In this document: piece after piece, positions 1-64,000 of the stretch
How the letters are laid out: the number at the start of each line of letters is the position of its first letter
Numbering within the stretch: the stretch's first letter is position 1
Origin: the human T2T-CHM13v2.0 reference genome, Homo sapiens
DNA: 64,000 nucleotides
Assembly: GCF_009914755.1 (NCBI RefSeq)
Contig: NC_060931.1
Reading direction: 5' to 3' (one strand)
Program-made: the position numbers and the translations under genes
Notes under the pieces: model-generated
Told to the model about the DNA's origin: nothing
Seen by the model: only the letters and a program-made list of their open reading frames with translations
Databases searched by the model: none

Positions 1-167
1 ACCCTGAAGAAGTAATTCATCATGAAGGTTATACCTTCAAATCAGAAAAACAAATAAATGAAAATGTGTAACCTTTATATATCAGTTTCTATAACAAAAT
101 GATAAAGTCATGTTTTCTTCCTAGTCATGTCTCAGTAGATAGCCAAAGGGGTTGTTGATCTTTTCTA

Positions 168-1099
168 TTTATTTGTTTGTTTACCTTTCTATTATTTTTT
201 TTCTTTTCAGCCTCCACAACAAGAAGTTTAAATATTAAACAAAAACCCACCAGCACTACCACCACCTCAACAACAGTGTAGTCTTTGGGGACACTTTTAG
301 CTTCGCCCATGTCAATTATGGGATTCATTCTGTATCCAGTCATCGAAGTGAACAAACTTCCTTTAACCAAGTCAAAGACACTCAAATGTACAATTTGTGC
401 CAAGATCATAGAGACTCATAATTTTCAGGTGTGACAACACTCCCAAGAATTTTAAGATTTTCCTATGTGTCATTGCAACAGGAGAATTGAAAAAGCAAGA
501 GTACAAGGGGAGTTGGAATAATTCAGGTTAATATTTACTGAGAAAAAGTCATATATCGAAGGGAAAATGGGAGTAAGTAAGTCTGACTGCCATAGTCAGA
601 CTTACTATGTGCATGGAGTAGAGGGGAACTTCATAATGCATATGTTTTCTGGCCTGTGAACTGGAGTCCCTGGGTGAGTACTGGAGTTCTAAAGACACGT
701 GAGCTAACCCTGCTCCCCTGTGTCTTCTGAACAAGACATGGCAAGGCAGCGATACACACATGTGCTTCCAGGCAACACATGTTTTAGGGTAAGTACTTTT
801 GGGGTCACACACTGTTATTTAATATCTGACAATTGACATAACTGATTTATCCATTTTAGTGAGAAGGATTTTTATGGTAAATGAGGTTTTCAAGTATTCC
901 AAGACTGATTTGATAGTGTATTCTCAAAAAAAAGCCCTACACATCATATCACTCCCAGTTAAACAGTGCTTTGATGCTTCATGATGTCCACATTTAGGGT
1001 CAGCATTCATTGTTCAGCTAAGAACACTGGGTCCTCGGAATATGGCAAGCGGTTGAAATAATGGCCTCAGTTTCTATGGCATGGGTGCAAATCGGTCTG
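168..1099 (-). other. PON1 3'UTR with candidate poly(A) signals
   Basis: Follows the TAA. ATTAAA at 818-823 and AATAAA at 168-173 on the minus strand. The true transcript end cannot be determined from sequence. Confidence 0.6.
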
Positions 1100-1297
<198 letters not shown>

Positions 1298-1583
1298 TCA
1301 CTTAAAACAACCTTATGCATAATAGGGTCATCCTCCATAAGAAGCCATATAATCTTATACAATGAGATAAATCCTATTTTGTTCCAAAATTACACTTAAC
1401 ACACCTGTTTCTTCATTTGGGAACAGGTGGGTACTGATCTCAAGTGATCTTTAGCAGAGGTGGAGAGTATCTAGACCTACAGGGATGAGGCAGGAAATGC
1501 AAATGAGCAGCGCATCCTGGATGTGGGACATTAGGGAGCAGTGGGGATTTCAGTAAATGTGGAGGGAGGAAGCTGTTACTCAG

Positions 1584-2019
1584 TATGATAGTTAATACTG
1601 AGAGTCAACTTGATTGGATTGAAGGATGCAAAGTATTGATCCTGGGTGTCTGTGAGCGTGTTGCCAAAGGAGATTAACATTTGAGTCAGTGGGCTGCAAA
1701 AGGCAGACCCACCCTTAATCTGGGTGGGCACAATCTAATCAGCTGCCAGCGAATATAAAGCAGGCAGAAAAACATGAAGAGGAGAGACTGGCCTACCCTC
1801 CCAGCCTACATCTTTCTCCCATGCTGATGCTTCCTGCCCTCAAACATCAGACTCCAAATTCTTCAGTTTTGAGACTCAGACTGGCTCTCCTTGCTCCTCA
1901 GGCTTGCAGACCGCCTACTGTGGGATCTTGTGATCAGGTAAGTTAATACTTAATAAACCCCCTTTACATATATATATATCCTATTAGTTCTGTCCCTCTA
2001 GGGAACCTTGACTAATACA
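1584..2019 (+). mobile_element. MLT2A-type (ERVL) solo LTR in PON1 intron 8
   Basis: TATGATAGTTAATACTGAGAGTCAACTTGATTGGATTGAAGGATGCAAAG...CCTTGACTAATACA with a 5-bp TSD CTCAG at 1579-1583 and 2020-2024. Confidence 0.88.
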
Positions 2020-3961
2020 CTCAGCAATAGCCAAACTGTTGCCATGCAGTAATTAAGGTCCGTTTTCATGTATTTTCAGGTAAGCCAGGGAACTAACTGG
2101 ATGTTTACACTTAATTCCTGGTTTTTAAAATGCAGACAAGAAAAAAAATGTGGCCCTCAAAAAACCATATCTGTGTACCATACTCATGTGTTCTGAACTT
2201 AACCTCCTGTCTCTAAATGTATAAGATTTTGTAAGTTCAGTTTCCTTCACTTAATTGAGGAGAAATGTGATTGTATCAATAATAACAGTGTAGTATCATG
2301 TTAAGCCAACCATATGAAATAGCCAATATCTGATCATTCTGACTGTAAAAAATAGCAATAGCGTGTGATTCAACTTAGTATGAAAAGCACTACACTGAGG
2401 TGGGAGACCTGGGTCATGTCTTGGATCTTCCACTCACATTTGTTTCTCATCTGTAGAATGAAATGGGTGGGACTAGATTATCTCTAAATTCCCCTTCAGC
2501 TCTAGCTTTCTATTATTAAGCCTTTATGATAATATATAATGACTTGAAGAAAGGATATCTACATCACAAATGTGGCAGACGGTGAAGGCCACTGCGTGGA
2601 TATAAAAGGGTCTGTGGGAACGTTCAAAATGACCTCTTAAAAACAGCTGGCACCAAAGACAGATGTCTTAGGAAGTTGCCATAGCATTAACATGTAGTAG
2701 TTACAGGGAAATAGTTGATGGTACACCTTGGCTTAGCTAAGCTTCTTGTTAATAAAACTAAATCACTCATCTAGGGGCAGTGCATTGGATAAGGAATTGT
2801 TACTACTTTTTGCTACTCCTTTGCAGATCAATCATTAGAAATGAAGTATTTTCTCCAGAACAACAAACCAAGTCCATGCTATAGCAAATGACCCAAGGTT
2901 ACTAAATGAGCTAACAAGCAAGAACAAATTAGAATCTAACATTCTGCTCAGTTCTGAGCACTGAACACTCCACAGCATACATTTCTTCAATTCTATTAAA
3001 CATACCATTCAGCAACCCTAATAGCTAAAAACTAGCAAAAGGCACAAAGGGTTGCCATTAAACATGATCACAATTGTCCTGCAAACCTAGAGATAAAAGG
3101 TAAGAGAGCCATAATGTAAATGGAAATACACATTTGTTTCTTTTTTTTTTAACCCAAGAGATACGGGCTTTAACACTTTTTTTTTTCCTGTTGGGCAGGT
3201 GAAATGGACTCTTAAAACTGAGCTTTAACAATACACAGCAGTAGACAAATATGTCAAGATGATATCATATATATGATGTAAGTAATAAGTATCCTTAGTA
3301 GATACTGAAAACTCAGTAAATGTGCAAATACCTATATTGAAGTAGGTTGCAAATTCTTACTTGTACCCAAAATAGTTCACTGAATAAAGACCGTGGACAA
3401 AAAATGGGACCTTTGAGTACTGTAACTAAGGTGGAAGATGAGATCTTCTAAGCCAGAATAATTCCAGCTATTTATCTTGCCACCTGCAGGAAGATCTAGA
3501 GAGGCTGGCCAGTGTGCTCCAGGACTGGTCCATTGCATGGACCTGTGCGTATACCGCCACACAGGAAGGGGGAGTTGAATAGGAAGGCAGGTAATGAATG
3601 ATTAAACCATAGCAGTATGGCATCATTATGTTCTTTGAGGATCCCTTAACCAGAGGCCAAGTTCCTGTCAGGCAACCCTCTCCACCCACCACCGTCTACC
3701 TGTTCTGGCTTCTGGTATTCATTTCCTCCCTCCCTTGCTAGCCCTGGGGTACTGCATTATAACTCTGTTGATTACCCTACACTGTGTCCACACATTTTGT
3801 GTATAGTCCGTTGATTAAACTCCCCTCAAATTATCCAATTTAAGTGTGCCATGTGTTTCTTGCCTAGACTCTGACTAAAGCACCTCCAAAAGCCTTCATT
3901 TCTGATCATTTGGATCATCTATCCATGTCCCCCCTTTTATTTGCACATAGAATTGAGAATT

Positions 3962-4300
<339 letters not shown>

Positions 4301-4334
4301 TCAACTGAAAAAACAGTAGCTGGGAATAAAGTCA

Positions 4335-4499
<165 letters not shown>

Positions 4500-6119
4500 T
4501 TAAAAACAAGAAAAGAACAAGACATAAAGTAAAACACAATTGTGATGGAGCAAAATATATCAGAGAAAAGTTGCCTCTTGTCCTTGGTCACCACGCTGCT
4601 GCTTCCAAGGATACAATTCTGCCCCATTTCAATAAGACTCACAAAATTTCTCTGACCTTTCATCTATGCTAGTATTTTGTCAGTTTCCAGGGCAGAATTG
4701 GGTAGGGTGAAGATACAGAAAGCCAAGAAAGACTGTTAAAAGTTAGACAAAATCATTTGTACCAACATCTGTGCATGAACCTAAAACTGAAAAAAAAAAG
4801 AAGTTTTCGGTGCATCATAAAACATCTCCTTCTAAAATGGCATGTGGTAATGATATTTTTATAAGCATTCAGAAAACAACCAGGAAATGTAGATTCTTTC
4901 TCAGAAGAATATCAATGAAATGTGGACTCTTTAATGGCTAATCATAGGCTGTGCAGCCAGAGAAGAAATGATCACCCAGGGTCTCATTTTTGCCTTGTAG
5001 TTGAGGAAAAGTTTGTTCTTTAGTTTCCTGATGTTGTTCAACTCCCCGTTCTTCTGCTGTTTATTCTCTAAATATAAGTTGCAAGCATTTGATGACTGCA
5101 CAGATTGCTGTCGAGGCTTTGTACAAGGATCATAAATAATACCAATGATTCTTAATTCCACCATTCATCATCTTGGCTGCCTTCTACTGGGGAGAAATCC
5201 CATCTATTTGTTTACCTCTAATTCTCAGTTGGAGAAATAATATCTACCATGTACCTCAGAGGCCAGCATACCTCAGTGCCCAGAGAACCTGTAAATAACT
5301 GGTCATGACTCATTGAAAAAGCCAGGGCATAAGCAGACAGCTGCAGAAAACCAACGTTTCCCTGTGCCTCCTACTCAAAATGAGAGCTGTTCCTCACATG
5401 CCCAAGGAGGGATTAGAGGGCTCAAGCATCATGGCAGAGCCTCAGTCTCGCCACCATGCAGAGCCATCAGTCTTTCTTACCCCAGAGACAGGCAAGACAG
5501 GCGGCTCCATGCTTGCTTTCTCCATCCCTAAACCCCTGTCCATCCCAGTGTCAGCACACCACTCTGATACCATAATGTCTTTGAATGAGGAAAATGTTTG
5601 TTTCAGGGCTTTGCTCTTATCTTTGGAAGCAGTACAGCCAATTGGTGAATTCCACGGCAGATGAAACCTGAGATGAGAGTGGGAGTGGGAGAAGGACACA
5701 GAAACCTGGGGTCCCATTCATTCAAGACACAATTACTGAGCTCCTACATGAGCTCTGCAAGGAACGCAACACCTGGAGAGCACCAGGTACCCAGCAGACA
5801 CAGCTCATGCCATGGAAGTGCTGACAGTCTAGCAGGGAGCCTGTTCTGAGTCCAGCAATGAACTCTTTGCCTTGCAAATAAATAATTCCTCTCCATGCTA
5901 ACTCATGCAAGACCCCTGCGTATCACATCTCACACTCCCACAAAGGCAACTCGAAAAATTCGCATTCCTTGGTCAAGAAAACATAATAAATTATTCTCTT
6001 TGGGAAAAACAGAGTATTCTCTGTTAACAAATATTCCAGGTTTTTGCGCATTGAGGTTCATTGAAGTGTGACTAATTCATTGACTAAGTCCTGGAATCTT
6101 TTTTTGGAGAGAGGAGAGA

Positions 6120-6845
<726 letters not shown>

Positions 6846-8402
6846 CACCTCATCACAAATTTAAGAATAGCCTCAGCTAGTTTATCAAATTACTTGGCAC
6901 TCTCGGGCATTAATTAACTGATATTAATTAATACGGTCTTTCAAAAGAAAGAATAATGTGACAATTGATGGAGAACCTTTTTGGGGTTTTCATGATGGGA
7001 GACAGGCCTGGTCTGTTGCTGAAACTGGCCTTGCCCTCAGTCTCACCCTGGTGAGAGCAGAGCCTTGACATTCTGTGGTGAATGTCTGTTACATTGGGTT
7101 CTATTCTCATAAAATTCTTTAACTTTTGTTTTACAGAAATACCTGTTGTTAAAACCGCAGCTTGTTTTTTATTCCCTTAGCCAGTATGAGCGTGTGAAAT
7201 TCCATTTTACTTGAGCTAATACCAAACTAGCCCTGCCAGTGATTTTTAATGTCAAACACGATGTTACATTTGATGTTGCTTTAAGGTAATTTTCTCTGAG
7301 TGAGGCCCCTCATGACAGTCTCTCAGATGTGCTGACAGGAACAGTCATACAATTGGCGCTGACAGTGCTTCCTGCAGTGGGCGTTTATGGCAGGAAAGCA
7401 ACGTCTTGCTGTTTTTCGGAGGTAGAGGGCTGCTTTCTTAGGGCTCTAGTTTGCTCTTGGTCTCTTTTTCCTCTCCTTTGTGTTTTCACCCATTTTGACT
7501 CCAACCTTCAGATGACCAGAATTGGTGGGGGCAGCAGGTGAATCCCTGAAGCATGCCCAGCCCCACCGCAGTAATTTAACAAGTATTTGTTAAGTGCCAA
7601 CTAGTCAATGTGAATTGTACCAGAAGCAAATAGAAAAACAGCCTGTCCTTGTGGAGCTTACACCCTAGTTGGGGAATCAGGTAATAAAGGGTATGAATAA
7701 AATATATAGTATGTTAGCAATACGTGCTGAATGGAAAAATAAAGCAGGAAAGGCGAGGGAAAATACGTAGCGGGAGGGAGCAGTTCCAGGTTTTGAAGAT
7801 CGAGGTGACGTTTTAGTAAAAATGAAAGGAGATGAAGGAGGGGGTCATGGAGATCTGGAGGAAGGTTTCTCCTCCTAGCAGAGGGAATGGTGCCCCGTTC
7901 TGAGACAGTGGCAGGAGACGTGGGGCAGGGACACAATGGTTGGAGGTAAAGGCAGAGAGGTGAGGGGCAGCCAGGTCACCTAGCAGCCATCGTGAGCACG
8001 TGGACTTCATAAACATTGTGGAGAGCAGCCCTGCATAAAGTACAATTTGAGGCTATTTCTTGGCTGTTCCATCAACATAGAGGAAAAAAGAGAAAGAAAA
8101 GGGAGGAGAGGGAAGGAAGGTGGAGGAGAGGGAGATCAGAAGAAAGGCAGGAAGGGAGGGATGGAAGGAGGATCTGGGAACACAATGCCAAGCTTAAAAT
8201 TTGCTAGAGCAGAAAGAATGCAAGGTTCACGGGTAAGAGGTGGGGTTTGCTGTTTGCCACTCTGCAGTTGAGTAAAAATGAACAACAAACACATAACCAA
8301 GCTAATGACTCTTAATAAAGGAGTGAAAAATTGGTTCTCACCCACCCCAATTAAGCAGTCCTTTTTTCTTCACATTTAATTTCACAAATCAATTAGAATC
8401 TA

Positions 8403-8525
<123 letters not shown>

Positions 8526-9149
8526 TCAAAGAAGAAAGAGCTACATCAAAGTACTAGAAGTAACACAACTTGAGAGATTAAGATGAAGTTGTAATACCTA
8601 TTCATAGGGAAGAACTTTGCTTAAGGAATGGAAAATGGAACCCACCTCAAACACACCAAATTCTGAAAGAACTCAGTGAGTTTACAGTGACAGAGGGGTT
8701 TAATCTCTGAAAAGTTGTTTCTGAAGGAGGGGACATAGTTGTCCTTATCAGTATGGGAGGAACTTAGCCCTAACACTAACTTTTAGTATCTGGGAGTAAA
8801 ATGCATTACAGCGTTTCTCTTTTGGTTTGACAATTTAGTGTCAAGGCCCAGGTTCTGCATTTCAGGGGCTAGTGAGTTCTCTCTCGGGAAAGTTGCAGGA
8901 AAGCCCTTGGACAACAGCCCCTTGTTTTAATCCAGAGAAAATATGAGAGAAGAAAAGCTGCTTGGCTTGGATCAAGAGAAGTCTTCCTCCTCTTCTGCCC
9001 TGAGTGTGGTCCTGACCCTGTGGCTTTAGTCATACCCCACAAAGATCTGGGGTTAGTCTAAGCACTGTGCATCCCCCCAACAAAAAAAAGAAATTACTGC
9101 TCAATTATCTTCTATTTTTTGAAAACTGGTCTATGATATGAATAATTAA

Positions 9150-9509
<360 letters not shown>

Positions 9510-10091
9510 CCTGTTGCTTTCTCTAAGCATATGTTACGGACTCTAAAATCCTTGATGATGACACAAGATGAGAAAGGGCATATATGTGGATGGATATAGA
9601 TATTTCATGTATATACCAATGCTACCCAAAATGCAGTCTCCAGACCAATGTTGGTTTGCAAATTGTTTGTTATAGCTCACCATGAGATAACATTATAAAT
9701 CAAATACATCACTAAGCACACTGCTTAGTTAAACTGACTTGTTTTTCACAGTAATACTTTCTTGATGAAGGAAGTATTGCCTTGATTTACATTTTGGTAC
9801 AAATTCCTCATCTTGTCATAAACCTGCACTACTGACGTATCTATACCTGCATACTATTCAACTCATTATACACTCACATCTTTACTCAAAACAAAGCTAT
9901 TCAGACATATCAAATCTTCATCACAGTTCCCCCTCTTAAAATGTACTTTCTTTCCAAAAAGGAAATAAAACCAGTATGCCTTCACAATGAAATTTTTGAT
10001 TTGATAAATTTCACCCCCTGAAAAATTAAGACATTTTACATTTTTCCTAATTTTATCTCACTAGGGTAACATGTTAAAATGTATCATATTA

Positions 10092-10442
<351 letters not shown>

Positions 10443-10630
10443 TCACTGTCTATTCCTAAAATCAAGATGTGGGATGGAGCCTTCGTGCTAGCTATAATGG
10501 AACACAATTAATATGAAATTAGTCCTGCCGATACAATCCTTAGACAATCATTGGTCTAAGAAATCTGAGGAGGTGATTATAGCACTGTAACATAAAAATC
10601 CTATTATATGTATCTTAAAATAGTGTTACG

Positions 10631-10633
<3 letters not shown>

Positions 10634-10670
<37 letters not shown>

Positions 10671-10688
10671 CTGTGTGTGTCTGTGTGT
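10634..10688. repeat. (GT)n microsatellite, PON1 intron 5
   Basis: Pure GT run of ~17 units followed by degenerate units. Confidence 0.95.
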
Positions 10689-13603
10689 AAATACACTAAA
10701 TTCAGTAGAAATTAAATTAAGCCAGAAATCATTGTCAGGGCAAAAATGTGCTCACATATCTGGGCTCACATAGAACTAACTCCCATAAGAAATTGAAAAA
10801 ATGCTGAACCAGCAGCCTGGATACTTGCATTTTAGTTTAAGCTCTGCTACTATTAGCTGTGTGATCTAAGAAAAATCAATCTTTTCACATGTCAGGACCT
10901 CAGTTTTCTTATCTGTGAAAGCAGGATGATAGACTGGTTGATCTTCCAGCCTTAAGATTTCGTGATTCTAAACTGAATGAAATGTCCATGAACAAGAATG
11001 CTCAGAAATAGAATGCTATGGCTTTTTTTTTTTCCTTTCTGATTAGGATTCTCTGTTACTGAAAATGTAAGATATATGAGTCTATTTTTCTGCTTTAATG
11101 GATACAATAGGGAACACATAAGTGAGTCATTCTTTGCTGATTGAGGTGATGGAAGTTCCCCAGGGCATGATCTGGGAGAAAATTATCTCTGCTCTATTGC
11201 AGAGGCGTCATGGCCAGCGCATCAGCTCTGACGCAGCTCTGAGCTCTCAGGCAAGTTAGACAGGCATGCAGAGCCTCAGTTTTCTCATCTGTAAAGAGAG
11301 GTTAAATGATATTCTCAAAATCATACAGCTCATTAGTAGAAAACTAAGGGTCAGGATCTTAATTTGTGGAGTTGCAGTGGGAATTACAATGAGACAATGC
11401 CTGTTGTGTGCTTTGCAGGGAGCATGACATTCAATAAACCCTCAATCAATGCTAGCCACTATTACAACATGAAAAAAAAAAAAAGGTCTCGGAATTTAGG
11501 ATTAGTCTGGATGGGCTCCAGACATAAATCTACAATCTGATTTTACTCTCTCTTTTTTAAAAGTAAATTTCTTAAATTAGTATGCTGGACTATCATTTGT
11601 CTGTTTTTCACAGAAAGGGGCAGAGTGGAATGGTTTAGAGCAATAGCTTTTTATTGCTGAAAATTTACTACCCCCAGGTGTAGTAAAATAAGTAAATAAA
11701 TAACAAATTTTTAAAGGGTAATAGAGTAATAGCTTTGAAATCTGATGGACTTCATTTGCATCCTGACACTGCTTGCTATCCTTATAATGTGGGGCCACAG
11801 CATTGTCACTAAATTTTGAGCCACTATTCTGAACCTCTGTTTTCTCTGTATACCTTGAAAGGCTAGAGTAAGAATACAATGAAATAATGAATGCAAAGGC
11901 CTTCACACCATGCCTGGCATACAGTAAATGACCAATAATAACAGTTGTGATATATGAATAATAACAAGTTTAAATTATAATAGATTTAGTTATTGGAATA
12001 TTAATGTTATAAAAAACCATAAAATACAAAGAAGAAAATACACACAGCTAATCCTTGGATTGAGAGAGCAGAACTCTAGTTAATTACGGCACCGTGGTTA
12101 TTTTCAGTCTCCAATGCTGCCTAAGACCAATATTTTTGCAACTGGCTCAAGAAAAAAATACTCCAATCCGGTAACGTAGACCAATCTGAGATTTCCAAGA
12201 TTAAATGTTAAAACACATAATTTTTTTCACTATTTTGTAGAGGTTTAAAGCACCAGCTCTGAACTCATGTTACCAGGATTAGAATCACAGCTGCACCATT
12301 TACTGATGATGTCATCTGGGGAAACTTAACAATTAGTCCAGGCCTCAACTTTTTAAAAATCCAAAATGGATATAATAATAACACCTAATTCAGAAGGTAT
12401 TTGTAAAACATCAATAAAATAATCTGTTTGAATTAGTTAGTGTAGCACCTGACTTACAGAGAAAGCTCATTTATTAGTGTTATCATTTGCCCAGCTTCTC
12501 CATTCTACATACTGTTCTCTACTTTAAATCTTGGTGTTCCTCACATTCTCCACTCAGTGACCTTATTCTCTCTCCAAAATATATTTGTTAAATAAATGCA
12601 CGAATAAACTCTTCCACCAAAAGCTGTTCTCTGAACTTTTATTCATCTTGATGGGGCAGAAGATGACCTGAGCTGGGGTTCCTACTTGGCCACTAGTGAG
12701 TTGATTGGCCTTCATCCAGTAACTCAATTTCTCTCCAATCTCATTTTCCTCATCCTCAAACCACCAGATAAGAAAGAAGAGGAAGGGGTCCTGGTAACAC
12801 AGAGTGCACACTACATACCAGGCCCTTAGCTAGGTACCTGCAAAGAGTACAAATCTAGATTTACAGATATGGAGGTAGTCAAATGCTGTACATAAATTAT
12901 ATAAAAATAGGTTGGGATTCTAGAAAATCGTAATCAGTTGGAGGTAAATGTTTCAGAAGATAGAGTCGGATTGTTCTCCTAAATCCATCACTGGCCTTAC
13001 AAGCCAAATCTTCACAGGGCATGTGAGGAAGTTGACTGAGATTGGAGATTCTTGAGTGTTTTATTTCACCATATGTTACATGAACAAGGTGCCTAGGGGG
13101 AATTGAGTGTTACCACAGATCTGCTATTGCATAAATTTTGTGCAATCAAACAGCAGCGGAGGCAGTATAAGGAGGTCTTAGATGCACTTGATTCAGGGTC
13201 TCCTCTTGGGTCTGTGTTTCTAATTCATGGAAACATCTAAGAGTCTACTTTTTAATATAAATAAATAAGCTCATGATGTCAAATTTATCTATGAAGCCGG
13301 TTTGGGTTTGAAATACTAAGTCTGGTTCTGAAGAAGAGGATTTTTTTCCTGGTAATAACTTGAATGGAGATCCTGAGGCCAGGAGCCAGCATCCAATCAG
13401 CTCGAGAAACAAGAGAGGAAAAGAATGGGCCGTCTCTGAGGGGCTTGAGTCCTCAGAAGGTTCTTCAGAAGAGCATGTGGAGGAGTTTGTGATCATTAGA
13501 AATGAGAGTTGAACAGCCATACCTACTCTGGCCAAAAGGAAAAACTAAAAGTGGATTAACTATCCGCTACAGCTAAAGGAAAATAGAAATGTGATATATC
13601 TCA

Positions 13604-13765
<162 letters not shown>

Positions 13766-14278
13766 TTAACTAAGCTCTCACTGTCAGCCCTCTCTCCAAA
13801 AACCAATTTCAACCCACCTCCAGCTAGTAGTTAGGATGTCAGGCAGATGGAATATTTTCATCTCTTTGTAGAGAGAAGCATTGGTGATTGCTCCTGTTCC
13901 AAACAAAAGTGGCTCAAGGAAGAACCAGTGACAGTCTCTGAAAACTCAAAACTCCACAGGAGAAAAAAAAATTCTCAAGAATGAGTATCACTGACACTAA
14001 AACTCCAAAGAATCCTTTAAGTTTTCCAGTTCAAATGGTCTCCACGAAATGCACAGTTGCGATGAAAGGGATAAAAACCATGGGAACTCCCAATATGAGA
14101 AGGTGTGATCAGGTGTAATTTACACAGTGTGAGATGATACATTCCATAGAAGAACATCTGAGAAATAGTAGCAAACAAACAGAAGCAGCTTCCTTGGATA
14201 AGTGGGACTTTAAGAACACAAAGGTGACCAGTCTAAGCGGTCAAGAATGTGTGATCAGAGCTGGCAAGTAAAAGTTAG

Positions 14279-14576
<298 letters not shown>

Positions 14577-14846
14577 TGAATTGAGAAGATTTGAACAGAG
14601 AAAGCTGCTAAAATGATTTTCATTACCCCATTCAGCAAACAAGTGTTTAATTTATTTTAGTTGGCGTTAAATGCTACAAAGGAAAAATACAACAGGATAA
14701 AAGAATAGAGAGTAACGAAGTATTATCTTCATGGGAGTCAGGCATGTTCTCTCTGATGAGGGGATGTTAGAGCAAAAACCTAAGTGAAATAAGAGAACGA
14801 ATAATGTGGATATCTAGGGAAAGAGCATTCCAGGTTGAGGGGAGAA

Positions 14847-15043
14847 AGTGTGCAAAGGCCCTGGGGCAGAACTTCCTGGACATATTCACTTAATAGTGAG
14901 GTTGTGCTGGGAGTGTGCAAAGGCCCCGGGGCAGAACTTCCGGGACATATTCACTTAATAGTGAGGTTGTGCTGGGAGTGTGCAAAGGCCCCGGGGCAGA
15001 ACTTCCTGGACATATTCACTTAATTGTGAGGTTGTGCTGGGAG
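14847..15043. repeat. 65-bp x3 tandem repeat, PON1 intron 4
   Basis: Unit AGTGTGCAAAGGCCCYGGGGCAGAACTTCCYGGACATATTCACTTAATWGTGAGGTTGTGCTGGG starts at 14847, 14912 and 14977. Confidence 0.95.
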
Positions 15044-15769
15044 CAGAGTGAAGGCAAGAGAGAGTGGGAGAGTGAGAGGGCTGAAACCACAGGGAGCCAG
15101 AATCAGTCTTGTTAGGGCTTAAGATGAAGATCCAAGCTTTGCTCACTGGGGTATTTGAACCAAGGAGTAACATGAGCTGAGGCTACAGCAGTAATCCAGC
15201 AATGTGGAGAGAAAGGACTGGACCAAGAGGATGCCACTGGCAATAAAAGGCAGGAAAGGTCATGAGAGGCATTTGACAGGAAGAATCCAAAGGCCCTGAA
15301 TACAGCTGAGGAAGGAGGGTGTTGGAAATCAAATTCAAGTGAGGATTAAAACCTGAATTCACATTTTGTGCAGTGGATTCTACTTCTAGAAATGTATCCT
15401 AAGGATATAGTCTCAGAAAATACATGTGCGAGAAAGTTTATTTTGGCATTGTTTGCAATGAGCATAAAGGTGGGAACAACCTAAATATTTGTTAGCAGAT
15501 GAGCTATATTACAGTGCTCCCACACAACTGAATCCCGAACTGCCTTGGCAAAGCAACTGCAAATGTGCTATATATAAAGGAGTCCATGATGTAGTGTTTA
15601 ATGCAGAAGAAATTTATAGAAGGGGTTGTGTAATATTACCTCATTTTTATTTTAAAAAGTATCCACACATCAAACACTATATTTCTTTGTACTTAAAAAT
15701 ATTTTTAAAATAAAACATAATGGTGATGAATGGGTGGATGAGTGGAAAGTCCATTGAAAGGGATATATA

Positions 15770-15775
<6 letters not shown>

Positions 15776-15814
<39 letters not shown>
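15776..15814. repeat. (TG)n microsatellite, PON1 intron 4
   Basis: About 19 uninterrupted TG units. Confidence 0.95.
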
Positions 15815-15815
<1 letters not shown>

Positions 15816-16175
15816 TCACATGGGGAAGAGAAGGAAAGATAAAAGGATGGAAAATCACTTTCAACATTTTGAGTTTAAAGTGTCTATAGGAAAGGAATCC
15901 AAATAGAAGTGTCCAGTAAGCACCTGCGGCATTAAAAGTGAAGGGCTAATGAAAAGAAGAAGAATAATAATACCCCTATTTGGGGATGTCCTCCTAGAAA
16001 GCAGGCAGTGTGACACTGGTTTGAAAGTTCTAAAATAGAGAAAATATAGAGGAAGTAAAAGATCAAACCTCTGGGGTAGTGCTCAGGGAAGTAGCAATGA
16101 GTGACAAAACAATGAATTGGGGAGAAAACCTGTAGTAGGATGAGAACTGGAACAGCTAGGTGCACTGCAGTATCA

Positions 16176-16540
<365 letters not shown>

Positions 16541-17478
16541 AGGAGGTGAAGGAAGGAAGGAAGGGAAGAGGGAAGGAAGGAGAGGGAGGAAGGGAAGAGA
16601 GGAGATTTGTTAGTAGGAACATCACTGATGATTCTCAAGGTAGCAATTTTAGCCACCCACAGTGGGGAAAGTCCAGAAGAGGAACTGAATGAGGGATCGT
16701 CTGATGATGAAATGGAGGTAATGGGTATAAACGTGGTTCTTAACCCTAGCCTGACATTTTTATCAACTGAAAAACTTTTAACAACTACTGTGATCCAGGC
16801 CTCCCTCAGACTAACGGAATTGGAATCTGTCAAGCTGGGGGCTGGGCATCGAGTCTTTTTAAACTCTTCAGGTGCTACCATTGTGCAACTGGGGCTGAAA
16901 ATTAATACAGAGACAAGGAAGTGACAGCAAATGGAAAGGGAGAAAGGGAGTAAAGACATAAAGGATGACACCAAGTTATGTTGAAAGGGACCAACATGCA
17001 GAGGAGCATTTTGAACACAGAACAGAGGAACCAGCGGACAGGAGGCATTGAAGATAATGGGACCGGCAGAAAGCTGACCATGGTGACTTTCTGTCACTGG
17101 ACCTATAGCTTACAGATGCCTTGGGTTAGAAAAATCTGTTCCTGTAAATGCCCGAGTCTTGAAAATCGTTTAAAATGGAAAAGCTATAATGATCAGGGCT
17201 GGATATTATTATTATGGTAATTATAGGGATAATGTGAATGTTAGTATTTTACAAAATTAGATGCTTTACAAATCTTAAATATTTTAGCATTCTCAAGTAT
17301 TTAAGTGGTTTTACTATAAAGTTCAATTAACATAGAGGGTAAGTTTAAAACCCAGAGTAAGAACATTATTCATGACTATGCTTTGTTTGAATGAGAAAAA
17401 ATAATTCATTTATTGGCATGTTTTTCTGTTTTTGTTTTAAGTTTGGTTTTGGTTTTAATAAATAGTAAATATTGTTAC

Positions 17479-17647
17479 CTTCATCTGTGAATGTGCTAAT
17501 CCCATGAGGGTTAAATGAAGATACATCAAATTTACTTCCAGTGATCCCCAATTCCAACACTGTTGGATCTTCTTCATTCAGGTCCATCAGAAGTATTTTT
17601 CCAGGACTGTTGGGGTTGAAGCTCTTTATTCCAGGATACTTTAATCC
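17479..17647 (-). CDS. PON1: PON1 exon 4 (169 nt)
   Basis: GLKYPGIKSFNPNSPGKILLMDLNEEDPTVLELGITGSKFDVSSFNPHGISTFTDE, inside ORF 17366..17659. AAG acceptor, GTAAC donor. Confidence 0.98.
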
Positions 17648-18890
17648 CTTATAAACCATGGAGGAGAAAAATCAAGCACAATACCAGTACTTCAAATGCT
17701 AATAGAGGCGCTGCATGGCCCATGGGTTCATGTTGACTGCTCCAAACCACAGGGCTAGCCAGATGGCCACATAGGAAGCCTCTTAGTTAGCTTCTGTAAT
17801 GGGTCCCCAGGAGAAGTCTTCTGGAAGCCACATGCTCCACTAGGCCACCCCACACAAACCCTTTCATCCCCTGCAGCAAAGTCATATGTGCACGACACTA
17901 CAGCTTCCAGCCCATGAGAAAGATCAAAAATGGAAGAGCAGACCAAAAAGGCAATTAATAATAGTCTTCAATGATATAAGCAAGGAATACAGAGAGAATA
18001 TTGCTTATGGCTTTTAAACTGTTCCCTGGTAGGTCCTTGGAAGCATCTCAAAGACAGAGTTTTGGTGGGCCAGAGGAACTACTCCTTTCTTAGCCTTCAA
18101 TCAAAACAATAAAGCTGTTGTTTTATATATTGTGTTCCCATATAAGATTTTGCTTGAAATACACCTTATGTTGCTCAAGAAAGTTTGCAAGACATTGCTT
18201 TGCAGGATGACTAGTCTATCATCTTTGTAAGAGAAAACTGGACTAAGTAAATTACAAGGGGTAGCAAAGGTTTTTAAATGGCTGGATGATTGTCTGTCGT
18301 TTCCTATCAACTCTGTTATGTTATGATCCCTAGGCCAGATGGTGGACTTCTTTTGTTTTGCACTATATCAGCTACCATAGCGATCTATATGCAGGACAGT
18401 TTCAGCAAATATGGTGGATTCTGTCTTCAAAGCTTGGGAATTGGGAATTGGGACCTATCAACAATTTTAAATTAAAGGGCTTATTCTGAAATTTGTTTAA
18501 AAATGTGAAAGTTGAAATGACCTGTGAAGTAGTATACATTAAATGTATATTTAATTTAGCAAATATTTGAATATGGCAATTTTAAGTGCTTAGGGAATAG
18601 ACAATTGAGAGGAAAACAATTCTTGAATACACTGAACTCACAAAAAAATTGCTGCAATAGAAGCTAACGTAATATGGTTCAATGTAGACCGAAGAACACA
18701 AATATGCATAGAACACGCATGATCATAATTATAGCACAAGTGTAAATGCATACACAATTTGTCTTTTAAACCATGACTGTTCATTTTATTTGAAAGTGGG
18801 CATGGGTATACAGAAAGCCTAAGTGAAAGACTTAAACTGCCAGTCCTAGAAAACGTTCTAGAACACAGAAAAGTGAAAGAAAACACTCAC

Positions 18891-18946
18891 AGAGCTAATG
18901 AAAGCCAGTCCATTAGGCAGTATCTCCAAGTCTTCAGAGCCAGTTT
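18891..18946 (-). CDS. PON1: PON1 exon 3 (56 nt), codon 55 = TTG (Leu)
   Basis: (E)TGSEDLEILPNGLAFISS. CAG acceptor, GTGAGT donor. Confidence 0.97.
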
Positions 18947-20479
18947 CTGCCAGAAAAGAGAACAGAAAGTACAGGTTGTTTCATATTATTGCAGGATGTG
19001 GATCCATTTCTTTATCACACCTCACTTGAAACTGGGGCTATACATCACTCTTCTTTAATAGGTTCAGAATAATTCATTCTTTCATTTATTCAAATTGATG
19101 AATGCGATTATATGGAAATTAAAAATATATTAATTCATTAACAAGTTTAATTAAAATTTACACTTAGTATATTTGTTTTAAATTGATGGACTAGAGCTTT
19201 TTCCTCAAAGACTGAATCCTCTTAAAGTTCATGGAAATTCACAAAACGTACAAAAGCCATGATTATTTGAAAAGAACTTGTTTTCTAAAGATACAAGGTA
19301 AATTACAAATATATGTTGATACTTAATACTTCCAAATCAATTAAACCCTTGGAAAGCCATATTGAAGATATAAGCAAATTCCAAATAGTTGAGTTAAAAT
19401 GGGGATACATTTTAGGTGATCAAGAATATGAATTTTTACTACTAATTATAAACATCGGTTAAATATTACTGTCTTCAAGTTAGTTATACTTTAAGTACAT
19501 GTAAATTTTTAACATTTCAATTTATCTAGAGAAAAATGAACTATTTGATAGGTATTTCTACACTTAGTGGAAAGTTTGCTTTTCAAAAACCCAGTGATAT
19601 TTGATATCAATATCATATTTTTCTAGAAAACAATCGCACCATAAGATATCTAGTGAAATTTAGTGGTACTAAGTCATCTGATCTAGCCTCCTGAGCCTTA
19701 ATCAACTGAGATGAATAATTCTAAAAGAACAAAAAAAAAAAAAAAAAAAAGAAAGAAAAAGAAACACCCAAAGCACACAAAAGCATGATCTCAAACCAAT
19801 TGTCTTCAAATAACAAAGCTGGTTGGTTGGAACCAGCTGGAGAGTTGAGCCCGGGGACTCTCCTTGTTGGTTGCCTCCCAGCTGCTATTCTCCTACCGTT
19901 TTATCTTTGCTGACAGGGCCTGCCTCCCACATTGGAGGCTTGATAATTACTTTCCCAGCATCCTTTGCAACTAGGGCACCAGCCTGTCCTCCAGCTCTGA
20001 CAAATAAGATCTAAGGGGAAATCTGCTGAGAGCTTCTGGAAAAAATTTTCCTGTCCAATATCAAAAGAGAGATGCATAAGGAGAAGCCTTGTGGTAATTG
20101 CAAAGTCCTGTCAGAGCCTTTCTAAAAAAAAGTTACCTTTATTCAATGCTTTATCTGGCTCTCCCTCCCCTCTTCTGCCATCTCCTCAGGTTAGATTGCC
20201 ATGGAATCAAACATTATTCTATTTTTCTTTTTTCTTTTTTTCTTTTTTTTTTTTTTGCTCTATTGATCAAACAAAAACAAACAACCAAAACTCCCAACAC
20301 CTTGGCAGTATGTTGGTGAAGTCAAAAGTCAAACAACATGGTATTTATCATTAACTACCACTGACTCTCCTGATTCAAAATTTTATTTTTGGACAGAATT
20401 GAACAGGCACATTAATCACACAAAGAGCAAAAAAATACCGGAAGTTCAAATGAGACCCTTCTTCCTCTCACATACATAC

Positions 20480-20550
20480 CGATTCCTTTAACTAAATTAC
20501 AGTTAGGAAGTTCTACGGGTTGTACCTCTCGGAGAGCATTAAGTCGTGTT
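20480..20550 (-). CDS. PON1: PON1 exon 2 (71 nt)
   Basis: (Q)TRLNALREVQPVELPNCNLVKGI(E). CAG acceptor, GTATG donor. Confidence 0.97.
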
Positions 20551-23054
20551 CTGTGGGGGAGAAAGAAATAAAACACACACAAAACTATTCAGAAATTATA
20601 ATAAGTTGCAAAGGTAGGCAGTCCACAAAAGTTCTCCTTCACTGTACTTTGCCTGAGTTTCAACTCCAGAGTTTTTCCTGCAATTTTTCCAGGCAAGGCC
20701 AGGGCAAGACAAGTGGGGAACTCTGGGTACAATATTTAGTTTTTATTTAGCAGAGGTGGATAGGTACACATAAGAGATACATAATATCCTCTCTAGGGCT
20801 CTGTGTACTTTGGCAGGAACAGGAGCAATTTCATCAGTGTGTAAGGACTCCTAGGTGGAAAGTCCGGGTAAATGGCAACATGGTTCCAGTTTATTCCATT
20901 GATGTTTTAGAGTTGCTGACAGATGGGCAGCCTCCTACTCATCTGCCCAATCTGACTCCGCAGCCTGGACTGGGCATCTGCTTTGTGATGTAGTGCTTGA
21001 AAAATACAGGTACGTTGAAAGGATTTGTAACTTCAGAAAATCATACACAAGGCCTGCATGTAAAAAGGCATTTCACACACACAGGTGCACTCACACACAT
21101 ACACAGGAGCGACTTATTAGATATGAGTGCATAAACACCATAGAAAATGTCTGAGTAAAGGACAAAGGAAAAATGAACAGATGTGAGAAGGAAGTGCCAG
21201 CCGGCTGCCTGAGCAGAGCGAAGCTACTGATGCTGCATTTGAAAGAAACAGACGACGTTAGCACAACCAAGAGATTTAAACAATAAACTTTTTTTTTTTT
21301 TTTTAGAGAACTAGTGATACAGTATTGTCATAGCAAGTAGTGACAATTATCCAAATATCCCTAGAAATCTTATTTGGCTTCAGATAGGCTAAGAAATTTA
21401 CTTGTCCTCCTGATGACTTGAACTCACAGGAGGCGGATGGGCTACAGGCGGAACAGACACGCTAGATAAAATTCTTACCGACGTGGTACAAAATGATAGG
21501 AATTTGGGGGTGATTGATCTTTCATTTATTCATTCAGAAAAAAATGAGTACATTCCTACCATCAGGCCACTGGCTATCATTTTCGCTGTCTAAAAAAATC
21601 TGACGTAAGAGGCAAGGAGTGCCTCTTAATAATCTGCTTTGTAAAAGTGCCACAGTTTGTCCCAACGTATAACCAGAGTAAAGAGCCACCAGTCTAGGTA
21701 CTAGAAATACAGAGATGAATGAATAGATGATGAAGGCTTGGACTGTGAGGAGACTGTGGTTTCCTGATTGATAGATGTGAACTTAGAAAGCAGGCTTCAA
21801 AGGAAAGTTGGAATCTGTCCCATAACCTAAGAAAGGGAAAGGTATTTTCAAAATGAAAATCTGACATTATAATTGCAAATATTGACAATAAGGAAATAAA
21901 AGGGGAAGTGATAAAGCAGTGGCTTACAAACTTTTCAGACAGAGACTCACAGTAGGAAAAGTATTTTATATGGTGCGAACACCCAGCACATGCACACACA
22001 TACACATACACATCTGAATCAAGCTTCACAAAACAATACTCATCCTAATCTGTGTCATACATTCATAACTTTTCTGTTCAATTCTGTTTTATTTATTTTT
22101 AAATGTTGGTAATTATTTACTAAATTGACTTTGTTACCCACCATTTGAAAAAACTCTGGTCTAGGGAAAGTGTAGTGAATATTTGTAGCATGCCCTCAAG
22201 GAACCAAAGGGCAGGTACAAGATGTTAAGGGTGATGGTCATAACCGAGGACAACACAAAGACTGGCATGGAAGGAGAGATTCAAGGACATAAAATCACTG
22301 AATGGGCCAAGACTTGTGAAAAACACCAAGGATAGTCAAATTCACTTTTCTTAGACTCAAAACCAATGGGAAGAATACTCACGCTGCCTGACTCACAAGG
22401 GTCACTAAACATATGGGTTCACAAAAGATGGAGAAAGGCAGAACTGGTCAGCTCCTATTCTAATTCAGGCTTCTCTCTCATAGAAGATGATCTCTAGCCT
22501 GGAAAACGTAGAATAATCACAGTTAAAGGGAGCCCAGGGTGGGCAAGGGGGCATTAAGTCAGCACTTGTTGATTTGGGTTCCAATTTGTGGCCCAAACAT
22601 GTCATATCTCAACAGGATAATCATTACTACTATAGTTCAGGTACCATATATGCCCGCGTTTAATCCTCAAACACCTCCGTGAGGTGTTATTTTCCCTAAG
22701 TTATAGTTGACCAAGATTAAGTGGCTTTCTAAGGCCACAGAGTTATAAAGTGGCTGAGCAGGGATTGGAATTCAAGTATGAACACAAAGCTCACATTTAG
22801 CTCTCTGACCAGGCAAAATCTACAGAGAACACTGCTTAAAAGCTGGAAGATGCACCTGAAAATTGACCCACCTGTGTTATTATCATCCAACTCATATTTT
22901 TTCTACCTCATTTTCAATTTATTAGGAAATATCTTGTCAAAGGCTTAAGTCCAAATGTTCTGGGCCTAAGAGATAAGGGTCAATGTCTGAGATATATCTC
23001 TGATTCACTAGACTCTGAACTCTGCGCAGAAACCATACAGCCTTTGCTGTGAAC

Positions 23055-23470
23055 TTGTCTGAGTCTGCTTTGTGTCACTCTAAAGGAACATCTGAGGCTA
23101 AGCAACTGATAAAGAAAAAAGGTTTATTTGGCTTATGATTCTGGATGGTTAGAAAGTTCAGGATTGGGTATCTGCATCTGGTGAGGGGCTCTGGCTGCTT
23201 CCACTCATTGCAGAAGATGAAGAGAAGCCAGTACTCACAGAGATCATGGGATGAGAGAGAATGTAAGAGAGGGGAGAGGTACCAGGCTCTTTTCAATCAA
23301 CCAGCTCTCTCGAAATGAATAGAGTGAGAATTCACTCACTCCCAAGGAGGTCATTAATCTATTCATGAGGGATCCATCTTCATGACCCAAACACCTCCCA
23401 TTGGGCCCCACCTCCAACATTAGAGATCAAATACGAGGTTTGGAGAGGACGAACATCCAAACCAAGGCAG
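23055..23470 (-). mobile_element. MaLR (MST-type) solo LTR, PON1 intron 1
   Basis: AAAGGTTTATTTGGCTTATGATTCTG...ATTAATCTATTCATGAGGG...CCCCACCTCCAACATT...AACATCCAAACCA. Subfamily uncertain. Confidence 0.75.
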
Positions 23471-24427
23471 AAGTATTCGGTGAAAATACATGCTGGCTGC
23501 TCGCAGAAAAAAGCAGAGATCTTTGCCTAGGCATTAAGAAATCCGTATCGATTCTCAAACTCTTCTTGGGGCCAAATTCACTCTAATCAGTCTATTTTCT
23601 GCTACTACACACGCCTCATTCATTCAAATTGCTTTTCATGGCCTACTATGTGCCAAGCTCCAATAAGGGCTCTCACACATACTTCCTCATTTAATCTTTT
23701 TAGCCACCTTTGAGAAAAAGATGAATATTTACCCTGTTTTGTAGGTAAGGAAATGGAGGCACTGAGAGGCTGAGTAAATTGCATGTGGTTGCTTATTTAA
23801 GAGGGTAGAGTTGGGATTTGAAATCAAGTGTCATGATACTAAGGACTCTTCCCTGTATTTCTTTCATACCTCTTTTTATTTGCTCACACTTTTCCCTTCA
23901 CCTAGAATGCTCTTTAGCCCATTACCCACTGGAAAGACCCCTACTCATGATGCTTTGTAGCTTCTCCAGTCTTCTGCATTGGGATTAATAACTCCTTAGT
24001 TTACCCTCAGGAACCTTCACATATACATCTGTCAACTTTCTTACCATAGTTGTCATAGTTGTCAGTTTCACAGCTGTCAGTTTTTGTTCTTTTGCTCCCA
24101 GTAGACTTTAAAATTGGTGAGTGAATACTGCAACCTATTCATTCCTATAACCTCCAGCAGAAACACAACGTTTGCAAAGAGAAGGTACTCTGCAGATGTC
24201 CACTGAAGTGTTTTGTGGAGATACTAGGCAAGTACATCAGACTGAGAAGATGGTGTTGGTTGCATTCATAGGGGAGACTGGAGGGTTGGAGGATTATTTG
24301 TCCTTATCTCAGACTTTCAATGAAGTATGATTATAATACATATTCAAGTATCACTCTATATTTTTGAGATCACATATGACAGCTATAAAAGCTAACGTTT
24401 ACAGGACATCTGCTATATGCCTGATTT

Positions 24428-24487
24428 TTATATATATATATATACTTAGTTTTATTTATATGTTTTATATAAATATAAATATATGTA

Positions 24488-24522
<35 letters not shown>
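24428..24522. repeat. Compound (TA)n/(TG)n low-complexity repeat
   Basis: Directly visible. Confidence 0.85.
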
Positions 24523-26556
24523 GCTGTAATATGTATTATTATCCCCTAATTTTCGGGTGGAGAAACTGGCTGGAACTTTTCTGGAATAAAGTGGTAAAAT
24601 AACTTGAAAGTTGCAGAAATGATATCTAACCCAGGTCATCAGGAATCCACAACTACTCTCTTCCCACAACTGTGTGTTGCCTACAGTAAGCATGGAATGG
24701 CAGAAATGCATCGAGAGGCCCAACGTTAGCTTTGTGGTTTCCTTCTGAGAAGGGAAACTCAGTGGACTCACGTATTGCAATTAGCAATGTAGGGACAAGG
24801 AAGTTGCCATACAGATGCTGCAACATTCCATAGCCCAAGTTGGGGTAGGGGAGGGGAGCTGTTTCTACCATCATCCAAGGCATTCCCTGGACTTGTGCGG
24901 CACATACAGCCGACTACAAAGGTGGGAGACTCGTGGGTGGGAGACTCGTGGTCTAGGGGAACTCTCTCAGTTCTTTTCTCTGTACTGCTCCCACCTGGGA
25001 AACTCAGAAATCTCTTGAGGCATCCCTTGTGTGCTTCCTTAAGTTCCCTCCAGCCCAGGCATATATAGCTTCCTGTGAGCCGCACACACATACACTCCAA
25101 GTCTGAAGAAAAAAGGATGCATCTATCCTGGGGATTTGGCTTGCTCCTGATGCAGGCCTCATGATATCATCTCTTGCCTTCTCTCCCTGGGGCAGATTCA
25201 TGATCTCTAATCCCCCAGGGAGTTTGTTCCATGACGCTGGTTCTGATTCAATAGTGTGGGGTAGGGCTTGAGATTCTGCCTGTACAGGGAGCCCCTAGGT
25301 GATGCTCAGGCATCTGGTCCCCAGACCCAGTTGAGTAGCTAGGTTTTAGGGGTTTCCAACAGTGGGTAAAATTTCCCTTCCTTCCTCTGTCTGGGTCACT
25401 CCAGGAGGCTCAGCAACCCATCCTTTATCTATATATTTTTATCTATACCTATAATCTCCTTTGGCAGCCACCAGCACTGTGATTAATAAAAACTCACAAA
25501 CTGTAATTTTTACATGATTTAAAAGCCAAGAATACCAACTGCTTCTTACTTTTTTTCTGCACTCTGTAACTTAAAAAAATTAGAAAAACATCCACAATAA
25601 ATAGTAAAAACCCATTCTGAATGTAAGCTTCTAATTAGTCCATAAGCTCATATAATTTTTTTATATTTAATTTTTATTAGGTTTTACTTTAAAGTAAATA
25701 AGGCATTGTTGACTAAGCCTTAGAGACTAGGATGATCTGTAGACTTTGAACTCCTGTTAAAAGTTATGAAACTTTTGATACATTCTTAAAATATCCCCAC
25801 CCCCCTTGTATAGCACTTAACCCTTTATTAAATACTTTAAAGGGAAGCAGGGAACTAACATTTATTGAATAGCTACTCTGTCGCAGGCAGTGTGTATTAC
25901 TATTTCCAGTTTACTGAAGCAGCTAAGGTTAGAGATGTAAAGTGATTTGCCCAAATCGCATACTCATGGGGCAGAGCTAAACCCCAGGACATCAGATGCT
26001 GGCTCCAGGGTTCCCTCTTCCCCGCCTGCCCCCACTGAAGCGAACCATCACAGCACACGTTAGCTCCACCTGCTCGGGTCCACACGCAGTTTTGCTGTGG
26101 CCCTCAGTAGCCTCAATTTGAGAATCTTCAAGCCTGGAAGGTTTGCCATGGCCAGGCAGTCAAGGCGCAGAAGCGACAGGGGCTCCTTTCTCTAATACAC
26201 AAAATATCAGGAGAACCCCCAGCCAGGTTAGTTTGTTTCTTTCCAGGTTGAGAAGTGAATCTGTAGCCAGGGCACACAAATCTTCATGAAAAATTAATTC
26301 GTGTATGCTGACAACCTGGGCACTCACACCCCTGGCAATTGCCTCCTTATCCCATGTCTCAGGCCATGAGCAAGAGTTTGTTTTCAAGTGACACATGACG
26401 GCTGGACAAACATTTATGAAACCCCCGCAGAGTGTGCATCTAGCACCTGCTTGTAAATGTTCTGTTAACAGCCTGGACCCAACTTTCTGGGGGCTCGTGG
26501 AGCTGGCAGGGAGTGAGGAGGACGAAGGCTGCAGCCCTCACCACAACCCAACTTAC

Positions 26557-26630
26557 TGGTAAGAAGACTGGTGGTTCCTGAAGAGTGCCAGTCCCATCCC
26601 CAAGAGGGTGAGCGCAATCAGCTTCGCCAT
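26557..26630 (-). CDS. PON1: PON1 exon 1 coding part (74 nt), hydrophobic retained signal sequence
   Basis: ACCATGG Kozak context, MAKLIALTLLGMGLALFRNHQSSY(Q), GTAAGT donor. The nine exons sum to 1068 nt = 355 aa + stop. Confidence 0.98.
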
Positions 26631-26830
26631 GGTCGGGGATAGACAAAGGGATCGATGGGCGCAGACACCGACGGGCTAGGAGGCTCTGCCTGCCTGCAGC
26701 CGCAGCCCTGCTGGGGCAGCGCCGATTGGCCCGCCCCGCCCCTCCCCGCCGGGTCCGCAGCTAGCTGGGCCGACCAGGTGCACAGAAGGCGTGGCTTGCG
26801 GTCAGCCCCCACCGCAGGAGCTCAGCACTT
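26631..26830 (-). promoter_or_regulatory. PON1 5'UTR and GC/CpG-rich TATA-less proximal promoter
   Basis: CpG-dense stretch. Tandem GC boxes GGGGCGGGGCGGG (Sp1-type) at ~26730-26742, CCAAT on the minus strand at 26725-26729. Confidence 0.85.
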
Positions 26831-29095
26831 TCAGCCAAAAGTCCCATTTTGCTCCTTCCAACTGTAAAGAGAGAAGACAGAGAATAGGTGCCTAGTCCAG
26901 TCGGGGAGGGGAAATCAAACAAGCTGAAGTAAATTGCCATGGGAAAGGACAGTCAAGCTTTGGTGAGCACTCACTTTGTGCCATCCCGGTCCTTGCGTCT
27001 CAGAGAGATTCAGTAGCTTGATCATGGTGACAGCCAAAAAGGTGCGGAAGGGAGGGCTGTAGTAGGAACCCCTAAGATCTAACTGTTCTCACCAGGCTAC
27101 TACTCTGTGTCACCTTCCAACATCTGGATTTCAAGCATTTTTCTCTCAACACCACTCTGACTTTAGAGTTCACTCAAGTACATCCCCCACACAGCTCATT
27201 CATTTCCTCATGCAGCTGGCATTTATTGAGTACCTACTATGTGCCAGGCGCTGTTCTAGATGCTACAGAACAGGACAAAACGTCTTCCTCAAGCTTACGT
27301 TCATTCCAATGGGGGGAGTCAATTGAGAAATCAGCAAAACATGTCACTGTGGCATATATAATGCTCTAGGTGATGCATGTGTGTGTTATGGATATGCACA
27401 TATGTTATGGAGAAAACACATAAAGCAAGAAAGGGGATAAGGAATACCCTCTGCTGAAGAATAGCAGTCAGAGAAGTTCTCACTGATAATGGGGCATTTG
27501 AGTAAAGACCCAAAGGAGGTGCCTCTGTACAACCATGTCTCTCTTCTCTGCTGTCTGCTGTTACTGTGAATGATTTGCTCCATGTCTCTTTCCTTCTCAA
27601 GGCTTTTGGTCCCAGTTATACCTTCTCTCTTCTGCAATATCTGTCCTTTCATCTCTTGTGGAATATTGCCAGCCAATACCAACATGCTTTACTTATCACC
27701 TTTAGCTTTCTGGGGGGAAGCTTCTTTGGCCTCACATTGTAACTACTGCCCTCTCTCTCTGCTCCTTCTGAACACTTGCTCTTAAGCCTTGAGCTACTAT
27801 GTAAAAAACCTGACCACTCCACTGGAGCATTCACATGAAAGGCCATGAACATATGGAGAGGGAAAGTGGTCAGCTGAAGCCAACCTCTTAACCATCGGCA
27901 CCAAGGAAGCAGAAATGAATGAAGTGGGCTATTAGACAAGCCCAGCCACCACAGCCTGGCCACCAACTGAATACCACTGGCTAAGCCACCCTGGTTAACA
28001 CCAGGTGGAGCAGAAGAATCTACCTAAGAAGTAGAACCAATGAATCCAAAAGAGAAGAGTATTCGAAAAGAGGGGGAATGATGATCTGTGTCCAATGTGG
28101 CTATGAGTTGAGTATGCTTATGGCAGAGAAGTAACTACTGAATTAGATAACATGGATACAATAGGTGGTTTAATAAGAACAAATTCTACACGAGTCAAAA
28201 GAACACAAACCATATTAGAATGGGTTAAGGTGAGAATGGAAGATTGGAGATATTTCACAAGGTTAGCTGCTAAACCAAACAATCATTTTCTTATGCTCAT
28301 AAACAGTGCATAAGGAATTTGGGCAGGGCCCAGCAGGCTACCTGGTTGACATGCCCACTGGGGTGTTTAACAGTCTTTTCAAAATGTGTCCAAAGGAAAA
28401 CTCTTAATCCCCCCTGCCCAAACTCACACTTCAATAAATGGCATCACTACCATCCAGTTGCTCAAGTCCAAAATCTACATATCTTCTTTCATCCATCTCT
28501 TTTCCTCACACCCTCTTGCACCAAACAGATCAGTCAGTCCTATAGGCTCTATTTTGTATTAGTTATCGTATGCTGCATAACAAATTATACTAAAGTCTCA
28601 CCATTAAAAACAACAAACATTTATTATCTCATCATTTCTGTGGGTCAGGAATTCAGGCATGGCACAGCTAGATACCTCTGGCTCAAGGTCTCTCATGAGT
28701 TAGCAGCTGAGCTGTCAGTGTGAATTGCCATCTTATCTGAAGGCTCAACTGGAGTGGGTGAAGGAGGTGAGATCAGCCTCCAAGATTACTCACACAGCTC
28801 TTTAGAGACTTCAGTCCCTTGATACTTCAGTCCCTTGATACGTGGGCCTCTCTACAGAACTACAACAGAACAAGGTAGCTGACTTTCACTAGAATGAGCA
28901 ATCTGAAAGAGTGAGATAGCATGCCTCCAAAATGGATGCCACAATCTTTTATTAACCTAACTTCTGAAATGACATCCCCTAACTTCTGTCATATTCTGTT
29001 TGTTAGATGCAAACTGCTAACTCCAGTTTACATTCAAGGTGAGAAGAATTAAACTTCACCTTTTGAGGCTCCCCTTCATATGCCTTGAGGCATAT

Positions 29096-29512
29096 TGATA
29101 TGGTTTGGATGTTTGTCCCCTCCAAATCTCATGCTGAAATGTGATCCCCAATGGTGGAGGTGGGACAGGGTAGGAGGTGTTGGGTCATGGTGGCAGATCC
29201 CTCTGAATTGTCTTGGTGCCATCCTCATGGTAATGAGTGAGTTCTCTTGCTCTGAGTTCACGTGAGATTTGGTTGTTTAAAAGACTATAGCACCTCCCCC
29301 CACCCCCACTCCCTCTCTTGCCATGTGACATGCTAGTGATGCCCATCACCTTCCCCCATGATTTTAAGCTTCCTGAGGTCCTCACCAGAACCTGAGCAGA
29401 TGTTGACACCATGCTTCCTGTACAGCCTACAGAACCATGAACCAATTAAAACTTTTTTTATATAAATTACCCAGCCTCAGGTGTTTATAGCAGTGCAAAA
29501 ATGCCTAGCCCA
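29096..29512 (+). mobile_element. MSTB-type MaLR solo LTR nested in an older MLT1-like LTR and an L2
   Basis: TGATATGGTTTGGATGTTTGTCCCCTCCAAATCTCATG start, CA end, 5-bp TSD CATAT at 29091-29095 and 29513-29517. Confidence 0.88.
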
Positions 29513-32500
29513 CATATCAAAGAATGTATAGATAGCTCTTTGAAACCACTACAACTTTCAAATAATCTTGAATCAACCCAATTTTCCCCATTTCCACTGC
29601 CATTACTCTGGTTCAGGCTGCTATCATCTCCAGGCTAGAACAGATTCTCCATTGTTCTCTCCCTAATCACCCTCCCCACAAATCCATTCTTCTTACCAAG
29701 GCCCACGTAATCCTTTAAAAATGTAAATCAGATTATATCATTTCCATGCTTAAAATCCTCCCTCTTGTGGCTTCTCATTTTATTTTCTTATTGTGGCCTG
29801 AAAGGCCCCACAAGATCTGGGCTGTGCTTATCATCTGACCTAATTTCTTATAATTCACTCAGCATAACGTTGCAGCAACATTAGCTTTTGTACCATTCGG
29901 TACACACACCAAGTTTATTGCACTTCACCATCATTGTCTTTGCTATTCTTTGGCTAGAATCCTCTTCCCATCCCCCTGACTTAACTTCCCAACTACCCCT
30001 TGCATTTCTCTTTCTCTTCATTCAGGTCATAGCTTAAATGTCACTTCTTCTGAGAGGCCTTTCCCAATATTACCATCTAGAGTAGACTTCCTCCACACCC
30101 TCTTCTCCTGAACCCTCTCTCTGCACCAGTTACTAAGACCTCAGTGCTGATATCAAATGGTTAGCACCAGTACAGAATTACTGGTTATTAGAATAATGAC
30201 ATATTTCTACAGTGGTTGTTAAATAACCACTTCCTCAGACCCTCCAAGAGGTCCTCCACAATACTGACCATTCTCTCTTCCCTGGAATCCTCCCTCACTT
30301 TACCATGATCTAGCAACCAAGGTATTATTTCCTGGCACAGTAGGGTCTCTAGGATTCTTCTCCCAAATAGTGTTTTGTTCAGCTGGGACTGAACTGACTG
30401 ATTGAGGCTGTGCCATACCTGGTGTTAAGGACTCTATCACCACTGTCTTCACAGCACTCCATAGGAAATCATCTTCCTACTTAATGCCACCTGCCTTCCC
30501 CTACTAGCATGTAAACTTTTAGAGGTCACAGACCTTAACTTGCTAACTACCTTCTCTCTAACTCCTAGAACAGTTTCTGGCACATAGTAAATGCTCAAAT
30601 ATTTGTAAAGGGAAGGAAAGTACAAATGAATGGCAAGGGGTTGGGGATAAAGGAGGCAGGAGGAGCAGGGATTGAAAGATGGTTTGGGAGTAGACTAGAG
30701 ATGCCACTCTCTCCTTTTCTGACCCAGTTGTCCTATGGGCCTTAAAGAACCCAAGTGGTCTTTCTTGCACAAAAATCCATGGTATTTGTTTGAAGTCACT
30801 GACTATTTGTTCTCTTTGTTCTCTTTTACCTCTTTTCACAACCAATCTTGTCCTCCTTCCTTCCCTTAACCTACTTATCTCTTTCAAATCCAAGAGCAAA
30901 GGTTTCCCATGTCAATGCACACTTTGAAATGGTCTGCTTTTTCTGGAGCTCTTGCTCTGGGCTTTTGTTTTCATTTGCTCTTTTGCCTGAAACACTGTCT
31001 TTCCATAAGCTTTTTATTCCCCATTTTAAAATACAAACGTCTTTATTGAGATATAATTTATATACAATAAACTGCACACATTTATAATATATAAATATAA
31101 TTATATGTGTTTATAATTCAATATATGTCATTATATATAAATCAATAAGTTTTGGCATATATATTCACCCATGAAAACATCACAGGCATCAAGGTAATAA
31201 ATATATCCTTTGCCTCCAAATTTCTTCATGCCTATTTGCAATCCCTCTCATACCTACGTCCACCCCACTTCCCTACAGATGTATTAGTTATCTACCATCA
31301 TGTAACAAACAAGCCTGAAATGTGTCAGCTTATAACAACAAACACTTATCACCTCTCACTTTCTGTGGGCCAGGAGTATGACTACAACTTACCTGGTGCC
31401 TCTGCCTCAGGGTCTTTCCCAAGGTCGTAGCCCAGGCATTGGCCAGGACTGTGATCTCATTTTAACAAGCCAGATGGAAGTCACCATCTCTTTGTAACCT
31501 AATTTTCAAAGTGACATATCATTTTTTCCATGTTGTATTCATTCTGTTCTCTCAAGGTGAAGGAATTACACGAGGGTATGAATACTAGTCCCCATTCTTA
31601 ACATGATCAAATCCTACCTGCTCCTTCAGGCACCTGTTTGCAATTTATTTCTACTAGTTTTTCCTGATGTCTAAATCTTGGATACCATTCTCATATGTCT
31701 CATTGCACCATGCTGCTTCTTTATTATTCCTGCCACTCTGTATTGTTAATACTTTATCACGGTACTGTTTTTCTCACTAGACCAGAAGCCTGTATAAAAA
31801 TGCCTTGCTTGTTGTTATAGCTCTAACGCCTGGTACAGCACCTAACAAAATCTAGGTGCTCAATAAATATTGTTGAATACATGAATGAATGAATGAATGT
31901 TTAAAAGTTATTACAGAATCCTCTGGAATACTTTAATGTTCCATATTTTATTTACTGTAATGCCATCAGTGTTAAATACATAACTATCTATTATTCTTTT
32001 ATTTTATGTACTACTAAAAAAGAAAAACTATAATTAATCTACAACACAATTCTAAGAAACTATTAATTATACAATAATTTCCTATTTCACACATGTTAAA
32101 ATGTGCAGACAAGAGTATGAGTCCATGCTATGTGAAGATTTTAAATGTTATGAGAAGTTATGAAGGTGTTTTAAACTTAGAATTTTTTTATCACCAGAAA
32201 TGTATAACCAAACATTTAAAAAGCAAACTTCTTTAAAAACTCAGATCTCACCTTGACTATTAGAATCCCTTTCCTTTCCTCCCTTGATCCTCATGTGCTA
32301 AGTATTTATTTGCACATGTTCAAATACTTCTTCCTAAATATATTTGGTAACAATCACATCAACCCATTCTTTTATTTTCCCACAAAAAGCCTAATTCACG
32401 GAGTAGTCAGTAAAAACTGTCAATGAATTGGTAGAAAGCCAGAGCCAAGTTTGCCAAGCTTAATTTTGTAGAAGTGCAAAAGGATTGATTGGGTAACTAT

Positions 32501-32999
32501 ACCACTTGGTGTTGTTCATCTGCAGAGGATGCTGAGCCCTGTTGGCAGTTGTTGCAATGTTCTCAAGTTTCTGAAAGTGTGAAATTCCAATGTTCTAAGA
32601 ATGCCAATAATACCATTCTGCATGAGGCAGCTATAGTAAAGCTGGAAGAAAAAAAAACCCAAAAACCCTGGGCTTTAAATACTAAATTCATGGTCACTTC
32701 CTGAAAATTCTATAGTAGCAGAAATAACATCTGTAAAATGGAGATAATTCCTGTGGGTTTGCTGTATTAAATTTTTAAAAACCTGTGAAAGCACTATGCA
32801 GATATAAAGCAATGGCAGTGCAAAGTACAAGGTACTATCCAAGTCTGGAAGTTAGTTTACAAAATGCTTTTACCTTACATTCTCTCACAAGACCCTGGAC
32901 AAGGAGATAGGATCAATACGATTATCCCCATTCATACAAAGTCATCCAATTAGGAAGTGTAGGAGCCCTAAGTTTGTATGTCTAGATATGGGCAAACCA

Positions 33000-35900
33000 A
33001 AACTGACGTGCACCTAAAAACAGAAACTGAAAGTACGAAAAGGGAAAGCTAACAGAACTATGTCACTTCACTTCAATTGTCTAAGCACACATCTCAAAAA
33101 GCTTAAAAATCCAAAGAAAGGAGAAGGATGGAAATGAAGATAAAATCAGCAATCAATGAAATAAAAAACAAACTTGAAGAGAGACTATCCATTGTATGAA
33201 GTGTCATTCAGTTATAAAAAAAGAATAAAGTCCTAATACATGCCACAACATAGATGCACCTTGAAATCATTATGCTAAGTGAAAGAAGCCAAACACAAAA
33301 GGCAGCATATTATAGGATTCCATTTACATGAAATAGCCAGAAAAGGCAAATCCATAAAGACAGAAAGCAGATTAGTAGTTGTCAGGAACTGCAGGGGAGA
33401 GGAGGATGGGGAATAACTACTTAATGCACATAGGTTTCCTTCTGAGATGGTGAAAAATATTCTGGCGCAAGATCATGGTGATGGTTGAACAATATTGTGA
33501 ACATACTTAATGCCATTGAATTGTATGTCATTGAATGGTTAAATGATGAATTTTATACTATGTGAAATTTACTACAATAAAAACTTAGGACAAAACATTC
33601 AAAAGTTGATTATTGAAAAGACTAATGAAAGATATAAAACTGTGGTAAGACTGACAGAAAGAAAATGAGAAAGAAAACAAATTCTAAATGTGAGAAATAA
33701 AGAGGATATTACCGCAGATCCTAAATATGTAACAAAAGGATATTATGAACTACTTTATTCCACTAAATCTGCAAATTTAAATGAAAAGAATGAATTGCTA
33801 AATTTATCAAAGCATACACAAGCAGAAACATTTAATTGTAATATTTCTATATTCTTTAAATAAATGTAATCTATACTTTAAAATCCCCCTTAAAGAAATC
33901 TTTAGTCCCAGGTAGCTTCATAAGTGAATTATTCCAAACACTTAAGGAAGAAAAAATGCTAAATTTTACACTAACTTTTGGAGAATAAAAAAAGAAGAAA
34001 TAACTCTCAAGTCTTTCACCAGGTGAATATAACCTTGATACTAAAACCTGACAATTAATTACAAAAAAGGGAAATTAAAATTACAGGCCAATCTTTATTA
34101 TGAACATGGACATTAATATCTTAAAATATTAGTCAAGTAAGTCCACAATTATAAAAACATAATAATATCATAATCAAGTAAGGTTTATACACCATATGGG
34201 AGTTTGGCTTGAAGTTTTAAATCAACATATAATTAACAGAATAAAGGGGAAAAATGATGATCTCAATAGATGCAGAAAAAGTATTTTAAAAATCCAACAC
34301 TCATTTACAATTAAAAACATTTTTAGTAAACTAGAAAGAGAATGCAAATTTCTTAATCAGGTGAAGAATATTTTGCCAAAGAGAAAAAGTTACAGCAATT
34401 TTCACACTCGATGAGAATTTGAAAGCTTTCCCTGGTGATTGAGAAAGGAACAAAGACATTTGTGATTATCCCTTATGCCCAATATTAAACTAAAGGTAAG
34501 AAAAAGAAAGAGGAGATGTCAAGGCTGGAAAAGAAGATCTAGAACACTCATTATTTACAGACAATGTGCTTGGTATGTAGATGATACGAAAGACTCTACA
34601 GATAAACTTTAAAATAAAAACATAAATTTACTAAGGTAGCTAGCTATAGAGTCAGTATACAGAATCATTTGTTCTTGTGTAGTAACAAACAATTAGAAAA
34701 TGAAATTTTAAGAAGATACTATCTACAAGAGCATCAGAACTGCTAAACTCTTAGGATGTAACAGAAGATGTTCAAAATCTCTACACGAAAATCTACAACT
34801 TCACTAACAGAAACTAAACATTTAAAGAGACACATATACCAACTTCAGATCTTGGAAAGGTGGCAATTTAATGATGTACATTCTCCCCGCATTGATCTAT
34901 AAGGAGCTCAATAAAATTCCAACACAAATCCTAGAAAGGTTTTGTACAAATTGGCAATCTGACTCTAAATTTAAGTGAAAATACGAAGAGTTAAGAATAT
35001 CCATAAAAAATTTTGAGGAAGAACAAATTTGGGGGATTTTAATACCAAAAATCAAGGTTTATTATAAATCTATTATAATTAAAACGCTGTGATTTTGTTG
35101 AATGACTGACAAATAATCCAACGGAACAGAACAAAAAGTCCAGATATAGGCCAGGCGCGGTGGCTTACGCCTGTAATCCCAGCACTTTGGGAAGCTAAGG
35201 CGGGTGGATCACGAGGTCAGGAGTTAGAGACCAGCCTGGCCAACATGGTGAAACCCCATCTCTACTAAAAATACAAAAATTAGCTGGGCGTGGTGGTGGG
35301 CGCCTGTAATCTCAGCTACTCAGGAGGCTGAGGCCAGAGAATCGCCTGAAACCAGAAGGCAGAGGTTGCACTGAGCCGAGATCGTGCCACTGCACTCCAG
35401 CCTGTGCAACAAGAGTGAAACTCCATCTCAAAAAAAAAAAAAAAAAGGTCCAGATGTAGACCAACACATAAATGGTTACCTTATTTATGATAAAGTGCCA
35501 CTGCAATGAGTGGGGAAAAGATTTTCTTTTCAATAAAATGATGCTGTATATATTGGATATACATATGGCCAAAATGAATCTTGATTCCTACTCACAGGAC
35601 AACCAAAAGTATATTCTGGGTGGATGAAAAATCTAAATGTGAAAAATAACTATAAATATTTTATAAGATCACAAGGAAGCATATTTCATAATTTTGGGGT
35701 ACATAAAGATTTTTAAAAGAGGATATTCAAAGCAACATTCATAAACAAAAATATTGATGTTAGATTTCATTAAAATTGCAGACTTTCTGTTCATCAACAG
35801 AAGTGATTAAGAAAAAGACTCTAAAAAATAGAATATATTTTCAATACATGTATGCACAAAGGATTCATACCTACAAATCAATAAGAAAAATAATGTCAAC

Positions 35901-36440
35901 CTAATTTCTTAAATGAACAAAATGTTAAATATTCACTGCACAAACAAGGATTCCAACTGGCCAACAACCATAAGACAAAGTGTTCAACTCCATTAGTTAT
36001 CTAAGAAATGCAAATAAAACCACAATGAGATATTCTTACATAACAATCCAAATAGTTAAAAGTTAAAGAAGGAAAACTAATATTATTAAGTGCTGGCAAA
36101 GAAATGAAGCAACTAGAACTCTCCAACATTATTCGTGAAGGAGTATGCTGCTACAACCACTTTGGAAAACTGCTTGACAGTACTTGCAAAAGCTGCACAT
36201 ATATGTGATTTATTAATCAGTAATTCCAATTCTATATAGTCAAAAGAAATGTTTACATACATGCATTAAAATACATTTTACAAGAAAATTCATTGCAGTT
36301 TATTCATAATGTACAAAAACTTGGATAAATATAAGTGTCTATCAATAGTGGAATGGATAAATTGTGAAATATTCATACAATGAAATACCACACACAGCAA
36401 ATGAAAAAGAATGAACTACTGCAGCATGCTGCAACAGAGG
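33000..36440 (+). mobile_element. Degraded L1M (ORF2 to 3'UTR) with a nested L1 3' fragment and an Alu
   Basis: A-rich ORF2 remnants (TACAGGCCAATCT, ATCTCAATAGATGCAGAAAAA, GAAATGCAAATAAAACCACAATGAGATA, CAACCACTTTGGAAAAC). Boundaries approximate. Confidence 0.8.
35149..35446 (+). mobile_element. AluS (Sg-like)
   Basis: Full-length; TSD AAA(A/G)GTCCAGAT(A/G)TA. Confidence 0.95.
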
Positions 36441-39400
36441 CTGGTAACAGCAATGGTTTACTGTTTATGTTTAACATTTATTGCTCATGCTACTTGTCCA
36501 TTGCAAGTTAGCTCTGGCTCTGCTTCTGATTATCACTAATCCAGGGTCCAGTCTGGCAGAGCAAGCTATATCTACAACATTACCAGTCTGGGGGCAAAGA
36601 GAAAAGAGACACAGTGAACTACAGTGGCTCTTAAAATTTCTATCTGAAAGTGATCTGTGTTACTTCTACCAGTATTTCATTGGCCAAACTAAGTCACATG
36701 GCCATTCCTGAGTTTAATAACACAGAGATGTATACTCAGCCCACTAAGAGTGGCACAGCAAGAAGAGAAATGGAATATATGGAAAACAGTTGTCCAGTGT
36801 ACCACAAAGGCTGATAAAGTGAGTATCTGGCTCCTGTCTTGGGCAACTTAGATACATATTTGATGTCTGTCTGGTTCCCTAGAATGGGAGACAGAGGAAT
36901 TCAGAAGCACATGATTTATTGACAGTGCCTGGTAGGAAAAGTCCTGGAAAGTAGTGAGTAAAGCAAGATAAAGATAGGGAAATGATCAAAATGTTTAAAC
37001 CTATTAATAGTAGGGCACATCTGACTTTATTATTCCCAAAATTTCTATATAGATATTTACTTTCTCTCTCTATGAATACCAGTGGGCTTTTCTAGAATTC
37101 ATTCATGAACAATTTACTTTCCATTTGCATTTTACCCACAGACAATCTTCAGATTCATGGCAGAAGCCAATTCTTTTTTTCTTTAGAGAAAATTGATAGC
37201 AGTCCACAGAATGCTCCATCTATACTTCATTTGATTTTACTTCTTGATAGAATCAATTACATTCTATGGTTTATGTGATTCACCAGTTAGCTGTCAGAAA
37301 CCACAGAACTCCTCTGGTATGCAAAGCCTGGAGCTTGATGAACACAAGTATGTGATACCTATTCATTCACCATTTCCCAAAGTCATCCCTAAAGGACTGA
37401 GCTTTTTCTGATACATCTGTTAGACAGAATATGAAACTGAATATGTTAAAAATTTTCATTACATTCTCTGCTTCTGCTTAAGAACATTCCTCTTGGTTTC
37501 CCTCAGTTGGATGACTTGCCCTTGGCTGTGCTAATATGGTCATTTACATTTCTAGTGAATCACTCTTCTAGAAAATCTCATTGCACAATAAAAATGAACT
37601 TTGGCAAAAAGTAAATGATTTGTTTTCTTGCTGTAGACAAATTTCTGCTGTATTGTGACAATGAAACATGAACACATCAATAATACTTAGTGTGCACCTA
37701 GGTCTTACTTCTGTGATGTGTAGTGAGGACACTAAATCAGGACCTTCAAGCTCTTTTCCAGCATCCTTTTGGTGAAGTGTTGTTAAATATCGGCTCATAC
37801 ATTAGAATAATGTATGGAGTTTTTATAAAATACCAGTTCCTGAACCCCAACTGGGGGGTTGGACCTCACTCTTCTAGTGTGCATACCTGCCCTGCAGAGA
37901 TAGAAACTAAAGGCTATATTCCTTCAACTGCCTTGAAGCCAGAGTATAGGATGTAATTTTGTATCTAAGTTAGCCAGGACTTGAGCAAAATTAAATTTAG
38001 AAATAACTGAGGAAAGAGGCAATATTGCAAGCATCTGTTTTGCAGGGAGGCCTGTGGCTGCAGGAGTGGCTCTGGAGCCTACAGTTCTTGTGGTTCCTTG
38101 AGCTCTGGATCTTAACTGTCACGGGTACAACTATCTACTCTGCCACCAATGATGCATAAGGTCCCCTACATCCCCGCCTCCTCATCAACACTTGGCAATA
38201 TCAAGCCTTTTAATTCTTTGCTAGTCTAATAGGTATAAAGTAATTTAAAAGTGCTGCTTCAATTGGCACGTCTCTGATTACTAGGATTCTGAGCATCTTT
38301 CATGTGTGTCATTTTTCCCCCTCTTCTGTAAATTGCTTCTTCACACCATTTGTCTGTTATTCCTTGGGGTTATTATCCCCACTTCGTTATTTTTAAGAGT
38401 TCCTAATATAGTCTACTTACTAATACCTTGTCAGTTTATCTTTGCCATGGTGTTTTTCAAGGAGTGGAAATCCTTAATTTTGATGATTCAAATTCAATCA
38501 GGTTTTTTAGTCTTAGGGTTAATGCTTTTTAAATTTTGTTTCAGAAGTTCTTCCCTACCTTTAGGTCATAAAGATACTCTCCTTTATTGCCTTCTATTAA
38601 CTAAGAGTTATCCTTCACCTTAAGATCTTTAACCCATCCAGAGTCCACCTTTCTTAGGTAGTTATCTAGAGATGTTGGATAAGATATAGTTTTGTTTCCT
38701 TAGAGTGAGACCATTCTCCCAATGCCATCTCCTAAACAAAACATCCTTTCCCTATTGACTGGTGCTGCTAACTTTATCTTATATTAATTCTGCATACATA
38801 AATATGTTGTTTTCTGAGATCTCTCTTCTGTTCAATTGGTCTATTTGTTTTTTCTTGCACAAATACTAAACTAATTTATTATTAGGCCTACCCTTGCCCT
38901 TTATTTTTTGAAGCTGACTTTGCTCTCTCATATCCATTAGAAAATTGTGACATACATCATATATACCTGAGAGTGTATAAAATACATATATCCTTCTATA
39001 GGACAGTTATAAAACAAACACCAATGTAAATCACCATCCAGGTTAAAATATAATATTACTAACAACCCAGAAGCCTCCCCTGTACCTTCCCTTGACAGCT
39101 TTCCCTGAAGCAACAAATGTCCTAACTCTTATGATAATCATCACCTTTCTGTTCTCTCTAGTTTAACCTCCTAGGTATGCATCTTCAAACAACATTGTTT
39201 GATTTTTATTTTGGAATTCCCCCACAACAAAATCATACTACATGAATTGCTTTTGTTTTCTTTAGCTCAACATTATTTGTAAAATGCATACATGTTGTTA
39301 GCATGTATCTCTAGTTGTGGGATAAATTGCTGTCCATATTTCATTGTATGAATCTACTATAATTTATTTATCCATTTCAATGTTTATAGACCTTTCATTG

Positions 39401-39582
39401 TTTTGACTTTTTAGTTTCTTTTAATATAAAGATATTTTATACTAATTCACTAACTTAATTTCCTCAATCATTATAGAATTATAATACATTCCAAGCTCTT
39501 TTCGAGTCAGTTTAAGGAACTGTAGTAGAATGTACTAACTGCCTACCAAAATCCTTCCGTTCTTGGCAAGAGGCTACCCAGC

Positions 39583-40361
<779 letters not shown>

Positions 40362-41273
40362 CCAGCTAAACTAAATTTTCCAGCTTCCTTCCAATTAGCT
40401 ATAATTGTATAACTATTCTCTTATCAATAGAATGTCAGTGGAGGTAGTTTGTGCCATTTCCAAATTGGGCCCAAAGATATTTGACGTGTTTTCTCATCCT
40501 CTCTTTCTTCTTTCCATGGCTGGAATCTGATGTGAAGGTGAGCGAATTTTGATCAGGAAGCTAATGACAATGCCCCATAGAGTGTAAGCAACTCAATGGA
40601 AAGCTCTTAGTCCCCTGAAGTATCAGAATTTTCACACTGATTTGGAATAATTATCTGAGATCTCTTATGTGAAAGAGAATATAAATGTTCTAAAAAAATT
40701 AGCAGATACTTCTATGGCATTGTCATATAACATACATTAACTCTAAATGTTATATGTATTAACTCTTTTAATATTCTTACCAATGCTAGGTAATATTATT
40801 ACCTCAATTTTAAAGATTTATTACCAGCTGAAGGTAGTAGTAACTATTATTACCTAATTTTTTTTTTAAACTGAGGCTCAGAGAAGGCCAGATTTGCACA
40901 GTTAGTAAGTGACTGAACTGGGATTCAAATCCAGAAAATTGGACTCCCAAATCTGTGCTTTTACCCACTGTGATGCACTACCTTCCAGCAATGTCTACGT
41001 CCTGTAAGCCACTATATTTGGAGTCTTCATTACAACAGCTTAGCATGACCTTAAAAATATAGAAACTTGAACCTAGATAAATACGTCGTTAGAGCAGAAC
41101 TGAGGAAACAGATTTCACACACAGGCTGCAAAAATGGGGACTCTTGTACTGTCATCACAAAATATTTTGTAAAACTCTCTCTGGCAGTAACTTGAAAGAT
41201 TGATCATTTACCCAGAGAGCAACCAGAATGTTGATGTGTGTTGGCCATTCCTTGATGCTTTTAGCAGAGGTCA

Positions 41274-41650
<377 letters not shown>

Positions 41651-44030
41651 TAGCAGGTATAAAGGAAAAAGCTACAGAGAATGTCTAGAAATATGGTGCT
41701 ATGTCCTTAACACCAGGAGGTAAGATTGTTATGGCTCACAGCCCTTCCCAATGCCTCCAAATTAGGAAAACTAGTCATGGGAGATTATATTAAAGGTGTT
41801 GCTTCTTCTTGCCCATATATTCTGATGGCCTCAAAAGAGACAGCATTTAAATGAGAGAGGGAAATGGGTCATGGTAACCAGGAAGTAAAGTTGGCTTTAA
41901 CACCATGCTCTGAAATGAAATCTGGGTGACATTGCTGGCACATGGAACCAAACAGACCCAGAAGCCTATCAAGTTTCTAAGGTATTGATATTTCAAAAGC
42001 AACCAGAAGCATGGCCTGAAAATGTCCTCAGACTCTCAGACCTATACCTGTAGGAAATGGATACTAAAATTACATGGTCTTTTCAAGACCCACTTCAGAG
42101 GTGGCCTTAAAGCATAACAGACTAGGAAGAATTTCCAAAGGGCAAAATTTGAAATCATAAAGAACATGGGGAAGTACACCATGGTCAGGACAGGGGACCA
42201 TCTCACTTCCTCTCTGGTGGAATAATAATCTCATTGCTATGCAATGTGAAAAGAAAAGAAACAACTTTTCAGTGACTATTAAGTGTATTCCCTTCTTCCT
42301 TTCTTTTCCTAAGACTGCTTATTATAGTTACTCTGATCACACTCTAGATTGTAATCTAGATGTGTTGGTGGATAATAATTTTGTTTTCTAGCCTTCCTCA
42401 TGCAGCCCTAGTGGACCTAACGTGGAGGTCAGAACATCACCTGGAGATACTGTACTTTGAAGTGGGTGCAGAAATTGGATGGGGGTTGGGGTTTTATCCC
42501 TTGGTGAGGGATGAGGGAGTCAATGTGTGAGAGAAGGGTGCAGATGGCTATTTGGTGGCCAAATGGCAGGCACAGATTGCTAATTGCTCACTAAAATTTA
42601 TTTTCTTTTTCCTTGAACATGTCTCTCCAGTCATTTGACATTACCCATTTCTTTTTTGCAATTAGTTGGGTATGGCCAGGTGGCTAGATTTTACCATTAG
42701 AAGGGAATTTGAAGTGCTGAGTACCATTGCTGGTCCTGGGCCTTAAGACATTGGGTACTTCTTTACATTCCCTCTAGTCTTTCTTCTTCCACTTTGACAG
42801 AACACAGACACAGTAGTGACCTAGATTCAACCATGCAGATAACCGCAGTCACCTAGGAATGGTTAGCAATATGAAAGAGCCACTCACTGCTCAAGATTCA
42901 CTCTCTATGCAGCCCCCTCAATGCTCCGTCCCTGGAGGCATTATGAACTCCACCAATAGCTCCCTTGCCTTCTGGCTTCTAGTTCAAAGGGTGGAATAAG
43001 TTAAGTCAGGATATCTATTCCCTCCATGCCCTCTGTGCTGAGCTGTCACAGGTTGGCTTCATCCTTCTACCAATGGCCACAGCATCTACTGGGAGAGTCT
43101 CCACTTTGTCTACCCTCTTCTTGTGCCAGTATCTGCTTCCACTCCTTATTCCTTCAAACCTAGAGATGGTAAGAGCTCCTGGCCTTCCCCTCACCCCACC
43201 TCTTCTATCCCATTGCTAGCACTGGAGTATTGTATTGTGTCTTGTTAATTTCCCTTAGTTTTCCCATCCTTACATCAATAGTCCCCTTAAAGAACTTCCC
43301 TCAATAGCCGTTCTGAGTGTGCCTTCTCTTTCCTGAAGGATTTGATGAGTGGGGTCTCTGAATGACCCCCTCAAGAGAAACTCCCCTACTAATAACTCTC
43401 ACAAGAACTGTTAGATGAGAGAGAAATAAACATCCATGATTTTTAAGCTACTATATTTCTGTTCTATGTGTTATAGTAATTTCGTCTTACCCTAATTAAT
43501 AGAGTATGATATATTTTTTCTAGAAGTTTGTCCATTTCATTAAATTTTCAAATTTGTTGGCATAAAATGATTCATTGACTCCTCTTTCCCTCTCTGTCTA
43601 TAGCATCTACATGTTTTAGTTTTCATTTCTAAAATTGGATATTTGAGCCATTATTTTTCTTCATTGTCTCATCACAGGGGTATTAGTTTTTATCAATCTT
43701 TTTAAAGAATGAACTTTTAAGGTTTGTTGAATCACTCCATTATATGTTCATTTTCTATTTCATTAATTGTACTGGTTATCGTAGCAAATTACTTTGGAAC
43801 TTAGCAGCTAAAAATAATCAGAAATGTTTATCATAACACATTCTTTCTGGGAGCAAGGTGGAAATGGTAGCGTTATTGTATGATCTGACCTTGACAATCA
43901 CACATCATCATTTCTAGAGTATCCTATTGGTTAAACAGGTCAGCCCTATTTGATGTTGTAGGGGGATATGCAAGGGCATGAATACCAGGAAGTGAGGATG
44001 TTGGGGTTCATGTTGGGATTCCGGTATTGG

Positions 44031-44745
44031 GGTTAGAGTAGGTAGTTAGGCAGACATGTGCAGGGAAGGAGAGCCTCCCCCTCCCACTGCCCACCACCAG
44101 GAATGTCAGGTGACCATGAGGTGATGGTCAGGTGGTTATTAAACTGTCTCACTAAAATAATAATTGGATGCAGCTGGCACCAGAGAAAGCCAGTCTCCCA
44201 ATAGATAGAAACTACCTGAAGCTGGTGATCAGCAGCTTCCTGATAAGATCTCAGGATCTTGGCTTGGGTGAGTGGGTCCAAGCATGCGCACTAAGAGGTA
44301 AAATGGCAGAGTTTAACTGGTATATAACCTGCCACTCGATTGGTAAGGGAAAAACACCTCAAGTGAGCATGTGAACAACTTCAGTAAACACACTGCACAT
44401 GCGGCCCCTCCCAAGTGCTGGCAGGCCACTGTGCATGTGGACAGCCTACCCCAAGGGAAGAATCAGGGGAGAAGAAATGCAAACCCCAGAATCATACCAA
44501 TGTATTAAAACCCCAAGTCAAAGGTCACATGAGGCATTTGGATCTCTTAAGTCACCCACTTGACCCTCTTCCAAGTGTACTTTACTTCCTTTCATTCCTG
44601 CTCTAAAACTTAAATAAACTCTCACTCCTGCTAAAAAACTTGCCTCAGTCTCTCACTCTGCCTTATACAAGTAAGATGAATTCTTTCCTTTGAGGAGGCA
44701 AGAATTGAGCTGTTGTAGAGCTGTACAGATTTGCCAGTGCAAAAA
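44031..44745 (+). repeat. 5' LTR (MER50-like)
   Basis: Begins (G)GTTAGAGTAGGTAGTTAGGCAGACATG and aligns by eye end to end with 54142-54844. AATAAA at 44613-44618. Terminal TG and CA are both mutated. Confidence 0.9.
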
Positions 44746-44750
44746 TACTT

Positions 44751-44768
44751 TGCTACCATGACTTGGAT
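44751..44768 (+). promoter_or_regulatory. Primer-binding site, tRNA-His type
   Basis: TGCTACCATGACTTGGAT matches 14/18 of TGGTGCCGTGACTCGGAT (complement of the tRNA-His 3' end), 5 nt after the 5' LTR. Confidence 0.8.
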
Positions 44769-45965
44769 ATATTCTCTACTGGTAAGACATCTCTATGCCT
44801 TGCCTTCTTAGGCTGGAGGCATCCAACCCCCATACCCATACATGGTTTCCTTCTCCCCTTTCATTCTCCTGCTTATTAACTAACCCCCAAAATGGTTCCT
44901 CTCAGTCACAGTAGCTCTGGTCCCCATAGCTGATCTCTCAGCTGGCCCTGATGGTGGCTCACAGGGGTGAATAAAACCTTGGAGACTGCACCAAGTAGAC
45001 CTGAGACAATAACAGCTCTCCTGGATAGGAGGCTCATGAGAGGGGTAGGGCTAAAGCCTAAGACTGTGCAATGTCTGGGGTTTCCTCTCTTTTTCCTACT
45101 AAAATTGGCTTTTTTCCTAAAACCAACACCACCTATTCTGTTTTCTCTCTGTGAATTCTGAAATGGTCTTGCGTACCCACCAGGGGGCAAGTCTGCCTTT
45201 TCCCCGCTTTCACTTTGCATGCCACACGACTTCCTACTCTGCCTTAAACACACACTCCCAGTTTGTTATTTATATGCCTGAAGCTCTTGCTGTTTGCATA
45301 GCAGCAAAGAAATGGGCTTCCTTGTGGATGTCTGTTGGCTCATTTCTAGGACAGACACTTACCAGAACCCTGACTCTGCCAGCTCCTTATGACTTACCAT
45401 ATGCATTTCGTTTATGCTATGCTCCAGGGCCAAGTTTTTTGGTGTCTTTTGATGCTGTTTATCCACTGCATAGGATCTCACTCTGTGGCTTTTTAAGGAC
45501 CCCACCTACTACCACTGCCCCCCCACCTTTTTTTTTTTTTTTTTTTGAGTAAGCAATCCTTAGGGAGGAAGGAAAATTCTTCCTTTGCCATTTGCAAACC
45601 CTTATTCTTCCAAGCCCCAAGTCCTCTGGAGATTCCTCCTTTATGTTAAGAAGGCAAAAAATGCTGCCCTTTTGAATCCAAGGGCTGCTGGTTTTGCAAG
45701 CACATGAAGGCTTTCCGTGGGAATTCTTCTTGCTTCTTCCCATTTCCTCCTGTAGCAGAGGGATTATCTTGCCTGTTGAAGCATTTGTTCTCCATGTTAC
45801 CCCGGGAGGATAAGGAACCCCAAATACAAAATTTTCCCCATTCTTCTGATCACTTCCAGATTCTTCTCAATAGGTATAAGGACCTTCAAGGCCATATTTG
45901 AAGGGAGGAAAGTCCAACCCCTTGCAGCCGTTGGCTGAGAACCAGTCTTCCCGTCTACTTAAAGC

Positions 45966-46251
45966 ACATCATTCTCAGCAAACTAACACAGGAACAGAAA
46001 ATCAAACACTGCATATTCTCACTCATAAGTGGGAGCTGAACAATGAGAACACATGGACACAGGGCGGGGAACATCACACACCGGGGCCTGTCAGGGGGTG
46101 GAGACTAGGGGAGGGATAGCATTAGGAGAAATACCTAATGTAGATGATGGGTTGATGGGTGCACCAAACCACCATGGCACATGTATACCTATGTAACAAA
46201 CCTGAACATTCTGTACATGTACCCCAGAACTTAAAGTATAATTTTAAAAAA
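45966..46251 (+). mobile_element. 5'-truncated L1PA 3' end inserted in the proviral leader
   Basis: Diagnostic L1PA 3'UTR: CTCACTCATAAGTGGGAGCTGAACAATGAGAAC...GGGAGGGATAGCATTAGGAGAAATACCTAATG...AGAACTTAAAGTATAA, then a short A tail. Confidence 0.9.
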
Positions 46252-46806
46252 CCCAACAACTTCTTTGAAAGCCTGAAGAATAATTTCAATGTTTTTACAT
46301 TTAATTTGCCTTTTTCATTAAAGTTTATTCAAATTTTATGCCCCCCAAAATAGGAATATCAGAAAAGAAATAATCATTTTGTTGCTAGAATGCTCCAAGT
46401 GAGGTCACCATAAGGTCATAGAGACAGATATGAGCCAGCCCAAGGCTTCAGGCACAACAGACAAAAGTACTCATAGGACAGAGATGAAGGCTGGTCCCAA
46501 GCTATAGGCACAGATTACCATTAGAATAGGGATGAAGGAAAGCAAGGTTAGGGGTTCCCAATAAGACCAGTTCATTCTGGACCCCAAGGATGAAGAAGGG
46601 GCCCCCTGTTTACTCCAGTATCTCCTTTGTTCTCAAGTGGGTAATCATGATGAGATGGGACCAAGGTTAGGGGTACTTGGTGAGACTGGTTTATTTTGGA
46701 ACTGTAAGGACGAATTGGGGGATGCAATGTTTAGGAAAGGATGATAGGGGAATAAGAGGGAATGCATTCTTTTTTTCTTTTTTTCTCCTCTGTTCTCTCT
46801 TCACAG

Positions 46807-48305
46807 ATGGGTAATTGCCTCTCCATATGACAGGACACACCCCTAGATGCATCCTCAAGAACTGGGAAAAGTTTGACCCCCAAACTCTAAAAAAGAAAAG
46901 GCTAACATTTTTCTGTAATATAGCCTGGGTTGAATCCAAGCTCAGGGACCAGGAATCTTGGCCAGAAAATGAGATCATAAATTTTAATATGATCTATTGA
47001 CTGGATTTGTTTTGCTGGCAGCAGGGAAATTGGGCAAAAATCTCCTATGTACAGGCCTTCATAGTCCTAAGAAACAACCCTGACCTTTGTCAGGCTTGTA
47101 AAATGGATCCAGCAATGATAGCAGCCACAGTCAGGCAGCCCCCTCTGGTTGGTTTGGGAGACCATTATTGTGTTTATCCAGGGCTCAAGCCCCAGAGAAA
47201 CCAAGGGCAGAGCTTAGCTCAAACTCCCCTTCTACCCTATTATATCCAAGTCTCCCAGCCCTGGCTCATTTCCTTCCCTAACCAGGGCCATCCTCTGGAC
47301 ACCACCCCCTTAAGTTATGCCGCTTCAAGAGGTTAGCAGCCCCAGTAGAGCCACTAGGGTCCAAACTCCATTCACTATGCAATACCTGAGCCAAATTAAA
47401 ATGGAACTAGGTAAGTTTATGGAAGACCCTGACAAATACATGAAAGGGTTCCACAAGGTAGGCTTAACATTTAAACTCACCTGGAGGGACCTCTCAGTCA
47501 TACTAGGGCAAACTCTGTCTAAGGGAGAACGTGACTCCATTAAGGAAGTGGCCCAATAATTTGCAAATGCAATGCATATGACTGACCCTGGTGCCTACTC
47601 TGGGGGTGGGGGCGGGTAGGGGGCACAACAGTTTCTCAGGTGGACCTCTTTTGGGATTACAATACCTAGTGGGGCATGTGGACAAGGAACCACATATTCC
47701 TCTATCTGGTAGAAGGAATGAAAGCTAGCAGAACAAAGCCTGTGAACTACAATAAATTGGCCTTAATAGATCAAGGCCTTCTTGAAACCTCCTCTGCTTT
47801 CCTAGGGAGGCTACAAGAGGCCCTAATGAGATATACTAACCTAGACCCAGAGACACCAGAAGGGCAACTGGTCCTAAAGGACCATTTCCTAACTCAGGCA
47901 GCCCCAGATGATTTGGAAGAAACTCCAGAAACTAGCACTGGGTCCCAACACCCCTATGCCTGACACCCTCAAAATAGCTTCCTCAGTCTTTTACAACCAG
48001 GACCAGGAGGAAGAGGAAAGTGTTCAGGAAAAGGAGAAGTGAAAGGAAAAGAGGGAGCTCCAACTATTGGCTGCTCTACGGGTCCATTAGCCCCCTCCAG
48101 GTTGCCCTCAGACAACCCTCCCAGATAACTGACATTGGTGTGAGAAGTCAGGCCACTGGAAGGCAAACAGCCCCAGTGGAGCAGATGGGAAAAAGCCCCG
48201 CATGGCTTGCCCCTCTGCCACAAGCTCAGCCACTGGATCTGAGACTTCTCTGAGGGCCAAAGGGCCCCTGGGACAGAATCCCAACCCCTGATGACCTTGA
48301 GCTGA
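46807..48305 (+). pseudogene. gag: gag pseudogene
   Basis: ATG-GGT (MG myristoylation start). MA-like CILKNWEKFDPQTLKKKRL, CA-like LGKFMEDPDKY and FLGRLQEALMRYT, two degenerate Cys-His knuckle remnants at ~48130-48240. Several stops and frameshifts. Confidence 0.88.
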
Positions 48306-51300
48306 AGGGGCCCTATGGTCTGGCCAGCTCCTGGATTGAACATCACTATTGAGGGGATGAAGCTAAGGGCTGCTTTGGACACGGCAGGTATGACTGTAAG
48401 GTTTCTTTTGGACAAAGGAGCTGCCTGCTCAGTGCTTACCTCTTTTTCTGGGCAATTATCCTCAAATCCTGCCAGGCAATGGGGGTAAATGGGGTGCCCA
48501 TAATATAGAGGTTTGCTCCTTCTTGGTGCTGCCTGTGGGGATAAATGGTATTTTCTCATTCATTTTTAGTGATGCCAGAATGTCCTATGCCTCTTTTGGG
48601 TAGAGACATTTTGTTTAGACTAGGAGTTCAGTTAACCTTTCCTCCAGGGCCAACACCCCCTTTTCCAAATGCAATCTTATTCCTCAAGGAAACCACACAC
48701 AAGGATGAACTGCCCACAGACCTTCCAATTAATCCAGAGGTCTGGGCCCCAGGAATACCAGGAAAGGCTGTAATGGCCATGCCTATAGCAATTCAGCTCA
48801 AGGATCCTTCTAGTTATCCTTGCAGAGGGCAGTTTCCTCTTCAGTTGGAGGCCAAAGAGGGACTTCAGCCCCTGATTTAAAAATTTCTAACACATGGATT
48901 AATATCCTGTAACTCACCCTATAACACCCCTATCTTAACTGTTAAAAAGACTAACGGAGAATACAGGTTAGTCCAGAATCTGTGAGTCATAAATGAGGCA
49001 GTAGTCCGAATACACCCAATGGTCCCCAACCTTTATGTAATTCTAGAAGATTTCCAGATGCTCAGTGGTTTTCGGTCTTAGACTTCAAAAATTTCTTCTG
49101 TATCCCCCTAGACCCATCCTCCCAATTTATATTTGTATTGGAGTTGGAGAATGAAAAAGGAAGAAGTTAACAGCTCACCTGGACAGTGCTTCCACAAGGT
49201 TTCAGAGATAGTCCCCATTTGTTTGGGCAAGCCTTGGCTAGATATTTGCAGGACCTAAGTCTTTATATGGGAGGGCATCTCCTACAGTACATGGATGACC
49301 TGTTAATCTGCTCCCCAACAAGAGAGTTAGGAATCCAACATCTAAATTTCCTTGCAGACAGAAGGTACAAAGTGTCCAAGGCCAAGACACAGCTACTAAG
49401 ACAAGCAATCCAATACCTGGGGATAATCATGAGCCTCAAAGAACACAAGCTTTCTGCAGAATAGATACAGGCAATCCTTAGAATACTACACCAACCACCC
49501 AAAAGCAATTTTGAGCTTTTCTGGGGATCACAAGATACTGCAGACTTTGGATACTGGAATGTGGTGGAATTATTAAATCCTTATATCAGGCTTTAAAAGA
49601 AGGGACTAATAGGGACACAATCTCTGGGAAAAGAATCAGGAGCAAGCCTTTAGGTAGTTAAAAACTGCCCTCTCACAAGCCCCAGCCCTTGAGCTACCCA
49701 TACTAACCAAACCATTTCAGTTTTTCATCACTGAAAAGGCAAGGTATAGCACTAGGAGTTCTAACTGAAACCTTTGGGCCAGTCAAACATGCTGTAGGTT
49801 ATTTTTCAAAGAACCTAGACCCAGCAGCACAATGGTGGCCACATTGCCTCAAGGTAGTGGGTACAGCAGCCCTTATTCTCGAGGAGGACTTCAATATCAC
49901 AATGGGACAATCAATCTGGCTCCTAATGTCCCACCAAATAGACCCTTTATTGAATTTAAAAGGACCATAATGGCTCACTGACAACACATTGATAAAGTAC
50001 CAAGTCTTGTTGTTGGAAAACCCACAGGTAACAGTTGAGCAGTGTTCCACCATTAACCCAGCCCTCTTACTGCCACTACCAGGAGATGATAACTCAACAT
50101 ATTCATGCTGTGAGATTCTTAACAAAATTTATGCCAGCTGGGAAGACTTAAAGGATCAGCCCATAGATAATCCAGACAAAATATGGTTTTCAGATGGCAG
50201 TAGCTTCGTCAGGGATGGAACTAGATATGCAGGGTATGCTACAGAGTCCCATCACCAAGTTGTAGAGACTAAAGCTCTGTCCCCAGGGACCTCAGTGCAA
50301 CTAGCCGAATTCATCACACTAACCAGAGCCCTAAAACTAGGGGAAAGAAAAAGAATAACCATCTATACAGATTCCAAATATGCCTTCTTGGTGCTTCATG
50401 CCCACATGGCTATCTGGAAGGAAAGAAGGTACCTAACAGCTCAGGATGCTCCTATTAAGTATGGGTCTCAAGTCTTAGAGCTACTGGAGGCTGCTCATTT
50501 GCCCCAGGAAGTGGCAGTAGAGCATTGTGAAGGACACCACAGGGGCTTCTATTAAACTACATGGGGAAACAGGTTAGCTGACAAAAATGCTGAAGAGGCA
50601 GCCATGTCAAATGATACCTTCATGGGAGACTTGTTCCTCTCTCTCCCCAGTGAACTGCCCTTTCTCCAATACACTAAGGAAGAAATAGATTGGTCCAGCC
50701 AACATGGGTATAAAGAAGAAACCAGTGGATGGTACAGATTGGAAGAATTTTTCCATCTACCTCCCAATGGAAAGCCTCCCAGGGAAAAGCTTTCCATTGG
50801 GAGGTAGATGGAGAAATTGGAGGAGAGATGAAGAAATTGGCAGGTAGATGGAGAAAAGTGTGGGGAATCTTGGTTGATGGCAGAATTGGTTGTGGGTGTA
50901 TGTTTGGTAAGTTTGTTGGTTAGGGTCTACAGTGAGAGTCACACTGCAAACCGTACTGGGAAGAGCCCCTATATCTATTCCATTTTTCTTCTCAGCCATA
51001 ATGCAAATAGGGGCTATTCCCATTAAAGTGATATTAGAAAAGATGGGTCCAAAAATGGAACCTCCCAATGGAAAGTCATTAAGAGTTTTTACAACTTCTT
51101 CCACCTTGCAAAGGACAGTCTAGGACAAATTTGTAAATAAGTGTTCAGTGGGAAGGGACTAAACAAAACCATTCAACAGGTTTGTCAAGCCTATACCCTA
51201 TGTACCATAAATAATTCCCAGAGAGGGAAGCCCCCTCCATTAATAAGTCCAATCCAGAGGAGAAGTACATACCCTGGGGAGGACTGGCAAATGGACTTCA

Positions 51301-52130
51301 CTCATCTCCCTGCAGGCTTCAGGTAAAAGTACCTCTTGGTCTGTGTAGATACCTTCACAAAATGGGTAGAAGCCTGCTCCACAAAGACTGAGAAGGCACA
51401 GGAGGTAGCTAAATTCCTCCTAAAGGAATGCATTTCCTGGTTTGAGCTACCCAGGTCATTGCAAAGTGACAATGGTCCATCCTTTATTTCCTAAGTAACT
51501 CAACAGGTTAGTAGGGCCGTTAGTAAGCATAAATGTACCTTCACTTTGCCTGGTGATCACAACCTTCAGGAAAAGTGGAAAGAACTAAAGAAACCCTCGA
51601 ACACATACTCAATAAACTCTGTCAGAAAACAGCACAGCCATGGGTGGACCTCTTACTCTTAGCCCCACTTTGGATCCATATTGCCCCTCAGACTCCCTTG
51701 CAATTAATCCCCTTTGAGGCCTTATATGGTAAGCCATTCCTATATTCAGACTTAATGCTAGATGAAAAAACTGCCAAAATCACCTACTGTGTCTCTTCTT
51801 TAGCAGGTTTCCAACAGGCTCTCCAGGAATTTTGGTTACAAAGAAAGCCAAAATCAGAAGGGGAAAAATACCAGCCTCTGTATCCTCCAGGCTCACTAGT
51901 TCTTATTAAAGCTTGGAGAGATGGAACTCTGAATTCCCAACTAACTCCAGTCCGAAGGGGCCTCTTCACCCTTAGAGCCATTAAAGTATCAGAGATTGTC
52001 AGTTGGATACATCACACCTGAGTGAAGCCATGGAAAGGCTCCAAAACACCAGATCTGGAAGCAATGCCCTCAGCTCCAGAACACACTTGAGAGGCACTGG
52101 AAAATCTGTGATTCCTCTTTAAGTGAAAAG
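48306..52130 (+). pseudogene. pol: pro-pol pseudogene (protease, RT, RNase H, integrase)
   Basis: FLLDKGA (DTG mutated), PLLGRDIL, LPQGFRDSP, YMDD, WFSDGSS, YTDSKYAF, GEDWQMDFTH, LQSDNGPSF. Many stops and frameshifts. End coordinate approximate. Confidence 0.92.
50775..51059 (-). other. Templated insertion in pol: fold-back, short repeats and inverted env fragment
   Basis: ACCTCCCAATGGAAAG duplicated at 50759-50774 and 51060-51075. 50859-51059 is the reverse complement of env 52628-52828 with 27 differences in 201 nt (hand count). Confidence 0.92.
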
Positions 52131-52310
52131 ATAAGTAATGCCCCTCAACATCCTTTCTCTTCAGAGTAAGATGATCTTAATATTAGAAATCTTACTTGCA
52201 ATTGCTCTGATTATTATCACTATTTTAACCCTAACTTGTACACCACTAGGCCTTCCAGTGGCAGCTTTCTTTGTGACCAGTTTCTCTCTTCACAGTCACC
52301 TTAGGTTGCT

Positions 52311-54106
52311 ATGGGCCTGCTCCAGTTGGTTCTCAATCTCACCCCTTTACTAGCAGGACACTACCATCCTGATTTCCCATTATTGGAAAAAGCTCAGTAA
52401 CTGCTCCAAAGCACAGGATCCCCTTACTCCACCAATTGCTGGTTATGTACCAGCTCTTCTGCTAAAACGGCAGGGAGAGCTTATTCAGCCTCACCAAGAG
52501 ATTGGACAAGTATAAAGGCAGAACTGCATATTTTCTATCAATGGGAGGCTAATGGGAGATGTTTGGGCCTGCAAATAGCCTTCTTGCAAAAGTAAAGCAA
52601 GATTTCCCTGATATCTGCAAAGAACCTCCCAATTTTGGATCCATCTTTTCTAATACCACTTTAATGGGACTAGCCCCTATTTGCATTACGGCCAATAAGA
52701 AAAATGGAATGGATGTTGGGGCTCTTTCCAGTACAGTTAGCAATGTTACTCTCACTGTAGATCCTAACCAACGAACTTGCCAAACGTACACCCACAACTA
52801 ATTCTACCATCACACAAGATTTCCCAAACCTTCAAATATTACCTTTCCTCTGGGAACTTTGCTGGATAAATCCACCCAGTTTTGCCAGGGACACCCAAGC
52901 TCCTGCAGTATTCAAAATTTCTGGTTCCGGCCTGCTGATACAACCAATGCCTGCAAATTGCCAATCTCATTTCTACAGAAGAATGGGTTCTATTGGACCA
53001 GACTCAAAATTCTCTTTTTTAGGAAAATAAAACCAAGGGAACTAAACAGAACCAAAGCCCATGCACATAAGTCTTAGCAGGCATGACTATAGCCACCAGC
53101 TACCTGGGTGTGTTGGCAGCCTTGGCATTTCTTGGAGCTGTCCTCACCCCCTTGTTTCATTTTTACATCTCTACTTATCTTAAAACCCAAGGAGCCTTCT
53201 ATATTTGTGGCCAGCCAGTTCACCAGTGCCTCCCCACTAACCGGACTGGAACTTGTACCATAGGCTATGTATCCCTAGACATCTTCATAGTCCCTGGCAA
53301 TCTCTCTCTTCCAGCACCAATCTACAGGCATTCCATCTTTTCCAGGATGAGGAGGGCTATCCAATTAATTCTCCTTCTCACAGGACTTGGTATTATAGCC
53401 AGTATGGGAACCAGAATTGCTAGAATCACAAAAGCCTCCTTGACCCATAGCCAGCCCTCAAGGGAAATAGCCAAGAACATTGATGCTACGGCTAAAACCT
53501 TAACAACTGTGCAAGAACAAATTGACTCTTTGGCAGCTATAGTCCTCCAAAATTATCAGGAGTTAGACAAGTTAACAGCAGCACAGAGAGAAACTTGTTT
53601 AGCCTTAGGTGAAAAATTTTGCTTATGGGTCAATCAATCAGGAAAAGTACAATATCAGACAACTCCTAAATTGAGCCTCCAGTTTACTGGAACAAGCCTC
53701 TCAGGGTTGGTTAGATTGGGAAGGAAGCTGAAAATGCTTCTCCTGAGTTATTCCCCTTTTAGGCCCACTTGTTAGTCTCCTACTTTTGCTCCGTTTTGGG
53801 CCATGTCTTCTAAATCTAGCAACCCGATTTGTCTCCTCACACCTTCAGGCCATCAAGCTTCAGATGATCCTCAGTGAGAGATACCATCGTCTCAATATTC
53901 AAGAGTCACACTTCTACAGAGGACCACTAGACTGCCCATCAGTGAGACATGAAAGAAGCGAAATCCTGCCCCTGTCTCCCTTGGACCTTGCTGGATACCA
54001 CTTTCACCAACCCACAAAGCCACCCTGCCCTGACAGCAAGACGCCAAGACCCACAGAACAATCATCACCGTCCTTCTGTCAGCAGGAAGCAGTTACAGAA
54101 GACTGA
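52311..54106 (+). pseudogene. env: env pseudogene, syncytin-2 (ERVFRD-1) paralogue
   Basis: MGLLQLVLNLTPLLAGHYHPDFPLLEKAQ*LLQSTGSPYSTNCWLC..., GMTIATSYLG, LKTQGAFYICGQ, furin site RMRR, ISD LQNYQELDKLTAAQ, FGPCLLN. Splice acceptor TTTCTCTCTTCACAG ends at 52295. Stops at 52398 and 52799 plus frameshifts. Confidence 0.92.
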
Positions 54107-54141
54107 CCTTTGTCCATTTTCCCAAAGAATTGGGTCGGGAA

Positions 54142-54844
54142 TGTTAGAGTAGGTAGTTTGGCAGACATGAACAGGGCAAAAGAGGCACCCACCCCGCCGC
54201 TGCTTCCATGAATCTCAGGCAACCATCAGATGATCAGGTGATGGCCAGGTGATTGTTAAGCTGTCTCACTAAAATAGTAATTGGTTGCAGCTGATGCCAG
54301 GGACAGGCAGGCTCCCAACAGATAGAAAACACCTGAAACAAGATCAGCAGCTTCCCGATAAGGTCTCAGGAGTTGGGTGAGTGGGCCCGAGCATGCATAC
54401 TAAGAGGCAAAATGGTGGAGTTTAACTGGTATATGACCTTCCTCTAGGAATGCTCAACTGGTAAGGGAAAAATGCCTCAAGTGAGCACACACAAAACTTC
54501 AATAAACACATTGCATATGCAGCCCCTCCCAAGTGCTGGCAGGCCACTGCACATGTGGAAATCCCACCTTAAGGAAAAATCAAGGAAGGAGAGATGCAAA
54601 CCTCAGAACCAGGCCAATGTATAAAAACCCCAAGTGAAGGGTTGGATGAGGCACTTGGATCTCTTAAGTTGCCCGCTTGGCCCTCTTCCAAGTATACTTT
54701 CTTTCCTTTCACTCCTGCTCTCATTCCTGTTCAAAAACTTGCCTTGGTCTCTCACTCTACCTTATACCCCTTAGGTAAATTATTTCCTTTGAGGAGGCAA
54801 GAATCAAGTTGCTGCAGACCCATATGGATCCACCACTGCTAACA
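54142..54844 (+). repeat. 3' LTR (MER50-like)
   Basis: TGTTAG...CTAACA termini, preceded by purine-rich AAAGAATTGGGTCGGGAA. TATAAAA near 54620. Confidence 0.92.
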
Positions 54845-56231
54845 ATCCTAGAGCTATCTACTATGTTAGTTTTTGCTCTGATGTTTACTATTTCCCTTCT
54901 TGAACTTTCTTTGGTCTTACTTTGCTGTTTTCTTCTATCAACAAAAGGATGATATTACCTCTTTAATATCAGTTTTTCCTCTTTTCTATTGTACTCATTT
55001 AAGAGTATAAATTTTACTTAAATTTAATTTTAGCTGTTTCCTATAAGATTTTATCTGTTGGAAAATTTTTATTATTCAATTAAAATCACTTTCTTATTTC
55101 CATTTTACTTCTTTTTCTTTTTTGACTCGCAGATTATTTAGAAATGTTACATAATTTTTCAACATGCAAATTTTCTAGGTTTTTAAAAAATTGAGTCTAA
55201 GCTTGATTGCATTGTAGTCAGACAATATATACTATTATCAAGACTCGCTTGACAGCCAGGTATATAGTCAATTTTTGTAGATGCTCCTTGTGAGCTTGAA
55301 ATAATGTGTATCTGCAATTACTTGGCACAAGGTTCTATATAATCCTATTAGGTTAAGTTTGCAAATTGTGTGTTTTAGGTACTCTCTATTCTCACTAATC
55401 TTTTTAAAAAAATTTTGCTAGTTCTACCAATAAACAATGAATGCCAAGTTAAAATCAATCATGATGACAGTACGACTGTTTGTATTTTTCTTGTAGTAGT
55501 TCAGCAAATTTTTGCTGTGTATATTTTAAGGTTGTATTAGAAGGAACATGTACACTTAAAATCACTCTATCTTCTGGGTGGTCCCTTCTATCCATGGTAA
55601 TACTTTTACTTTTAAAGTCTATTTTGATTGAACAATATAGTTCTTCCCACCCTTGGCTCCTTTTAAAGTCTTTGTGTTTGATGCTCTGCAGTTTCACCAA
55701 GATATGGCTAGGTATGAATTTCTAAGTCTCAGCATGATTAAAATATTTTCTCTACCCAACTCTTTTCTTTTTTTCCTTTCCTTCTGGGGATCCAATTTGT
55801 CCTATGCTAGATCTTCTCACTTTTAGCCTCCATGTCTTTTTTAGAGTTTCCTCTCTCAGTTTTTCCGTGTTATACTGAATATAATCTCCCATGAACTATT
55901 TTTCATTTCATTAATTATCTCTTCAGATCTGCTACATTTCCTGTTAAATTCACCCATTAAAGGTTTTTGTTTCTGTCTCTCATTTTCTTTTCTTTTTTTT
56001 TTTTGCTCCCTAATGTCCTTGACACAACCCCACACTGTTTCCGAAAAACTGACCTCAAAAACTTAAGAATGAATTCAGGTCCCTTTCCCCCTTTCCAATA
56101 ATTAGCCACATGTATCACATAACCCATAACTTTATCTGAGCCTGAGCATGTTTTGGCCTGTCTTTATTTGCAACCTACATGACCTCACCAGTCATCTACC
56201 TTAAGAGGGTGTATTTAGAGGCTTTGTGTGG

Positions 56232-56500
56232 GGCCAGGTGCAGTGGCTGATGCCTGTAATCCCAGCACTTTGGGAGGCTGAGGCAAGTAGATTGCTTGAA
56301 CCCAGGGGTTTGAGACTAGCCTGGGCAATGTGGGGAAACCCTATCTATTAAAAAAAAAAAATTAACTGGGTGTGGTGGTGCACGCCTGCAGTCCCAGCTG
56401 CTCAGGTAGGGGGATTGCTTAAGCCCAGGAGGTCAAAGCTGCAGTGAGCCATGATCATGCCATTGCACTCCAGCCTGGGTGACAGAGAGAAATCCTGTCT

Positions 56501-56532
<32 letters not shown>
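56232..56532 (+). mobile_element. AluJ-like
   Basis: GGATTGCTTAAGCCCAGGAGGTCAAAGCTGCAGTGAGCCATGATC (J-type), long pure A tail, TSD AGGCTTTG(T/A)GTG. Confidence 0.9.
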
Positions 56533-56535
<3 letters not shown>

Positions 56536-57910
56536 TTTGAGTGACTATCCCGAGGCATTTGAGTCCCGAAGATTAGAAGTCATCCTCATAGCCTTTCCAA
56601 TGGAGTAACACTTTTTGTGTGCTTTGAAATTAAAAAGTGGAAAATGTTTCCCTCAGATTGTGAGACCCTTTATAAATGTATATGTGAACAATTTTTAAGC
56701 TGCTATACCTCAATAATAAAATGTTTCCTGGCTACTCATTAAGTTTTAAATTTCTATTACTAGATTTTCATTTCTGAAAGTTCAATTTTATATTTTTCAA
56801 ATCTGTTGCAATTTTTTTATACAATTTACTGTACCCTGGGTTTAAAATTGTCTTTTATTTCTTTAAACTCTGTAAGTATAGTTATTGAGCCTCTATTTGA
56901 TCATTTCTGTATTTGGGGTCTCTGCAAGTCTGTTTCTGCCATCACTTGTTTCTGCTGGCTTTTGTTTCTCCTGCTCTGTTTCTTTGGTTATTTATTTATT
57001 TATTTATTTACTATGATTTGTTGCTCATTGCTTAGATAATTATTTGTTAGGTTTCTTAAGATCTAGGATAAAATCCAGAGAGGATATGTGTTTGTTTCTG
57101 CCAGGTGAGTAAATATACTACAAATATGGTATGACTTTATACTAAATTTACAGCTTGAGTTTTTTTTTTTTTTCCGTTCAATCAGTGGGAATTTGGCTCA
57201 AAATCTGAGTGATGATAAGCAGATGGATATCAACAACAATCTTGAATTTATTTCATCAATATTAAATTAATCAGCAATATTAAATGTATTTATTTTACTT
57301 TTCTCAGTCCCAAGACAATTTTCTTTTTAGGTTTCTGGGAGTCGAAATATTGAACAGATTTATATTTATTTCAACCTTAGAGGAATATTTAGCCCTTTGG
57401 GGTCAGAGGGTTTTGGTTTTATAGGTGTTGGTCCCTTATTAGACTCCTCATTTTAGGATGAACTGTGATTTGGCTTCTGTTCCCCTTGCCCTCTGAGACA
57501 TTAAAACCCAAAGCACAAGATCAATCAGTTAGGATGCCCTCAGGACAAGACCGAATTCAATCCTGCTTACCTTTCTGGATTTCTGCTTTCCTTTAAATTA
57601 TGATTTGCTGATTCTATATTATCTTGTGTGATATTTGATGCTTTCAAAAATATTTTCTCTATTATCTTTTGTTGTTTATATTAGGCTGTTTTGTTCTGAA
57701 TTATTTAGCCTGTTGTATTGCTAGAAATCAAAGTTGTCCCTTTAAGATATAAATAAGTTTATGTCATTTATTTAAAAGAATTCTACTAGACTTTGAATTT
57801 ACTGATTAATTTGGAGAGAATTTATATCCTTATAAGTTCACCTTATCCAGGAGCCTAGAATATGTATCTACATATTCAAAATATTTTCTAGACCTTTTAT
57901 TAGAGTTTGA

Positions 57911-58244
<334 letters not shown>

Positions 58245-58456
58245 AGTTAACATATTTATTTCTTAGATGCTGTATAGATTTTCTTGCTATTGTGAGTGCT
58301 ATCTTCTCTATGATTCAAATTCATAATTGTCATTGCTATTAAATGTTATTATTTAGCTTGTATCAGGCAACACTGTTGAGTATCCTAATGGTATATCTCT
58401 TGGTTCTATTGTTTTATTTTCAAGTAGATGATTATGTAATCTACAAACAATAATAG

Positions 58457-58795
<339 letters not shown>

Positions 58796-61145
58796 ATTTC
58801 TTTTTCTTATCTTATAGCATTGGTCAGGACTTCCAATCCTATGTTAAACAACAGTCATGGTAAAATAGAGAATCTTTGTCTTATTTCCAAACGCAAAGGA
58901 AATACCCCAGCATTTTGTGAAGCATTAGTTCCTGCATTTGATCACTTTCCCCAAAAACTAGATAGAGTGGTTTCTGCTACCTGAAACTAAAACCTGTTTG
59001 ATGCCAAAGGAATACAGAATGAGAATTTTTCTGTGATTATAGAATCAGCATCGAAGGGCTCAAAGATAAAAACAACAAAGCACCAAGTACCCCACATTCT
59101 GAAAATTGCTGAAAATACTTGAAGTCAAATATCACAACCAAAGCTTGCTTGTGGCTCCTGGAAGAGTTCATCTACCTCTAACCCTCACCCTTGTATTCCC
59201 AATTCATGTCTCTGATAATTAAGCAGAAAGACTAGGGAAGAGAAGAGAATGAATTATCAAAATGCAGCATTTATTGTGAGGAGCGATTCTTCTCCTTCCC
59301 AAGCCAAGTGAGTGAAGAGGCTCAAGATAATCACATAAAGATTGGGGGTGCTTATGCAAAGGGAAAATTGGTTGAGATAACTGTCTAGGCTGCAGGCCTG
59401 TTGGTAAACCTGTGCCTCCCTATGAAGGGGAGAAAAAACTTATTGAAGGGAGATGACAAGGCAAAGAGAGGATGATAATGGGACAATCAACAACCCTATC
59501 CTTTGGAAAGAATGGGTAAATTGCCTACTCCAGGAGGAATCCAAGCTTCAACCACTTTGCCAAGGCCTCTCCCAAAGAGAGGACACACTGAGTGAGGGGA
59601 TCCCAGTAGCTGAAGGTTGAGACTGACCTACTTGGAGCAAGAGCAGGGGTGAAGTGTAAAAGAGATTATGCTGGATCTTCCACTGGCATTTCCAGGAGAA
59701 AACCAACTTAATAGTCCATTGGTCTTAGCCACAGAACAAGGAATAAAAGATACTAATCACATGTCCATTAGCAAAAGACTAAGTTCTTTCCACTCTATCC
59801 TGTTCCAATTCTGAAAAAGCTAAAACCATGAAGTGTAACAGAACTTATTTTTTCCACAGCCTCATGTAATTTTGTTTTTGACTCCCCACACATTGTTTGG
59901 AAGCACAAATCAATATATAAGGCAATTCCAAAGCCCCCTCCCAATCCTGGGAGTTTTCTCTAAAATCCAGCAGGGAGAGCTAAAGCATCATGGGAGACAG
60001 CTGGTCTTTGATGTCACCGTCTAAACTTCGGTCTTCATTTGAATCAGATGACTACTTATTTTCTTTTTCCTGACAGCAAGACCTTTTTAAGTCTATCAGT
60101 TCTTTCTCTGCTAACCCCCATACCCCTCTGGGCACGTGGGAATTTGCTTCTGTGCCAAGTTCAAGTGTAGGTGTGATGCCATCCCCAGTAAATCACACTA
60201 GCATTTCTTCTCTGTTTTTTCATCAGGCTGAGCACAGAGAATCCCTAAGGCTTTGTGACTTTCCCAGGCCCTCCCAGGGAAAGGACACATTAGTCCCTCA
60301 GCAATCAGATCACCCAAATTTCCTGAGGAAAGTTTTATCCCCCAGCCTTTCTAACTTGGCCTGAGGAGAAGGCAGAGCAGGATCAATTCTCAGGAACTTA
60401 CCAGCATCTAAATTATCTTTGTCTTTTCCTATCTCTCTTTATTCTCCCCTAGTCTGGTAAACATTATAATATAGTAAGTATGAGGGCTAGGGACTAAAAC
60501 AAAGACTATTATATTCTTCAAAACTGACTCTACTTATTTTCTTAAATTATGTCTTTAATGTCTTTTTTATTCTGTGTTCTCTTGATAGCTAGGCTTTTGA
60601 AATTTAAAATCTAATAACTGACTATAGCATTCTGCTGAATGTTTATTCCTCTTTGAAGCAATGAAAACTACAAAGTCTTATAGTCAAAATCACAATGGGT
60701 TACACTGGAAAAAAGGAGAATTTTACCCTGCAAAACTTTTCAGCAAACCTACATAAAACTGAGCAATGTTCTTTTGCATATAAAATGGTCTCCCCAAAAG
60801 AGAAAAAGCATCAACCAACCACTCCCGAATAAAAGTCACAAAAAGGGAAGGGAGGTGCTTGGGTGCTCTGACTTTAATTAATGGTTTGTTTGCTAAAGGT
60901 TGTACTGGTTTGGGACCAAAAAAGGACACTTCTATTCATTCTCATCAAATTAAGTTTAAGGTTGGTCTTCAAGATAGGACATTAGGCCAGAACCATTCTA
61001 CTCATTTCAGATTCCTTAGGGCCAAATTTACTGGAGGTTGCTTAATAACTGTTTATTGAATAAACCAGAAGGGTAAGATAAAGGCAGTCAAAGATAACTG
61101 CCTTAAGGCTTCATCTAAGATTCAGAGCCCAGTAGGTTAGCAAAA

Positions 61146-61480
61146 CAGTTGTCCCTCAATAACCATGGAGGATTGATTCCTGGACTCTGATGGATACCAA
61201 CATCCACGGATGCTCAAGTCCCTGATATAAAATGGCATAGTATTTGCATATAACCTATGTTCATTCCCCTATGTAGGTACTCTCTAGATCACTTATAATA
61301 CCTAATATCATCTAAATATTATGTAAATATGTGTTATACTGTGTTGTTTAGGGATTAATGACCAAAAAAAGTCTGTACATGTTCAGTACGGATGCAACCA
61401 TCCATTTTTTTCCAAATATTTTCAATCTCTGGTTGGTTGAATCCATAGATGTAGAACTCACAGTTACAGAGGGCCAACTG
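61146..61480. mobile_element. MER2-like (TcMar-Tigger) non-autonomous DNA transposon
   Basis: Terminal inverted repeats CAGTTGTCCCTC...GAGGGCCAACTG then TA. Internal GGATGCTCAAGTCCCTGATATAAAATGGCATAGTATTTGCATATAACCT. Confidence 0.82.
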
Positions 61481-61864
61481 TATTTCAGATACAAGCATCA
61501 ATACAAATAAGGGCCTATTAGAGATAAGCACTCCCTGCCCTAAGGTAGCCTCTGAGGCCCAACTGTCAGATTTCTCAGAACCCAATTTCCTATGTGTCGG
61601 TACCCTGGGAGAATGCAAGTTCTAAGGGCTTTGGGCAATCACATGATGCTAATTCTTTATCTGCAGACTGGTACACTTAATTAACTGTCTGTGCCCAGCA
61701 CAACTGCGGGGAGAGAACAGGGGTTGTAAATACTTGAACATTAGCTTTTCTCTTGGTCTGGACTGTAGGAGACCCAGAACGTCAAAACTGTAGGAGGAAA
61801 CTTGGACCCAGTTACCAAGGACCTCTAGGTGAGTCGGAGACCTCACTGGACATAGTCCACATGT

Positions 61865-62120
61865 TTTATTGTAGAAAGAACATTGGGGCTGCTAACAAAG
61901 ATCCGTAAAGTTTGGCTTCTTGTTGGACTGTCATTAACCTGACTTGCAATTTGATGGCTATCAAGGAATCTCTGTCTGCTCCTTTACTTCTATCCATAAG
62001 AAAAGCCACACTCACTGGTTGGTGTTTGCTATTTACTTACAGTGCCACTTATCATACAATTATCAGTTTACTTTTACAAAATATGTAGACTTTTTTTTTT
62101 TTTTTTTTACTATCTAGAGT
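61865..62120 (-). other. PON3 3'UTR with A18 tract and candidate poly(A) signals
   Basis: T18 at 62091-62108. AGTAAA at 62067-62072 and AATAAA at 61865-61870 on the minus strand. Confidence 0.6.
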
Positions 62121-62297
<177 letters not shown>

Positions 62298-64000
62298 TTA
62301 TTAGTATATTATGTGAGTAAACACCTGTTTCATGATGTCCTTCCCAAACATTCTAGGATAAATCTATTTTTCAGAAATCAGAAGCTAAAATCTGTATATC
62401 TTCAATAAATTGTTCTTCTTCTGATGAAAGTACTAATGTCATAGATATCTATGCACCAAAGTGAACTGGCTTTCTGACATTAGCCAAATTCCTCAGGGAT
62501 GACTTACACAATTTTTTTAGTGCAGGCATCCCTTACAGAAGGAGTTAAGATGCTCTTATTTAGTTCTCAAGTGGATGGTGGTCCTCCCTCTGTGGGAAGA
62601 ATCTTGCCTTTGAGATTACAGTATGGGGAGAGAAACAAGACAAAATAATGAAGAAACACCCAGTTATCCAGCCAACCCAACATGGTAACTGATGGGATGG
62701 CAGTCATCACAGCTGGAGCCCCTTCACATCTGCAAAGTTGCTAGAAAGCATAAATAATGGATACTACTTTGGAATTTCATTTGACACATCACTGCCTAGT
62801 ACTGTTATTGATCCCAGGATTAATACACTTAACTTTGCTAATCAGTGTATATTTAAGCACTCAGGCTTCCAAATAGGCTGGATGAAGTTCACTCAAACAA
62901 AATAAAATAAAATTTTTATTTTGGAATTAAAGGAAAACAATTAGAAATTTATGAGTTACGAGTCTATATTGATATCTCTTATTAGAACAGAGTTTGTTCT
63001 TTTTTTTATCTTAAGGGAGATCCTTCATCTCAGGTTTGTTAGACAAAAATACTTAAGCTTTGATTTCATGTACAAAACATGAGATTCAACCAAAATTAAA
63101 GGGTGTCAGTAATTGTGACAAAAAGTCTTATCTAAAATTTTAAAAATAATTCAACTTGAAAATAGAGATACGAAAAAGATCCTAAACAATTCTCCAATAA
63201 TCCTATGTATCATATTTCATTTCCTTAAGACAGACATTGTGGTTGGGCTTTTAAAGGAAAGTTTTGTCTATCACTCTTAGGGGTACATATCTGAGGCAAG
63301 GATTGCTTCCTAGTTTAGGGTAACAATTCTGGTTCTAGGCTTAGGTTGGACTTTTGTTTCTTTTTACATTTCTTGTGTTCTTTTTAAGAAGCTGTGACTA
63401 ATACATTAATAAAAAAAGAAATAATCATATTTTTAACTGAAAGACAGCAATACTGGAAGTAGAAATAACTGTATGTCCTAATTTACCCACTAGGCCAATT
63501 ACTGGGTTTGAATTTGAATTTCAGTTTCTCAAATCACCAAATGTGGATTCACACATTTTAATTTTTTTCAAATTGTACTTTCTCAATGAGGCCTACTCTG
63601 ATCTCTGACTTTAGTAGTAGGACCTGCTCATCCTGCTGCATATAGTAATCCTGATCCCCTTTACTCTGCTGAGCCTTTTTTCCCATAAAATTTGCCATCT
63701 TCAAAGTTACTATGTAATTTACTTATTTCTTATGCTTATTGTTCATTGTTTGTCCCCCTTTCTTAAGATCAGGGATCTCTGTATATTTTTTCTGATATAT
63801 CCTAAACATAAGTACAATGTCTGACACATTACAGGTACTCAATAAATTTTTGTGAATAAATCTCTGAGTATGTGTGCCTAGAATTTATAGCTATATATAA
63901 ATTCACTAAAGATTTTTAAATTGTTAACCTTAATGCCATAGAAAATGCAGTTGTCTTATAATGTTGTTTTTAATGTAGAAAATTCAATGGATTATGCTAT

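What the first reader, a model, noticed from the sequence alone, without database searches (positions are those of the whole stretch)
50746..51075. Junctions record a multi-step fold-back and template-switch event
Seen in order: pol ...TCCATCTACCTCCCAATGGAAAGC (50752-50775); a 13-nt loop that with adjacent bases forms a degenerate copy of the target (CCTCCCAGGGAAAAG); a perfect 24-bp inverted arm (50789-50812, 30 bp with one mismatch); two further stuttered copies of ~GGTAGATGGAGAAATTG (to ~50858); the inverted env; then pol resumes with the 16-mer ACCTCCCAATGGAAAG duplicated. GAACCTCCCAAT at the right junction (51058-51069) is identical to env 52622-52633, exactly at the donor boundary. There is no poly(A) or L1 endonuclease site. 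Inference: snap-back synthesis plus microhomology-driven switches, either by reverse transcriptase or by polymerase-theta/MMBIR-type repair.
Basis: partly seen in the sequence, partly recalled or inferred. Interest (0 to 1): 0.7.

Follow-up and report, generated by a model that had tools for sequence, protein, structure and literature searches.

The report
Ancient repair scar in dead retrovirus
Inside a dead retrovirus between the human PON1 and PON3 genes, a patch of about 290 extra bases is built from copies of neighbouring DNA, partly backwards, and is likely the scar of one ancient error-prone DNA repair, which is a known and ordinary kind of event.

Summary
The junctions are real. About 294 extra bases interrupt pol of a HERV-FRD (MER50) provirus; 12 of 12 paralogous pol sites lack them. 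The 204-nt inverted piece groups with this provirus's own env (4 exclusive shared sites, tree support 91/91). Two corrections: the 'target' 50752-50775 is itself rearranged (7 nt shorter than in all 12 paralogs), so the arm likely copied the nascent strand and the 16-mer is no true target-site duplication; and the 12-nt env match includes a later env mutation, leaving a 7-nt pol/env microhomology. About seven switches at 1-7-nt microhomologies explain the whole insert. It is old: 6.4% change per copy against 6.8-9.1% for the provirus (ratio 0.83, 95% 0.52-1.26), so neither an assembly artefact nor datable apart from integration. A chr3 paralog carries a 263-nt inverted self-copy with one mismatch, so host machinery likely makes such inserts in this family. 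Best reading: germ-line repair by iterative microhomology-primed synthesis (polymerase-theta/MMBIR type), 0.62; reverse transcriptase 0.22. A new case of a known kind; no function evident.

The parts
44032..44745 (+). 5' LTR of the provirus
   Evidence: 77% BLAST match to the 3' LTR over 44032-44719; 113 of 657 aligned bases differ; end approximate
47670..47963 (+). gag remnant (p30)
   Evidence: Pfam Gag_p30 E 1.4e-11
49171..50762 (+). pol remnant left of the event (RT, RNase H, start of the integrase region); colinear with paralogs up to 50762
   Evidence: Pfam RVT_1 and RNase_H; paralog matches end at query 463 = 50762
50763..50774 (+). first re-synthesised pol copy, reached after a 7-nt forward skip at a CCT repeat (inferred)
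   Evidence: all 12 paralogous sites have 7-8 more bases here
50775..50789 (+). second pol copy (the 'loop'), reached by a 15-nt back-slip at AAAG (inferred); 3 of 15 mismatches
   Evidence: the AAAG|CCT join is exact in 4 of 12 paralogs, AAAG in 7 of 12
50790..50815 (-). fold-back arm: reverse complement of the already shortened left sequence (complementarity runs 50789-50818)
50816..50835 (-). stutter copy 2 of the arm (20-nt back-slip at ATT, inferred); 5 of 20 mismatches gapless
   Evidence: (D4)
50836..50856 (-). stutter copy 3; 1 of 21 mismatch; last 2 bases shared with the env insert
50855..51058 (-). inverted 204-nt copy of env SU 52629-52832, 86.8% identical, gapless
51058..51067 (+). 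env-sense match (52622-52631) whose last 7 nt are shared with pol: return junction
51061..52021 (+). pol resumes (integrase region), colinear with paralogs
   Evidence: paralog matches start at query 762-764 = 51061-51063
52311..53917 (+). env pseudogene (LOC100533722), equivalent of the 538-aa syncytin-2 ORF
   Evidence: hub annotation
52622..52832 (+). donor segment in env with the pol-like 7-mer at its left edge (52625-52631)
54142..54845 (+). 3' LTR

Best explanation
The stretch is a 294-base insertion made wholly of copies of this provirus's own pol and env, and it was likely written in one germ-line DNA-repair event by a low-processivity host polymerase (polymerase-theta or MMBIR type) that likely let go and re-primed about seven times on 1-7-base microhomologies. 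Read left to right (order and direction inferred): skip of 7 nt at a CCT repeat; 12 nt; back-slip of 15 nt at AAAG; 15 nt, stopping at the same base as before; fold-back on the new strand (26-30 nt); two 20-nt back-slips at ATT; jump to env 1.6-1.8 kb away at 2 nt; 204 nt inverted; strand change in env at 1 nt; return to pol through a 7-nt repeat. A two-ended version fits as well: the left end primes on the right end twice and snaps back, the right end invades env through the 7-mer and turns round, and the two ends join at 2 nt. It happened early in the provirus's history and has decayed neutrally since; no function is implied.
For: Shown: empty site in 12 of 12 paralogs and the 7-nt difference; every inserted base maps to local pol or env; donor is the cis env (lowest distance 13.2% against 14.7-24.0% for 9 paralogs; 4 exclusive shared sites against at most 2; support 91/91); both env strands are used at the right junction. 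Comparative: in 57,425 bases of 12 paralogous elements there is one inverted self-copy (chr3, 263 nt, 1 mismatch, at the junction) and one 154-nt direct self-copy (chrY, 93.5%), both closer to their donors than the family's age allows for integration-time events. Literature passages: loop-out, snap-back and trans priming (PMC5728401); switching between cis and trans templating (PMC4912351); cycles of priming on one base with about 1 error in 30 (PMC5068794); a 376-bp insertion from three nearby loci (PMC5120786).
Against: The event is not distinguishable in age from integration (ratio 0.83, 95% 0.52-1.26; likelihood ratio about 2 for integration time), and 3 of the 4 exclusive shared sites are synonymous, as expected if few host-phase mutations preceded it (Fisher p 0.13 on the 5-site set, not significant). 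Polymerase-theta inserts in worms are mostly under 25 bp and snap-back is a minor class there, so the 204-nt tract is atypical. The chr3 and chrY events are simple two-junction inserts, not seven-switch ones, and the chr3 identity could reflect conversion or assembly error (not testable here). The enzyme cannot be named from sequence.
Confidence: 0.62

Rival explanations
1. Reverse transcriptase made it during the round of replication that produced this provirus: plus-strand synthesis would slip and fold back, copy env from the second packaged RNA or a downstream plus-strand piece, and return to the minus-strand DNA, leaving a looped heteroduplex that was fixed after integration.
For: All templates lie inside the viral genome; age overlaps integration; shared insert/env sites are mostly synonymous; RT switches 3-12 times per genome and makes deletions with insertions and duplications, and plus-strand synthesis can be discontinuous (PMC3187697 passages); 1.9% of HTLV-1c proviruses carried inversions (PMC13427564). 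The insert shares 2 exclusive sites with the chr14:26.44 Mb copy, which a second, slightly different packaged RNA could explain. The provirus lacks a clear 4-nt target duplication.
Against: A single minus-strand pass fails: it would need antisense pol upstream of the stop point, not yet made (inference). The plus-strand route needs three different templates and heteroduplex survival. The HTLV-1c paper itself favours post-integration origins. One of the 2 chr14-shared sites is an opposite-strand CpG decay pattern. Recent host-type events exist in paralogs. The two classic single-cycle papers were not held, so whether RT makes this pattern was not checked.
Confidence: 0.22
2. Several separate host events: an older 7-nt deletion in pol, then a tandem duplication or hairpin extension, and an independent inverted env insertion at the same fragile spot.
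For: Mismatches are uneven: arms 1 in 60 against loop plus stutter 2 with 8 in 35 (P 0.003, post hoc). A prior deletion would lengthen the pol/env match to 8 nt.
Against: The loop join recreates the AAAG|CCT join of the paralogs, which needs the longer template at that time. Private indels are rare in these flanks (5 in about 2.5 kb). Summed over all small copies 10 of 129 bases differ, as expected for the same age as the env insert.
Confidence: 0.1
3. The inverted env came from another FRD locus or transcript (for example syncytin-2 RNA) and only looks local.
For: Syncytin-2 env is nearly as close (14.7% against 13.2%); tree support 91/91 is below the strict threshold.
Against: 0 exclusive sites with syncytin-2 against 4 with the cis env; no closer copy among 12 genome matches; no poly(A); the junction reads the cis env's own bases at 52622-52624.
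Confidence: 0.05
4. Assembly artefact.
For: Palindromes are prone to fold-back chimeras (established knowledge).
Against: An artefact would copy its donor exactly; the insert differs at 27 of 204 sites, 16 of them where the insert keeps the paralogs' base and env has changed.
Confidence: 0.01

Closest known systems
Polymerase-theta-mediated end joining / synthesis-dependent MMEJ templated insertions (PMC5728401, PMC4912351, PMC5068794; passages read)
   Same: Flank-templated pieces in direct and reverse-complement orientation, 1-4-nt priming, repeated cycles, snap-back on the extended end, mismatches within inserts.
   Different: Includes a 204-nt tract from 1.6-1.8 kb away; no net loss of flank; natural, fixed and tens of millions of years old; enzyme dependence untested.
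FoSTeS/MMBIR iterative template switching (PMC5120786; passages read)
   Same: Hundreds of bases templated from nearby loci, several switches, microhomology at junctions.
   Different: No large copy-number change seen in the window; the whole event spans about 2 kb.
Short-range template switches in great-ape genomes (PMC7954356; abstract and outline seen)
   Same: Germ-line, fixed, reverse-complement copying of nearby DNA that looks like a mutation cluster.
   Different: That class is modelled as a short out-and-back switch; this has about seven switches and a kilobase-range jump.
Aberrant reverse-transcriptase template switching (PMC3187697, PMC13427564; passages read)
   Same: Templates confined to the viral genome; short microhomology; age near integration.
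   Different: Needs both strands of env and copying of the new strand; the review passages seen list deletions, insertions and duplications, with no hit for 'inverted'.
HERV-FRD / MER50 proviruses (ERVFRD-1, syncytin-2)
   Same: LTR-gag-pol-env-LTR order; env best match 85% to the syncytin-2 locus.
   Different: All genes broken; private insertion in pol.

Membership tests
Polymerase-theta / SD-MMEJ templated insertion | Insert templated by DNA flanking the break | tested here: met
   All pieces map to local pol or env
Polymerase-theta / SD-MMEJ templated insertion | Short microhomology at each switch | tested here: met
   3, 4, 1, 3, 3, 2, 1 and 7 nt by comparison with natural paralogs; the 1-2-nt cases are within chance
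Polymerase-theta / SD-MMEJ templated insertion | Snap-back and repeated cycles | tested here: met
   Arm copies the shortened junction; two direct re-primings and two stutters
Polymerase-theta / SD-MMEJ templated insertion | Tracts short (mostly under 25 bp) and break-proximal | tested here: not met
   204-nt tract from 1.6-1.8 kb away
Polymerase-theta / SD-MMEJ templated insertion | Dependence on POLQ | not testable with these tools
   Fossil event
FoSTeS/MMBIR complex templated insertion | Iterative switches with templated insertion of hundreds of bases from nearby loci | tested here: met
FoSTeS/MMBIR complex templated insertion | Arises at a stalled or collapsed replication fork | not testable with these tools
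   Two extensions stop at the same base, which fits a block but does not show one
Reverse-transcriptase rearrangement | Event as old as the integration | tested here: inconclusive
   Ratio 0.83, 95% 0.52-1.26; LTR 17.2% against 13.2%, Fisher p 0.19
Reverse-transcriptase rearrangement | Templates available in one minus-strand pass | tested here: not met
   Sense copies of pol upstream of the stop point are needed (anatomy; inference); a plus-strand route remains
Reverse-transcriptase rearrangement | No orthologue with an empty site | not testable with these tools
   No relatives held for this genome
L1-mediated insertion (target-primed, twin priming) | Poly(A) tail and true target-site duplication | tested here: not met
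   No poly(A); the repeat is a rearranged copy, not an intact target
HERV-FRD / MER50 provirus | LTR-gag-pol-env-LTR with env closest to syncytin-2 | tested here: met
   MER50 = ERVFRD in PMC3113919 Table 2
HERV-FRD / MER50 provirus | Match to the curated repeat-library entry and tRNA primer site | not tested

The most novel reading that the evidence does not exclude
A fossil of one reverse-transcription round more than 30 million years old in which RT slipped, folded back on its own plus strand, copied 204 nt of env backwards from a second, slightly different packaged genome, and returned, with the product fixed in the primate germ line: a seven-switch, orientation-reversing RT error readable base by base.
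Probability: 0.15. Interest if true: 0.5.

Novelty: new member of a known kind. Interest (0 to 1): 0.27.

Why it matters
It is a clear teaching case: paralogous proviruses supply the state before the event, so each switch can be read, including evidence that the hairpin arm was copied from the newly made strand. It suggests that dead ERV families can serve as dated, many-copy test beds for germ-line templated insertions (3 of 13 copies examined carry one over 100 nt). It has no evident function, lies in an intergenic pseudogene, and the mechanism class is well described. It would matter more if primate orthologues tied it to integration, or if the chr3 insert proved polymorphic in people.

Tried and rejected
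LTR clock alone: the two LTRs are not resolved as sisters among 19 LTRs (0 of 16 branches strongly supported), no 4-nt target duplication is visible and many differences are CpG-type, so it was used only at conserved columns. Unusual conservation of the arms as a sign of a younger event or of conversion: 1 mismatch in 60 against 4.1 expected, P 0.09, not significant. Recombination between two viral genomes across the insert: left and right flanks have the same nearest copies (chr14:26.44 Mb, chr9) and no skew in exclusive sites. Coding role of the 120-codon antisense frame through the insert (50757-51119): no start, splice or expression evidence sought; 4 of 10 insert-only changes are synonymous, within neutral expectation. 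Full-length paralogs were not examined; only about 4-7 kb of each. Literature on this locus: LOC100533722 0 papers; HERV-FRD/MER50/7q21 38 papers, 20 listed, none on this by title or abstract start; 6 papers, none relevant. Variant catalogues and repeat annotations could not be searched. Two single-cycle retroviral papers (PMC54464, PMC189744) were not held.

Full report
Setting. The finding lies in pol of a plus-strand provirus between PON1 and PON3: LTRs at about 44032-44745 and 54142-54845, gag p30, RT, RNase H and env remnants by Pfam (4 of 6 frames hit). Its env is closest, outside this locus, to a chr6 copy (85%) whose 538-aa frame is syncytin-2. PMC3113919 Table 2 equates MER50 with ERVFRD (passages), and PMC1236922 dates the syncytin-2 member to more than 40 million years (passages).

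Observation. The hairpin folds far better than shuffles.

Empty site. A genome search with 50300-51600 found paralogs whose matches stop at 50762 and restart at 51061-51063. In 12 of 12 paralogous sites the flanks are contiguous (25-54 nt between anchors that lie 330 nt apart here; 35-39 nt in 8 of them); the net gain is 294 nt against the commonest spacing. The insert is private to this copy among those examined.

First correction. All 12 paralogous sites have 7-8 more bases where the window's left copy begins; AAAG is there in 7 of 12 and the exact AAAG|CCT join in 4 of 12. The window lacks these bases at 50762/50763 but shows that same join at 50771-50777. The simplest reading (inference) is a forward skip at the CCT repeat followed by a back-slip at AAAG on a template that still had the longer form. 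The inverted arm copies the shortened form, so its template was likely the new strand: a true snap-back. A pre-existing deletion is possible but needs a chance re-creation of the join, and private indels are few in these flanks (5 in about 2.5 kb). It follows that the 16-mer is not a target-site duplication: 15 pol bases are repeated, and the sixteenth differs in origin on the two sides (10 of 12 paralogs have G there, none A).

Second correction. In the 12-nt env match, env 52632 is a later change (9 of 9 paralogs and the insert have T). What remains is 10 nt readable from env, of which 7 are shared with pol. The 7-mer is exact in 4 of 9 paralogous env genes, and the two A's before it occur in 3 of 9. 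The 7-mer is common in this provirus (12 copies on both strands), yet the donor boundary falls inside it, which I put below 1% by chance (estimate from those counts). The repeat is in direct orientation, so the inverted piece needs a further strand change within env.

Donor. The insert is nearest to the cis env (13.2% against 14.7-24.0% for 9 paralogs), shares 4 exclusive sites with it (next best 2, syncytin-2 0) and pairs with it in the tree at 91/91, below the strict threshold. Of 27 differences, 16 are env-side, 10 insert-side, 1 unclear by paralog majority. An assembly artefact would not show this.

Age. At columns conserved among paralogs, change since the event is 22 in 344 copy-sites (6.4%). 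The same measure is 6.8% for the LTRs, 7.3% for env outside the donor, 7.8% and 9.1% for the pol flanks; the coding figures include changes from the viral phase. Pooled ratio 0.83 (95% 0.52-1.26); likelihood ratio for integration time against a uniformly later time is 2.0 (0.6-3.4). The small copies agree (10 of 129), though mismatches cluster in the loop and stutter 2 (8 of 35, P 0.003 post hoc), which fits errors at synthesis but does not prove them. Three of the 4 exclusive shared sites are synonymous (not significant). The event is thus early, and RT is not excluded.

Which polymerase. A single minus-strand RT pass cannot supply antisense pol upstream of its stop point (inference from the steps in PMC3187697); a plus-strand route needs the minus DNA, the new strand and a sense env template in turn. 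In chromosomal DNA all are at hand. A scan of 57,425 bases of 12 paralogous elements found four internal repeats in four elements, two of them clear self-copies of pol (the other two, a 402-nt direct repeat at 73% and a 69-nt tandem, were not followed): at chr3 46.02 Mb a 263-nt inverted copy inserted about 520 nt from its donor, with one mismatch at the junction (best other match 85%), and at chrY 20.17 Mb a 154-nt direct copy at 93.5%. Unless converted or mis-assembled, the chr3 event is recent, so host machinery likely makes this class in this family. The pieces match loop-out, snap-back and trans priming as described for SD-MMEJ and polymerase theta (passages) and the long nearby templated inserts of FoSTeS/MMBIR (passages). 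Against: worm inserts are mostly under 25 bp, and 1.9% of HTLV-1c proviruses have inversions, though that paper leans to post-integration origins.

Verdict. Real, old, cis-templated complex insertion; host repair 0.62, RT 0.22, separate events 0.10, other donor 0.05, artefact 0.01. These weights are my judgement from the calls above. I found no paper on the locus, but variant and repeat catalogues, supplements and most subscription papers were not searchable. The kind is known; the case is unusually legible. Interest 0.27.

Noticed in passing
L054:1056-1318 (G000:C3:46020255-46020517), donor L054:277-539: A paralogous FRD element carries a 263-nt inverted copy of its own RT region, identical to the donor except one junction base, with short microhomology at both ends: likely a very recent, possibly human-specific or polymorphic insertion (or conversion or assembly error).
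   Followed up: partly
L024:898-1051 and 1791-1944 (G000:C24 about 20.168 Mb): A 154-nt same-orientation copy of integrase-region DNA sits in env of the chrY element, 93.5% identical to its donor 890 nt away.
   Followed up: partly
window 44027-44033 and 54845-54849: No 4-nt target-site duplication flanks the provirus and the 5' LTR starts GG, while several related LTRs show one; the 3' LTR shares an 18-nt gap with the chr3 element's 3' LTR (L039) but not with its own 5' LTR. Flank damage or an old recombination between elements is possible.
   Followed up: partly
window 45960-46251: A stretch with the look of an L1 3' end (recalled motif, not tested) lies between the 5' LTR and gag; NCBI masks 45964-46260.
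   Followed up: no
window 50757-51119 (- strand): The insert and its junctions form a 120-codon stop-free antisense frame holding the env piece, whereas the donor env has a stop at 52799; no sign of use was sought.
   Followed up: no
window 52632: The env change at this site happens to extend the pol/env match from 7 to 9 nt; coincidence, or mismatch correction during a strand invasion.
   Followed up: no
L016:2227-2247 (G000:C3 about 46.0217 Mb): The chr3 element lacks about 2.7 kb from integrase to the end of env (window-equivalent 51323 to 54007).
   Followed up: no
L005 / L017 (G000:C14:36849928-36852906) and L027/L033 (G000:C23:74688505-74688634): A 402-nt direct repeat at 73% and a 69-nt tandem duplication inside two other paralogous elements.
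   Followed up: no

What the first reader, a model, noticed from the sequence alone, without database searches (positions are those of the whole stretch)
50859..51059. Inverted, stop-free copy of syncytin-2-like env SU inserted into pol of the same provirus
Seen: 50859-51059 is the reverse complement of env 52628-52828 with no indels and 27 substitutions in 201 nt (~87%, hand count). On the minus strand it reads openly as IFGPIFSNITLMGIAPICIMAEKKNG...NQQTYQTYTHNQFCHQPRFP, whereas the resident copy has a stop (THN*) and more changes. Knowledge (from memory): syncytin-2 reads IFGPIF...NQQTYQTYTHNQFRHQPRFP, so the insert is nearer to it at many positions. Inference: the donor was either this provirus at or soon after integration, or a different FRD locus or RNA, possibly the syncytin-2 lineage. 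Retroviral genomes do not normally carry antisense env inside pol.
Basis: partly seen in the sequence, partly recalled or inferred. Interest (0 to 1): 0.85.

Follow-up and report, generated by a model that had tools for sequence, protein, structure and literature searches.

The report
Private inverted env scar in pol
One decayed HERV-FRD provirus between PON1 and PON3 carries a one-off 300-base insertion in its integrase gene, copied backwards from its own envelope gene by a polymerase that switched templates; it is an ordinary mutational scar and did not come from syncytin-2.

Summary
Window 50855-51058 is the reverse complement of env 52629-52832: 204 nt, no indels, 87%.

It is part of a roughly 300-nt insertion in the integrase N-terminus, between RNase H and the integrase core. 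None of the 12 other HERV-FRD copies examined in this genome has the insertion. Its junction block matches nothing else in the genome. It is therefore not a family trait.

The insertion is a mosaic:
- a 15-mer stutter;
- an inverted copy of the pol target site, which forms a 30-nt palindrome;
- three inverted 20-mers;
- the inverted env piece;
- a re-copied 16-mer.

The donor is this provirus's own env lineage. Insert and resident env form a clade (support 90/93) and share 4 bases found in no other copy. A clade of insert plus ERVFRD-1 is rejected (AU p 0.021).

The two arms differ less than the two LTRs do (0.126 against 0.185; p about 0.03-0.05). This weakly dates the event after integration.

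Best reading: serial template switching, by host replication or repair (about 0.6) or by reverse transcriptase (about 0.3). The open frame is not notable. Low interest.

The parts
44032..44736 (+). 5' LTR of the HERV-FRD (MER50-type) provirus
   Evidence: Direct repeats D2, D4-D7 and D9 with the 3' LTR; MAFFT alignment; edges read. LTR against LTR: 125 differences in 676 aligned sites.
49971..50555 (+). pol fragment, RNase H domain
   Evidence: Pfam PF00075 RNase_H, E 1.5e-19.
50746..50775 (+). pol target site in the integrase N-terminal region, and left arm of a 30-nt palindrome. It contains the 16-mer ACCTCCCAATGGAAAG at 50759-50774. It lacks 7 nt that all 12 other copies have here.
   Evidence: alignment of the site in other copies; D1, I1.
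50775..50789 (+). Degenerate 15-nt tandem copy (stutter) of the preceding pol 15-mer; it forms the loop of the palindrome
   Evidence: TRF: period 15, 2.1 copies, 81% matches, 50760-50790; D1 second copy at 75%.
50789..50858 (-). Inverted copies of the pol target site: the right arm of the palindrome (50789-50818, 97% complementary to 50746-50775), running into three tandem 20-mers (50796-50856)
   Evidence: I1, I3, D2; TRF period 20, 3.0 copies. The DNA hairpin is -31 kcal/mol, z -7.8. The block is unique in the genome.
50855..51058 (-). Inverted copy of env SU, 204 nt, no indels
   Evidence: I1, 87%; alignment with 10 env copies; distances; tree.
51060..51075 (+). Second, exact copy of the 16-mer ACCTCCCAATGGAAAG, where the normal pol sequence resumes. 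In the four-point model this means the return point lies before the departure point.
   Evidence: D1, 100%; other copies join query 163 to query 462 with 4-6 nt between.
51327..51494 (+). pol fragment, integrase catalytic core
   Evidence: Pfam PF00665 rve, E 7.7e-11.
52624..52633 (+). 10-mer ACCTCCCAAT in env, directly 5' of the copied segment. It is identical to the pol target-site 10-mer. Base 52632 is a resident-private change; the insert and the 9 other copies have T there, so the original match was 9 of 10.
   Evidence: 4 exact occurrences in 64 kb, at 50759+, 50796-, 51060+ and 52624+; column 239.
52629..52832 (+). Resident env SU segment, the source (or sister) of the inverted copy. 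It lies within the annotated ERVFRD-1-like env pseudogene 52111-54114.
   Evidence: the annotation line was supplied with the finding.
53071..53775 (+). env TM-region fragment
   Evidence: Pfam PF00429 TLV_coat, E 2.8e-22.
54142..54835 (+). 3' LTR

Best explanation
This is a one-off mutational scar private to the chr7 HERV-FRD provirus. While copying the integrase N-terminal region of pol, a polymerase left its template. It stuttered on the local sequence and switched to the complementary strand, which made an inverted copy of the target site and three inverted 20-mers. It then copied about 204 nt of the provirus's own env, 1.6-1.9 kb away, in inverted orientation. Finally it returned to pol 16 nt before the point it had left. 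The excursion was guided by a 9-10-nt patch (ACCTCCCAAT) shared by the pol site and the env breakpoint.

Shown: the anatomy, the privacy of the insertion to this locus, and the cis (own-lineage) donor.

Inferred: the enzyme and the date. I commit to host DNA replication or repair (serial template switching of the FoSTeS/MMBIR type) some time after integration, at roughly two-thirds of the provirus's age.

The insertion does nothing useful. It interrupts an already decayed integrase frame and leaves a 204-bp inverted repeat.

The confidence of 0.6 is for the whole statement, including the host enzyme. For the shown parts alone (private, cis-templated, inverted template-switch scar) it would be about 0.9.
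For: Privacy:
- 12 of 12 other family copies examined have an uninterrupted site (11, chrX 74.7 Mb).
- In one search their matches to the two flanks are 4-6 nt apart.
- The block 50770-50875 hits only itself in the 3.1-Gb assembly.

Cis donor:
- Insert and resident form a clade, 90/93, with a shared branch of 0.037.
- 4 columns are exclusive to the pair, against 0 exclusive with ERVFRD-1.
- The AU test rejects insert+ERVFRD-1 (p 0.021).

Template-switch anatomy:
- 15-mer x2.1 and 20-mer x3.0 arrays.
- A 30-nt palindrome, 97% complementary.
- An exact 16-mer at both ends.
- The exact 10-mer ACCTCCCAAT occurs only 4 times in 64 kb: three times in or beside the insert and once abutting the env breakpoint.
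- No poly(A) at either end.

Date:
- Arms differ at 25/198 sites (K2P 0.140); LTRs differ at 125/676 (K2P 0.218). Fisher p is 0.054, and 0.033 without CpG sites. The ratio is about 0.64.
- Independently, in a star-like tree the shared chr7 branch (0.037) plus the mean of the two tips (0.073) comes to 0.11, which is half the LTR distance. That is what a post-integration split at about 2/3 of the age predicts (the arithmetic is mine).

Mechanistic precedent (passages read):
- Human germline templated insertions are inverted copies of nearby templates and can use up to five templates (PMC8421209).
- The four-point template-switch model includes events whose return point precedes the departure point (PMC7954356).
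Against: - The dating rests on 198 nt and is only about 2 sigma from 'same age as the LTRs'. With the blastn LTR alignment (115 mismatches in about 659 aligned sites) the gap is smaller.
- The two arms are unequal: 17 resident-private against 7 insert-private changes, p 0.064. The resident arm alone looks as old as integration.
- The shared branch could be viral-lineage change made before integration.
- Known germline templated insertions were searched for only within 100 bp of their template (PMC8421209). A template 1.6-1.9 kb away and a 204-nt copy are at the large end for that class.
- I could not reconstruct one unique path. At least one junction, the turn at the palindrome centre, has no clear microhomology.
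- Inversion-bearing defective proviruses are common after reverse transcription in HIV-1: 6% of 531 sequences (PMC6235535, passage read). So the prior for a reverse-transcriptase origin is not small.
- No primate orthologues could be examined with these tools.
Confidence: 0.6

Rival explanations
1. The same structure, made by reverse transcriptase during the single infection cycle that produced this provirus. During plus-strand DNA synthesis the nascent strand left the minus-strand DNA in pol. It copied plus-sense templates (itself, residual or co-packaged RNA, or a displaced plus strand) backwards through the pol site and then through env. It returned to pol at the shared 10-mer. The provirus was integrated by virion-supplied integrase, so a broken integrase gene was no obstacle.
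For: - The donor is the provirus's own lineage.
- The event is old: arm divergence is 0.126, and the resident arm's private changes (17/198 = 0.086) equal half the LTR divergence.
- Reverse transcriptase is a low-processivity, template-switching enzyme (general knowledge).
- 'Inversion sequences' are a recognised class of defective HIV-1 provirus: 6% of 531 sequences (PMC6235535, passages read).
- A co-packaged sibling RNA as donor could explain the 17-against-7 asymmetry.
Against: - Arms are less diverged than LTRs (Fisher p 0.054; non-CpG 0.033).
- The insert arm has only 7 private changes, where about 17-18 are expected if it dated from integration (the expectation is my arithmetic).
- The 30-nt palindrome arms differ at 1 of 30 sites.
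- A first-strand (minus-strand) version is hard to build. The sense-oriented pol copies would need a minus-sense template of a region not yet synthesised (inference).
- No second locus carries the rearrangement, so there is no sign that it ever existed in a replicating genome.
Confidence: 0.3
2. Foreign donor: the env piece came from another HERV-FRD locus or RNA, possibly the syncytin-2 (ERVFRD-1) lineage, by retroposition or ectopic repair.
For: - The insert is closer to chr6 ERVFRD-1 than the resident env is: 27 differences against 37 in 198 sites.
- A 16-nt repeat flanks the insert, within the size range of L1-type target-site duplications (the range is recalled).
Against: - Insert and resident form a clade, 90/93.
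- 4 exclusive shared columns with the resident, 0 with ERVFRD-1.
- The AU test rejects insert+ERVFRD-1 (p 0.021).
- The insert also contains copies of the pol target site itself, and its env breakpoint abuts a 10-mer shared with that site. This points to a local templated event.
- There is no poly(A).
Confidence: 0.03
3. Two or more separate events. For example, an env insertion (direct or inverted) came first, and independent slippage or palindrome formation at the pol site came later.
For: - The palindrome arms (1 difference in 30) and the 16-mers (0 in 16) are more alike than the env arms (25 in 198). That could mean a younger local event.
- Several decompositions of the pol-site copies are equally parsimonious.
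Against: - All the extra pieces are contiguous, and all copies of the pol site share the same 7-nt difference from the family.
- Short repeats are too small for dating, and their boundaries are chosen by similarity.
- A single multi-switch event needs fewer independent coincidences at one site.
Confidence: 0.05
4. Exapted function. Either the 120-aa minus-strand ORF encodes an SU-derived peptide, or the inverted repeat yields a hairpin or antisense RNA that acts on syncytin-2.
For: - The frame is open.
- The arms would form a strong RNA duplex: -303 kcal/mol against -72 for shuffled partners.
- The longest exact run with ERVFRD-1 env is 30 nt.
Against: - No Pfam family matches the ORF.
- 4 of 8 decayed copies are equally stop-free in this segment.
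- The insert accumulates changes, including amino-acid-changing ones.
- There are no expression data.
- Any inverted duplication forms a duplex.
Confidence: 0.02

Closest known systems
Template-switch mutations and MMBIR/FoSTeS templated insertions in human and great-ape genomes (PMC7954356, PMC8421209; passages read)
   Same: - An inverted copy of nearby sequence inserted at the departure site.
- Several templates used in one event.
- Return to the original template close to, here 16 nt before, the departure point.
- Creation of a perfect or near-perfect local palindrome.
- Microhomology at switch points.
   Different: - The main template lies 1.6-1.9 kb away and the copied tract is 204 nt. 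The published short-range searches looked within about 100 bp or a single fork.
- One switch is next to a 9-10-nt shared patch rather than 2-5 nt.
- The enzyme cannot be shown here.
Defective HIV-1 proviruses with 'inversion sequences' (FLIPS protocol, PMC6235535; passages read)
   Same: - A retroviral provirus carrying an internal stretch that aligns only when reverse-complemented.
- It renders the provirus defective.
- It is a plausible product of aberrant strand transfer.
   Different: - Here nothing large is deleted and the inverted piece is an extra copy (a duplication), not a flipped segment.
- The dating weakly puts it after integration.
- This is a gamma-like ERV tens of millions of years old.
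ERVFRD-1 (syncytin-2) env on chr6
   Same: The inverted piece is homologous to the SU part of this gene: 27 differences in 198 nt.
   Different: - It is not derived from it.
- It is antisense, 204 nt only, non-coding context, with no sign of constraint.
L1-mediated retrocopy insertion (features recalled, not read from a paper)
   Same: A flanking direct repeat of 16 nt.
   Different: - No poly(A).
- No A/T-rich nick site.
- The insert contains the target site's own sequence and a cis donor.

Membership tests
HERV-FRD (MER50-int type) provirus | Paired LTRs flanking gag-pro-pol-env with gamma-type domains; env homologous to ERVFRD-1 | tested here: met
   LTR pair. Pfam hits: RVP (weak), RVT_1, RNase_H, rve, TLV_coat. 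env is 85% identical to chr6 ERVFRD-1 over 701 nt.
Family-wide trait of HERV-FRD (present in the consensus) | The same insertion present in other genomic copies | tested here: not met
   0 of 12 other copies examined have it. The junction block is unique in the genome. The Dfam consensus itself could not be consulted.
Copy derived from the syncytin-2 / other-locus lineage | Insert groups with that lineage and shares its private bases | tested here: not met
   0 exclusive columns with ERVFRD-1; 4 with the resident. AU p 0.021 against the clade.
Template-switch / templated insertion (four-point model, MMBIR-type) | Inserted tract is the reverse complement of a nearby template in cis | tested here: met
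   (1570 nt between the arms); the palindrome with the target site; own-lineage donor.
Template-switch / templated insertion (four-point model, MMBIR-type) | Microhomology at switch points and return to the original template | tested here: inconclusive
   Return with a 16-nt re-copy. The 10-mer patch sits at one env breakpoint. Other junctions show about 1-3 nt, or nothing clear after about 13% decay.
Template-switch / templated insertion (four-point model, MMBIR-type) | Made by host replication or repair polymerases after integration | tested here: inconclusive
   Arms at 0.126 against LTRs at 0.185, p 0.054 / 0.033. Orthologues are not available.
RT-generated inversion-type defective provirus | Rearrangement dates from the moment of integration and is present in all orthologues | tested here: inconclusive
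   The divergence test leans against it at about 2 sigma. The resident arm alone fits it. Orthologues are not testable with these tools.
L1-mediated retrocopy | 3' poly(A) next to the target-site duplication; donor RNA from elsewhere | tested here: not met
   No A-run at either end; cis donor.
Protein-coding exaptation | Open frame kept by selection | tested here: not met
   4 of 8 decayed copies also lack stops in these 66 codons; no Pfam hit.

The most novel reading that the evidence does not exclude
The provirus is still transcribed (from its LTR, or by read-through between PON3 and PON1). The 204-bp inverted repeat then folds into a long dsRNA hairpin whose antisense arm keeps a 30-nt perfect match to ERVFRD-1 mRNA. 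The locus would act as a natural hairpin or antisense regulator, or an ADAR/Dicer substrate, bearing on syncytin-2. A milder novel reading: it is a fossil, roughly 30-50 million years old, of the 'inversion' class of reverse-transcription errors seen today in HIV-1 reservoirs.
Probability: 0.02. Interest if true: 0.65.

Novelty: new member of a known kind. Interest (0 to 1): 0.15.

Why it matters
It matters little for biology. It shows that an eye-catching 'antisense env inside pol' is a private rearrangement of one dead provirus, not a viral feature and not a syncytin-2 derivative.

It has modest value as a clean, datable example of a multi-template inverted insertion whose template lies more than 1.5 kb away and whose switch is guided by a 9-10-nt shared patch. 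If orthologues show it was present at integration, it would be an ancient example of a reverse-transcription inversion error.

It also warns annotators that the env-like hit at 50855-51058 is not a second env gene.

Tried and rejected
- **Rfam scan of the chrX 74.7 Mb stretch:** I hoped to name its extra 270 nt. It gave 0 matches. Reading the sequence showed an unrelated repeat about 110 nt downstream of an uninterrupted site.
- **Target-site duplication of the provirus:** the 4-6 nt beside the two LTRs do not match clearly after decay. I therefore could not confirm in that way that the two LTRs belong to one integration.
- **APOBEC- or ADAR-type bias in the arm differences:** no G-to-A excess. 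Three resident A-to-G changes fall within 14 nt (52773, 52779, 52786), with no mirror signal on the insert arm. I treat this as noise.
- **PMC12657518 (term search only):** 0 occurrences of 'inversion', 'inverted' or 'microhomology', so it gave no precedent.
- **Literature on this locus:** HERV-FRD + MER50 gave 6 papers. HERV-FRD/provirus/PON1 gave 138 papers holding at least 2 of the 3 terms, and none of the 15 listed contains PON1. I saw search listings only and found no description of this locus. That is not proof that none exists.
- **Unique path of template switches:** I tried to derive a single step-by-step path under minus-strand RT, plus-strand RT, fork-switching and break-repair models. 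No model explains every junction, so I give only the common skeleton.
- **First filing of the report:** returned for a missing confidence field.
Full report

Yes. The repeat finder on 44000-60000 gives inverted pair I1: 50855-51058 against 52629-52832, 204 nt, ungapped, 87% complementary, 1570 nt between the arms.

The minus-strand frame 50757..51119 is open for 120 aa and carries the quoted peptide. The resident frame stops after ...THN.

In a MAFFT alignment with nine other genomic env copies, the insert aligns over a 198-nt core without gaps to the resident env. There are 25 differences: 17 transitions and 8 transversions.

**2. Context**

The surrounding element is a full-length, decayed HERV-FRD-type provirus.
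- 5' LTR 44032-44736 and 3' LTR 54142-54835.
- Pfam finds RVP (weak), RVT_1, RNase_H (49971-50555), the rve integrase core (51327-51494) and TLV_coat (53071-53775).
- The insert therefore lies in the integrase N-terminal region, between RNase H and the integrase core.
- The resident env is the annotated ERVFRD-1-like pseudogene. It is 85% identical to chr6 ERVFRD-1 over 701 nt.

**3. How big is the novelty, and is it a family trait?**

I searched the window's own 3.1-Gb assembly with 50600-51300 (25 candidates, all scored, 38 matches).
- Every other copy matched query 1-163 and query 462-701 with only 4-6 nt between them.
- Each matched the env-like middle part only at its own env, about 1.5 kb away and on the opposite strand.

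Alignment of the site confirms an uninterrupted pol site in 11 of 11 copies: chr3, chr4, chr6, chr9, chr12, chr14 (two copies), chrX (two) and chrY (two).
- The twelfth copy, chrX 74.7 Mb, looked as if it had about 270 extra bases.
- Reading it shows an uninterrupted site and an unrelated repeat about 110 nt further on.

So 0 of 12 other copies carry the insertion. A search with the junction block alone (50770-50875) found only itself and its own palindromic partner.

These counts are lower bounds on family size. One search scored 40 of 169 candidates, and the unscored ones were in the class of short hits to query 603-701.

**4. Anatomy of the roughly 300-nt block (plus strand)**

- **50746-50775:** the pol target site, containing the 16-mer ACCTCCCAATGGAAAG at 50759-50774.
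- **50775-50789:** a degenerate 15-nt tandem copy (TRF period 15, 2.1 copies).
- **50789-50818:** the reverse complement of 50746-50775 (30 nt, 97%). It makes a hairpin of -31 kcal/mol, z -7.8.
- **50796-50856:** this arm runs into three tandem 20-mers (TRF period 20, 3.0 copies).
- **About 50859-51058:** after about 2-4 nt comes the inverted env.
- **51060-51075:** the 16-mer again, exact, followed by normal pol.

All chr7 copies of the pol site lack 7 nt that all 12 other copies have.

The exact 10-mer ACCTCCCAAT occurs four times in the 64-kb window: 50759+, 50796-, 51060+ and 52624+. The last one abuts the 5' end of the copied env segment. One base of that env 10-mer is a later resident-private change (column 239), so the original match was 9 of 10.

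There is no poly(A).

The block is 301 nt long if counted from one 16-mer to the next (50775-51075). That is not a multiple of three, so it interrupts the integrase frame.

**5. Who was the donor?**

Distances over the 198-nt core:

| Comparison | Differences |
|---|---|
| Insert vs resident env | 25 |
| Insert vs chr6 ERVFRD-1 | 27 |
| Insert vs the other copies | 31-46 |
| Resident env vs ERVFRD-1 | 37 |

- Four columns have a base shared by insert and resident and by none of the nine other copies.
- The insert shares such an exclusive base with ERVFRD-1 at 0 columns, with chr14 26 Mb at 2, and with chr14 36 Mb at 1.
- An IQ-TREE tree of all 11 rows (none left out; 198 columns) joins insert and resident with UFboot 90 / SH-aLRT 93. 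This is not 'starred' by the tool's criterion. The other copies form a star.
- The AU test rejects a tree that joins insert and ERVFRD-1: delta lnL 16.6, p 0.021.

The donor is therefore the chr7 lineage. The syncytin-2 idea fails.

The insert looks closer to ERVFRD-1 only because the resident arm has more private changes. With ERVFRD-1 as third taxon the counts are 19 shared, 17 resident-private and 7 insert-private. The 17-against-7 split is not significant (binomial p 0.064), and I have no better explanation for it than chance.

**6. When did it happen?**

| Pair | Differences | p | K2P | Non-CpG |
|---|---|---|---|---|
| LTR vs LTR | 125/676 | 0.185 | 0.218 | 117/660 |
| Insert vs resident | 25/198 | 0.126 | 0.140 | 21/190 |

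- Fisher p is 0.054 for all sites and 0.033 for non-CpG sites.
- The blastn LTR alignment gives a slightly lower LTR figure: 115 mismatches in about 659 aligned sites.
- The ratio of about 0.64 has a standard error of roughly 0.14 by my arithmetic. So 'same age as integration' is about 2 sigma away.
- The tree gives a second, partly independent hint. The shared chr7 branch (0.037) plus the mean tip length (0.073) equals half the LTR distance (0.109). That is expected if the shared branch is post-integration history.
- With an assumed neutral rate of 2.2e-9 per site per year (general knowledge, not a tool result), the provirus is about 50 My old and the duplication about 30 My old. Both figures carry wide errors.

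**7. Mechanism**

The mosaic has the signature of a polymerase making an excursion by serial template switches:
- local stutters;
- a strand switch that creates a palindrome;
- an inverted copy of a second template in cis;
- a return slightly upstream of the departure point;
- a shared 9-10-mer where the env template meets the pol site.

One path that fits the junctions is as follows.
1. The nascent strand reaches the 16-mer in pol and slips once (15-mer).
2. It switches to the complementary strand and copies the site backwards, slipping twice more (20-mers).
3. It moves to plus-sense env and copies it backwards to the edge of the shared 10-mer.
4. There the env-bearing strand can pair with the pol site. 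The nascent strand resumes on the original template at the start of the 10-mer, so it re-copies 16 nt.

I could not make any single model explain every junction. After about 13% decay, microhomologies of 1-3 nt are not reliable.

**Which polymerase?**

For host replication or repair:
- The dating in section 6 points this way.
- Both template polarities are available everywhere in duplex DNA.
- Human germline templated insertions are inverted copies of nearby templates and may use up to five templates (PMC8421209, passages).
- The four-point template-switch model includes events whose return point precedes the departure point (PMC7954356, passages).

For reverse transcriptase:
- The enzyme switches templates readily (general knowledge).
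- A virion-supplied integrase makes a broken integrase gene harmless for that one integration.
- 6% of 531 HIV-1 proviral sequences carried inversion sequences (PMC6235535, passages).

A first-strand RT path seems excluded, because it would need a minus-sense template of a pol region not yet synthesised (inference). A plus-strand path is feasible.

I put host replication or repair at about 0.6, RT at about 0.3, and the remainder on multi-step or other origins.

**8. Function**

None is indicated.
- The ORF has no Pfam family.
- The stop-free state is shared by 4 of 8 other decayed copies over the same 66 codons. Of those four, chrX 74.7 Mb has no indel, chr4 has an in-frame 15-nt insertion, and chr14 26 Mb and chr9 have small indels.
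- The two arms would pair strongly in a transcript: -303 kcal/mol against -72 ± 6 for 30 shuffled partners. That is true of any inverted duplication.
- No expression data were available.

**9. Comparison with what is known, and novelty**

The element is a member of the HERV-FRD family. The insertion is an instance of a known mutational class (template-switch or templated inverted insertion). It is unusual only in the distance to its template and the length of the tract.

I found no description of this locus in print (listings only). Supplementary tables of HERV catalogues, which I did not open, might list the provirus.

**10. Verdict**

It is an ordinary structural scar: interest 0.15.

Noticed in passing
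window 50760-50762 (all chr7 copies of the pol site, also 50796-50856 and 51060): All chr7 copies of the pol target site lack 7 nt that the 12 other family copies have between '...CTACC' and 'CTCCCAATGG'. The loss therefore predates or accompanies the rearrangement. It shifts the integrase frame on its own.
   Followed up: partly
window 52773, 52779, 52786: Three resident-private A-to-G changes fall within 14 nt of the env arm. There is no mirrored signal on the insert arm. They are probably noise, though an inverted repeat is a potential ADAR substrate.
   Followed up: partly
window 45964-46260 and about 45520-45545: An Alu-like masked repeat and a long T/A run interrupt the gag region of the same provirus. 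This is an ordinary later insertion.
   Followed up: no
window 56226-56542, 57940-58267, 58483-58816: Three Alu-type repeats downstream of the provirus form mutual inverted and direct repeats (I2-I7, D1, D3, D8).
   Followed up: no
L041 (chrX 88.7 Mb) and L042 (chrY 3.5 Mb): These two HERV-FRD copies are near-identical sisters (tree branches 0 and 0.031, support 100/100). They share a 19-22-nt A-rich insertion in the env segment. This is consistent with an X-to-Y segmental transfer rather than two integrations.
   Followed up: no
L063 (chrX 74.7 Mb), about locus 330-600 on the minus strand: This copy has an unrelated repeat of about 270 nt inserted about 110 nt downstream of the site that is hit in chr7. 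At first sight it mimicked a second occupied site.
   Followed up: yes
window 44026-44031 and 54836-54841: The bases flanking the two LTRs do not show a clear target-site duplication after decay. The first two bases of the 5' LTR also differ from the 3' LTR's TG.
   Followed up: partly
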